Position numbers and translations under genes: made by a program
Source of the DNA: Pelomyxa schiedti
Lineage: Eukaryota > Protista > Evosea
DNA length: 64,000 nt
Direction: 5' to 3'
NCBI GenBank assembly: GCA_020536535.1
Contig: JAHLWZ010000835.1
Span: 1-64,000 of the forward strand
Notes under the pieces: generated by a model
What the model was told of the DNA's origin: nothing
Databases searched by the model: none
Seen by the model: only the letters and a program-made list of their open reading frames with translations
Shown here: positions 1 to 64,000 of the stretch, in pieces
Position numbering within the stretch: position 1 is the first letter of the stretch
How the letters are laid out: every line of letters begins with the position of its first letter

Positions 1-3
1 TTT

Positions 4-23
4 CCCCCCCCCCCCCCCCCCCC
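4..23. repeat. Poly-C tract (C20) at window start
   Basis: Directly visible homopolymer. Confidence 0.9.
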
Positions 24-192
24 AAACACTAATACATTAACAGGAACGAAAGCTGCACTCCATTCAAACAGTAACCAAAGTTGTTGGTAATTTGTGAAAA
101 CTTGTACACTTCTCACAGTCCTTTTTACCCAAACTTTTCGTGGGACCAAGAAAACTTTACTTCCACGAACAACGCAATCAAACTCCGACTAG

Positions 193-1990
193 ATGGGAAA
201 CACAGCGACCACTGATGCACAACCGCCGCCGAAGCGACAGCCCTGCGTGTTGTGCGGCACCGTCGCTGTACCTGCTGTTTTGGGAGTCTGCCGCAATTGC
301 ATTATGACAAACGAATCCAATGTGCCCATGTCCCCCCCACCCCCCCAAACTACGTCTCCCCTCTTTTGCTCCTCGTCCCATCATTGTGAGGGAGCCCTCC
401 CTAACTACTTTGTTACTCCACGTGTAGGCGCGAGAGGTGTGGACGATGAGGAGGGGCGCGATGGGACTGATACCAGGGGGGTGTCACAACTCCCCTGCGG
501 CATCACCTTCGCTGAACCACGAATCTCCTGCAGCAGAATCTGTTGGAGCTGGTGATGGCGGAGGGAGAACTGAGGTTGAGGAAGTGCATTCAAATTGTGC
601 TGCGTCGGGAGCGCATTGTGGGTGGTGTTCACAGAATTGCACTATTGAAGAAGGGGAGAAGGGATTCTGTCAGCTTAGAACTTGTTCCAGGTTTTTTTGA
701 ATTGCATATTACTATGCTGGATATTCTAACACTTTATATATATTTTTTGATTGACAGGGGAAAGGTAAGAGGAGTACTTGAGCCTGACCCTTCAAGGTAC
801 TTTCTTGGGTAGTTCTTTGCTGTTGGTTTCAACACTAGTAGCGAAAATGTATCTGCTGTTGTGAACTGGTATGATGACCCTATGCCTGTAAACTGCTGCT
901 CTGATTGGGTGTGCCCACTTTGTGTGGAGTACGTCTCCCAATAACGGGTATTCGATAGCAATTAAATCATAACCCAGACCAGACAAGAATCTCACCAATC
1001 TTGCTGTTTTCTATGGCGGTTGTGCTTTTGCCTGTGCATATTGCCAAGTAAGAAAAACACGAAATAGATAAATCTATTAATTTCGTCAAGAATCCGAAGC
1101 ATAGAGACATGGCTTCAGCAGCACAACCAAGACACACTTCCCAGGATTTGCTTGAGGCAGTGCACCCAACTACTCCGTGTGTATGCTATTTTGGTGGGGT
1201 ATGTTCCTGAGTTATGCATGATCAGATCAAACCCTCATTTAGGATTTCGGACCAAGTTGGAAACATGCGCTGCAATCAGCACAACGTGTTTACCAGAAGT
1301 CCGTTGACGAAAATAGACCGATAAGAATTTGTATTGAAACTAATGGGGGACTGAAATGGCCGTAAGCATTAATTGTTCTAACTTTACCTGAATTAAATTA
1401 ACTCTAGGATACTCTCAAAGTTAGCTGATTTCTGCCTGAAGAGTGGTGGATGTATCAAAGTGGATTTGAAGGTACAATACCTGTCTCTAAGAGTATTTAC
1501 CCCACTAGGCCTGGCACTCTTCAATCAATGAAGCGCTTTGTGGTGTATCCAATCAGCAGACCCTGGAAAATTTCAGAAAATTGTATGAATATGGTGAGCT
1601 GAGAAGACAACAATTCAGACAACAACAAGAAAATCCAGAGCCTCAGCAACCACCAACTCACCGATTAATGCCATTTTTGACTGCATCAACTCTCATGGTT
1701 CCGGGATATGTTGAAGCTGAGGAAGTTTCTCATATCGCCAAATTCATTGCTTCCATCGACCCTGACATCCCCTACGCACTCCTGGGGTTCCTTCCTCTTT
1801 TCAAAATGCAGGATTCCAAGGTATTCTGTTTTGTGCTTACCAAACATTTAACTGATAAAACCAAAAAAAAAAGCGCGTGACTGTTGCGGAGGCAGAAGCC
1901 TGTGTCAGTGCAGCCCATGCTGCCGGCCTCACCAATGTAAGGCTACAAAACAGGGCTGTCCTCGAACCCGACAAACCCAATCTGTTTTAA
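193..1990 (+). CDS. Radical SAM protein, archaeal-type PflA/AmmeMemoRadiSam-like family (spliced)
   Basis: Spliced frame gives N-terminal CVLCG..LGVCRNCI, CGWCSQNCTIEEGEKGFCQLR, WYDDPMPVNCCSDWVCP, the radical SAM motif LAVFYGGCAFACAYCQN (CxxxCxxC, ~1000-1050), CYFGGD, ICIETNG, GGCIKVDLKAW, ASTLMVPGYV, IDPDIPYALLGF and AAGLTNVRL. Stop TAA at 1988-1990. Confidence 0.88.
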
Positions 1991-2126
1991 CCTCGCTTCC
2001 CATATTAAAATAACACGATGATCCTTGCCATTTTAGCTTAACGGTTGAGTCAACCGTTTCAACGAATTCATTTGATTGACAAGTCTCGCTCAAGCAGAAC
2101 CGGTTGATGGGACATCCGATAAAACG

Positions 2127-5100
2127 ATGAATAACGCCCCTGGTGTACACCGCCAGGGTTTCCAGATTGACATTGATTCCATAGTCCTGTGCTACGTTGT
2201 GGGGGCCAACAGCCACGTCGACGAACTATTTGGGTTGCTCACGCGACTGGGCTTTTACACCACTCGCATCACAGTCCACAATAATTCCATAATCACCGTA
2301 AATCGCCCCACGCTCAATTTGGAACTGGGACCACCATCAATCCATGGCGAAGCTCTGAGCAGGTGTGACAAGGTGAAATTATACAACCCCCCAAGCCGAA
2401 AATCACGCAAGAAATCAGGGTTTATTTTCTACAGGTGCAACAGAGACGATAAGCTCACAAATGTCCATCTTCACAGAGAGTGCGTTTTTTTTTTTTTTCT
2501 CAAATATAGGCCAATATTTAATCTTATTGGGCATTCAGTGCATGGCTCAAAGGTTCTGCCATCAAAGTTGTGATGATGTTGCACGATGCCTGGGGCTTGG
2601 ATAGCCTGGCTCATGTGCTATCCAGTCTATTACAAGGCTCAATCCACGGTGATGTCTCCCCACCGTTTGGCCCTCTTGTAATGGTTGATTGCAGTGGACC
2701 AAGTGATGCTACCACGGCGGCGTTCCCAATCCAGGCTGTTGAAATGGCCATTACCGTGGGTGTAACTTCCTTCCCCTTCTTTTCCCAAACCCTGGCTGAC
2801 CAATTAGCAGTTTTGTGCTTTCAAAATGGTGAAGTGGACGCCGACCGAAAGGAGTTCTCTAGAATCGCTGTTATCTTTGATAACAGAAGGCTCAAAGCAA
2901 AAAATCTCCATGTGCAGTAACGCCAAGGATGAGATTCAAGAGTGGAAGCACATAAAACCAACAGGCCCCCTTCCGATATTCACAGCACCTTCAGTGTTGA
3001 AAGTCCACTCTGCCGATGCCACAGATGCTCATATTATCATGAAGCTGGTACACGACTGCAGCAGCCACACATACTTCCCCAACCTCACAGTGACAATGGC
3101 ACTGAGAATGTGGGTGAGAGCAAAGAATTGGGCCGCTGTTCGGGTTGTGTGCCGTGCTCGCTCTCTCACCCAGTTTGAAGACATTGACCTTTCTCACTTA
3201 TCATTGGAGACAGTCCCAGAACAGTTGAACGACTTATCATTCAGGACACTCAACCTCTCTAAAAACAAGATAAACGGTGTTCCCAAATGGCTGTCTGAAA
3301 TGCCAAATATAATACTGGGAGAAGGGGAGAAGAGGGAAAACGCCCCAGTGGAGGCCATAGTCAAACAACAGGGTATCTGTACCCATAAACTCGTTTTTGT
3401 TGGTGATACTGGCGTTGGAAAGACAACATTACTGACATGCATGATGAAGAAAAAGAAAAAGTTAACCGCAAAGCACGTTCCCACGGGCCTTGCTGTGTAT
3501 CATAATGTGATGTTCCGAGGCAATACACCGAGTTGGACTGTGTGGGACCTTGGTGAGTGAGCTTCTAAGCTTACAATTCAATTTAACTCACACGCCAATT
3601 TCCCACAGGAGGGGATTCTTTGGCACCATTTCACCCATGGTTCCTTCTCAGCAGGTCAATATTCGTCCTCGTATTTGATGCCCGTGAGGTGTTAAGCTCA
3701 GTACAGTCGCGGCTGTACTATTGGTTGAATGAAATCACAATAGCTCGAAGCAGGGGTGACAAAAAACTGAGGACGATCATTCCTGTTGGAACTCACATGG
3801 AGGGTATTGCGGAATCTGATACGAGCTTCCTCACGCTTTCTTCTATGTTGCAGCCTAAGTTAAAATACGAGAATATTCCCATGGGATTCTTGTTGCAACT
3901 CAGTAGTGGAAGGGGATGGAAGTGCACAGGCGAGACGATTCAGGCACAGTGCGTTCCCATGTGCGTGGATACATTGGTAGATACTCTAAGTTACTACGGT
4001 GACGCAATGGTGAATCTCGCTCCCCAAAGTTGGCTGACTCTTAATGAGGACCTCAGAAAAGCAAGAGAGAAAGGGGAAACTTCAACACTCACTTGGACAC
4101 AATTTCTCGAACTGGCTTGCAGGTGTGGTGTTAAGGCAGGGACATCACCTAAAATCGAGGAGTGTTTACACTTTTTGGCTGAGATTGGTACCATCATCCA
4201 CTTCAGGTATCCTTTTTGGCTCTTGTCGCCCACCCACCCTGGGGCATCTGCAACGCCAGGCCTTCGTAATTTGGTCATTATGGAACCTCGTTCCTTTTTG
4301 AAGAGTCTCCTTGCTGATATATGTTCCCAGAAATTCACAGGCACCTCTAAGCTGATGGTTCCAGTTCCACAAACTGCTGCAGCTGTGGCAACAATTCTGC
4401 ACGAATTCAACATTTTCACAGAAACTCTGGTTCCAAATCGCGTTCCATCCCAGGGAGAGAGATGTCTTTCCCTCTTCAACTCTCCACACTCTGCGGAAGA
4501 CTTCCATCACTTTTTCTATTTGTTTTGGAAGTTACCTGTAACCACTTCTTCTGCATCTAATGGTTCCCTTCTAAATGGGAGAGTGATTCAGATCCCACTA
4601 TTTACACAAGAACTACTCTTCAAGGTCGTTTCAAGTACTTTTCGTGGATGGCATATAAAGTTCTGGTGGAAGAATGTTGTATTCCTTTCATTCCCTGATT
4701 CCCATACACTTGTATTAATGACATGCAAAAATGGCACAATTACAATTCTCATGCGGTCAGAAGACCCCAATCACCCCAGTATTTTGCGGTTCCAAGCGAG
4801 CCTTTGGACGGGTGTTATGAGGACTCTTCACCATTTCAGGCAGTTTATGTATTGCCGATTTGAGGAAACTGAATCGCCGTTTCGTTTGGATGGTAACAAT
4901 GAGAGTGAAGACCTCTCGTTCCCTTGTCCTCATTGCTTGCTGAAAGCCATTCCCATGCCAGAACCCTGGCTTGACCCGTCCAGATCAAATGTGTTGTCAC
5001 CGACCCTTTTTTACTTCCGTAAATGTACTATCCTGGATGCTGTGAAGAATAAAGAGCAAGAATTGATCTGTGGAAGGGAGAAATGTCAGGTTCGTCTGGA

Positions 5101-6155
5101 TGCAATTGCCCCAGATCTCGGATTGTTCCCTGAAAAACCATCACCATCTCCCTCTGCTTCTGCATCCCCCACCCCTGTCAACCTCACTCAGAAATTAAGG
5201 CAAGTCCTTGGTGCAGAACAACTCATGACTTTGGGGGACCTGTTTGCAACACTCATCAAAAAAGCGAACGGTACTACCTCCGTGCTGGACCAAGTGATTC
5301 CAAACAGCTTGAGAGTGAAGATTCTGAAGAATGTTGCCCAAGAACTAAAATCCCTTCACTGTCAATATCCTGCTGTAGTCCACTGCAAAATTTGCCCGGG
5401 TAATTCCCTTCAAAGATACTAATTCTATGTGACTTAAAAACACAGAAAACATCCTTGTGCTGTCTCTGGACGATTCCGGACACGGTCCCTGGGGAAAGGT
5501 TCCAGTTAATCAAGCGTTTCCTTTCCTTCTGAAATTGAATCCCAGATTAAGGATTTCGACCAAGTACGCACCATCCTGTTTGACCGACCAAGAATTCCCG
5601 AATCGGCGGAGATTTCGCCGGCTGATATGACTTTCCTTGCTCCCGAGGTTCTTTCACGCCTATCCTTTGACACAGCTGCGGATGTTTGGAGCTTTGGTAA
5701 GTACTTTTTCGTACTCTCCTCTACTCACTGGCATTTTTTTCTTTCCACAAGGAATTACAGCCTCGCTGGTCCTAGACCCCCTGAATAAACCATACACACA
5801 TATCAAATCAAACCACAAATATCTGTCTACAGACTACAGCAGCATATCCCATAATAATCAGGGTTACAAGTTAGCCCTCAACCCCCTTATCGTGGGCCGG
5901 CACCTCTTCCGCGGTGACATTACACCCTTCCCACCAACAAAATCTCCACCACAATCAAGACCCACAACACCAGCGCTCCATTCCCGGTCGACCCACAATG
6001 TGGATGCTCACCTCCGCCTTGTACAGCAGATAGTGTCCCTGTGTTTGCACAACGACCCCCAGGCAAGGCCCTCGATGGATGCCCTCCTCAGACTCTGGGA
6101 CTACTTCCTCTACAGAGAAGGTGGCGGGTGTGTTGTTGGTGATGGTGATTCTTGA
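2127..6155 (+). CDS. Roco protein (degenerate small-GTPase-like N-terminus, LRR, ROC, COR-like, truncated pseudokinase)
   Basis: LRR IDLSHLSLETVP/LNLSKNKINGVP; ROC P-loop KLVFVGDTGVGKTTLL, WDLGG and VGTH; COR-like LHFLAEIGTIIHF; kinase C-lobe HCKICPENIL, IKDF, LAPEVL, DVWSFG and PQARPS across GT-AG introns. Confidence 0.85.
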
Positions 6156-6277
6156 CTGTCTGGAGCTGTGAAGCCCTTAAAGAGCATAGCCTCCAGTTCG
6201 ACTTTCGAAACCCAAACTGAACAAAGAAATTTCTTTTCTTTCTGTTAAATCACACCGCCACAGGTAAATTAAGTCCA

Positions 6278-7722
6278 ATGTCAGGGCACCCACCCGTCTC
6301 GGCGACCCCCACATGTCAAGTGTATGAAACAAATAAAAATGAATCATTTGCCTGATGTGTTGCCAAGGTGCTCGAAAAATAAGGCGAAGTACGTGTGCCC
6401 AAAATGCCGAATTAATTACTGTTCCATACCTTGCTACAAAGTACCTACCTTCCCTTTTGGTTTCTTTCTTCTCGTCCGTGCTTATTCTTGTTGTTTGTTT
6501 TTTCTGTAATGGTGCAGACGCACAATGGAGGATGCACAGAGTCGTTTTACCGTGACCAAGTGATGACGACCATGAAGACTGAATCGGTGTCACCTGAAAA
6601 CAAATCCAGAATAGAGGAGATTCTACGTAGGGAGCAGGAAGCAGGTTTGTTCTTCTACAACCTTCCTTACACACTACGCCTTCACATAACCCAAAACCAA
6701 CAAACTCCACTTAAATAAAAGTATTCCCTTACAACAGAAAGAGGCTGATGATACTACAAGTTCTGAGTTGCTGTCTGTCCTTGAGAAATTGGACCTCGGA
6801 GATACACCTCCTTGGGAAATTATGGCTACGATGAGTGAGGACAGTAGGCAGTCCTTCTTGTAAGGCCATTGTAATCGTTCTCAGTCTTTCTATTAATCGT
6901 AGAAAGGAAAGCGATAGAACAAGGTTCCCTTACTATGGAGCCATGGTCTCCTTGGTGGAGGCCGCCTTTGATCCAACCTCTCTCGACAACGGGGGAAGAA
7001 GAAAAGCCAACCTACCCAAGCCCTCCTCCCGAGTGCGCTGCAGGCATACCCTCACTCACATCATTGATGGGTACAAGAGAGCCCTCATCTCTGTTGGGGA
7101 ATAGCCTCTTGCAATTACTGTAAGACACATAGTCCTTATTATTTCCATTAACGCATATCAAGTTACACCTACGTATATGTGATTCAAGTTTTCAATGGAG
7201 ACTGGAGTGATGTTCCTTCAGAAGCATGTGACATGATTATGCTACTTAGTCCAGTAATTGCTGATGATGCTGTATATCAAACCGTTGGCGAGGCCCTATT
7301 TGCATCATTTCATGCTACAATGCAGGTTTTTTCCTTTTATTTTCATCCCTGTTGTTATTTATTGTTGGTGATTCAGAATTCGCATAATTTCTGTATAGAT
7401 ACCTGAAGGAAACCCTGTAGAGTTTAGTGTGTCATGCTTCAAGGAATTGAATCACGTACTGAAATCCCAAGCCTTTGTGCTTTCTGCCCTCAGTGAATTG
7501 CTGCGGGTAGCCCAAGCAGCTATGCAGGAACAAGCAACTCTCACCTCCACAACAACATCACCGTCAGCAACAAACCCGCCGCCCGAGGGACCCAGTAAAA
7601 GGAAACTTATGGCAATGACCCGGAAACTCACCTTCATGCTTGCATGGGTGCGGGACAAGGTTACAATTGAGAAATTGCAATCGCTCTCCGCTGCCATTGT
7701 TGTTCCATCCACTGGAGTATAG
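6278..7722 (+). CDS. ZNHIT2: Zinc finger HIT domain protein 2-like
   Basis: Spliced CQVCSKNKAKYVCPKCRINYCSIPCYKTHNGGCTESFYRDQV (zf-HIT followed by the ZNHIT2-type CTExFY), WSPWW, and C-terminal RKLTFMLAW. Confidence 0.8.
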
Positions 7723-7829
7723 AAAACAACACACAAGAGAATACTAAAAAAAAGAGACATTCGTACTAGTTTTTAAATGCTTTACAACACTACTTCTCCT
7801 CCCTCTTTCTTTATTTCTTTTGGGCTTGC

Positions 7830-10800
7830 TCACTTGAGGGCAAGCTTGTAAAGGAACTCCTGAAACATAGCAAGTGGAACCATGTCACCTTCAACAGAGG
7901 CAGTAGCACTCGCACTTGTGGGTACAACTACGGGTGTCAGGGCGGGAGGCAGAGGCGAGGGAGGGGGCGGTGTTGTTGACGCTGTTGGAGTTGGCGTTGG
8001 GGCTGTGGCTGGGGTAGCTGTGGGAGCGGAGGCACAAAAGTGCTGTGAGAGAATGAAGAGCAAATCAAGCACATTGAAGTCTTCAGGTGCGCGTTCAAGG
8101 AGCTGTGAGGAGTGATTAGACTTTATTTTCATTGCCGTAATTATTGGATGATTACCTTGGGTATCTCTGCATAAGCCTTCAAATCAAGGCACAGGTTTAA
8201 CAACATATTGAATGTCTGGATGTAAGCAGCTTGGGATTTTGAGGCGTTACTGGTTGAACATGATTCACCCACACTGGTACCAGCACCCAACTCTGATTCC
8301 AAGCCCTCTTCTTCCCTTTGCTCAGTAACACCAGCGCATGAAGGTACGTCGAGAATAGCTAAGGCTCTGTCCCATAAACTTGCCCGTGCAAGAATTTCAG
8401 CTGCTGCAAGTCTTTCTTCGTCGGTGGCCCAGAGGGATTGTGTGGGTACAGTGGTTTGGGGAGCCATAAGCATCAGTGTTGCCACTGCTGTAGCTTGATC
8501 TGGAGAGGATGTTGCCGAGAGAGGGGGGAGGACACCCAGTGCTCGTTGCTTGTGTTGCTGCTGAGGTGCAGTTTGCGCTTCCATCGAAGCTCCAAAATTC
8601 ATTGCGTTCATTTGCAAAGAAGCGCGATGGACAGAGCTCACAAAGTGGAAGAGAAAGTTCGGACAAACAGAGAACAGTAAGCCACACATTATTTCGAATA
8701 GGGGTAGACATGATGAATTTTGACTAGCTGTGGTTTTGATTAGACTCCCACAAAAAACGAAAGGACCACACTGCTTCCAGACGGGAATTGAGGTTCTTGA
8801 TTGAGAAGTGCGGGATGAATTGTTTCGAAAATAATGGGCTCTGCAAACTGCCAAGGCCCTGAAGTTGGGGTACCCAGAAGACTTTCCATTTTTTCAAAGT
8901 AAGATTGCATGTCGAGGGCTTCAACTAACTTGCCCAACAGTAACCTAACAAAGAGTTACTTGCAACCTATGTTCCCCTTCTCATGTATATACTTCTCATT
9001 TTGTGTGGCATGCATGTGCATTGACGCCCAATCCAGCTGCAGAACCTTTTCAGGTGGAATCTCACTGAGCAGGGGTTGGAGAGTTGGTAGTGTACTCTCC
9101 TGCGCTGGGGTCGAATTTGTGAGGGAGTCCAGAAATCTAGCGAGGCAGTTTGAGTTATTTCATGTTACTAGGTGTGGACACACTTTTGAAAGGTAGGAAC
9201 GAGTTTGTTGTTCAGTGGTGTGAAGGTCTCTGGTAAAGATGTTGTATCTTCTGATCCCGAAATATCTCTTTGGTACCTCTGCAGAAATTGGGCGATTTCC
9301 GATTGAACGAACCTAAAATAAGACTCTTGGTGACGGGAGTAATTGGTAGGCATCTAACTCTTTTCCGTTGGAATCTGTTACATGACAAACGGAAATTGCA
9401 GGATTTTGAGATCTCTTTGTCACTTCTTTTAATGCCTCTGCATCCTAGAATGGTCAGAAGGGGGGAAAAAAAAAAAGAAAAGGAAAACCTTGAAAGATCC
9501 ATTGGGATTCACTTGGATAGCTCTTTCAAGAGCTAATCTACAAGAATAAGGAATTGTCAGTGGGAGGAAAGTCCATACTTTGCAGACCAGCTTGCCATTC
9601 CCCATTCATCCAGAAGTTGTATTGCTTTTGTGCCTGTTGAATGATTTTGAGAAAGAACTTCTGCATGGAGACGTGGAGCAGGAGGACAGATATCCAAGAG
9701 AACATTTTTATTCCAGGCACCCCCTCTGCCACCCAAGAAATCTTGTTTATATCCCCATATACCGGAACCGCTGACGGTAGTTAAAAGTGTGCTTTCTTTG
9801 TGTACGTTAATACCTCCAGTCTTCGCTTTGCCCTGGCAAAGTGCATTCTGAAATAAGTGAAGCTGTACGTATGTCATACACAGCAACATTAGGCCCATAG
9901 AAGAGGAGAAGTGCATGCCTCGAAGTAGCAAACCCTGTTACTAAAAGATACTTGAGTGGTTTTAACATCAAAAGGAATACGAACCTGATGATGGAAAATT
10001 TGGAAATAATTTTGGTATAATTCCCAAAGATTTCTGTGTGATCTTGACAAGGGAGGCATTAGCAGCACTCGAGCCTTGTGATCGAGTTGATTGAGAAACC
10101 ACAGCATTATGTGAAAAAATATTCCCCATGGAATTGATAACAACAAGTTCTTGTGTGATGCCATGCAAGTGAGCTGAGAGGGGAAAAATTAATGATAACA
10201 AATTAGCAACTAGAATTGACACAAACCAAAGCAGTAATTGAATGCATTTCCTGAGGATGCCTGAGGCAATGGGTCAGGATCTCTGACCAGCATAGGTTGG
10301 ACTGAGGGTTTCGAGTCTGTAATATGTGTGGCCAGCATCTACCATGGTTAACTTGGTACATTGGGACATAGAAAGCACCTGTTGTGTGAACGACCAGAAA
10401 TGTATTTTTACTTTGGAAATAAGCCAAACACCAGACGAGCAAAACACTAGAGGTAGCACTATTTCTGGTACAGAAACTAATTGCTGCGGTGCAAGAACGC
10501 CCAGAGATCCAGTTAAAGAGGATTTCCCCCTGTAAACCCCAGTCAAAATGGTTTTTAACACTTCGAACAAAGTTACATTTCACATACCTAGGTTGTCCTT
10601 TTTGATGGATGCACTCGGGAAAAGAAACCTTCCTGGACCACAACATATTTCTTTCGTACCAGACTAGTGCCCTGGTAAAACATTACATGGTCAACTTCAT
10701 TCCAAATGCTTACTTGTTAACGGGATCCCAACCAACTCCTAATGAGGAATTTATTGGTGTCATTTGAATCTTTTCCAATGATTCCCATAAGAAGTCTTTG

Positions 10801-11694
10801 GGGAACCACTGCCTTGGGGAAAAGAATATCAGTACAAGCTTGGAAGCAAAGAGAAATACCAGGCGTATAACGTGGAGTCCTGCTGAATTACTATTAACCT
10901 CTCCACCTCTCCCTCACTCCCCTCACTTTCTCCGCCACCACCCAAAAACATCACTGTGGAAATAGGGTGAGGCTCGTGCAAAGAAGTCAGAACTGCAGAC
11001 AACCTCGCACTACTTGCTTCTGCATGTGCCTGCACACTTGCTAATCGAAACAAGGGCACATCAGGAGCTAGAGTATCCCTCAGAGCAGCGCGATCAGCGT
11101 CCGAGAGATTGGCATGAGGAGGAACAGCATCCAAAACAACCAGCAGACTTCTGTTTCTCAACACAAGCGCCATATGCGAACGAGCACATTCCACAGCGCA
11201 GACACCCACTGAAGCTTGTCTGGTCTTTCAATAAGAAAAATATATGCCATAATTGCGTACAGTACCTAAAAGGAGTAGCACTGCTCAAGAGCGACGTCGG
11301 CGGCCCCTGTGAGGTCAGGGAAGACGCGTCGAACAGAGAAACGCCACGCAGAAACGGCACAGATTTGCTGTCAACGCGTCGCAATGACGGCTGAGGGAGG
11401 GAAACTCCAGGCGAAGAAAGAGAAGTGGAGATCGACTGTGGGGGCGTAGGGAAAGACATCAGCAGTGATGGAAGAACCGCCGTTGGCGCGGCCACATGGG
11501 TACTCGTTGTCGCAGATCCGGCATTACCGAAAGCGAATGACAGTCCGCTCGGCTGGTTCACCACGCTGTCCACCATTTTTGACTTTTCCAATTTGAAAGA
11601 TCTGATTTTCGTCCGCTGAGAAAAGAAAGATAAAACTCACGTTCTGGCTGAGAGGAACCCCCTCGAAACTCTCCCGTTGGATATTGCTTGACAT
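7830..11694 (-). CDS. HPS6-like BLOC-2 subunit (predicted beta-propeller plus helical C-terminus)
   Basis: C-terminal LPLFEIMCGLLFSVCPNFLFHFV, LWDRALAIL and LLERAPEDFNVLDLLFILSQHF resemble the HPS6 C-terminal region as recalled. Multi-exon minus-strand frame; the start ATG is approximate. Confidence 0.55.
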
Positions 11695-12022
11695 GTGGGC
11701 AGAGCCTTCCTCAGTGAGTATCTCAGTGAGTTCATGTCCACCCAACTGTCAAAGCTGGAAAAGACTTGCAGTGCATTTACTGTGATTTATGCACTTTCCT
11801 GGCAATTCGCACAAAGCCGACGAGAAACCTTCAGGGTTTGAAGCCTGCACGCCGAAATTACCAGTGCAATCATCACACGGTTTTTTGGGCACAAAACAAA
11901 AAGTCAACATACATAACAAGGTTCAGCTGTGGAGCTTGGGCGAATTCTGTTCGAGAATGTGGCAGTGTGTAAGTATTGGGCTTTTTTTCTTTTATCACCT
12001 CAACCATCCCATAATGTAGAGG

Positions 12023-13906
12023 ATGAATGTGGTTCTCTGTAACACTATCGACCGTCTCATCAAGAGCCCCGTGAAGCAGTCGTCTTTGCAAGGTACCACA
12101 ATTCCTACTGTTTATTGTCGCTTCATTTTGTTTTTTTTTCTCAAAGAAAAAAAAATTAGTGGTAGGCACATCAGTGTGGGATAAAGTAACCCAAATACCA
12201 CCAACAATAAGCTCTCTAACAAGCCTGGAGGAAATAAATTGTATGCAAGAGGCTCAGCTCTCGGTTGATTAACTCTCATTTCAAGTGAGTAACCAGCAAG
12301 TGCAAAAACTGCCAAATGAAATTAGCTGTCTGACTGCCCTCCAGAAATTAGAAAGTATGTCACCAACTAAACTCTCCCCTTCTTAACGGAACACAGTTGG
12401 AGATAACAAGCTTTCTTCTTTGCCTCTTTGTATTTCATGTTTAACGAGTTTGAAGCATTTATACTGTAGGACACGCCCCTCATTTCAATTTTATCTGTTT
12501 AATATGTATAGTGTGGGGAAATCTGTTCACCACATTCCCTGAGGAAACTACCTCATTGACACAACTGACAACACTGGATTGTACACACCCCTCCACTTCA
12601 ATTTTCCCTTATTTTTTTTAGTGGACAAGAATAATATTTCCTCGTTGCCTTCCAGTATTTCTAGCCTAACTTCACTGGAAACCTTGTACAGTGTGCTTAT
12701 CTATTTCCCTTTTGCTCTGTATTCGCTCATTACATTATAGTGAGTGAAAATAAGATCACTCAAATTCCACCTGAAATATCCAACCTCATAAATTTGAAGC
12801 ACCTAAACCGTATTCCTAGCTTTTCTCCTTCCAAAACTCATCACTTTTAGTTTCACAAGCAAACATATACGAATTTCCACCTGAGATTTCTAATCTAACA
12901 AATTTGCAGAAGATTAATCGTGTGTCAGAAGTCGGTTTTTTTTGTTCTCTAAGAATTCACAGTGAGTGGCAATAATATAAAATCTATTCCTCCTTCCATT
13001 GGGGTTTGCAACTCCTTAGAAGAAATGAATGGTATGCCATAATTTTTTTTTTCTTTTACGTACTCACACCAACTAGTGGAGAATAACAATATCACGGAAC
13101 TTCCTACTGAAATAGGTAGTTTGACACGTCTAGAAACTCTTAATTGTACGTATTTTTGTGGTCAGTCTCTATCCAACTCTTCCTCAGTATCGCAGACAAA
13201 AGTTTCTGAGCTGCCAAGCTCGGTGAGTTGCCTTGCGAAATTGCACACCCTCAATAGTACTCTCCTAAAGAACATTATCCTTGTAATTCAACCACACTAG
13301 TGAGCAAATGCAACTTTAGCTGTTTCCCGCAGACTATTAGTAGCCTAACCAGTTTAAAGACTTTGATTTGTAAGTACCATTACCCTAGCCTAGGTATTCT
13401 AACTGCTACCTAGTATTCGGAAACAGCATTTCCGAAGTACCACTGTCGATAAGCTGCCTAACCCGCCTAGAACAAATAAATGGCACTCCTTCTCCTTCTT
13501 TTCCCAATTCTTACCTTTCCTTAGTTCAGAACAACCTGCTAAAGCGGTTGCCAATAATGTCTATTGGGCTTCTACACAAGCTTCGTTCACTTCTAAGTGT
13601 GTTTCTTGTATCCCCTGGTGTTTCCCTAAATTCGATTTCCAAGTTGACGGGAACCCGTTAGACCGGGGCTTGCTTCCAAACAGATTTGGCAATACTTTAG
13701 CAAAGTTACAGGAATTGTACAAAAAGAACAGGCTCGTGGTAATGATGGTATGTATCGAACCCCAACAACATTTCCGAACACAAAATCCCAAAAAGATATG
13801 TGGGTGGAAGCAACATGGAGGAAACTGGGGTGTTCTATCACCGCCATTACTACGGGAAATCCTTGTAGTGGCTATTGGGGAGGAGTTTCCAATATTAACA
13901 CTGTAA
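12023..13906 (+). CDS. Leucine-rich repeat protein, one 23-aa LRR per 69-nt exon, with short helical C-terminal tail
   Basis: Eleven consecutive 69-nt exons: 12286-12354, 12397-12465, 12512-12580, 12622-12690, 12741-12809, 12851-12919, 12963-13031, 13077-13145, 13188-13256, 13301-13369, 13414-13482. These are followed by a 72-nt exon (13525-13596). Each encodes approximately LxxNxIxxLPxxIxxLxxLxxLx. Confidence 0.92.
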
Positions 13907-13970
13907 ATTGTATTAACAAGAAACGCATTTTGGAATTTATTCCACAACAAAATCGCCTGCTGGCTCAAAA

Positions 13971-15986
13971 TCAATTTACAGAGGTGTCTTCAAGTTCAAT
14001 CATGCGTGTGTGGGTTGCTTCTGTTTTTCGGAAGCCCTTGATGAAACCTATTGTGATTGTGACTACCGCAATCTGTTTTTTCTGTCAGTCAAAGATAATG
14101 TGTGGGGGAACTCACACAACAAGTTACACAAATCACTAGGATAGGGGAAATTCGTTCTGGTATTACTTTGTATTCCGCCAGAAGGTAAATTATAAATCCC
14201 ATGCAGGGTCCGCCAACCTCAATAGGAAATCAGGTACGAATTGTGTAATTTGGGTATACATTTCCAAGACCCAACGCAAATTCAAATAAGGCACCAGATG
14301 ACACGTCAACACTCCCCACCTCAAAACTGTAGCACAGTCCAGAGGAGTAAATTGTACTATACGTCAGCCCAAAAGCAATCAGGCCAGCTTCCACTAATAT
14401 AGATCCCGGAACTGAAAACTGTGTTAGTGCCAGTTTTATCATAGCGAATGTAATGAGGTGATTCATACCAATGTCTCCCGAAAATACTACAATAGAAATT
14501 ACAGCTACCTAAGTTCGGTGCATTAAAAAGAAGGAAGGGAACTGGAACATACAGCAAAGCTAACAGGTAGAGATATGGATGTGACAATTGGGGTCACAAG
14601 TGTCCTGTACCAAATCCGAGTAAAAAACAACGTTGTAAACCCAACAACACGAGTGAACATCCATGTGGCGCCCATAAGAGCTTGGAATTTAAATGGTATC
14701 TGGATCATAAACAGGTTGGGTAGCGTCAGTGAGTAATTGGGTACAAACTCCTATGTCGCCAAGAATTACTGGTAAGTATGGAGTCAATGAACACATCACA
14801 AGTGTCATCATTGGCAATTGAAATTTTACGATCGTGTTGCACCTCAGAGAGACCAAAGGTATATGAACCTAGGTTTTTGTCATCTACTACCTGTAACGCT
14901 TCGGAGGAAACCTTTTTGTGATCCTCTTTAATGTTGTGAGGAGCAGGATTGGAAGTGAACCAAAATAGCAAGCATAACGTCACCGCATGGATTCCAGCAA
15001 CTCCACAAAGTGTCTCCAATGCGTAGCGACTTATCATGGGGGTAATAGCGAAAACAGCTACAACGACAGCTGAACTCCAAGTCATGTTGTATATTCCAAC
15101 TGTCCACTCCAAAGGCTTATTGCGAGAAGTAGTGTCTTAAGGAAATGCCTAACGTCAGAGTACCACCAACGCGAAAAACGGAGGAACAAAACACAGAACT
15201 AGTAAAAGATATAACCCAAGAAAATACAAAGTGATAAATGGAAAAGCGTACAGCTTTCGCACGAAGGCCAGAGCATGCAACAAACAAATGAATAGGGAAT
15301 TGCGGTAAAGTAAATGGGAAGTCCGTATCTAACAATAGTTTTATGCTGACTTAAAAATGGTGAGGAAGTACCTTCTAGCAGCCTCTTGTCCGAAGGCTTT
15401 ATCACAAACGAGGGGTACACACACAATCATACCTACTTACTGTCAACTCTGGATGGTCAGAAGATAGGGCACCCACCACATAGGATCTGGGTGGCTGCAA
15501 ACATCTTTCTGGCAGTCATTCCATACGCGGCAAACTTTTTAAGAATTAAATTGCTTGCAAGAGGAGCAGCCATTGAAGTCAGTCCTAGTCCAATACCCAG
15601 AATATACAGCTGCATTGCATTGAATCCATAGAACTCTGTGGGAAGATGAGCATATGCACACTCCTCTGGATATGAAGGAGGGTCGTACCACTGGCGATGA
15701 AGTAAATGGCAGTCGTGAGAATGCAAGAGCCTGAAGCAACGAAGAACAAAAAAACCAGAATGAGAACCATGTTCACGGGCACGTGCTGCGCATCCGTAGG
15801 GTTGGAATTAAGTGTGCTTGGCACAACGCCAACACTGCCATCGCCACTTTTTCGTGCAGTATCGTTAATGCAGATCTCGGCATCAGACGGTGGTGACGAA
15901 GGTGTAGATCCAACGATAATGGCACCATTCGCACCGTGCGGAAAAAGATACTCCTCGTTAGCACTCAATCCCGGTCCCGTGGCCAT
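13971..15986 (-). CDS. Multi-pass membrane protein, probable solute transporter
   Basis: Two clusters of hydrophobic helices (e.g. MVLILVFLFFVASGSCIL, AVVVAVFAITP, LYLLALLYVPVPFLLF) separated by a hydrophilic loop at ~14750-14950. Multi-intron; family not assigned. Confidence 0.6.
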
Positions 15987-16331
15987 GGTGGGAACTTTTA
16001 TTGTACTACTCGCTTTGAGAGGAACAAGACGCCCGGTGCATCTTGCCCATTCTAGAAGCACGTAGAACGAATGATTATAATATCCGATTTCAAAGCCATC
16101 CAAATCAAAAACACTTGGACACAGATCTATGCACCATTCACTCCCCAATTCCTCTGATTGTTTCAGAGGGCAAAAACAAACCTCAGCTTTTGTTTGGGCT
16201 GAGTTTCTAACAAGGAGGTGTTGTTGAGGGAAATTTCGGCTTCTCACTTTTTTCCTCGAATCCAGTAGTTCCGCGACACAGAAATCTCCGTTCGAAGGGT
16301 TTTCAGTGAGAAAGGAAAATAAATAACCAAT

Positions 16332-19300
16332 ATGCAACGAGGCAGGCCACCGCCCGCTGTTTGGCGCACGCCGACTTTCGTCGGGTACAACATTATGGGT
16401 CTTAGACACCCTCGTTTTTTTTACTTATTTCAACGTCGCGTAGTCATTTTTATTATTACTTTTTTTTTTCCCCCTCTGCCGCTGCTGTGTCGCATAGATC
16501 TCGGCTGTTACTTATGCAACGAACTAATAATAAATAGACTGTTGTGTGACCCGTTTGTCGATGGGACCGGACTGAGTCGCGGCCAACACCCCTCAATGAC
16601 AATGAAGGCATTAAACGAAATGTTAATGGCACTGATCTCGTCTCCGCCTCGTGACTTACCCGTACCAGTGCGTTCCCCCCCCTTTTTTTTTAACTTACGT
16701 ATTACATTCCACTTTTCTCTTCTATATTGGTTTTAATATAAAAAAGGGAGCTGTGCAGCCAACAGCGAGTGTTGCCACACCAACTCAACCGTCAGGCTCC
16801 CCTGATTCGTCTTCTACAGCGGTCACACCACAAGGTGTATCTGTTGCAGTAGCCGCTGCCGCACCACCAGAACAGAGACCCTCTGAGAGACCTCTTTTTT
16901 CTCCAATAAGTTCTATCAAGATAAATCTTTCCAAGAGTTAATGGGATTTGGTAGATCTAACAATTCTGGGTGAAGTGAGAGAGATGCTGGCTTCTTGTGG
17001 TGAATACACATCCGCTCTTGCTTCTTGTACTAAGCCTGAACAAATTGCAAACTTCATTACCAGTATGAATATTGTGCATGTTTCTCTTGCTTGCTAATTT
17101 CATAAGTTTTGCGACGAAAAATTACCGCTCTTGGGGTTGGACAGATGCTTCTTGTACCAGGTGGATGGAATGGACTTACTTCAACTTCATGGTTAACACA
17201 TATCGTTGAAAGAACCAGTCCAACTCAGTCAGTCTTTTTTGTCTCTCTTACAGCTGATTACTTAAAGATTTGCATTCATCACTTGCAATGCGGGATTAGG
17301 ACTTGAGTATCACCCCAGTATGCCACGAGACAGCGCCAAGATGCTTTATAAAACGTGTTTACGCATCGAGAGAATACCTCAAGAACGCATAACGGATGCA
17401 GCATTCTGGTCTCTTCTTCTGTCACTTTGGACAACGGAGTCAGAATACAATCGTGTAGAGGTAGTCGTTATGAGTGCTGCGCTCAGGCATTACCACTAAA
17501 ATCTAGATAATTTATGATGCCCTTCTACCTTGGCTTGCTGGGGGTAGGAACAGCCTTGGTGAAGCTAGAAATGGTGAAAGATTGTTATCACAAGCTTTCA
17601 TTGAAACTTATTCCGACCCTGCTGCTGATTGGCGGAGTCCCCAGTGCTCTAACACTTCTGCAACCAAGTAATAATACGAAGCCTAAGTCTACGTGTTCTC
17701 ATTTATACCCATAGGAGTGTTGTTGAAGCTATGAGATATGTACTAAGGAAGAGGGGGATGTCCAGAGACCAGACAAAACAATTGATCTTCTGTTTAAGGC
17801 GGTCTTTTGTACAAAAAGCAGGGAAAGATTTATTCAAAGAACAAAGTGGAAGGTTCACACTCACCATCAACATACTCTATTTTCTTAGCTTTCCTACAGC
17901 TGGTCAGAGGAATTAATACTGCGAGCTTCCCTCTGCGGACTTACAGAGGGTTCAAGAAACCCTTCACGTGGTGCACCCCTTCCAGTGGTCGATGTTAAAG
18001 TACTTACAATGGGATGCCTCCATCTATGCTATGTTGCAGCGAAAGAGAGTGAGGCTGGACGAATTTCAAATCTGGTTTTTCTTTTTCTCCCCTCCCTTCT
18101 TCCCCTCTTCTTAACTAGTATTCTTAGATGTTACGCCGAGTCAAAGAATGTGTTGAAGTTGTGCAAGCCATGGTTTCTGCATCCCCACAACAAGAAGGTC
18201 TTGATGGACTTCCCCCTGTACTGAAGGCAGAAATGTGTTCTCCTAACAAGGGGTAAGACAATGATTGCACCCGTAACCAGTCATTAACCTTTACAAGGTT
18301 TTTGGGCTTTCATTTACTTACTGAGACAAATGTTGACAAATACATTGGTGAACAATTTACTCCTACACCGCCACCAAACACAGATATTCTTTCCATTCCT
18401 CCGTTGGTTGAAAGGTAAGAAATTGATCTTCTTAAATGCACTCAAATACATGAAGTGCTGCCCAGGCACTGAGTGCAGTAGAGCAATGTATTCTAATATG
18501 TGATGAACTATTGGCCCGTTCACAGGACTCATCCACCTCAAGTCGCCTGTCAATCCACTTGCAGGTCCCTTGTTTTCCTTTCCTCTCTTTACTTTCATAC
18601 TCAACTTGTATCATATGTAGGTTATTTGTATCATAACACAACTTTTTACGGAGGTGCTTCCTCTGCCTCAAACTTTTGATAAGCCGTGTATATATAGAGA
18701 TAGGTCGTGGCTCACAAATTCCTTGTCTTTACCCTGACATTATTGGTAGACATTTCTTCTCCAGGGGTGCACAGCTGAACTTTCTTGAGAAGTTGTATAA
18801 ACTCACTTACACATATGCCTCAATTTGGCAATCAGTAGAACGCCCTACACGCAGTGCTGATTCACAACGTGCTCTTGTAGCAGGCTGCATCATCTGCATT
18901 TTTGATGCTGTTTTACGTTTTGTGGCTGAACACAATCCCCTCGATGTCTCTGTTCTTATGGCTGAGGACGGTGGCTATATGCAGCACCTTGGTGTTTGCA
19001 CCAATAATAGATCTTTTGAAGAAGTATGTGCAACAATGGAGTTGGTTAATCCAGTGCATGCAACTACCAGAAATGCTATGCTTTCTTACCTGAATTTCCT
19101 GAAGTTGACAACGTCAAATCAGTTATTTGCCTACAGGCATCCCGACAAAATAGAAATTAAGAAATATGGGGGAACAGTAACCTTCATGTGCAAACTTCTT
19201 GAACGAAGCAATACTGAAATTCACAGTGGGGGAAGTTCTGAAATGCAATCACTTATGAATTGGCTTCTTGGAAGTGAAATTACTTCCAAGCACCCAGAGT

Positions 19301-22300
19301 TCGCCCTTTGGAGAGGTTTGTTATTACCCTCCTCACTTTTCACAAATCTCTAACACCAAGCACACAGATATGGCATTACTTTTCAAGTTTCTTGCTACAA
19401 TGGATACTCTCGAAATGGAGCAACTTCGAATGAGGCAAGCTTTACGGCAAAATCAAAGTTTCCACATATCATTTGAAGATGCTGGAGGAAGGAGAGGTGG
19501 AAGTGGTTGGAATGTACAAGCTGAACCAATAAAATGGGAAGTTGTGAACTACAGAGGTGTTGATATTGATACCGCTGACGTCAAAGCAATAGCCTTCGGA
19601 ACTCGGGAGATTAACTTTGGTGAAGGTATTAATGTCTTCCTTTGAAGGTAGTTTTTAATTGTTTGATTTTCCTTAGGGCCGGTTGTACAGAGCCCAGCCG
19701 ATGTTGCAAAAATTCTTCGTGTACCTCTTCCCACAGAGGATGATGTCTTACATACTGATGATTTACCAACTTTTGGGGATACACTCAGCAGGGAGGAAAG
19801 TGAGCTGCTTATGTCTTATCTAACTGTTGATTATATGCGCATTCCACTTGTCCTTGGATTTTTCGCTTCTCGTGATCGAGTCATGTACTTGTATAATCCC
19901 CAGCTGCGTGACATGCTTCGTGCTGTCATTTTTGAACCGGGCCCATGGGTTCCCCAAGTTGACCATGAAGCCATATCCCAAGTCCCTGCCCGTCTCAGTG
20001 CTTTGCAAAGCAAACAAAATATTTTAAAGCGGCTTATGTCCGCAACGGCCCCAAAGGATATCAACACGCTTGGTACACCTGATGGCCTACTGTTAAATGA
20101 GTTACGTTACGCATGCTCTGCTTCGTTAGACCCTCTGTTATCCATGTTGCACGTCATAACTGACTTGGCAGATGCATCCCTGCGTTCTACTGACGCCGGG
20201 TTCATTCTTTTTATGATGCAACTTGCAATAGATGTGGACCACTATATAACCTATGTCATCTCAACCTCTTCAATGATTAACGCAAGCCATCCCCTCCCAC
20301 CCGCGGCAATTGCCTCCCTTGAGATGTACCACAAACGGTTGCACGATATGTTGATGGGTACTTGCAAGGGAATCCTCGCACACTGGAACTCAGAAGCCGA
20401 CGCAGACACTGATATTGAAAGTGCTTGTGTAGTGCGAGCTTACATTGCTCTGCTTTACTCTTCGCTGCGACCAAATGAATTGACTTTGGATGTTATCGTT
20501 GACTTCCTTGGAAGCATCGCCTATGTTAGGTTATATATCAGCCCTCATTTGCCTTTTGAACTAAATCGGCACACAGAAACTGGCATGGCTTTGGAATGGG
20601 ACAAAATAGGTCCGATCTTTTATGGGCATCAACTGATGGCGGGTCTGACCCAGAAGCTAGAATGATGCGGTTTCTTCAAGCATATGGGATTGACACAACA
20701 AAAATGGATCGAACAGTAGTTGACCAATTCTTGAAAGACCCCAGCAGGGCTGTTTTCTTGCACATTGATAACAGGGTAATTAGGGCTCCAAGGATTGTGA
20801 AAATCAAAGAGCCAGGAACCGAGGGTGAAGGAATTGATATTGAAAAGCTTCCTCCTGCAGATGTACCTGAGGAGAGACTCTTCAGTTTACTGCAGATACA
20901 CCGCAGGAGGTTAGTTGCATGGCTGGAAGCTGCTCCGACAGGAACTGTTGATTTAGCACTACAACATGTAGTAAGACTAGCCCTCAAGAATCCCCAATTT
21001 GAGTACAGTGGCTGGACACATTCCGGCCGAGGTAAATTTGAAGCTTCTAGGGCAGAAATTTCTTTTGATGCTCAAATGGCTGAATTTCTTTGGAGGAATG
21101 ACGAACTTCGACCCGTTCCTGACAGTATGACACAATTCTCCGATTTTGAAACTCTCTTTGGCAGAGAGGCCCTCCACTGTGGCATGGTTGCACGCAGCAA
21201 TCATCGATTGTGGGTTCACATTGTGGGAACAGACTATGACTTACAACAGTGGGATGTGGCAGGCACTGGTGACCAGGGCACAGGGTGCCCTATGCCGGCC
21301 TCGGGGATTGCTTCTGATGTCTGCGAGATATGTGGGCGCACAGGTCGCTGCTGGAAGTGTCCTACATGCACTGTGTCCAACTGTGGCACAAGTATGGATC
21401 CTGGTACACCGTGTTCTGTGTGTGGTACCCCCAAGTCTGGTGGGTCTAGCTCCCAGAATGAGAATGAGAATGAGACATCTGAGGGAGGTGACGAGGAAGA
21501 AGAAATTCCTCATCTTCCTCCAATTCGTTACAATTCCGTGTTATACAATAGGGTGTGGGATCACACCACTGCTGCTCAGCCCCCACCTGAAACCCCTCCA
21601 ACTGAGCAGTGGTTTGGTTTCGTACTTGCTCCCATTCTTCGAACACTTGGTCCCATTCGCTACGAGTTCCTCCTCCCACAAGAAATACTCTCTCGCGAAG
21701 CTCGGTTCGCTCACCTTTTGTGTTGTCCCAACTATGGAAAACCACAGGCCACTTGGAAGGAAATAACCATAAGCCGTAATACTGGAGGTATTTATGTTTA
21801 CAATTTGCAAGACTGGGGAAGGCGGTTATACCGATCACTCGTATACTCTTCAAAATGCAGTCTGAGCCTTCACAGTATGGCACCAGAAGCTATTGCACGT
21901 GCACAGGCTGGAGTACCTGAAAGCGCTTGTACAGCAGCTGGAAATTGGAAACAAGGAAGAAAAGTAGGTGAGTCTCTGGTGATTACCAGAAGGAATACCA
22001 AGCTTGGTGGAAGAGAAACGTACATACCTCCTCGCCTATTACAAGTAAGAATCTTTCCCATTCTAAAAAACTCCTCAATTTTTATTAAGGGTGTAGTACC
22101 TGGTGCCCTACTGGAAGCGTATCATATGTGGCAGGGTGAAGATAGTGTCATTCGCGGGGAGCCAATTGATCCCCAGTCTCAGTGGTTCGGCTATAGTGTC
22201 GAAATTACCATCAACAATGATAAAACTGCAAAAATTATTCGGAGGACTGCAGGTTCCTACACCCCAATCAAAACAAATGCCCCGATCTTTGCGTCATCGC

Positions 22301-25300
22301 TTCTACGTTATACCCGAACTGTGAACACCACAACCAACAATGGTCTGACACAATTGATGAACATGGGGTTTTCTGCCGCCGTTTGCAAGCTAGCACTTAG
22401 GCACTGCTCAAATAACACTGAAGCGGCAGCTGCTTGGCTGCTAGACGATAGCAACATGATGGAGATTGCGGGCGCAATGTCCACAGACGACCGTCCATCC
22501 ACACAACAAGGATTACTGCCTCTATTGGAAGAAGAAGGCTTTGGACACAACTCCAGTGTTTATGCCATGAACCTCTTTGGAGGTGATTTGGCTCACGCAA
22601 GGTCATGGTTGCTGGATGACTGCAATAAAGAAGTCATAGCGTCCCTGGAAACAACCCAAAAGCCCAAGCTTGCGTCAGAACCTGTTGCTGCCAGCCCAAC
22701 AACACAACCACAAGCAGTGAGTAGAGTAGGAGAATTGGAGCTGTTCAATCTCTTGGATTCTGAACCTGGAACTATGCTCCACCGATTAGTGCAATTACTT
22801 TCCAGGATTGAAGACGCATCACACATCCTTGTTTGGGGTGTCCCAGGTGACTTGCGGCAGTCTGCCCGAACAGACCGTAACTTCGTGAAAATATCTGCAG
22901 TGGAACTTCCACGAATAAAAGTGAAGTTCCAGCCTATGCAAGACGACGATGGTGTTGTGCGCCTATTTTTACTTGATCATGCTGGGTGGTTTGTAAGTGA
23001 TACCGCCACTGAAGGCCATATGGCAGGGTCAGGCTTCATTCAAAAGTTATTAGGAGGCATAGAAAATTGTCTTCTTCTAGAAAATCAATGCCGAGGTACA
23101 TTGTCTTTCATTGTATGAATAATGGTAACTTTTGTGTCAGAATTCCGAGTAATGGTTGCCAATCATGACTTGTATCGCCCACAAATATTCGGTCGCCCCT
23201 TCTCTACTCGACTTGTGTGCGACAGGGGTTCACTTGGTTGGACTGGAGTAATGGATATGAGATACTTCCTATATCCAGTTCACACAAGCAAAACTTTCCT
23301 TCTCACACCGTCCTTAAGCTCCCTTCTTTACCTTATTCTTCTCCGCGTTCTGAACAGGGAGTATGCCACAGCATTCCGTCTGATAGAAGGCTGTTATGTT
23401 GATACCACTTTTACTGCGGATGAAAGGTGGATCTTCTCGCAATTCGAAAGGACCATGGATGACCGGCACCCTGATGCTCACGCCATACGATTAAAGCTGT
23501 CTCTTGCTATTATGCATAGTGATAATCGGGTGCCATGGGAAGTTCACCAAGAGATGGATAAATACTTATCCAAGCTTGATCACGTATCCAGTGGGTGCAA
23601 GATTATACCTGAAGAAGAAATCGATCTCATGCTCCATTGCAAGCAAGCAACGGCTAGGCTACGCAACAGACTGGAGTTCCTAACAGCAATGCTAAGGCAC
23701 CGAAATTCTGCTGACCCCTCAGCTTTACCCCCTACAGTGACTCTAAAACCAGAACCTCCGAAGGTTGGTGGACAACCTTGGCTGAAAATGTCAACTTTGA
23801 CACCAATGTACCTTGACCACCATGGCCAACGTTTAACAAATTTAAAGTTCAAACTCCCAAGAGGTCTTCGGGTTCTTAGTGACGAGGCCCTTATTTCCAT
23901 GATATGGAAGCAAGATATTATGATTGACCAAGAAAGTGGCACCAACAAAAATCTTGGGTTTTTGTTCTTGTACGAGATTCTACGTGGCCAAATAAATATT
24001 CGTTTCAAAGGAGACGAAATATCACAGTCATTTGGTGAGTTGTACTCCCGCTGCTTCCACTTGAAGCTGTCAAGATGGGGAAGGGAAACTGTGGAAGAGG
24101 GAGAAGTTGAGAGCAGTTCTTCAGCTCAAATGGCAGCCCTGGCTGCTCTAAGCTGGGGAAAGTTATCTACTGACCCGAATGTATCATTGCCTCAAGTACC
24201 CGTGGATGACCGTACAACACACATGCTTGGTGAAGGCATCAATATATATAGTGCTGCGGCACGTGGTACCCCAATTAAAACATTTATGGAACGTCTGTAC
24301 AGTGACCTTACAAACGTGCTTGTTTCCAAGAGGGCCATACAAGATTCTACCCAAGCTGCACTTGGCATTGTTAGAACCAGTATATTAACCAGCAACACTC
24401 TGCGGGTTCCTGCAAACCCCCCTCCACCAGTGATATCAGCACTTCTGGATACCTCATGCAGTGTTCGCACTCTCCACACTTCCTCGTTCACTGGCACAGA
24501 TCTTTCTTGTTTTGCCTCTGCTCCCCTAGGTTTACCCCAACTGCAGGAGTATGTACTTCTGAGTGAAACACCCGAGACTGCCCTTGCTTCCCTTCCTTTC
24601 GACCTTACTTTTCATGGAACGTCACACACAGTTGTGGCTCAAGATATTTTGAAGAGAATGAATGATGATACGGTATTGTACGCAGCTGGAACCAGCAAGC
24701 AACGCACTCCGTACATTATACATATGTCTCCACTGGAAATTGAGCAGTTTGTTGCAAATCCAAGAATCCCGAACTTTGCGCAAGCCATTGAATCACTTAA
24801 CTCACTCATTGCAAAATTACACGCTCTTCAACAGGCGGATTCCAATATAGTGGAGCGCACAATAACTGAAATTATCCAAGCAGCGAACAATGTTGTGCTT
24901 GATGCCTCTGGGGAAATGACTGAAGAGCAGGCAAGGCGTTACAGGTTTGTAATGCGCCGTACTGCAGGGTACTTGCAACAAATCAACATGCTGTTTGCCT
25001 CTGCAACTTTGCTTTCCCAGCATGCAGAAGAGGATTTACGGCAACTGAATCCTTACATTGAGGCACCAGACCATATTTTGGATAAAGTTTCCTCTGTCAT
25101 GCTTTACTGTTCTCGTGTGAGCCAAGCAAATCGAGCAATTATGCAAGCAACGTCTTTACGAACTTTGATGCAGCATATTTCCAAACGCAGACCAGGATTT
25201 TTCACATCGGGTTCTAATGCAAACCTTCTCACACGTTCCTTCATGACTGGGCCCGACCCAGTGGTGGTGGAGCGCATCAACAACTTTGCTTCAACACTTG

Positions 25301-26411
25301 CTGAGACTCTCTTGTGCCGTCGCTTCTTTATTTCCAATGAGGATTCTGAAACCCACAATAGAACAGTGGATCCACGTTTCATGGTGTTCGAATATCTCTT
25401 TGATTTCATTCTGAGACGAAGACAAGTAGAAATGGTTCAGTCATTCATTGCCAAAGCACGTGCTGGTGACTCCAGTGTACAACAAATGATTATGGGTGCA
25501 GGAAAAACAACAGTCGTTGGTCCTTTGCTATGCCTGATCCTTGCAGACGGTGACACTTTAGTGTCACAAGTTATGCCAACAGCCTTATTGGAACAAACTC
25601 GTAACGTACTGCGCAGCTGCTTCAACACGATTGTAGTAAAGCATGTGTTTACTTTGCAGTTCGAACGTGGCGTGGATGACAGTAGAGAGCTTGTTTCAAC
25701 TCTATTTTCCAAGTTGGATCGCACTCGTAAACAACGCGGAGTTATCTGTGCCTCCCCGGAATCCATTAAGTCTTTGATGTTGAAATTTGTAGAACAGCTT
25801 CATGCCATTGAACAAGTCAATATAAACAGCTTGACCCCAACAGGCTCCCAAAGGACTACAGTTGAATCTGTACGCATGCGTGACCAGCTCCTAGCACGCA
25901 GCGATATGGCAGATGAACTGGTCAAGATTCTTGATATGTGGAAGCGTGGGGTTCTTATAATGGATGAAGTTGATGTACTACTCCATCCCCTGAGATCTGA
26001 GCTCAATTTCCCCATTGGACATAAGGACGCCATTGACATGTCTGGCCATCGCTGGGATTTGCCAATTCACCTCATTGATGCAATCTTCTTTGCAACCACT
26101 GGCCGTAGTTCTTGTGACGTACAGACTTTCTCAAAACAAGCAGCTGCACTCAAAGTCGATCCTGCTGCTCTCCTCAAAAGCATATCCGTTGCAGTTTCTC
26201 AAGGATTTGACGCACACAAAATGCAACACCAACCGCACCTTGTTCTTTTGGACCAGGATTGGTACCATGGCTCTCTAAAGCCACTTTTGGCTCAATGGGC
26301 ATTGTTATGGCTATATGACCGATTTGTTGGTGCTGTCACTGTTCCTAGTGAAATACTTTACAGTTACATAACTGGTGAAAATCCTGACACCCATAGAACA
26401 AAAGTATCAAC

Positions 26412-26443
<32 letters not shown>

Positions 26444-29400
26444 ATCTTAATTCTTAATCCTCACTCTGATTTTTCACAGATCGAAGAGGGTCTTTTGCCG
26501 GAATCGAAAAAGCTCCTTAATTTGACTAGAAATTGGCTTCTTCACCTGTTCCCTCATGTCCTCGCTAAGATAAATCGAGTAACTTTTGGCTTGTTGACTC
26601 CAGCAGACATGTTAAATATCGATCCTCGTACCCCCCAAAGTAGACTTCTGATGGCGGTATGCGTTTCCTCATCTAAACTTTACTAATTTTCTGCGTAAAA
26701 CAGGTGCCGTTCGTTGGTAAGGACGTGCCATCACGTTCATCCGAATTTGCTCACCCCGACGCTGTTATTGGCTTGACGATTTTGGCATATAGATATGAAG
26801 GCGTTAGGCAAAGTGACCTTATGCGCGTGATGTCACAATTGAAACAAGACTTTGCACGGCAGGTTGGTCCCCGGGAGCAGAGACCCGCCAGTACAATGTT
26901 CAAAAATTGGCTTGCACTTGCCAGGGAAACCGCTTCTGCAGCTGTTGTTGCTGCCTCTTCATCAATTCTTCCTCTGGCACTTTTCCAGCCAAATGATCCC
27001 AAGCAAATGACACAGGTAGTCTTCATTTTTTTACTTTTTATTAATTAGTCAACCTAGCTCTATGCCCTTGTAAGAAGGCTGCCGCAACTAATACATTATT
27101 ATCTCTGTCAACATGTCTTCCCAGCTTGCATGAACTTCCAACTACTGAAAGTATGAACAGTAAAATGCTGTATTGCCTCCAGCTTATTGCCCTTCACAGG
27201 TCAGTGCTTGTGGGCATGAGCTTGGTAGCAATTTGTTGTTTGGAAGACGCATTGGCTTCTCAGGGACACCTTCGAATCTTCTTCCACTGGATCTTGGAGA
27301 GTGTCAATACGAGCCTGGATCTGATGGAAAGATCCTTAATGTTCTTACATCTCCAAATGTCGTCTCTGCATCTTTGAAAACTGTGAACTCCTTTAACCAA
27401 TAAAATGTAAATGTAACACCACTGTAAGGATTGGACGGCAAAAAGCCTGCTCCGTGACATTTGTCAGGCAGATCCTCCCTTCCTTGCCCTTATTGACACA
27501 GGCGCCCTAATCACTGGAATGGACAATGAAGAAGTTGCACATTTCATGCTGCAATTGTTGCCTGGTTAGAATTTGTGTTTTCTCATTCCCTGTTTCTTAC
27601 CACATTCACAAGACTGGATGGAGGGCTTCGTTTACCTTGACAGAGCTGATAGGCAAATGGTATTACTTCGCTCTGGGCAATCAGTCAAGCTTTCTGAGTG
27701 TGGAATCAGTCCAAGTAGGAGGTTCACATTTTATGATCAGGTTTGATGTTACTACTCTACATTGTTCTTCTCTAAAGTAGGGAAAAACAGGTTCACACTA
27801 CAGGAATGGATATTAAACAAGCGTCAAATGCAAGAGCAGTTGTGACTATAGGAAAGGATATGACATTTAGGGACTATGCCCAAGGGTGCTATCGAATGCG
27901 AGGTTGGAAAAATATCAGATTATTAAACGGAAATGCGGACTCATTATTGATAAAAGGAATTGGAAAGGGCATGTGCATTCATGTGTTTGTCATCCAGGAA
28001 GTACTCAACAAACTTGCTCAAGATTTAGGCACCCATCAGTAAGAAATTTACCCTTGTATCTCTTCTTACCCAAGGCAAGGACGAACCGACCCGAATTGGA
28101 TATTCCTGCATGGCTCCTTCTGAATTCTATGCGAATGGAGAGCCTCCAGTTTGTCAAGATGGGACAACAAGTAATTTACTTCCATCCAGTTATTCCACCA
28201 GTAGGGACTCATTATACCGAAAAGGAACTGCAAAATATTTTCCGGAAAAAAGCTCTTTCCACTCTTTTGGATGAATCAAGGGCACACTACTCTGAGGCTC
28301 CAATGTACAGATTACGTAGATTCCACGATGCCCCACCACCATTAAATGAGTTTTTGCGCACATGTGTCCAACATTTCCGAGAGGTTTTTTCCTACTCATA
28401 GTTTTTTACCTGACATCTTTCTTAAAAATCAGGTTATTGACTACACGATTGAGAATGCAGTTCCGAAGCCACACAGGTACATTGAGAAGATTCAAGAAGA
28501 TGTTGTGAAGCAAGAACCGCTTTCCATTGAAGCCCCCTCCAGGGATAGAGTCAATTCCGTTCTTAAGAATTTGGGGCAGGTTGGAGCTTACAAAACAACA
28601 AGCCGGTAGTTAATCGGTATCAAAGGTAACTGCACAACAAGAAAGTGAAAGGATGGGACCCACAGAATCTGACCTTGGGCTAAATGCAGAAGTTGTCCAT
28701 GAGCAAGAAGCGCAAGCACAGGAAGAGGCAGAAGAAGAAGCAGAAGAAGAACAACAGAAGATCAGTGCTTTCACTCGGGATGACGAAAGCCACATCCCTT
28801 GGAACGGTACTTGTGCAACATTAATGGCCCAGGCTCTCACCCCAAAATAAATGCAGCCTCTCTTCTCACTGAGATTCCTAGTGGGGAGCTCAAGGGTGGG
28901 GAACCTTTTTACAAGTTTAAACATTTCCACGTACGTGAACAACAACCAAAATTAAAATTCCCGGAGAGCATGATGCTCTCAGACAATTTCTTCCGGCCAA
29001 GGTATGAAACTTCCCTCTTAGTTGGGAATTGAATAACAATGTTATCAGATGGGTTGGTGTTGGTGATAGGCGGCTTAAAAATGTTGCCGTTTTCCTTGAG
29101 TGGGCACCAGTGATGTCATCTGAAATTGCCCGTGTGCGCACACCCCTCTTGATGAAACAAATAAGTACAGGTTGTGGCAATACAAGTTGCAAGACTCCGA
29201 CTTGTAGATCAAATCCACAGTATGCCACCATTTTTTGTAGTTTCGCCTCTCAAATATCCAAAGAATGAAGCCACTGGACCCCTCAGATACTCCCGCTAAA
29301 TTAGCTGTGCAATTAGCACTCCAAACATCCGCTGTGGCTGATCCCAAACGTCATCTTCCTCTTTTCTGCCCCTCCACAATCGAGGCAATGATTCAACCAG

Positions 29401-30853
29401 AGTTCTCAACTTCTCTGGCCAAAACATCCAACAGGTACTTGTCCCACTGTCCTTGTGGGATTTAGGTAAATCCTTGGCAGGTTTGTGGTGGCATTATCCC
29501 TTGCCGAAGCAGAGACAATCAGAAAGATAATCCATAGTGAACAAACGCTTATCACAAAAGCTGCACTTGCTTTGCATACAATAGATGGACTCTTGATGGA
29601 CAACACACCAAATTATATACCGGAGGCATGCCTACTTTTTGCACAAATTATCACACTTACATCTATTTTTTCTTAGCTATCTGGTGAGCTTGGACTCGTA
29701 GGGATGGCGTTGCAGAGTCTCCGTTTCTTCAACTGTGAGATGTACTTCTCTGATGAAGGTAGATTCATTTTTCATTTCTGTGCTCCATGTAATGTGGTAA
29801 AAGAGTTGGACGCTCTGGAGCACTCACTTGCCGCTTCTGGACTCACCGACCGCCTTCAATTCTTCACGGAATGTTTGAGGTGCCATTATTTGTGACTGCA
29901 ATCTGTTTGCTTACATTCGTAGGTTGCGGAGACGGCAGCGCAATTTGTGGGGAGATACACCCCTTGCTAAGTTCTTCTCACCTCGTGAAGAGTGGAAGAA
30001 TTTGCGGGCTCGCGCGATTGCGGAACAAATTTCTATTGTATTTCCGAAATCCATGTCTCTATTATTTATATACTTTGTTCGCAGGCAATCAAGGCCGCGT
30101 TGCATGATAAGAAGCAACACCTAGACCCCTACCAAATGTTTGAGCACTTTGATGACGACCATGACGGCAAACTAAGCTACGCTCAGGTGGCCCTTTCAGA
30201 AATATGTTCGTAACCTCAATTTACTCACGTTTTGCCCCTGTAGCTCGATCACCTGTTTGATTGGATGAGACTTGGTTTTGCACCTGGTGACTATCACGAG
30301 ATTGTCAAAATTCTAGATACTGCCAACACTGGGACCGTCTCCCAGAGGGATTTCATAACCACTTTCGGAATTCCCTCGCACGACGAAGTTCTAGCCATCG
30401 AAGCTGTGAGCTACCCCTTGATCCATTAATAAATTCCACTCACTCCCTCCCAGGAGAAACAGATCAACAACGTTCCTGCCGAACCCAAACAAACGGGCCG
30501 ATGGCGTTGCAGCAACTGCACATACATGAATTCACCACTGGTATGCATCCATTCCCTCAACACACAAACAAAAAAAAAAAAGCAAAATCCAATCATCCAC
30601 ACGCAGCACAACACAGAGCTACGCACTCTTCTCTATCTTCCCAACACAACACAACACTCACCACCATGTCCCACAGGAAACAACTTGCTGCATGTGTGAA
30701 GTTGGCTGGTCAGGAGAGCGAGAGTGCCCAAGGGACAAGTGGATGTGCCCCCCTGAGCGCGGCGGGTGCACATTCTTCAACCCAGTCTCCCAATTCTACT
30801 GCGAAATGTGCAACAGGGCGCGCCCTGACCTCATTTCGCACAGGTTGGTGTGA
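16332..30853 (+). CDS. Giant (~4,000 aa, estimate) DUF3638/DUF3645 SF2/SecA-like ATPase with NZF, 2xUBA, AZUL-like, EF-hand and C-terminal NZF modules
   Basis: Continuous spliced frame. WKCPTCTVSNC..CSVCGTPK (~21350-21435); UBA LMNMGFS..AAAAWLL (~22350-22445) and EEEGFG..ARSWLL; Walker A QMIMGAGKTT (~25483-25512); DEVD (~25963); DUF3645-type AVPFVGKDVPSRSSEFAHPD; GFSGTP, TGMDIK and QGCYRMRGIG; QISTGCGNTSCKTPTCRSNP; EF-hands FDDDHDGKLS and LDTANTGTVS; WRCSNCTYMN..CCMC and WMC..CTFFN..CEMC; stop TGA 30851-30853. Start uncertain (16332 or 16596). Confidence 0.88.
26414..26443. repeat. Poly-C tract (C30) inside an intron of the giant gene
   Basis: Lies between donor GTATCA (26404) and acceptor ..CACAG (26479). 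The poly-Pro in the ORF track is an artefact of this intron. Confidence 0.85.
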
Positions 30854-31004
30854 GCAGGTCCACGTAGTTGTACCAAAACGATGGGTTCTATGCTATTTTG
30901 CTATTACTAGATGACTAATTTTCCCCGAGCGGCTTTTGTCGACAAATAACAAACAAAACCTAAGATTCAAAAAAGTGGTGAAGATTAAGTTAATTGCGAC
31001 ACGG

Positions 31005-33218
31005 ATGTCGTTGGACGCCAACACGCAGCCGGAAATGCGACAGCAGGAGAAAGAGGAGAAGAAGGTAGGGAACGACGAGGCAGCTGCAACCACAGTAGTC
31101 ACGACGCCCGTCAAAAAGAAATCTGCTGCAACGTCACCAGCGTCCACTGGCTCGAAGAAGACGGAAAGTTTGGCTTCTCGTTTGAGACCGCGGCGACCTG
31201 CGAGGAAGTTTTACGCTGAGGAGAGCTGGGAGGAGGAAAAGAAGGCCAAGAGGGCAAAGAAGGCGAGGAAGTCCCGATCCAACAAGGAAAAGAAGAAAAA
31301 AGGAGGGGGGGAGAAAGCACCAAGAAAGGACTCTGGTTCGAAGGCCTCACCCAAATCGTCTGGTGCGTCGAAACACTCTGAGAAGCAAATTGTTATTACC
31401 GTTTCAGATAGTGATAGAAGTGAGTCTGAGGAGGAGGAGGAAGAGGCACCAGGTGGTGCCAGTGGGGTGTCATCAAGTGAAGTTGATAAATCAAGCCAAT
31501 CTTCCAGTACTAGTCCTGTGAAAGATGGGAAGGATGCTGCGAGTACTAGCCCTGTGAAAGATGTGAGTGATCCAGTGGATGCTCCCACTTCCCAACGTGA
31601 CAATTATATGAACCTAGCAATCAGGTTGTGTAGTGACTTGGAATAAAATTACTTCCATTAACCTCCAGCGACAGAAGTCTGTCAGGAAAAGTAGGGACAA
31701 TTTCTAATATGAGCATGTTTCAAAAGCGTACACTCCCTCTCTATGTAATACTCATATTTAGATTACATAATTATTCTTTCTTTTACAGATTATATCGTGC
31801 CGTTTTATTCAGCATTATCAAAGGTTACCTCTCCTTCCATTTTTTGGTCTTCTTATTACTTTTAAGGAAGAAAAATCAAAGGAAATATGTCGCACCTGGC
31901 AGGAGGCTGGATATGAGAGACTGAAAGATTTCCTTTTCGTACTACGGGACAAGGGGTGTATCCTAAAAAATAACCGTGCAATACTTGAGAATCAGTCAAA
32001 ACCTCAACTCTAAAGAAGACATATCACTCAAGCATAACTGTGTGCGCGTTATTTTCGATGGTTCCAATCACCTTGCTGAAGATGAAGATGAAGATGAAGA
32101 TGCCGCAGGTATCTTAAATTCCTCACAACTTCGAGGAGTAAGAAAATTACAGAAGATCGACAATTGCCAATAAAGAGACCGCCTGACACAGACGCCTCTC
32201 AACTTGCGGAGCCCCCTCAGAGCAAAAAACCCGAAGTTGATGAGGCTTCAAAACCCACAGCAGTGGCAACAAGCCCAGTGTCAAAAGGCGATGAAAAGTG
32301 TGGTGAGTAGTCTGCCTTAACTATATGGAAAACTCAAGTGCAAAAAGAAGTACCCAAACCCGAAGCCGTGGTGAAAGTGAAAGGTTCTAGTACACGTTGG
32401 TTCTGTAAATTTCTAAGCAGTAATCAGAAAAAATCACATGCCCAGTGTGCAATCATGAGCTGTCAGATTCCCCACCAGACCAACGAATCGTTCATATTAA
32501 CGAGTGCCTTGATCGCCAAGAACGCAGGGAAAGAAAAGTTCGTTGTCCTTCCTGTAGCACTGTTTACCCCGCTTTCGAGCTTGGAGTGCATTTTCTCTCT
32601 CATCAACTCGGTTCCCCAATGGGTGCAGCCGAGCCTCGCTCCTGGACAATGCCGGTCATGCTGAACATGTCCTGCCCTTTGTGCCCGGGAAATGTGTGCC
32701 AGACCTTTTCTTTTTTTTAATACAACAACCTAATCCTTGCTTTCCCACAGGCGCCAGAGGTTGACTTGCTACTTCATTTTCAGGCAGTTCACAGGCACCA
32801 CCTCTTTTGGCTCCTAAGAAAAACTTGTAATTCTACTTTAGAAACTTGTTGACATCTGAGACAATTACTCTTTACGACACCTATGTCCGGCGATGCTTCG
32901 AAAATAATTCGACCAACCCAAAGACTGAATACCTTGGTACATGTAACCATTTTCGGGCTTTTCCGTTTCACCCATGAACAGTGGTGGTACTTACAAAGGA
33001 GACGAGCAGCAAGGCAGGGGAATGCTCCATTTGCTGTGAAGATTTTTGTGAAGGTTCTTTTTCCACATCTCCTCATTCTTCTTTAACCAGTACAAAAAAA
33101 AAATGTAGGTCAAGAAGCAGCAAGGCTGCAGTGCCTGTGCTTATTTCACAAGCACTGCATTGAACAATGGTTCACCAAGCCAACTGGTGCTGGTTGCCCT
33201 GTCCACAACAAAGTGTGA
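31005..33218 (+). CDS. RING-H2 E3 ubiquitin ligase (ZNRF-like RING) with UBZ4-like and two C2H2 fingers and a Lys/Ser-rich N-terminus
   Basis: CPVCNHELSD..RIVHINECLD (UBZ4-like), CPSC..HFLSH, CPLC..HFQAVH, and terminal ECSICCEDF..ARLQCLCLFHKHCIEQWF..CPVH*. Confidence 0.82.
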
Positions 33219-33517
33219 CTTCCTCACCTGAGTGTTCTCCCCAATAACCCACGACGCTTGTTTGTATGGCTACTTAAGAAAGAACAGGGCAACACCCTTT
33301 TCTCTCCATATTTTTCCTTGTTCAAACAATTCCCAACACAACAGAATCCTTCCTTTCACTCAGCACCATAATAACTCCCACGGCGTGGTTCCTGATACCA
33401 ACTTTGTTCGGCTCTTCTAGCCGTTTTTAGACCTGTTCTCTGAATTACCGTTTCGCTTTTGGTTGGTTTTTAGAGAGAAAACACCAGAAAATAACAAAAT
33501 AAAATAAACAACAAACA

Positions 33518-34700
33518 ATGTCAGCAACAACCTCGAGTGCCACTTCGACGACGATTACGCCGCCGGCAACAACCACGACCAAGACAAGCACGCTGAGATC
33601 CAGTGGCCTCATTGCCAGGCCCCACGCGTGCACGTTCGACAAGTGGTTTGGACCAAACAAGAACGTGCGACTGCGCGAGTTTGGTGATTTGTCGGCCATT
33701 GCAAAGGCTCCCATAATCCCTGGGTTTCCCTCCGTTTCATTGACCTCCATTCTTACCGCTGGCTATTTGGCAGAACAAGTATGTTAGAGGATACTTTTTG
33801 TGTGTTACTGTTTGTTTGCATTTTGTATCTTGGGGTTTTTTTTTTTTTGGGTACATTGAATATTACAAACTGAGAACTTTTTTCCTAAAGCTGGAGCTGC
33901 CTTTGATTGGTGTTATATCATCACCACTCTTCCCACCCCGTTGTGTTCTGGACAGGGGGAGGCCATGCCACCCAATCAGGATATTTGGTGATGCCCGCCT
34001 TGTTGTGATCATGTGCGAATTCAAGGTTTCTCCTGCCATTCGAACTGAGTTTTTTTGAAACAAAATCGTAGCTTGAACCTCCAGAGTTGGCTGCCGCTGT
34101 GTGTGAAGCCATGTTTGATTTTTCCGCTCGACACCAATCATCGATGATTATCACTGTGGAGGGTACTTGTTTCTCAGCTCCAGTGTTTTATGTCATGATG
34201 TAACAGGTGATCCATCCAAGAAGCCAACTGATGATGACGGTTTTGCAATTCAGAACCTTCTCTTTGTTTCCACCAGTTCCATCTTTACTGCAAAGATGTC
34301 AGGTACACAGTTACCACTTTCTAATATCCAACTCACAATATACTATCTGCAGAGGTTGGACACCAGCCCCTAGAGAATGGCCTCATTTCCGGAATGACCG
34401 GATTGATCCTTGCTGAAGGACCTCTTTGTGATGTAGAAGTAGCGTGCCTCCTTTGCCCATGCAATCCCATGTACCCAGAGGCCTACAGTGCTGTTGCAGT
34501 AGTCAATGCGATAGCCCATTTCCTCACTGATATCAGTATGCTCTTAATTGTTGCCTTTCTCCACTTAACCATCCTCAAAAGGAATTGATACCAGCCAACT
34601 GGAACAAAAAGCCCGCACTTTGCAGCAACAGGTCACAAACCTTCTCAAGGCAGAGAGCATGTCCAAGAGACCAGCACCTTCCTCTTTTATGTACGCCTAA
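33518..34700 (+). CDS. Proteasome assembly chaperone, PAC2 family (archaeal-like), with C-terminal HbYX motif
   Basis: IPGFPSVSLTSILTAGYLAEQL, FPPRCVLDRGRPCHPIRIF, GMTGLILAEG, YPEAYSA and IDTSQLEQKA; ends ..SFMYA* (TAA 34698-34700). Confidence 0.85.
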
Positions 34701-34734
34701 AAGGGTGGGTCCAAAAAAAAAAACTTTTCTTGTT

Positions 34735-37700
34735 TCAAAACAGTAGGATGTCATTTGGTGGAATCTGATCAAAATCATCTTGGTCTTTCTGTCCTGTGTC
34801 GTGGGCTGTGTTTGTTGGGGTTGTTTCCGAGTTCCTTTCAATGGATTCAACGCACACTTGGTTAGAATTCACCGCACGCACTGGTGTGAACTTCTCTGCT
34901 TCATTCTTGCCATCACTGGAAGCATCAGGGATGGGAGTAGTTCTCACAGGTGTGGATGTGGATGTGGATGTGGATGTGGATGTGGATGTGGATGTGGATG
35001 TGGATGTGGATGTGGATGTGGGAGTTGGTTGCGTGCTTTCGGGAAGAACGGCGCCGGTACGGCTATCTCTGGGAACAATCCGGCCGTGGTGCGGGCAGGT
35101 GTGGGTGTCCCGCCTTGGGCAAAGGAGCCCGTTTCGAAGAGGGAAGTTGCATCTTTGTGGGGGTTTGGATGGTGGCTTTACCTGGTATATATCTCGTCGT
35201 AGAGTGGCCCAGGCAAGGCTGGATGTAGAAAACGATGTTGGTGCCGTACTTTCACCGAAGAAGCGATGTTCTGTCTGTGAAACATGGTGAGGGCAAAGGA
35301 AAATAACAAAGTGAAAGTACCCCGGTCCCCCTAGAAACAGTGTCCACATCCCAGAAATAGAGAAATACATCGGGTTTCATCACTGGGGCTCTTTTCAGTA
35401 GCTCTGGAAAGTGTTGAAATACTGAAGAAATTGTATCATGGATACCTTCTCGGGTTTCCACGTGGTCAGGGCAAGTTGGTATCTCTAGTGGTCCTTGCTT
35501 CATAAAATATGGTACGTAATCAGGCGGTTTGTCAGACGGTTGTGCACAGGTAGTTGAGGACGATGACAATGCTTGTGCTGCCTCTTCTGCCTGGCGACGT
35601 GCAATGTCTTTCTCCCTTGCTTCGGCATAATTTGGAACTGGCATGGGCACAAACTCGACGAAATGTATCCCATCTTGGTCAATCTGTTCCTTGAGCTGAT
35701 TGCTGGCTTGTGGAGATGAAGGTTTGGGGGCGTTTCCTTCTGAAGGACATGTGATGTTCAGTTTTTCAGACTCGCGCAACAATTCTCTAACGTGTTGTAG
35801 CATGAGTGAGACACGAACAAGCATTTCTTCTGCAGAGACTTTGTCCTTGATCCTCTTTAGGTCAGTGGTGATAATGTCAAGAGTTTAGAGACATACTTCC
35901 GCATTGTCAAGCCGTTCTAAAGTAGAACACCATGTTTCTAGAAGAGGAACATATTTCACAACGCAAGTGCCACAAAACTCGGTCAACTGAACAGCAACTG
36001 CGGAATTTGGCTTCACAGGTTTAGGAGGGGGGGCCGTAGGGTCAATTGTAGTTGATGTCACTGCCAAGTGTTTCACTAGATCCTACAATTGTTGGTTTTT
36101 CGTGGGAAAAAACCATCCAACATGGTCAAAGTCTAGATCCACTCCATTTGTGCTGCCAATATCGTCATAGATAATCCCCTCCTCTTCCTGAACATAATCG
36201 AGTGCCAGTGTCGGAGTGGCCTCCTCCGAAACAGCTTCATTGACCTTCACAGAACTTTCTTGGATCACTTCTTCCTGAAGGCTCTTGAGATAGAATTCCT
36301 GTTTTTTTTTTTTTAAAAAAAGAGTTTTTCATTGAAGGTATTACCATTTGTTTGCTGAATTCCTCCCACTCAGATTTAAGTATAGGTTCGTCAAGCATCA
36401 TCTGTAAAAACTTTGCATGAAGGAGCTCTTGAGTCCTTTCCTTCCAGTTACGTTACTTTAGGCCTTCTCCAAGTGAATTGAATACCTGTTTTCTCTGTCG
36501 TTCAGCATCACTGGCGGGAGAGCTTCCAGAAGAAAGTGGAAAACTTTGCAGAGCTCCTTGCATAAAAGAATGAGCTGTACGTAACTTCAGTGTACGTTAC
36601 CCAAGGCAAAAAGAACGAGAATTGGAGACAACTTGCTGGTAAAGATCTCCAAATGCTGTTCGCCACTCATCCAAAAAGGTTTTCGTCTTCTCTCTAGGAT
36701 GGTGATGGTAGCCGAATTGAGAAATAGAGTGTTTATTCACAGTTGTACCTGAGAGTTACCATCCATTTTCGTGGTGGTGGAAGTGGATTGTTTACGTTAG
36801 TCCCCAAACAGAGTTCAAGAATTATCTGTTCATCACGTTAGACACCTTATTTTAAAGGACAAAACCCTCCCACAATGCTGGTAAAACAGGGGTAATACCT
36901 TTAATTCATCAATAATAGCATTCCTAAACGCAGATGAATGCATGAAAATATCGTGTAACAACTCGAGCTGTAAAAAAAGCGACACGTTGTAGTTATCAGA
37001 TTGTTTTTAGCCAACAAGTAAAATTTGAGCATAATGACATACCGTCAAACACCTTGTCTCGGCATTCTTAGCAGCCAACCTTGTCATAAAGAGATCTTTG
37101 ACCTTGATAGAAGTGTGAGTTGTTGAGTTTTATTTTTTTATTTGTAAAGAGTAAACAGTGCAAGGTATGGAGTCGATAAATTATTAAGGTTTTGTGCTGC
37201 AGTTTATTTGGTCAGTTTTGTTTACTGCATTTTTTGTGTATTATGGGATGACATAGAAGCCAGAATCCACTCACACACGTGGTTTGTTTCGCCACATTTG
37301 GTCATCGCGCGAACCACTTGCCTGATGTCCTTTTTGACAGCATTCACCGGCGGAGGAAGCCTCACGCTGAACTCCACCCCCGCGTCGTCGCCCTCCAGGG
37401 ACCCGCGGGCCAGCGCACGCAACGGGGACGGTGACGGTGACTGAGGATGAAGAGAAGGAGAGGCCGCAGCGGGCCACGAGCGACGGCCGGAGCCCACAGC
37501 CCCACGCCCACAGCCACGGCCGCGGCGGGACTTGGCCGACGGAGACGCTGCGGGAACGGGCTCGGCAGAGGAGGAGGAGGAGGAGGGGGCGAGCGACGAG
37601 CGGCGCGGGCGCTTGGGCGAGGACCTCACTGCCGTGTCGGTTGGGACCGTGGCCGTATTGAGCAACTGCCTCAGCTTGTCGCGGTTGTCCAGTGCCGTTG
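34735..37700 (-). CDS. UVSSA: UV-stimulated scaffold protein A
   Basis: N-terminal VHS-like ..RAMTKCGE.., DIFMHSSAFR; C-terminal APVMKPDVFLYFWD, EHRFFG and zinc finger CNFPLRNGLLCPRRDTHTCPHHGRIVPRD. The 5' end is uncertain (no upstream in-frame ATG). Confidence 0.85.
34951..35021. repeat. (TGTGGA)n microsatellite, ~11-12 copies, encoding (Thr-Ser)n in UVSSA
   Basis: Directly visible hexamer array, in frame on the minus strand. Confidence 0.95.
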
Positions 37701-37963
37701 TGTTCTTTCTTGGTTGCGACTTGTCTTCAAAAAAGAAGAAAAATTTTGAGGATACAAAACGAAAAAAGTTTTTTGTTTAGTGGCGGGCTTTCTTTGGCTT
37801 TGGGTGCTGCAGCAGCATGTGGTGGAGGGTGGCTCCCTGGATGCCAATGACAGTCAGAGTGGGAAGAAGCCAAACACCACCTTCGGTTCCGAGCCCACAA
37901 CCCCGGATCCCACTGGCCGACCCGCCCAGTGTGGGCTTGGGGATACGTCTCTAAATGTACATC

Positions 37964-38856
37964 TCAAAGCCATAGAATAAGCCTGCCAGTCCCTCCATGA
38001 TCAGTTCGAATCCAACACACCACAACCTCCGCAGGCAGGAGCCCGAGTAGGAGTGGGAACTTTGTTGATCGGCATCGGGTTCGGTTCGGTTTGTCGTCAC
38101 CATTCTGAAAGGATATGTTAGTTCGACTCGTCACAAATGGAGATATGCATACCGGGTAAATGGAAGAAGCTCGAAAAGGAGTCCATACAAACTGCCGAGA
38201 TGACGCATCACCACGTGGAGCAGCAGTAGGAGTGGTAGTGGGAGGCAAGCCACAACCAATCAGTGTGACCGTAGGGTGGTTCTGAGGGGATCTACGGATG
38301 AAAGGGACTTTGTTGTTGTTGGAGACACTGACCACTGTTGCTGGGGGGGTTCGAGTTGGTGAACTTGGTGTTCCATTTGGTGTTGGGGTTGGAGCTGGAG
38401 CTGGAGTTGATGCCGACACCAATGGAGTGGTGGTTGTTGTTGTGGTTGTTGGTGTTCTGACTGTTGGCACAGGTGCCAGCGACGGCGTTGTGCTGGAACC
38501 TCGAACAATCGGAGCACGTGGTAATGATGGTGATGCTGATCCCGCAGAAGAAGGCGGAGTTGGTGGAGGTGGGTTTCTTGCAGTGGTAGTGGTGGTAGGG
38601 GTAGGGGTACTCTTAGCGGTAGCAGCCGGCGGAGGTGGGATCTGAAGAGGGCTTCTGCTGTATGAGTACTCTTAAGAATCCTTCTGGTTGGCGAGAACAA
38701 GGAGCCCATGACAAACAAGTGCACACCGGCGGCCGAAGCAAAATCCAATTGATTACTACGACGACGAAGAGGTTGGTGGCGACGAGCCACAGGCAACACG
38801 TAGAGCGAGACCCAGCGAACGGAGGAGAATAGAGAACAAGCCAACACTACACCCAT
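37964..38856 (-). CDS. Hypothetical Pro/Thr-rich low-complexity protein
   Basis: Open Pro/Thr-rich frame (IPPPPAATAKSTPT..TPTTTT) with plausible GT-AG introns. No recognisable domain; boundaries uncertain. Confidence 0.35.
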
Positions 38857-39020
38857 CCAACTGTGTTTTTTTGTGGAATTTGACACGCAGGGCAACCACT
38901 CCTGTCACATGCCAAATCGCTGAAAAACAGGTTTTTTTGCCAACAAACCAAAAAAGAAAACAAATCAACAACAAGCACATCTACACAATACAAACAAAAA
39001 AGGTACGCGAGGGGTGGCTC

Positions 39021-41568
39021 TCAGGCGTTGTTGATGTTGTTGAAGGAGGAGGGTTGGTTGCGAGCGTGGTAATCGCCACCATGACTATGACCGCGCACTG
39101 TTTGGAGGGATCGCGGCCCGCTGATGCCGCGGGGGTTGGTGCAACGAGAGCCGCACCTCTTGCACGCGTCTGTGCATTGGCGCCGGTGGACGTAGCAAGG
39201 GCACGTGACGGTATAGCAAAGGAACTTGGGGCCGTCGGAGCAACGGCAGTACGGGACATCTGCAGGGCGGGCAGGAGGAGGCGCCGCCGCCGCCGGGGGC
39301 GGCATGGCCGCGGCTGTGGCGACGACGGGCGGTGGTGGTGCATCAAGTTGGGGCGGGCGGCGCGGCAGGGGCGGGGGCGCGAGCACGCGTGCTGATGGGG
39401 GCTCGGCGGGCTGCCTGGCGGGGGGCGCAGGCCGCAGACGCTTTGGAAGGGGGATGTGGTACTTTGGGGTGCACTTCAGCATGAAACGGAGCATTTGGTC
39501 GCTCATGGCGGGCTCTGAAAACGCCAGGACAGAACCAGTGGGGCCGCGTTGCATAGTGGGCCCTGATGTGGGCAATGCCCAGGGATGCGATGGCTGGCGA
39601 GGTTGCACTGCTGTGGAGGGTGGTGGCACGGCAATTGAGAGTGGAATTGAGTCGAGATCAAGGGGCGTGGAGGGGGCAGTGGTGGAACGGTGAGAGTGGT
39701 GTGCGGCTGAGGAATGGGGGGAAGGGGAATGTGAGTGGGGGTGGCGAGAGTGGGAATGGTGGCGGTGGTGAGAGTGGGAATGGTAACGGGGCTGTGTGGG
39801 ACGTTCGCTCGAAATTGATGCGGGCGGTGGCGGGAGGGCAGAGGATGACGGCTGTGTGGGAGGAGGTTCAAGGCTGCTGGATTGGGGTGTACCAGGGAGC
39901 ACTTGCTCTGACTGCTGCTGCGGGGATGAGCGGGAGGAGGTGGTGGTTGTGGAATGGTGAGAGGGAAAGGAATGGGGATAGGAAGGTGGTGTGGAGTTTG
40001 TTACTTCAGGTTCCAACATATTGTGTGGTGGAGCAGGGGAGGGTGAAGGTGTCTGTATGCGAGGAGGTTCAATGGGGGGAAAATGGCGTGGTGCTGTGGA
40101 TGGTGGCACTGAGGTTGGTGAGGTCCAGTCATAGTAGAGGATAGAGTCATCATCAGCATCAGAATCTATAGAAGCCCTCTGATCACTGGGACTCTCAGCG
40201 GGTACTGCTGGAGCCACAGATGGGGTCACGGACCGGTGAAGCGAAGAGAGTGCCGGCAGTGAAACCGGAATGGAGGGCGGCTGCAGCACTGAAGGGAGCT
40301 GCAACCGGGGCGAGGATGGCAAGGCCGGCAGCAGCTGGTCCATTGAACCGACCTCCTTTGTGGGGCTCATTGAAGTTACAGGGGGTGCTGTGAGGGCAGG
40401 GGAGGCTGATTGCAGCTCCAGGTGGCTGAGGCTTGTTGATTGGTCAATGTGGGTATTCTGGGGTGGTGCCGTAGAAGGCGGAAGAAGTGAAGGGGAGGCA
40501 ACTGATGAGGCTGGTTGCAGTTGGGCAACTGAGGGGGCAATCATAACTGAAGCAACGCGAGGTGGCGGGAGCGGTGAGGATGAAGGCTCCCGCTGGCTGC
40601 TTGTTGGTTTTGGAGCACTATGGGGCACCTGGGTGAAATGAGGAGAAGGAACGGCTGAGGAAGAAGGCGTGGGCGGCTTCGTTGCCTCCGATAATGCATT
40701 ATCCAAAGAGGGCTCATCCTCGCCAACTTCAACATCCCCGGCAACGGCACTATCGTCAGCAGCCGTAGGAGAAGGAGGCCTCACCACTTCCTCGGAGAAC
40801 TTCAGCACCCTTGGCTGTACCAACTTGATGTATTCGGCCTGTGGTCGGAGTAACACCACCCACGCGCCTGATGGCTTCATATGCCATATCTTTCTTTGTG
40901 CCGCTTTAGCATCATTGACTGTCTTGAACTTGACATAGTATCTTGTACTCCACTTTTGCACGTTACGCCTGTTGAAATGAGTGAGTGGTGGCCTCAGTGT
41001 GGCCAATTAGTTCGTGGTTGTTGGTGCTCCATACCTTCTCACACTGAACAATTTCGCAAGCATTTGTCTGCTTATATTAGCAAGGCCAAGGACAACCCTC
41101 CTGGTCCTCGGATCGCTGCAGAATGTGGCAGGGCTGCCGTCTCTGCAAAACTCCGGCGCTGGCCGACGGAGGTTCATATTGCCTTTCCTCAGTGCTTTGC
41201 GTAGTGAAAACGAGTTGTACCGAGTTTCTACTACATATACTCGTTCACCAAATGGAATTATCCTTGCATGTGACCTATTACAAATGAGAACAGCATTCTT
41301 TGATTGACACACAGCGAGATTGGATTGCAATACAAACGCACAGTAGTATCATAGATAGATATTGAATGGGGGTGTGTGAGGAAGGAAATCAAACGAGGCA
41401 TGACCCATACTTGTATTTCGCCAGCAAGACCCTGACAGTATTTACAGTTACCTTACGACCAAGTACCCTCCTGGCGCCTGCCGGTAGGCGAACCCCTCTT
41501 ATGAGTGGTGGGACCCGCGCCTTGATTGTGGGCGGCGCTCCCTCGTCACCCTCGGGATCATCGTCCAT
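39021..41568 (-). CDS. RRM-like + Pro/Ser-rich linker + CXC(CRC)-like Cys-rich domain protein
   Basis: RVVLGLANISRQMLAKLFS..YYVKFKTVNDAKAAQRKI (RRM-like); CRCSDGPKFLCYTVTCPCYVHRRQCTDACKRCGSRCTNP near the C-terminus. Confidence 0.6.
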
Positions 41569-41659
41569 CTCGAAGTGTGTCGTCGCAGTTCGGTGTTGAG
41601 GGACTATTATTTTCCTCTTTTGTTGAAAAAGAAATTTAAGATTCAAATCTTCTCATGAG

Positions 41660-44600
41660 ACATCAGGACAAAATTGGGTAGTGACGTGGAGAAATGTGTT
41701 GGGGTATTGCACAGAAAACTGTGTATGGTGTGGGTAAGAGCGGAGTTCTTTGGATGGAACTCTGGAGTGGGTGTGAGATAGGTTGTTGCATGGGAATGCA
41801 TGCCTTCCAAGGAAGTATTGTTTCCACATCATCCTTAATGTGTGCAACATGATTTGCTGTGCATCCCCTTTCAGAGATTAGTCCCAGAACAAAGTAACTG
41901 CGAGGTGCAGTTTGCCAGGACGAAAAAATTCTGGAAGAAGAAATCAAATACGGGGACGAAGTCCATGCGGTTGTACTAGTTAGAGAAAGAAAGAGTAATA
42001 TCGTAAGAAATTTGCCGTAGCTGGCGAGGATTTCTTTGAAATATCCTGAAACTGAATTTGGATTAGGAAGAGATGGAACAATGAAGGAAAAGTGCCATTT
42101 GGTGCATTGGTTTTCCAGAAGTCTATATATTGAACGTGTGGCCTTGCTGAAATGTGAAACACACTCAGAGTCGCCACCATGACACCACACATTTTTTCGG
42201 AGGCCTTGAGGTGATAGTAGCCAAGAATAGTTCCTGACCGACTTCATGAGATCGCACTGGTAGACAATATTAATAGCCAATGGACCACAATCTAGGGGTG
42301 TAATGTTGGAAGACAACGGGAGTACAACGATATTATACTCCAAAAGTACGCTTCTATGACCGTCCCCAAACGGACGCGGTACTCGGTCTGTTAACTTCAA
42401 TAGCTGATCATAGAGGGTGACTTGTTTAGTGTTTACCTGTAAATTCCAGAATAAACTGCGGCCAATAATGGAAGGATTTTGTATGGCTCGCAAGAGCGGA
42501 AATTCTACAAGAGTCGAGTGGTGGTATGTCTCGGTTTTAATTGCCTTTATAACTTATAAATCATTTGAATACCTAGGGGATACCTGAATAATTTGCAACA
42601 AGTATATCAGCAGTTGTTAGTCTGTGAATTTTGCGATGCACTTCACTGTTTCGTTGTAAGTGGAAGGAAAAGTTTACATACAACCTGCATAATCCCGAAT
42701 CTTTGCAGCCGGATATGAGGCAGCATCAAATAACTGTGGGAAACATCAATTAATTTATTTATCTATGAATGTTACAATGAGTGCTTCTGATGGATCAATG
42801 AGCGGCCAGTGCTCCAAAATTCTTCAAAGAAAATATTTTCAGAACTGGAAGAAATGAGGTGGTATACTTGAAGAGTTGGGTTGCAGATGTAATATCAAGG
42901 AAGAGCGCACACAATAGAAGCTTGAGTAATATGTCAGTACGGAAAAGCAGCAGCCAATAGCCGTGGGGACCATAGCAGACCAGGCTCGGCTGCTTTTCCG
43001 TACTGAAAAAATACCAAGGTTATCTTCTTCAGGTGGGTTCCCACTCTTCTTCAGGTGGGTTCTCCACTTCATCCAGAGGGGGCAATTCCAGCGGAACTGT
43101 TTTTTTTTTTTTTAATTTTAAAAAATGAGTTTAATACCATCAGGTAAACAATGAAATAATGGAATTGGAGGAGACTCAAGTTCAAAATTGATAACAATGC
43201 ATTTGGGATTAAGATTTTCCGAGGTAGTGCCTGTACAACATGAATGAGGTAAGATGGAATTTGGGGAAGTCCTACTCAGAGGCTTTACTGTGGTATTCCA
43301 CATATGCAAGCGATGGGTACCTCCTTTGAACACCCCATCATAGTCAAATAAACTGAAACGCACCCCAGCAAGAGGTTTTACTTTTCTTCCGGACAACCCT
43401 CGTTGCCCATACAAGTTGAATAGAAGTCTGGATTCCTGCTGTTGTTCAGATGACTTTGTTACACATATACATACACGAGGAAGTCGGTTAAATAAGATTT
43501 TACTATGCAGTAGCTCATTCCACATAGTTGTTGGCTTGTTCTGTGTGACCATATGCATATTGTTGATCTTGTGTTTCCCATAGACCTTGTACTGAATATA
43601 TATCACAGGATTGGTGCCCCTCCCGCCTGGTGAAGTACAATTTGACAGAAACATAGAAGAAAACCTCGGAATCTTCTAGGCTTTTAGGTTCTTGGACTGC
43701 TTGAGTACATCGTACATCAAATCTTTTTCAATCAATTCTGGGCAGAGCATCTTTTTTTGCCTTAATCCTTCAATGAGGAAGGGGAGGGAATTGCACTGAA
43801 CAAAAGACCTTCAATGGATAAAAGTTTTACTTGGAACTCGAGCTCCACTTTCGAAGATGGTAGACACACAGTCAGCAAATTCCACTTGATAGTTGCTTGG
43901 GGCTGTGGAAATAGGAAAGACGGTGCGGTAATCACTTTCATTCAGTGAGTGAACGAGAAAAAGTATGGGGGAAAGGACACACACGTGATATTGGTCAATT
44001 GACAAATCGACACGTTTCCTTCTCGATACTCGGTGACGCACATATTCCACAGAAGATGCTTCCAGGTTAGTGTGCAAAATTTGTTCTCTTGACCCGTGAA
44101 TCTGTAACTATTACACAGAGTTTACTGTCAATGATGAAAACCTTAACGACACATGTCTCGGGGGCAACGGAAGTGGAATTCAATGAATTGCACTCAGAAA
44201 CAGCTTGAGTGATTAAATCACATATCTTCATGGACCCTTGTTGCTTAGTTAGAAATAGGGGAAAAAAAAAAGAATTTTATTTGTCTGAGAGGGCTATTCA
44301 TCTGAACAAAGTAGCAGTGTGTAGTGACAGATTCGAATCTTTTGTGTTTGTTTCCAGAATATTGTGTTTGGGTTGCCACAGTCGTTCCCTGAGATAAAAG
44401 AAGAATTTGAAGTGATTCCACTAGAACAAGGGTTAAGGCTGCATATCACACAAACTACACACTGTTCCCATCATCTGGACTCAATAAGGCGTTTACCATT
44501 CATTGCCTAAGTGTTCATCAGGAAGGAATAATGAGATTGGAAGAGGGTACATTATTGTTGGTACAGGGGAATTTTTATTCTCTTTCGTCCCGTTATCTAT

Positions 44601-44988
44601 TGTAATGCGCAATTCCCTGGGTCTAATTCTAGAGGTATCAGGATCAAATTGTGACGATAACGGGGGGATGTGCTTTGATTGGAGAGCAACACCAAAAAAA
44701 AAATAAAAAAAACCTTGACCATTTGTTTGTGCAGTCAAAAAAAAAAACTTGTTGTTTGTATCCTCGACGTGGCGATGCGGCGGAGGAAACCGATGAAGCT
44801 GTCGGCGTGGCCCTGGTCGCCGTTGTGGGAGTGACGGTGTTGTCGTTCTTAACGCACGTAGATCGTTGGGCGCAACGCCGCTGACGGGCAGAAGGTTTTT
44901 TCTTTTTACAAAATAATTTTTGTGAATTTCGCCGTTTCGTGGAGTGATGGGTCGAAATTCCGCAGATGTTTTTCATCAGTGATCCCAT
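41660..44988 (-). pseudogene. Disrupted class I PI3-kinase-like gene (RBD-C2-helical; catalytic domain missing)
   Basis: C2 WNELL..LPR..PLAGVRFSLFDY..GTTSEN; helical ILEHWPLIDPSEAL, IRDYAVKCI..LLIYLLQIIQ, IGRSLFWNL and IEAYFW. Lesions: in-frame TAA at 42617-42619, a 22-nt duplication at 43023-43062, and a hairpin insert at 42934-43006. No kinase motifs appear before the next gene. Confidence 0.75.
42934..43006. repeat. 73-bp element with perfect 18-bp terminal inverted repeats (MITE-like hairpin)
   Basis: TCAGTACGGAAAAGCAGC (42934-42951) and GCTGCTTTTCCGTACTGA (42989-43006); no clear target-site duplication. Confidence 0.8.
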
Positions 44989-45602
44989 AATGTCCGGCAG
45001 GGAGTATTGAACAAAAAGCGCGCGTCGCGAGAAAAGATAAAACCAGCTCTCGTCGAGAGTTACCCGCCGTGGCGAAAAGTCAGTGCGGCGTTCAATCTCC
45101 TACACCTGCGGGCGATTGCGCCAATCTTCCCAGTACCCAGTCTGGTTGTAGGGGTGTCGTCGACACTTTAAATAAAAAAGAATTTCCTTCTATTTCTATT
45201 GCAACTCTTTTTCTCTTATGGCTCTTGTGTTTGCGATTACGTGCGGATTTGCGACAACGTGTCGTGCGGCGCTGTGTCATTTTGAGTTTTTTTCCTTGTC
45301 TTTTTCCCTGTGCTGTATGAGCCGGAGAAGGCGGGGCGTTGCCGCATTTATGTTTGGTGTGGAATGTGCTATTAGAACCAAGTGTCAATTTGAATGTTAA
45401 CAGGCAAGCCATCAACCCACAAGATTGGCAGAATTTTGCGCTTTTACTGTTCGATTTCAATCAGGAAAGAGCCTTCTTTGTTTCGAAAATTTTTTAAATA
45501 AAAAAAATGCTGCAGCCCCATGTAAACATGATTACTACACCACCAAACAGTAGGAAACGACAATAACAACAACCACAGCGGTGTCTTATTGACTGAGAAC
45601 AA

Positions 45603-47329
45603 ATGGAGCGTCGCCAACCAAGCAGCAGTGTGGGTGGTGTTGGTGGTAGTCGCGGTCGCGGTGGTGGCGCCGGGGAGCCTCCGAGGGATGGGCATGTTCG
45701 TGGGGGTCCCCCTGAGAGTGCCGCTGCGCCTGCGACACGGGAGAAAGAGCACAGTCCCCAACCACATAAATACTACCCTTGGAAAGTCCCTGCCGGGGCC
45801 CTGCGCGTTCTCGGAGTCGCGCCGCCAGAGCCGCTGCGCAGACTTGTGGCTCCCAGTGTTGCTCCAGGGGACGCCCAGGTGCTGAGCCTAGAGAGGACGA
45901 CGTGAGCGATGGTGGTCAGAATGACGAGGGGGATGAGGCTGGGGCCGGGGAGGGGATCAGCAAGCCCAAGGGGGAGCCCCTCACTCGCGACCAATTGAAA
46001 GGGATGATGAAGGACTCATATGGAAGGTATGTCTTTTTCCTACTCTCTTGGTGTTTCTGGTTGTCATTGATTCGTTTTAAAACCACACCCAGTTCAACCC
46101 TTACAACATACAGGTTCCTGTTGTACCATCCAACTGGAAATAGATTGTATGTTGACTCTCTGGCCCAAGATGAAGCAGAAAAAACGGAACAATTAGACGA
46201 TTTAAGGAGGGTACTCATGCCACAAGGGATTACATTGCACCCTCCAGCACCCGAGTTCATACTCTCAGCTGAGCCTTCACAGCGGAAACCAAGGCCCGAT
46301 TTGAGTGACCCTAGCCGCGTATGGATTCGCGCGTTACCCCCCACCTCTCTGAAGAAAGGCAACGTGGATGTGGAAACTCTATACGAGAAGATTGCTGCAG
46401 AATTAAACGATATTGAAAGCGGCCAAGGCCAAAAAATCAGGTTCGTTGAGCCATGACACTACTTGAGATCTAACTCTATGTAGGTGGAAAGAAATAGTTA
46501 GTGGGGAGAGTCCATACCACCCCTATATTGAATTAGAAAGCAAGGCAGATGCCACAAAAGCAAAAAAGTTTCTTAAGTGGGTTGATGATGTACAAGTGCA
46601 ATGGGTCAACAGCCAAAGTGACTTGACTCCTTATCCTGTACAAGGCACTGGAAAACAGAAGCCACCTGTCACTTCTTCCACAACGGCCATCACGTCTACA
46701 TCCACTTCAAGCAAAAAAACGACAGCTGTAGATCTTGAGAGTGTGAAGGAGAAAGAGCATAAGAAGCCCAAGGAAATGAAGAGGGTTGATGACATGAGGG
46801 AGAAGGGGAAAGAAAAGAGGGGTAAGGGAGATGCTCCTGAGAAGAAGGAAAAGAGGTCCAAGGCAAAGAAGCCAAAAGGAGACTCAAGTTCTGATTCTGA
46901 CTCCTCTGTGAGATCATCCAAGAGGTATGAAAGAAGACTTGTAGTACATTGATTCTGACTCTAATGACAGGTCTAAGGCCAAAGAGAAAAAAGGAGACTC
47001 GAGTTCGGAGAAGCTTAAGGGGGACAAGGGAGATGAGTCTGAGAAGGAAAAGTTGGCCAAGGCAAAGAAGAAAAAAGGAGACTCGAGTTCCGATTCTGAC
47101 TCCTCTGTGAGACCATCCAAGAGGTATGAAAGATGACTTGTAGTACATTGATTCTGACTCTAATGACAGGTCAGTGAGTGCATGCTGCTGCAAGAAGACA
47201 TGTGCCAAAGCCTGCCGGTGCAACGTAAGCAAACGACCTTGTCAACGTCATTGCAAGTGCAAGTGTTGGTCTCGCGGAAAATGTGATAACCCTGCAGAAG
47301 ACCAACAACATAAACGTATACGCACATAA
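45603..47329 (+). CDS. RRM-like + Lys/Ser-rich linker + C-terminal CXC-like domain protein (5' frame junction unresolved)
   Basis: RVWIRALP..VETLYEKI..PYIELESKADATKAKKFL (RRM-like); terminal CCCKKTCAKACRCNVSKRPCQRHCKCKCWSRGKCDNP; stop TAA 47327-47329. Confidence 0.6.
46858..47172 (+). repeat. Recent direct duplication (period 199 bp) including a whole intron
   Basis: 46858-46973 is approximately 47057-47172. Introns 46925-46970 and 47124-47169 differ at one base. Confidence 0.9.
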
Positions 47330-47426
47330 AACGGCCTTACACAAAAATAAGTACTATGCTTTCTTTTGTTTTTACTTTTGCATCAAATTTATTTGAGGAC
47401 CAACGGTCACGGCACCCCGGCCGAAG

Positions 47427-50283
47427 ATGACAACAGCACCGGAAAGCAGCGCCAGGGTTGCCATCCCTGGGCCCGCCCCCGCGCCCCTGCTCCCGCCCTG
47501 CCACCCCCGCCCCCCGCCCCCCGTCTCCCCCGCCGCTGCCACCACCACAACAACAACAACAACAACCACCACGACTACTGCCGCCACCGCCCCGCCCCCT
47601 GCTCCGCCGTCGTCCTCGCCCACGGGCACGGGGTCGCAGTCTGCGTCGCGGTCTCCTTCGCCCTCCTCGGCGCGGCTGGTGCACCCTACGGCGCTCTACT
47701 CTGGGGGCGTGTGCCACGTCTCGGTGACCTACCCGCTGCCGCCGGCCCGCCGCCCCCGCACCCGGTCCTCCTCCTCCACCTCGGGCACCCGCGGGGCCCC
47801 CGAGCCCCGCAGCAGCAGCAGGGGGCACAGCCCCGGCCCTGCCACTGCCACTTCCACGTCCACGTCCACGTCCACGGTTGGCACTTCGACTGGTGGTGTT
47901 GGTGTTGGGGGCGGGGGTGGGGGGGCAGCGTCGGCCGTGAGCACGGGGGAGGTTGTCTTGCTGGTTCCCTTGTGTGTCACTCCTGCCCAGGTTCCTTTGG
48001 TTTGGTGGTTTTTATGTGTTATTTGGTTAACTGTTGTTGTTGTTATTTGGCTATTGATTGAAGATGCTACCAATTTTCATACACACACTAGAGTACTGAA
48101 CTTATTTCTTATACTGGTTACAGGTGCTGGAACATGTAGCCTATAGCGTTGGCCTGCCCAAATCGGGCACATTTACTGTGATCGATGAAGGAACTCATTC
48201 ACCACTGGTTCCCAACGCCCCGTTGTCTTCACTTTTCTCAGACTCTGGGACTTATCACGTATCCTCCCATTCCTACTTCTGGGAGCAAAGCTAACTTCGT
48301 TTCTAAACAAGATTCACATCAAGAAGCCCGATTCATCTTCTCCATCTCTCCGCCCTTCATATTCACTACGGTCTTTACGGGAGGCTGACAAAGAGGTTTG
48401 TGTCTTCTCTTAAAACTATTGGCCTTTTCCTCTTTTCAGGCCTTTACTGAATTCTTTAGGTAGATGTCTGTTTTTGCACCTCCAACGGCATCAGGTGAAG
48501 TCAGCGTTCTGCAATGGATTGACCTAGCCGACAAACCACCACTGCCATTTGTATGGTTCAAGTATACCGACAGAGAAAATCCTGACAAGTACACTTTAAA
48601 AGACTAATGCAAGTCTCACTAAATTTCGTTCAGAAAGGCCTGGTTTACTTTTTTGTATTGCATGGAAACACATGAGGACCTTTTCTCTGTGCAATCGTGG
48701 CTGAAATTGTTGGTTGACATTACACATGTATCAGTCCTTTTTCCCCCCATTCACCAAACTGATACAAACAGGTTGACTGTTTTGCCTTTGATTATACTGG
48801 TTTTGGAAGTCACATAGGCTTGCCGACTGAGGATAGTTGCTATCAAGATGCAGTATTGGCTTATCTGTTCCTTACATGTCACGTACCTCCAACGCGAATC
48901 ATTTTGTATGACGGGTGGGGAAAAAAGCGTGTTAAATACCCTTTAGAATCGGAAAAGGCTATGGAACAGCTCCCGCAATTCACCTTGCTGCCGCTATTTC
49001 TGATAAAAGTTTTGAAAGCACTGCCCTGAAGAAATGCGGAGTACGGAAGGGCGAAATGGCTTCAATGTTCTCCACCAATAAAAAGATTGCAGCCATAGTT
49101 TTGCTTGTGAGTTAGAGTCTTTTTTCCCCACTACTGATTTGTACTAGAATGCAACAAAGCACTCTCGTAAACTGCCAACGAAACTCACTCCACTATCGGG
49201 TCTGTGGAGTTCGGATGTATTTGATACAAGAAAAATGGTCCCTTTAGTCACTGCTCCCGTACTTATGATACACGGACAAAAAGATCCCCTCTTTCCCACA
49301 AACCACGCTGTGGTATGCCAAAAAAAAAAAATTACCAAAAGACCATCACCCCTTAACAAATGACAATTAGGAGTTTTACAATATGTTTCCTTGCCCTGCT
49401 AAGTTTGTTACTATAAACAATTGTGGCCATGATGTACTCGAGAGTGACGATGATACAATGGAAGCTCTACAAACTTTCTTGCACACACTCAACGCCACAG
49501 AGTATACTTACAACTCTACAATCCGGCCACCCCCTGGTTTTCACACCTCTCCAATTGAATTTTGTTGACACCTTCTCCAGCCGCGATTTTACAATCTCCT
49601 TCAAATTTTGTCAAACAGTGGCTCGGAACTATAGGGTTGGCACAGTATTCGGAAATGTTTCTGGTAAACGGGTGTGTCTCGTGACCCATCATACATTTCT
49701 TGAAAAATTGACTCTTTCACCCCCAGATATTACGACATTTTATCAATCAGTGGCATTGATGCTGTTGATTTGGAAATCATTGGCGTTGATGATAGTCACA
49801 AGCAAACCATTCACGAAGCTGTAATTGCTCTACGACGTTGTTCTCAGTAATTTCACAGTTTTCTCCTCTAACCTGAGTCTAGGAGAATCCGAAAAACCAG
49901 CAACAGCTAATGCTATAGCAACCATTTCCCCCGAATCCGGAATTTTTGCCCATGAGTCGTTATCTGGAATTCATCACAGTTCCAGTGACGGTGCCTTGCA
50001 TACACACAGTGCCTCCTCGGAACTATTTTCGTCAAGTTTAGCACAAACAACATCAGTGACAAGTCCATCACTTCTTTCTGAAATCAAGTACAGTTCCCCT
50101 CAACCCAATTCCAATTCTCATCACCTTGCCTTTTTTCACACACCTTTATACATTATGCACTCATTCATACATAGCACATTTGTATTGAGTCAGTCAATTG
50201 GGTCTGCACTGTCCTTTGTTGGGGACAGTGTTGGACTTGTAGATCACAAAAAAGTCAAAACCAAACACACGCACCACCTGTGA
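47427..50283 (+). CDS. ABHD17-like alpha/beta-hydrolase-fold pseudoenzyme with SAM domain
   Basis: FAFDYTGFGSHIGLPTEDSCYQD, IGKGYGTAPAIHLAA (Ser replaced by Gly), IHGQKDPLF and GHD; SAM-like FVKQWLGTIGLAQYSEMFLVNGYY..DLEIIGV..HKQTI. Confidence 0.75.
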
Positions 50284-50361
50284 GAAATGTGTATTTTAGC
50301 AAACAGAAAAAGAAAATTTTCTTTTGTATTAAATTATGCTTTTCGGTTTGTCCGAAAAATC

Positions 50362-53300
50362 TTATGGAAGAATGTTTTCTTTGAGCATTTCTAGCTGGGC
50401 AGTGAGTTGCTCAATTTGTTGTTGCAGCTGGATATTGTCAGAAGACCTTCGGGCAACATAATTCGTGAAAACATTGTTGCGGTCACTTGTTACTGTGGGC
50501 TGTGGTGCTCTACTAAGGTTTGTGTCAAAAGTTGCATAGAAAATATAGTCTCCGGAGCCAATAGTGATTCTAGCTCCCACTGGTGAGTGTGACTGTAAAT
50601 AAATGTGTAGTTATACACAAGGGTAAACAAATTTTGGGGAGTACAATGACGGCATCCAGAATTCCAATTAATTTGAGGTTATTTTGGCTGGTAACTTCGA
50701 AGCCATCAAAAATTAGTGTATCCCGCTCTGAGAGCTTTAGTACCGCAAAATCTGTTTGGATTGTCAACATTGAAAATTCTGAACTTCTGAATACCAGGTA
50801 GCAGTAAGACGGCACGCGAATTGTGTGGTACTTGAACTGCAACTTGATAAGTATCCTCACTGAGCCATTGCCAGTGTAGGGAAATGAGCCCTTTTCCCGA
50901 CTCATAAGATGCACCAACCAACTGGAGCTGGTCATGTCTAAGTGTTGGAGGGGAGAGTATTATCTCTTCCAACCCGTTTGGATTAATCTAAACTACTGAT
51001 TGAGTCCTCGTAGCAAAGGTATGTTTGGCATACTCCGGCTAAGTAACGATAAAACCATGAATCAATGGAACCAAACATAATGTGGTTTCTACTGTCCACT
51101 CTTGGTCCCTCGAAAGGTGCATCCCATACCTCAAAACCAGTTTACCGTAAGATGGGAAGTAATAAATTAAATGGTACCTCCCATAATGTTGTAGCGTTTT
51201 CGAAGGGGTTATAGGCCATATAACCATAACTTGGATAGGTGGTTTGCTGGACGATCTGTAATGCAACCTCATGGTAACCCAATTCAGAAAGGAGAGGAAA
51301 TAGGAATCTGAGGAGTGTGAGGAGGTGTAATGATGCTCTTTAAGTTCTGTGCCTTGTTCCAATGATTCCCGTTGTGAGATGTGTGTCGTACGCAGCTATA
51401 TCATTCAGAAGTGATTGTACAACAACAGTCTGAAGAGGATGTGAATTGGAAGAAGAGAAATTCACCAAAAATGCACCTTGAGATCGGAAGGAACCACATT
51501 AGCAGTTAGGGCAAGCACATTTGCCGTCTGTTTACCATCTGCATAGCCACTCAAGGATTTATTATAGAAAACTTGGTGAAATTCCTGGCATATAGTGTCA
51601 AAAAAAGAAATGCGACAACTAACATGTCAGACATTTGAAAAGTATGTGTAAAGGTCAGCATAGTATCTAGGCAGATGTTAGTAATGCAAAAGAAAGTGGA
51701 ACAGTACAGGGAATCATCTGAGTGATTCAACAAGCTGCTTATTGTTGACAGGTGTTGCAAATCGTTTAGAAGAGCAAAAGAGGAGCAAAGTGACTGGTTT
51801 GTCATTGTTACTGGCGGAGGTGGTGACCAGTCACCTTGAAGTTTTTAACTTTTTTTTTTTTGATAAGTATCAAACCATAATTGTAATACATCTTTGCCAG
51901 TCCCAGAGGATCATTTTCAGTAGCCCTTTGGACCAAATAGTCTACCCAAGCCACAATATTGTCATAGTACTGTGAAACTGTTGCTACGTCACCATAGTGG
52001 TCAATAAGATAGAATGCGACGGTAGTAACTGCAGTGCCCCAACTGCCAGTAAATTAGCACCCGTACAGTGAGTGGTTAATTGGTTAATATATGAAAAGGC
52101 ACACTTGGGATCGCCTGGAAGCTTGCCAATGGAGAAGGGAACAGTATCTGGAATGGCTCCATTGGAAGCTTGGCTGTCGGCAATTTGTTGCAAAAAGGCG
52201 GCATAAAATGGTTGCAAGTCGAAATTAAACATCGCTTCGTCAACTGTGAGAGCAACATCACCCAACCAACCTTTGCGCTCATCACGCTGAGGACAGTCTG
52301 TGTTTTGGGTATTAGGATGGTGTTACAAGAACATAACTTGCCTGAAGGTATCCCCATAAGGTTTCCCTTCTGGCCCCAAAACACATTGGAATGAATGGCA
52401 TTGAGTACATCATCCGATGTCTCAAAGAAGCCTACCTGTGGGTTTTAATTTGATAACATGCATGACTTAAATTTCGCTGGTGAAACCTCATTTACATCAG
52501 TGTGTACAACAACAGCTTTGATGGAATCTAGGGTTGGAGTGGACCAGCTGTGCCTAACCTTCAAGAATGTGAAACACCAAAGAACAGCTTTAAAAAATAC
52601 CTCTACATAACGGAACCCATGCACTGTAAATCTTGGTTCATAAATTTCACCAGACTTATTGCCATAGAGTATGTATTGATCCGTCACAACAGCACTACGT
52701 AAGTTGTCAACATATCCCATGCCAGTGTATATCCCATCAGAACTTGATGGGTGTTCAGCAATTTCAGTGTATTTAATCTGTAGTACTTTGAGCCAAACAA
52801 AGTATGGAGGGCGAGATATACAGAGATGGAAGATCCAGCAGGGCCTACAACACGATATTTTACCTGTGTACAGATCAGGAAAACGAACCAAAAATAAATA
52901 AATACCCAACCAACTAGGTTTTGTCCGAAGTCATATATATATGTATTGGCTGCTTTGTATGTGCAGGAGAGTGCTGAAATTTCTGTTTTCTTGAAAATTG
53001 GAATCAGAAGACACATATTTCCATAATCATGTGTACTTCTGGTCTAACAGGTTCCACGGTCATTAATGTAAGTTCTCCACCAGGAGCGTCCATAGCCTCT
53101 GCAGCCAGCCACAGAGACGATGGATCACTGAACCCAGGGTTCACCCACCCAGGTCTATATAATCTACCATCCACATGTTCACCGTGGTAAAGGCTGTCCT
53201 TATTCCATTTCAATTTGCTGTGGCTTTTCTTGTTTTCAACTTACATATGTGATTGAACCACTCCTTCCGACCCAGGTTGTGTCAGAGTAGACAGTTACAG

Positions 53301-54349
53301 TTTCGCCAGTATTCACTTCAATGACCAATGCAAGTATCATTCTAGGAGGGCCATAGTTTGGTTCTGCTTGACAGCCAAGCCATTGGTCCTGACCTTAGGC
53401 CTCAATAGAAATAAAGCTGGTGAAACGATACCTGTGAATACCAACCATTTCCCAGCATTACACCAATGGCATTGGTCCCAGTGCGTAAAATGGATGTAAC
53501 ATCATAGGTTACATACATAACACGTTTCTGAACAAATTGAGTGGGTTTTAGACAGAGGACAATACTTCATATAGGGTCCAAGTGGGGTCAAGTTTTCGGG
53601 TTGCATCAACAGCCTCACCATTAATGTAAAGTTCATAGTATCCAATGCCACTTATGTAAGCAATTGCTGAATGAATAGCTGAAGTTAAAGGGAATTCCTT
53701 AAAAAATCAATTAAGAAAAAGGGAAAAGTGATTTTGGACAGATACCTTCCTGAGCTCATTCATTGTTATGACAGAACTGCCAATCCAGGTGGCATTACTG
53801 AGTGCACTAGAACTGACCACCAAAAACTTTCCATAAAACGTGGCTTGTGAGTTCAAGTTGGTCCAAACCTGTACAAGAAAAAAAGTTTTCAGTAACAAGG
53901 AAAAACCCTCTCGGACATACTCTCACTGACCACTTGTAGTATCTATGAGGGGCCAATGGCATGGGTCCAGAATACTGTACATGTTGTGACTGGGAGGACT
54001 GCACCATTCCACTATCCCACAGAAATAAATCCTCATCCTGAACCTCTATAATTACAACGAGATAATAAAATCCAGAAACAAAACCCTGAAGAAGAAGGGG
54101 AAAAAAGAATGCCTGAATCTGGATTTGATACGCGGCCTGCACCAAATTTCTGGCACCCTCTGCATCCAATTTCCACGAAAAGGACGGTCTCACTCCTTCC
54201 TCGATAGAGTCCACCCGTGATTCCGAGTCACGGAACGCAGTAGATCCACCCTCAGTCCTCAGCCTGCCCCTCAGTGTCAGTCCCATGCAACACCCAATCG
54301 CCATCAGCAACAGATTCAATGACACAAGTGCCCTGCCAGCCCTCGCCAT
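50362..54349 (-). CDS. Secreted alpha-L-rhamnosidase, glycoside hydrolase family 78
   Basis: Signal peptide-like N-terminus; PSFSW, QAAYQI, LWDSG, GIGYYELYING, MLGNGWY, DFGQN, PRFTVHGFRYVE, DCPQRDER.GWLGD, GDW, TTGIIGT, YPSYGYM, ATTLWE and NHIMFG. Confidence 0.93.
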
Positions 54350-54589
54350 CTTTCGTGCAAAAATCTGAAGTCCACGCTTCCACTAACTCATCCTTCTCAA
54401 TCAACCAGGAGGTGCTCTGAACTGGAGAGGTCCTGGCTCAGGAAGGCTTATGCATATGCCAGCAACTGGGCCCAGAGATTCCGCAGGGAAATGCTGCCTC
54501 TGAACCCCCAACACCATTAATTGGGTTGCAGATTACATAAAAGAAAGGGTTTTTGCCATAAAAAACAAAAACAATAAACAATAAAATAA

Positions 54590-57500
54590 ATGTCGTTGAA
54601 CGAGAGACGTAGCAATGACATGGACGTTTCTACTTCGAGAGAAATGGAAGATGAATCTCGAGCCTATGGTACATCTCGTGTTTGGTTTTTTTACGCTTCT
54701 AACAGCTACAGGCGTGAAACTTCCGGATGGGTATCAATTAGTTACCACGAGTGATACAAAGAAGATCCCGGTGCCCCCTGTGGCGTTGGTGTCACCTTCG
54801 CTTCTTTCCGTTTGCATTCCGACCGTTTCTCGCGAAGCACCGACAAGGGAACGGCACTCTACCGCCACATCTACTTCTTCATCTAATTCACCTACACTTC
54901 CCCACGTAAATTCATCCTCCACTTCAACTCCATGTGTGAATACTCCCTCCATTACCTCCGACACTACTGCGTCTCTTGTAACAATCGTAGCACATAGACA
55001 GAAACCACACCGCCGATCATTTCAAGCCTTATGTGATCACAACACCGATTTCATGACAAGTGATTTTAGTACCTCCCTTCACAACTATGGTGCCTGCACC
55101 TCAGCTTTATCAGCTATTCCACCTACTCTTACACAAACAACCAGCTCACCCAGCACCTCAAACACGTTAGACGACAATTTTGTAGATGATTTCAATGTAA
55201 GCAGTGAGAGTGATAGCGACAGTAGCAATAGCAAAAAATACACCAGTTCTAGCAGCTGCAGTAGTCAAAGTGAGAGTGAGACACCTCCACAATCTACCGG
55301 CGACGAAAGTTTGGACACCCCAGAGCATGCACCCCAAAATGATACTGACAATGAAAGTGACGATCAAAGTATGGATACTGACGGAAGTGATGACGCATTC
55401 TTACATTCAGTAACTGGAGGCGGTGCCAGTGGGATTGGCTTTGTGTGGATAACCGTCATTCCCCTTGTGGTGAACCTTACTGAAATCGAACTAGAAAGGG
55501 GAAGACTACTATGCGCCACCTCCCATCGCAATTTACACAACGTTAAAGCTGTAAAGACAATCATTGCGGTGAGTAGCTTACTCCTTTATTTATATATTTA
55601 TATTGCTAAATGAGACTCAGGATGGAAGAAGCTTGTTGTATTTCGTCACGGAAACTCTCAAATCATCTCAAACACTACGACAAATGCTCGATCAACGAAA
55701 GCAAATAAAACTCAAGCTTGGAACTGTTTCAGGCCTCGAACCTGCTGTAATTGGGGTTCAGGATGCTGATGACTCTTGCACACTACGAGATAGTCACCAA
55801 AGTACTACAGAGAACAATTCGTTGGATCAATCCACTGATCACCCACAGACAACCAAACCTCAGCACAACCATTCACACCATCACAGACAAAAAGCTCCTC
55901 CCACTTCAGGAGCGAAAGTCAACTCCACAAGCTCTGCCCCAACGGAATCACCAACATCTTCACCCAAGGAAGCCCCTGCAATATGTGATATTGAAGTAGA
56001 AGAAGTTGACGAAAATTTAGAGCACGCTTATTCCTTAATGGGCCTTTGCAATGCCTTACGTTTTCTTCATGATGAATGCAAGCTTGTTCATGGTGCCCTT
56101 AGTTCAGATAGTGTGTATCTTGCCAGAGATGGAGGCCTTAGAATCGCTAACCTCTGGTGCACGATGTCTCCATCTTTGAGATTTGTAACGCAATCTATAA
56201 TATCTCCACCAGGTACCTGCGTCTCCCCTTTCGATTTGGCATTTTTATTTACCAAATTAAGAGGTTTTACGAGGTGAGACCCCAACCAGTGCCTCTGATG
56301 TATGGTCATTGGCGATTTTATTCCTCGAACTTCTTAGTGGCGAATGCCTTGCGCCGTCACAGTGCAGGGCACTATACTCAAACTCCATTACATGTGCCTC
56401 AGCACTACCTAATCCACCACCGCATCTGGTAACATTTGTTCATACCATTCTTGGGTCCAGGCAGTCAGCCTGGATGAAACTAATAAGTTCAATGCTCCAC
56501 CCTGACCCTCTCCTCCGACCTTCTGCTCTCTCCGTTTTGCAAAGTCTTATATGCAGTTTTTCACCTGTGCCCTTGCAACGTAAGAATGAGACATTTCTTT
56601 TGATTTTTTAACAGTTCCAAGCAAGCCTTGCCCTTCTCAACTGCCCAAAGCCCACTTCTCCCCCGACTGCTGATGAAATTGAACTACGACAATGGCTACA
56701 CTATATAGAAGTGGCGCCAATGCGTGCCCGCACACTTATGCGTAAGGCTTTACAGTCTGACCCAAACTGTGTGACTGCAATGCTTTTGTTGCGCCGTCTA
56801 TACAGCCGTCATCCCCTTACAATGCAAGATCTTTTACCAGTTGTGTCATGCCCAAAAGAAAGTCTGTTACAGAGGGCATTGAAGTCTCCTAGACCTTCAC
56901 AGGTTGAGCTTTTTGCCAGTATTTATCTAATTTCTATAGGTGAGAACCCGTGTCACTCTGGAGCAAATAGCAGCACGAGAAAAAAATGCATCCTGCTATT
57001 TCTTTTTAGCACTTTGCCACAAACATGGAATTGGCACAGCAAAGAGTGATATTGATGCTGCGGAATACTATGTGGTTGCTTGTTCGCTTGGGAATGCTGA
57101 GGCCTGTTGTAACTTGGGTGTTTGTTACAGGTATCAACACACTTAGTGACCCGCCATTCCTGAAGTCTCTTACAGAAATGGGTCTGGTGTTGGGTCACTG
57201 GATGAAAAGAAGGCTGCCCAACTTTACAGACTTGGTTCAGAACTAGGAAATGCTGAAGCCAGGCGAAACCTAGCCTGGTGCTATTCAACAGGAACGGGAG
57301 TTGTTAAGAGCTATCGCATTGCAGCGAAGCACTATCACATATCTGCAATCACACAAAAGAATGCAGCCGCTTTATGCAACTTGGGCTGGTGCTATTTACA
57401 AGGCTGTGGCGTGCAAAAAAGTAAAAGAAAAGCTGTAAAGATGTATGAGAGGTCCGTTGCTCAAGGACATGCTCTTGCTCAATTCAATCGTAAGTTCTAT

Positions 57501-58009
57501 TGAACCTTTCTCAACATACAAATAAGTGACTTGCAGTTGGCTGGTGTTACGCTGCCGGCATTGGAGTTTCACGAAATGACATCATGTCATCCAAGCTCTA
57601 CCGCATGGCTGCTGAGCAAGGTGTTCCTGATGCACAGTGCAGTTTGGGCTGGTGCTTTGTAAATGGAACAGGTGTACGGTACAAAGATCCACAGGAAGCT
57701 GTGCGTCTTTTCAGTAAAGCCGTTGAAACATCACAGGACCCACTAGCACAATACTCACTGGGGTGGTGCTATTACCATGGACAAGGAGTGAAGCAGGATG
57801 CAGTGGCGGCACGGAAGCTATTCCGCAGTGCCGCCGAGAAAGGAAATGTACTCGCACAATACTCCCACGGTGTATGTCACTACCACGGCATTGGAGCAGC
57901 CAAAGACACGAGAGAGGCCGTCAGAATGTTCAGAATGGCTGCTGAAAAAGGCTACAAGGAAGCCCAAGTCATACTCACACAACTGAGTGTGAAACCACAA
58001 AAAGATTGA
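54590..58009 (+). CDS. Pseudokinase with C-terminal Sel1-like repeats
   Basis: Kinase-fold ALRFLHDECKLVHGALSSDSV..LRIANL, PEVL, SDVWSL and HPDPLLRPSA (HRD and DFG lost); several AxxxLGWCYxxGxGV Sel1 repeats. Confidence 0.85.
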
Positions 58010-58106
58010 AGAAAAGAAAAGAGTTGTGAATAACAGGGCCTTTTTTTTTTTACAAACATGAAATTGACAATGCGTCAGGTACAATGGAGTAGAAATTAGA
58101 AGCAGT

Positions 58107-59075
58107 TTAGAACTGCTCAAAAAACTGGCATATTGTGGGGTGCCTCTTAAATCCACGGAAAAATTCTTCTTTGGAGAGGAAGCCATCCTGGTGGTTGAAA
58201 TAAGTTAGAATTGTGCACGGGATGGCAGTGAATGAAAGTACTTGGTTTGTGTCACATTTATCAAAGATAATAGAAGTGACTTGGTCTATTTGCTTTAGAT
58301 CCGCCGGAGTTAACTCGAGATCATCGGCTGATTTCCCTGAAGCAACAGAAGCACCAGCTCTTTGCTGTGGCTGTAAGACTTGGAAATGTGAAGAGGTGCC
58401 AAACCTCTTTAATGAACACTGAAAATACATGTCTAGTTCCGGCGTTATTTTATATGTATTTAAAAGGGTGGAACTAACTTGACTTCATCCTTAGAAACAA
58501 GGCCATCATAATCCCTGTCAAACAACTGGAAGGACGCTGTATCAGGTAAAAACGACTTAAAACATTTTTTCCTTTGTTACCTTCAAGTCTCTGATCTAGA
58601 TAAGTGTAAGCGAGGTAAGAGTTTAGAGGAAAATGCATACCTAGAGTCCCTGCTTGCGTTATTGCTACCATTGTCAAATATTCTTTGATGTCCATAAAGC
58701 TTCATTTTTATTAGGGTGAAGTTATAAGCAGAATGCGGACCGCCGTACCCACTATGGTCTCTGTCAAAAATTTCAAAAGTCTTCATACGATCAAAATACA
58801 GTAGAATAAACTGCAGAGCACACCTTCTCAGCAGATTCTCTGCACATAGTTTCATCCAAAATACTATTTACAAATCCTTCTCTCGAAATCAAGCCGTGCT
58901 GATCGGCCTGGCTACGAAAACTCTCCATCACCTGCCTGAGGTATTCCGGTGACACTAAGGAAGGAAAAAACGTCAGGATCTGATTCGACTCGGCACGCAC
59001 GCAACACGTACAATTGTATTGCCTCCGTATGGACTCCACATCTGCTCTCGTCATGCCTGACTCCCCTGACCCCAT
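58107..59075 (-). CDS. EF-hand calcium sensor, NCS/calcineurin-B-like, N-myristoylation motif (paralog 1)
   Basis: MGSGESG..; FDRDHSGFMDIKEY, FDRDYDGLVSKDE, DTNQDGFLSKEEF. Confidence 0.88.
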
Positions 59076-59321
59076 CTTCCGTTGTATTTTGTGATTGCTT
59101 GGTTTTTGTGTTCGTTCTCTGAATCTCGAAAAGCTCAGAGATTTAACCACAAACAACCAAACGCCAGAACTCCCTTCCATTAATTACAAAAGAAGCAACT
59201 CAGGGTCTCAGAAATCTCCGGATTTCTTGCGAAAAAAAAGAGAAAAAATGAGAGCTTTGCCTGTATCCAGGCAGAAAATACAACTACTTTGCAATGGTTT
59301 TTTTTTTCCCTATTTAAGGGA

Positions 59322-60320
59322 CTAAAATTGCTTGAAGAAGCCACATACATCTGGATTCTTGGTGAATCCAACCATGAACTCCTCCTTAGAGAGCCAACCA
59401 CTCTGTTTCCCATTAGCTTTTCTTTTGAAAACGGTAAATAAAATGGTATTGCACACCCTATCAGTATCGACTTTGGTAAAAATTGTCTCAACAACTTGGT
59501 TAATAGCGTCCATTGCAGTCTTGTCAAGCACCACAGAAGCAGTGGATCCACCTGTTCTAGCAACCCGCTTCTATTGGATTGTAAGGAGAAGTACTATAAA
59601 TGAAACAGGCAACCTGCTTCACGACCATGATGAACATTTCTCTAACCTCATCACGGGTTACTCTTCCATCACCATCCTTGTCAAACAGTTGGTAAGAAGC
59701 TGTTTTGATTTTTAGTCAGGTGAATTTATCACTGTAACCAGAGAGAAACGCCTTCACCTTCAAGCTTTTGTTCTGGTTTTCGGAGGGTTGTTGGGTAAGT
59801 CTAGTCCGTAAAGTATTGTAAAACATTTACCAAGTGTTCCACCATGAGTAACTCCCATCATAGCAAGGTACTCTCTTACATCCATAAAACTGTTGCGGTG
59901 TTAAAGGTTTCGAACGCATTGCAACGGACCAAACCCGCTTCCATCACGATCAAAGGATTCAAAGACCTTGGTGGCATATGAACAAGAGAAAGGAACAAAC
60001 CCTCTTTTTTTTTTTTTTTTTTGTAGTAATTATAAAAAGGAGGTACCTTATCAGCCAAGTCGGCGCACATAACACCAGAAAGAATAGTCATAAAGGCTGG
60101 TTTGGTAATTCGCCCGTCCTTTCCAGCGTGCGTGTTGAAACTCTTCACGACAACATCGAATTTATCGGGTGGTACTGCAGAATGAAAGAAAAAGCAGTGT
60201 TACGAAAAGAAAAAAAAAAAAAAGTGGGATTGAATTAGTTTATGGAAACACACTCGCGTATTGTCTTCGTATGTTTTCTTGTTCCTCCCTCGACAATGCA
60301 CCACTATTTGACGCCCCCAT
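59322..60320 (-). CDS. EF-hand calcium sensor, NCS/calcineurin-B-like, N-myristoylation motif (paralog 2)
   Basis: MGASNSG..; FDRDGSGFMD, FDKDGDGRVTRDE, DTDRSGWLSKEEF; ends ..FFKQF, like paralog 1's ..FFEQF. Confidence 0.88.
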
Positions 60321-60547
60321 AGGAGTTTTCCTTGTCTTGGTTTTTTTTTGTTTACTCGTTCTTTTCTTTGGTTTTGAGAGAGATGTTAGGATTCTGGGAA
60401 AAAGCCGGCATCGTTTCTCAGATTCCTCAGGGGTGTTTTCCTTCAGTCATCTTCCCACCTGTGGGATCCCCCAATCTCCACCACATCTCTCCTGTAACCC
60501 CCCCCCGCAGACAACTTGTCCAGCTTTCTTTTGGCCAACAAACAGAC

Positions 60548-62640
60548 ATGAACGAGACCCTTGGGTTGATCGGCCACCAAGGCGATGGTTTGGCCGCTGC
60601 CGCTACTTACGATCCCACAATGAGGGATTACCGCCCTCGTGGGGGCTCTTCGTCTTCGTCAACGTCGGCTTCTGCGGCGAATTTGGTTGCCAAACCCATA
60701 ATTGTGCCGGCCAGCCTCAGGGGCTATTTGTTTTTCATTGCATTTTTTCAATGCATGGGTGCTCTGGAGTTTGGGTACAACACTGGTATTAATATAATAA
60801 AATTATCTAGATACTTACTATGTGAATGAATACTTGTATCTTGAAGATATGTTTCCATTTTCTTTTTGGTCATTTATGTGTTCATTTGCAGCTATATCAT
60901 CTCCTGCAGCTGGACCAATTGTTGATGAGTTTTCTCTTTCCACGTTCCAGCAGGAGGTCTTTGTTAGGTCTATTGCTCTTTAACCATTATATTCTCATGG
61001 TGGCACAGTGCCGTGCTTATTACTGCACTTTTTGGCGCCCTGTGTGCTGGGTTCTTTGCTGACAAATTTGGAAGGAACAAGGTTCTCATTTTTGATGATT
61101 TTATATTTGCCACGGGTATTGGTATAAAGAACCACTCTCTGCACTTATGGAACTTCAGGAATTGTTGTTGAAGTTTTAGCTCCAAAATTTTGGGTGCTGA
61201 TAATAGCTCGATTTATTGTTGGCCTTGGAATTGGTATAATAAATCTCAAAATTTTTGTTCTCACCCGGCTCCAAGGTGTTGCATCTGTAGTTGTACCTCT
61301 TATGGTGCGTCATTTAAATTTCCAGTTGAGCTAAACAAGGAATTGAAGGTAACAGAGATATCCCCAAAACAAATTCGTGGGGAAATTGGTACAATGAATC
61401 AGCTTTGCATTGTGCTTGGAATTGAAACTGCCTACATAATGGGTGCGGCTCTACAAGAAGTCCAATATAGTTGGCGAGCTATGCTGGCTATACCAGCTCT
61501 CTTTGTATTTGTTCATTCATTGAATTATCACTTATCCTCTTAGTGTGTAACCCATTTTTTTATGGCTTGTATATTGGATGTGGAAACACCTCGGTGGCTT
61601 GCACTCAAAGGAAAAATTCACAGAGCTACCAGAATGCTCAAACGTTTGCGGAAGTCTCTCGACATTACTTCTGGTTACAATCCACCTCTGTCTTGAGGGA
61701 TACATATTGTCACATCCTACTTAATCATAGAACTCAAGGAGCTGCAACAAGTTGCAGATGAGTCAAACAACCGAAATATATCTCTCAAAGAAGCATTCAG
61801 ATCATTGCGGTGGCGTGTTCTTGTTATTTCCATGGGATTGCTTTTTTTTCAGCAGGTTTTATTCGTTTTGGAGTACTTCTTTTTCACAAGCTAAAGATAA
61901 CGGGCAACAATGCCATCATGTATTACATGGCAACTTTTTTCCAAGATGCTGGGATGAGTGAAGCCAAGTCTAATTATGTTTCAATACTTGTTGGCGCTGT
62001 CAAGGTATGTTGGACTTCTCAATTACCACTCATTTTTATGTGTATACAGGTCTGCATGACTATAGCCAGTGTATTCCTTCTTGATCGTGTTGGCAGAAAA
62101 CCTCTTCTCCTTATTGGCATTTCATGTATGGCCATGACTCTTCTTGGAATTGCCAGTGTCTTCTTTTTTGAAGATAAAATGACTGAGGTCGATCCGTTTT
62201 CTACCCTTAACCTAACAATGCACACAGACCGCCCTTGGGATAGTATGTGTAATTTTCACCATTCTTTTTGTAATGGGGTATGCATGCAGTCTTGGGGTAA
62301 GCTCCTATTCCTTACGGATTTAATGTAACTAAAAACTTCATACCAGTGTGTGCCGTGGATAGTAACCTCAGAAATATGTTCCAATAGAGTGAGAGCTCTG
62401 GTTATGAGCCTGGCACTTGGTGTCAACTGGACAACAAACTTCCTTGTTTCTGTGACTTTTCTATCCTTTGTGGAGGCAACCAATGAGCAGACTGTATTCC
62501 TATTTTTTTCTGCCTGGGCCACTATCGCTCTGATCTTTGTAATCTTTTTGGTTCCAGAAACCAAAGGCAAAACCCCTCAGCAAATCGCACACCTAATGCA
62601 TGACACCCTACCCAAAGAAACACTAGTAACATCTTCATGA
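60548..62640 (+). CDS. MFS sugar porter (GLUT-like) transporter
   Basis: FGYNTA, ADKFGR, EISPKQIRG, WR, ETPRWL, QQITGNNAIMYY, DRVGRKPL, PWIVTSEI, NW and VPETKGK. Confidence 0.93.
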
Positions 62641-62697
62641 TTGTATCCTTTAGTTCAAAATAAAATTTTTGGTGAATCCATTTTTGTGGTTTTCAGT

Positions 62698-64000
62698 CTA
62701 CATGATAAGACATGGAGAGTGTGGTTTTGACAGCTCCCCAAAGTGCTGCAATTGCTTTACAAAACCAATGTTGGGGCACACAATAAGCCTTCTTTTCTTC
62801 ACAAAATCAAGAGCCTCTTGCCATCCAAGGTTGTTCTTGTACATTACATATGAAGTAACAATAGTAGCAGACCGGGATATACCAGCAGCACTGTGTACAT
62901 TATGATATTATTAGTGTTATTCAGGGAGGTGGGTTTTTTTTTCTTGATTTTTGTGAAGCAGGGAGAAAATGACACACCAATGAACTAGCACTGCAGTTCC
63001 AGAATCCCGGGCCTCATCAATGAACTTGTGGCATGTGCTGAAGTGCTCCAGCAGATTGGCCTCATCATGGTCCTCAACGGGAAGAATCAAATAATTAAAT
63101 ACCTAGAGAGAAATGAGAATGTAGACGAATTGTTTTAAACAAGAGAAACATTGTACCTCTGGGTAGGGTCCTTTTGTGATGGGAAGAACCGAAAGTACAT
63201 GAGTCACGTGTTTGGACTGCATTTGGTAGTTAAGGAGGTGCAGGGAAGGAAACGGAATACCAGTAAAAAGTTTTTGTTATTCCCTGCCCGGGCATTTCCT
63301 AGCCACAGGTTTGGCAGTATTTCATCTGCAACGTGTTCTTCTGTATATGGGGGGCAAGTTGCTGGCATATGAACTGGAGGTGAGAGCTAGATTTGTTGGT
63401 GATTAAGTGGAAAAATGGAAGACAAAACCTTGTTTCCAGTGAGGAATAATTGGTTAAGCTTTAGAGAAGAAATTTCTTCTGGGAGTGACTCAAGATCATT
63501 ATAGCTGGGAAAAGCATCAATTAGACGCTGTGCCACGTCTCGAGATGTAGCAATACCTCACATCCAAAAGTGTGATGCTTGTAAGTTGAGAAACAGATGG
63601 TTGGATGATAGTGATTCCGTTTTTGCTCAAAACAAGAGATTTCAAACATGGTGGATTGAGTTCAGGAAAAGATACAAAGCTGTTATCGCTGTTGGGGTAT
63701 TAGAGAAGGTGATATGTTTCTTCCTACCTTGCAGAAAGTGAAGTGAGACTGCCTAACATCGAGATTTCTTCTGGGAAATCCCGGAGGCGATTGGAAGTGA
63801 GGTCAAGACTACAGAATTAGCCATCAAGAAACAACAAGTTGCAATGGGTCTGTACATTTTAAGAGAGACAAGGTTTGATATATGCTGATGTGGCATGGAG
63901 AAGCCTGCGATCATATTTTCCGAGAGTTTGAGAGTTTCCAAAGTTCCCAGGTGATATAAACACGAGGGAACGATAGTGAATTTATTATCGGACAAGTTTA
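62698..64000 (-). CDS. LRR + dual-specificity protein phosphatase with C-terminal CaaX (5' truncated by window)
   Basis: LRRs (LSDNKFTIVP, LKLSENMI); EILPNLWLG, VLVHCAAGISRSATIV and CPNIGFVKQL; ends ..SPCLIM* (TAG 62698-62700). Confidence 0.9.

What the first reader, a model, noticed from the sequence alone, without database searches (positions are those of the whole stretch)
16332..30853. Giant SecA-like SF2 ATPase carrying ubiquitin-, proteasome- and Ca2+-binding modules
Seen: one spliced ~4,000-aa frame with an intact-looking ATPase core (QMIMGAGKTT, DEVD, GFSGTP, TGMDI, QGCYRMR), three RanBP2/NZF-type fingers, two UBA domains, an AZUL-like finger and two EF-hands. Known: DUF3638/DUF3645 proteins are largely uncharacterised; these motifs parallel SecA (EMxTGEGKT, DExD, GMTGT, RGTDI), which moves polypeptides; NZF and UBA bind ubiquitin. 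Inference: an ATP-driven, possibly Ca2+-regulated segregase or translocase for ubiquitinated substrates that hands them to the proteasome, i.e. a non-AAA analogue of p97 or RNF213.
Basis: partly seen in the sequence, partly recalled or inferred. Interest (0 to 1): 0.85.

Follow-up and report, generated by a model that had tools for sequence, protein, structure and literature searches.

The report
Giant ubiquitin-reading ATPase with SecA-like motor
This is a real, expressed amoeba gene for a roughly 4,090-residue protein. It belongs to an unstudied family found across eukaryotes and combines a motor shaped most like the bacterial protein-export ATPase SecA with ubiquitin-binding modules and an N-terminal domain otherwise seen only in Legionella effectors.

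Summary
Window 16332-30853 (+) is one gene of Pelomyxa schiedti, with 37 annotated exons plus about 4-6 unannotated 5' exons. GenBank holds it as KAH3756032.1, "nxn protein", 3,898 aa, which is N-terminally truncated and misnamed. RNA contigs confirm at least 15 splice joints, and single-transcript orthologues of 4,000-5,000 aa align along the whole length.

- **Motifs and modules:** all five ATPase motifs are present, as are DUF3638/DUF3645, two tandem UBA domains, two TF-type NZF fingers and a third weak one, an AZUL finger and an EF-hand pair.
- **Motor:** an AlphaFold model of the core (pLDDT 89) matches SecA best, at Z 17.5 against 14-15 for helicases. Like SecA it has a large insertion between motifs II and III and a long helix after the second RecA domain. 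No SecA sequence signal was found.
the N-terminal ~340 aa match the catalytic region of Legionella effectors LegA15/AnkH and AnkD (Z 17.4). That region has been described both as protease-like and as an atypical GTPase.

The proposed ubiquitin-directed protein-remodelling function remains an inference. The EF-hand loops are degenerate, and AZUL occurs in only 3 of 120 orthologues. The family is catalogued but uncharacterised. Other agents of this scan noted different SecA-like giant proteins elsewhere in this genome.

The parts
16332..30853 (+). Whole coding region of one gene, about 41-43 exons and about 4,090 codons. The GenBank model KAH3756032.1 covers 17320-30853.
16332..16384 (+). Exon 1 with the start ATG, followed by intron 16385-16537. 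The GenBank model lacks it.
   Evidence: It matches orthologue N-termini, and the intron was recovered with 9 of 10 orthologues.
16332..18074 (+). Exons of the N-terminal LegA15/AnkH/AnkD-like domain. They include LLVPGGWNG (17148-17174), CNAGLGLEYHPS (17284-17319) and SEYNRVE (17440-17460). Exon bounds between 16640 and 17062 are uncertain.
   Evidence: Alignments A2 and A3. The orthologue model matches 7xql/7kj6/7ew8/6mca over residues 2-344 at Z 15.5-17.4.
18128..22335 (+). Conserved scaffold, helical-repeat-like where it was modelled. It contains many invariant residues but no recognised domain.
21352..21423 (+). Internal RanBP2/NZF-like finger (WKCPTC...CSVC). It is weak and has no TF motif.
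   Evidence: Pfam 19 bits, E 8e-4. Weak profile hits to the TAB2 and HOIL-1L NZF fingers. Coordinates.
22336..22461 (+). UBA domain 1, with the MGF motif.
   Evidence: Pfam UBA_7 at 36.6-41 bits.
22501..22629 (+). UBA domain 2, divergent.
   Evidence: Family HMM E 5.7e-4, sequence pattern, and a tandem-UBA match to NUB1 and USP13.
25258..28484 (+). SF2 ATPase core with SecA-like architecture (P0159 residues 2440-3330), spread over 12 exons.
   Evidence: Model pLDDT 89, pTM 0.87. SecA is the best match.
25360..26082 (+). DUF3638, the first RecA domain up to the stem of the insertion. Walker A lies at 25483-25512 and Walker B (DEVD) within 25957-25983.
26404..26479 (+). Intron holding a run of 30 C (26414-26443).
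   Evidence: No listed RNA contig bridges it. The junction is supported by homology and by high model confidence across it.
26704..26778 (+). DUF3645, a conserved motif inside the domain inserted between motifs II and III.
27254..27271 (+). Motif III, GFSGTP.
27800..27901 (+). Motif V (TGMDI) and motif VI (QGCYRMR).
29170..29378 (+). AZUL zinc finger (C-x4-C-x4-C-x39-C), split by intron 29220-29263.
   Evidence: Pfam 40.6 bits against a cut-off of 23.8. Cys pattern shared with P0155 and P0157.
29626..29676 (+). GC-AG intron of 51 nt. It removes an in-frame stop codon.
   Evidence: RNA joint in two runs; sequence.
30130..30357 (+). EF-hand pair, split by intron 30187-30243. Loops lie at 30148-30186 and 30313-30351, and both are non-canonical.
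   Evidence: Pfam EF-hand_7 at 33.8 bits; loops read.
30502..30697 (+). NZF finger (WRCSNCTYMN...CCMC, TY motif), split by intron 30541-30676.
   Evidence: An RNA contig spans the intron.
30740..30811 (+). NZF finger (WMC...CTFFN...CEMC, TF motif).

Best explanation
**Shown.** The locus encodes the Pelomyxa schiedti orthologue of a giant (4,000-5,000 aa) protein found across eukaryotes and defined by DUF3638/DUF3645. From N to C terminus it contains:
1. an alpha/beta domain with the fold of the catalytic region of Legionella effectors LegA15/AnkH and AnkD
2. about 2,000 residues of conserved, largely helical scaffold carrying a weak NZF-like finger and two tandem UBA domains
3. an SF2 ATPase with all catalytic motifs, whose predicted architecture is closest to SecA: two RecA domains, a 310-residue domain inserted between motifs II and III, and a long helix after the second RecA domain
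4. a tail with an AZUL finger, a degenerate EF-hand pair and two TF-type NZF fingers

**Inferred.** The protein is a cytosolic, ATP-driven machine that works on proteins rather than nucleic acids. It would recognise ubiquitin-marked clients through UBA and NZF and use the SecA-like motor to pull, unfold or extract them. The N-terminal domain would act as a second catalytic or nucleotide-controlled module. AZUL, and in other lineages thioredoxin-like or ubiquitin domains, would be lineage-specific add-ons.
For: - **Gene and expression:**
- **Family:** 3,889 relatives at E <= 0.001, and full-length orthologues in oomycetes, kinetoplastids, euglenids, dinoflagellates, labyrinthulids, Thecamonas and Monosiga. 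All segments are 30-60% identical end to end.
- **Motor:** motifs are invariant in 57 orthologues. The model has pLDDT 89. SecA is the top match by Foldseek (E 7.7e-7), by VIA on Foldseek's matches (Z 17.6, up to 542 residues aligned, against 15.3 for DbpA) and by an exhaustive search of 48,161 chains (Z 17.5 and 17.1, against 14.1 for the best non-SecA chain and 14.4 for the isolated SecA motor).
- **Accessory domains:** among 120 orthologues, 76 carry thioredoxin-like, 58 UBA, 35 RanBP2 finger, 21 EF-hand, 3 ubiquitin and 3 AZUL domains. None has an RNA- or DNA-binding domain.
- **Ubiquitin readers:** the tandem UBAs match NUB1, USP5, USP13 and Rad23. The NZF fingers carry the TF/TY plus Met signature (the role of that signature is established knowledge from Npl4, TAB2 and TRABID).
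- **N-terminal domain:** Z 17.4 to LegA15, with 268-272 residues aligned; the next unrelated hit scores 9.7. The ESM Atlas lists a T4SS_AnkD cluster among its matches.
Against: - There is no biochemical evidence for any family member, and no paper in the library treats DUF3638/DUF3645 functionally.
- The margin of SecA over helicases is only 2-3.4 Z units.
- No SecA sequence signal was found.
- Motif Ia (PTALLEQ), motif III (TGTP-like) and weak ResIII/DEAD Pfam hits fit nucleic-acid translocases equally well.
- About 1,500 residues (P0159 1070-2440 apart from the fingers and UBAs) were neither folded nor matched to anything, so a further enzymatic domain may be hidden there.
- The EF-hand loops are degenerate.
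- The 5' exons have no RNA support yet.
Confidence: 0.42

Rival explanations
1. The core is a nucleic-acid-dependent SF2 translocase or helicase, an RNA or DNA surveillance or remodelling enzyme. Ubiquitin binding would only recruit or regulate it, as happens in some repair and antiviral helicases.
For: The fold is generic SF2. DEAD-box proteins, RIG-I-like helicases, DinG, FANCM and INO80 all score Z 13-15. ResIII and DEAD give weak Pfam hits. Motif Ia (PTALLEQ) and motif III (GFSGTP) resemble DEAD-box, Snf2 and type I restriction motifs; this last comparison rests on my own knowledge and is a lead, not a test.
Against: SecA ranks first in every structural search. None of 120 orthologues has an RNA- or DNA-binding accessory domain. 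The large insertion between motifs II and III and the post-motor helix are features of SecA.
Confidence: 0.25
2. The protein is chiefly a hydrolase: a deubiquitinase or ubiquitin-like protease, as the automatic UniRef name 'ubiquitinyl hydrolase 1' implies, or a LegA15-type GTPase. The N-terminal domain would be the effector and the ATPase would feed or gate it.
For: The N-terminal domain matches AnkH/LegA15/AnkD at Z 15.5-17.4. The AnkH domain was described as clan-CE (XopD/Ulp1)-like with a His-Asp-Cys triad (PMC6712400). LegA15 binds and hydrolyses GTP, and its C361S mutant is inactive (PMC9757750). The family keeps invariant His, Asp, Lys, Arg and Glu residues. UniRef uses this name for many orthologues.
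Against: No Cys is invariant: the best candidate is Cys in 33 of 49 sequences, and none stands at the expected nucleophile site. No protease activity was detected for AnkH in vitro. Pfam finds no deubiquitinase domain in any orthologue. The UniRef name is automatic. I could not make a residue-level structural alignment to LegA15.
Confidence: 0.13
3. The ATPase is a conformational switch in a very large scaffold or signalling hub, for example a redox- and ubiquitin-linked stress sensor. It would not be a processive motor.
For: About 2,000 residues are helical-repeat-like scaffold. Thioredoxin-like domains occur in 76 of 120 orthologues and EF-hands in 21.
Against: All catalytic motifs, including the arginine-rich motif VI, are invariant, which argues for real hydrolysis. 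The thioredoxin-like domain is absent here.
Confidence: 0.15
4. The frame is an artefact that joins several neighbouring genes.
For: The listed RNA contigs do not bridge 26403-26480, and none were laid on the region upstream of 25300.
Against: Collinear single-transcript orthologues. The GenBank model fits with an exact codon count. The fold is confident across exon junctions.
Confidence: 0.02

Closest known systems
SecA, the bacterial preprotein translocase ATPase (for example 2fsf, 5eul, 4uaq)
   Same: It is the best structural match, at Z 17.1-17.6 with 408-542 residues aligned. Both have a DEAD-like two-RecA motor, a DEVD Walker B, a large domain inserted between motifs II and III, and a long helix directly after the second RecA domain.
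   Different: No sequence-level similarity was detected: Pfam SecA_DEAD, SecA_PP_bind and P-loop_SecA all fail to hit. The inserted domain is twice as large and mostly helical. This is a eukaryotic, cytosolic protein of about 4,090 aa with ubiquitin readers. No SecY partner is implied, and a two-helix finger was not identified.
DEAD-box, RIG-I-like, DinG and Snf2 SF2 helicases or translocases
   Same: Two RecA domains and motifs I-VI, with Z 13-15. ResIII and DEAD give weak Pfam hits.
   Different: They score lower than SecA, and only about 330 residues (the bare motor) align. This family has no nucleic-acid-binding accessory domains.
Legionella effectors LegA15/AnkH (7kj6, 7xql, 6mca) and AnkD/LegA3 (7ew8)
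   Same: The N-terminal ~340 residues share the fold of the effectors' protease-like domain plus cap domain (Z 15.5-17.4, rmsd about 4 A, 13-15% identity).
   Different: There are no ankyrin repeats. No sequence-level match was found. The catalytic Cys is not conserved. Here the domain sits at the head of a giant eukaryotic protein.
p97/Cdc48 and RNF213 (ubiquitin-linked giant or ring ATPases)
   Same: ATPase activity combined with ubiquitin-binding adaptors.
   Different: Those are AAA+ proteins, with hexameric rings or dynein-like arrays, whereas this is an SF2 motor. No E3 module was found. There is no evidence of unfolding activity.
Giant GTPase / SecA-like / vWA proteins of the same genome (earlier scan notes), and the ankyrin-SecA open reading frame on contig C730
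   Same: They are giant cytosolic proteins of Pelomyxa with SecA-type motors.
   Different: Those hit Pfam SecA_DEAD directly (up to 150 bits). The DUF3638 core does not, and profile comparison with them is not significant.
Ubiquitin readers: tandem UBAs of NUB1, USP5, USP13 and Rad23; NZF fingers of Npl4, TAB2 and TRABID; the AZUL finger of UBE3A
   Same: Profile matches at E 2e-9 to 1e-4 for the UBAs. The NZF fingers have the Cys4 plus TF/TY plus Met pattern. The AZUL finger scores 40.6 bits and has a Cys4 pattern.
   Different: The context is entirely different. Binding was not tested, and the one complex prediction gave no answer.

Membership tests
DUF3638/DUF3645 giant proteins (Pfam PF12340 + PF12359) | Both Pfam models score above their curated cut-offs, in this order. 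| tested here: met
   108-113 bits against 31, and 50-53 bits against 25.
DUF3638/DUF3645 giant proteins (Pfam PF12340 + PF12359) | End-to-end collinearity with 4,000-5,000 aa orthologues. | tested here: met
SF2 ATPase | Walker A, Walker B (DExD), motif III, motif V and motif VI arginines are present and conserved. | tested here: met
SF2 ATPase | Two tandem RecA-like domains. | tested here: met
   Model; about 330 residues align to DEAD-box cores.
SecA | Sequence match to SecA_DEAD, SecA_PP_bind or P-loop_SecA. | tested here: not met
   No hit at E <= 10 in 10 orthologue cores. The locus is absent from the genome's SecA_DEAD hits. hhalign probability is 3-8%.
SecA | Overall architecture: motor plus a domain inserted between motifs II and III plus a long scaffold helix. 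| tested here: met
   The position of SecA's inserted domain comes from established knowledge.
SecA | Two-helix finger, helical wing domain, and coupling to a SecY channel. | tested here: inconclusive
   Up to 542 residues align to SecA in SecY complexes, but the tools give no residue-level alignment. A channel partner is not testable here.
Clan CE cysteine protease / deubiquitinase ('ubiquitinyl hydrolase 1' label) | Conserved His-Asp-Cys triad with a Gln before the Cys. | tested here: not met
   His and Asp are invariant, but no Cys is. Residues at the candidate nucleophile positions are Ser, Gln or variable. The mapping is by order and spacing only.
LegA15-type atypical GTPase | Fold of the LegA15 C-terminal region. 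| tested here: met
   Z 17.4, 268-272 residues aligned.
LegA15-type atypical GTPase | GTP-binding Arg, Gln, Lys and Arg residues and the catalytic Cys. | not testable with these tools
   This needs a residue-level structural alignment to 7xql. Invariant Lys and Arg residues exist, but their equivalence is unknown.
UBA domain | Pfam score above the cut-off, and the MGF/LL signature. | tested here: met
   First copy 36.6 bits. Second copy found only by the family HMM and pattern. The family profile matches solved tandem UBAs.
Ubiquitin-binding NZF finger | W-x-C-x2-C ... C-x2-C with a TF/TY dipeptide and a hydrophobic residue before the last Cys. | tested here: met
   Both C-terminal fingers meet it, with a Pfam score of 26.6 against 27. 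The internal finger lacks TF and does not meet it.
AZUL finger | Pfam score above the cut-off, and four Cys ligands. | tested here: met
   40.6 bits against 23.8; C-x4-C-x4-C-x39-C. Binding to a proteasome subunit was not tested.
Ca2+-binding EF-hand | Canonical 12-residue loop with ligands at positions 1, 3, 5 and 12 (Glu at 12). | tested here: not met
   The pair scores 33.8 bits. However, loop 1 ends in Gln, and loop 2 has Ala at position 3, Thr at 5 and Asp at 12.
Nucleoredoxin (GenBank name 'nxn protein') | A thioredoxin-like domain. | tested here: not met
   No thioredoxin-family Pfam hit in P0159 at E <= 0.1. No tblastn match to the thioredoxin part of orthologues.

The most novel reading that the evidence does not exclude
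The DUF3638/DUF3645 giants would be an ancient class of eukaryotic ubiquitin-directed polypeptide motors, built on a SecA-type architecture rather than an AAA+ ring. The motor would be coupled to an N-terminal enzyme of the AnkH/LegA15 type. Legionella's conserved effectors AnkH/LegA15 and AnkD would have captured their catalytic domain from this host family.
Probability: 0.15. Interest if true: 0.85.

Novelty: new member of a known kind. Interest (0 to 1): 0.6.

Why it matters
The family is one of the largest conserved eukaryotic proteins with no known function. It is present in trypanosomes, Leishmania, oomycete plant pathogens, dinoflagellates and choanoflagellates, and databases label it only by automatic or misleading names.

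Two structural links found here give concrete, testable handles. The first is a SecA-like motor joined to ubiquitin readers. The second is an N-terminal domain shared with the Legionella effectors AnkH/LegA15 and AnkD.

If the motor acts on ubiquitylated proteins, it would be a non-AAA route for protein extraction or unfolding. If the effector domain comes from this family, that would explain what those effectors imitate in their amoeba hosts.

Tried and rejected
- **VTD deubiquitinases.** I recalled that this family might be the viral-tegument-like deubiquitinases. PMC9741609 does not describe it, so I rejected the idea.
- **PDB sequence and profile searches.** The ATPase exon, core profile A1, N-terminal profile A2 and middle profile A6 gave nothing meaningful, only designed helical proteins.
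- **hhalign of the core profile.** Compared against the ankyrin-SecA open reading frame and against a 3-sequence alignment of this genome's SecA-like motors, only the Walker A or Walker B regions aligned, at 3-8% probability. This is inconclusive.
- **Pfam at E <= 10 on 10 cores.** No SecA families appeared.
- **Word-indexed search with N-terminal profile A2.** It found only fragments of the same family, and no bacterial effector.
- **ESM Atlas feature searches.** The N-terminal domain and P0159 900-1460 gave no usable hit.
- **Complex prediction.** Pelomyxa ubiquitin with the C-terminal NZF pair and zinc returned 'no answer', with a score of 0.00. This is not evidence either way.
- **Apparent ubiquitin-like exons at 15509-15853.** They appeared in one spliced alignment, but the translation does not look like ubiquitin, so I treated them as spurious.
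- **Pfam PF28177 (T4SS_AnkD).** It is not in the local library.
- **Literature searches by orthologue accession.** Nothing was found.
- **Flanking open reading frames.** 15585-16409 (-) and 30936-31646 (+) have no Pfam match.
- **Joined coding sequence.** I never assembled a joined coding sequence or sent one to a search tool. A script joined pairs of adjacent exon cores transiently, only to screen candidate introns for in-frame stops. The unannotated 5' exons were handled exon by exon. For whole-protein work I used the database protein P0159 and its orthologues.

Full report
**What is there**

The window comes from the anaerobic amoeba Pelomyxa schiedti. The best full-length database hit to the locus is GenBank KAH3756032.1, "nxn protein [Pelomyxa schiedti]", 3,898 aa (P0159). 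It maps to the window at 17320-30850.

I wrote a protein-to-genome spliced aligner in run_python and recovered the annotated structure with it. There are 37 exons, separated by 40-76 nt GT-AG introns plus one of 136 nt. Their lengths sum to exactly 3,898 codons once two further introns are included:
- 22045-22089, annotated and GTAAG...AG in sequence
- 29626-29676, a GC-AG intron that removes an in-frame stop

Single-cell RNA-seq contigs from one study confirm 15 listed joints between 26657 and 30453, including the GC-AG intron. One contig links 30242-30405, 30454-30540 and 30676-30910, so the transcript runs past the TGA at 30851-30853. None of the listed contigs bridges intron 26404-26479, which holds 30 consecutive C. 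That junction rests on homology and on confident folding across it.

**The 5' end**

The GenBank model starts at an internal Met (17320). Orthologues align further upstream:
- exon 1, 16332-16384 (MQRGRPPPAVWRTPTFVG)
- exon 2, from 16538 (LLCDPFVDGTGL...)
- an exon ending at 17062
- 17107-17227 (…LLVPGGWNG…)
- 17268-17460 (…CNAGLGLEYHPS…)

Intron 16385-16537 was recovered with 9 of 10 orthologues, and 17228-17267 and 17461-17506 with 10 of 10. Exon bounds between 16640 and 17062 remain uncertain, and I had no read call left to test them.

I never assembled a joined coding sequence or sent one to a search tool. One script joined pairs of adjacent exon cores transiently, only to screen candidate introns for in-frame stops. 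The unannotated exons were aligned and searched one by one, and whole-protein work used the database protein and its orthologues.

**The family**

An exhaustive HMMER search with the 1,112-aa exon found 3,889 relatives at E <= 0.001. Full-length orthologues of 3,900-5,000 aa occur in many lineages:
- oomycetes
- Trypanosoma and Leishmania
- Bodo
- euglenids (single Trinity transcripts)
- dinoflagellates
- Hondaea
- Thecamonas
- Monosiga

Every segment of the protein is 30-60% identical across these orthologues. UniRef names them "ubiquitinyl hydrolase 1" automatically, and some records say "NXN protein". DUF3638 was found in none of 14 control prokaryote genomes, and it occurs at three loci in this genome. 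The paper library holds no functional study of DUF3638 or DUF3645.

- All five ATPase motifs are present at the stated kind of positions and are invariant in 57 orthologues.
- Pfam supports DUF3638, DUF3645, one UBA, AZUL and an EF-hand pair above their cut-offs. Two C-terminal RanBP2/NZF fingers fall 0.4 bit under the cut-off, and an internal finger scores 19 bits.
- The second UBA is real but divergent. A family HMM finds it at 22501-22629 (E 5.7e-4). Its sequence repeats the L..L...GF...WLLDD pattern of the first copy. The family profile matches the tandem UBAs of NUB1 and USP13 over both copies.
- Both C-terminal fingers carry the TF or TY dipeptide and a Met before the last Cys, the ubiquitin-binding NZF signature (established knowledge from Npl4, TAB2 and TRABID).
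- The AZUL finger has four Cys (C-x4-C-x4-C-x39-C), a pattern shared with its two closest relatives.
- The EF-hand loops are not canonical. Loop 1 (DDDHDGKLSYAQ) ends in Gln instead of Glu, and loop 2 (DTANTGTVSQRD) has Ala at position 3 and Thr at position 5. Ca2+ binding is therefore doubtful.

Among 120 orthologues, the precomputed Pfam domains show the following:

| Domain | Orthologues carrying it (of 120) |
|---|---|
| Thioredoxin-like | 76 |
| UBA | 58 |
| RanBP2 finger | 35 |
| EF-hand | 21 |
| N-terminal ubiquitin | 3 |
| AZUL | 3 |

No orthologue has a nucleic-acid-binding domain. The three with AZUL are this protein and two close relatives. This gene has no thioredoxin-like domain, so "nxn" is a misnomer here.

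**The motor**

I folded P0159 2440-3330 with a 57-sequence alignment and obtained pLDDT 89.1 and pTM 0.87. SecA came first in every structural search:

| Search | SecA result | Best non-SecA result |
|---|---|---|
| Foldseek against the PDB | Eight best matches are SecA or SecA2 (E 7.7e-7 to 4e-5; TM up to 0.46) | DdmDE (9ixm), DinG, then MDA5/LGP2 and Dicer-2, from E 4.2e-5 |
| VIA-align on Foldseek's matches | Top 20 entries all SecA, Z 15.5-17.6, 396-542 aligned | DbpA, Z 15.3, 328 aligned |
| Exhaustive VIA-align over 48,161 representatives | Z 17.5 and 17.1; isolated SecA motor 14.4 | FANCM, Z 14.1 |

The excess over helicases thus comes from parts outside the two RecA domains. In the model:
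- Walker B is at residues 236-239.
- A long strand (249-258) leads into a 310-residue, mostly helical domain (259-570) that contains DUF3645.
- A return strand (571-579) precedes motif III (595-600).
- A 47-residue helix (794-840) follows the second RecA domain.

SecA has its preprotein cross-linking domain between motifs II and III and its scaffold helix in the same places (established knowledge).

Against descent from SecA, no sequence method sees a relationship:
- Pfam at E <= 10 shows only weak ResIII and DEAD hits.
- SecA_DEAD hits five other places in this genome but not this locus.
- Profile comparison with those true SecA-like motors aligns only the Walker regions.

I therefore call the core SecA-like in architecture but not a member of the SecA family.

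**The N-terminal domain**

I folded residues 1-1200 of the Hondaea orthologue with 49 sequences and obtained pLDDT 83.5. Residues 2-344 match the C-terminal region of LegA15/AnkH (7xql, 7kj6, 6mca) and AnkD (7ew8). The scores are Z 15.5-17.4 with 258-286 residues aligned and 9-15% identity. The next hits, at Z <= 9.7, are helical repeats aligned to residues about 800-1176. The ESM Atlas search also returned a T4SS_AnkD cluster.

Two papers describe that region differently:
- In AnkH it is called a clan-CE-like cysteine protease domain with a cap, with triad His243, Asp258 and Cys324. No protease activity was detected in vitro (PMC6712400).
- In LegA15 it binds and hydrolyses GTP, and the C361S mutant is inactive (PMC9757750).

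In our family His, Asp, Lys, Arg, Glu and Tyr residues are invariant, but no Cys is. By spacing alone, the triad positions might be Trp/Glu/Ser. That is my inference and was not tested. The window encodes the conserved motifs of this domain. A sequence search found no bacterial relative, so the link is structural only.

**Mechanism**

*Shown:*
- the locus is one expressed gene
- an SF2 ATPase has intact, conserved catalytic motifs and a SecA-like architecture
- the ubiquitin-reader domains are of recognised types
- a LegA15/AnkH-like N-terminal domain is present

*Inferred:* the machine works on ubiquitin-marked proteins, using ATP to pull or unfold them. I give this about 0.4.

*Rivals:*
- a nucleic-acid translocase recruited by ubiquitin (0.25)
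- a switch-type ATPase in a scaffold (0.15)
- a hydrolase-centred enzyme (0.13)
- several genes wrongly joined (0.02)

Hand-off to the proteasome rests only on AZUL, which is lineage-specific. Ca2+ control rests on degenerate loops.

**Limits**

- About 1,400 residues (P0159 1070-2440, apart from the fingers and UBAs) were not folded and match nothing.
- The tools give no residue-level structural alignments.
- The RNA evidence consists of contigs, not reads, and covers only 25300-31250.

**Verdict**

The gene is a new member, with AZUL gained and the thioredoxin-like domain absent, of a catalogued but uncharacterised family. The SecA-like architecture and the link to Legionella effectors are the points worth following.

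Noticed in passing
G000 contig C730, locus L006:60-9983 (+): An intron-less 3,307-aa open reading frame. It has about 1,000 residues of ankyrin repeats followed by a genuine SecA motor (SecA_DEAD 144 bits, SecA_PP_bind 32 bits, P-loop_SecA 104 bits). Its GC content is like that of the host. It could be an amoeba gene, a symbiont or virus gene, or a transfer.
   Followed up: partly
G000 C808:123637-123888 (-), C262:8605-8781 (+), C1034:7035-7280 (-): Three more long open frames (1,400-2,400 aa) with TGEGKS Walker A motifs that hit SecA_DEAD. They appear to be the GTPase / SecA-like / vWA giants that other agents of this scan described.
   Followed up: partly
window 16332-17319: The GenBank model KAH3756032.1 starts at an internal Met (17320) and misses about 190 N-terminal residues, which is half of a conserved domain. 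Its name 'nxn protein' is inherited from orthologues with a thioredoxin-like domain, which this gene lacks.
   Followed up: yes
orthologue P0169 residues 2-344; window 16332-18074: The catalytic region of the Legionella effectors AnkH/LegA15 and AnkD has a structural counterpart at the head of a giant protein found across eukaryotes, including in amoebae. This hints that the effectors copied a host domain.
   Followed up: partly
window 26414-26443: A run of 30 C inside intron 26404-26479. Public DNA and RNA contigs break there.
   Followed up: partly
window 29626-29676: A GC-AG intron of 51 nt, confirmed by RNA contigs in two runs, among otherwise GT-AG introns of 40-76 nt.
   Followed up: yes
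G000 C601:27512-28648 (+) and C225:8977-9693 (-): Two further DUF3638 genes in the same genome, lying in open frames of 1,321 and 2,375 aa.
   Followed up: no
G000, many contigs (for example C711:61483-63291, C106:13713-15724, C202): More than 150 matches to the ubiquitin domain, many of them in head-to-tail polyubiquitin arrays.
   Followed up: no
window 15585-16409 (-): A 274-aa open frame antisense to the gene's first exon and promoter region. It has no Pfam match and is probably not a gene.
   Followed up: partly
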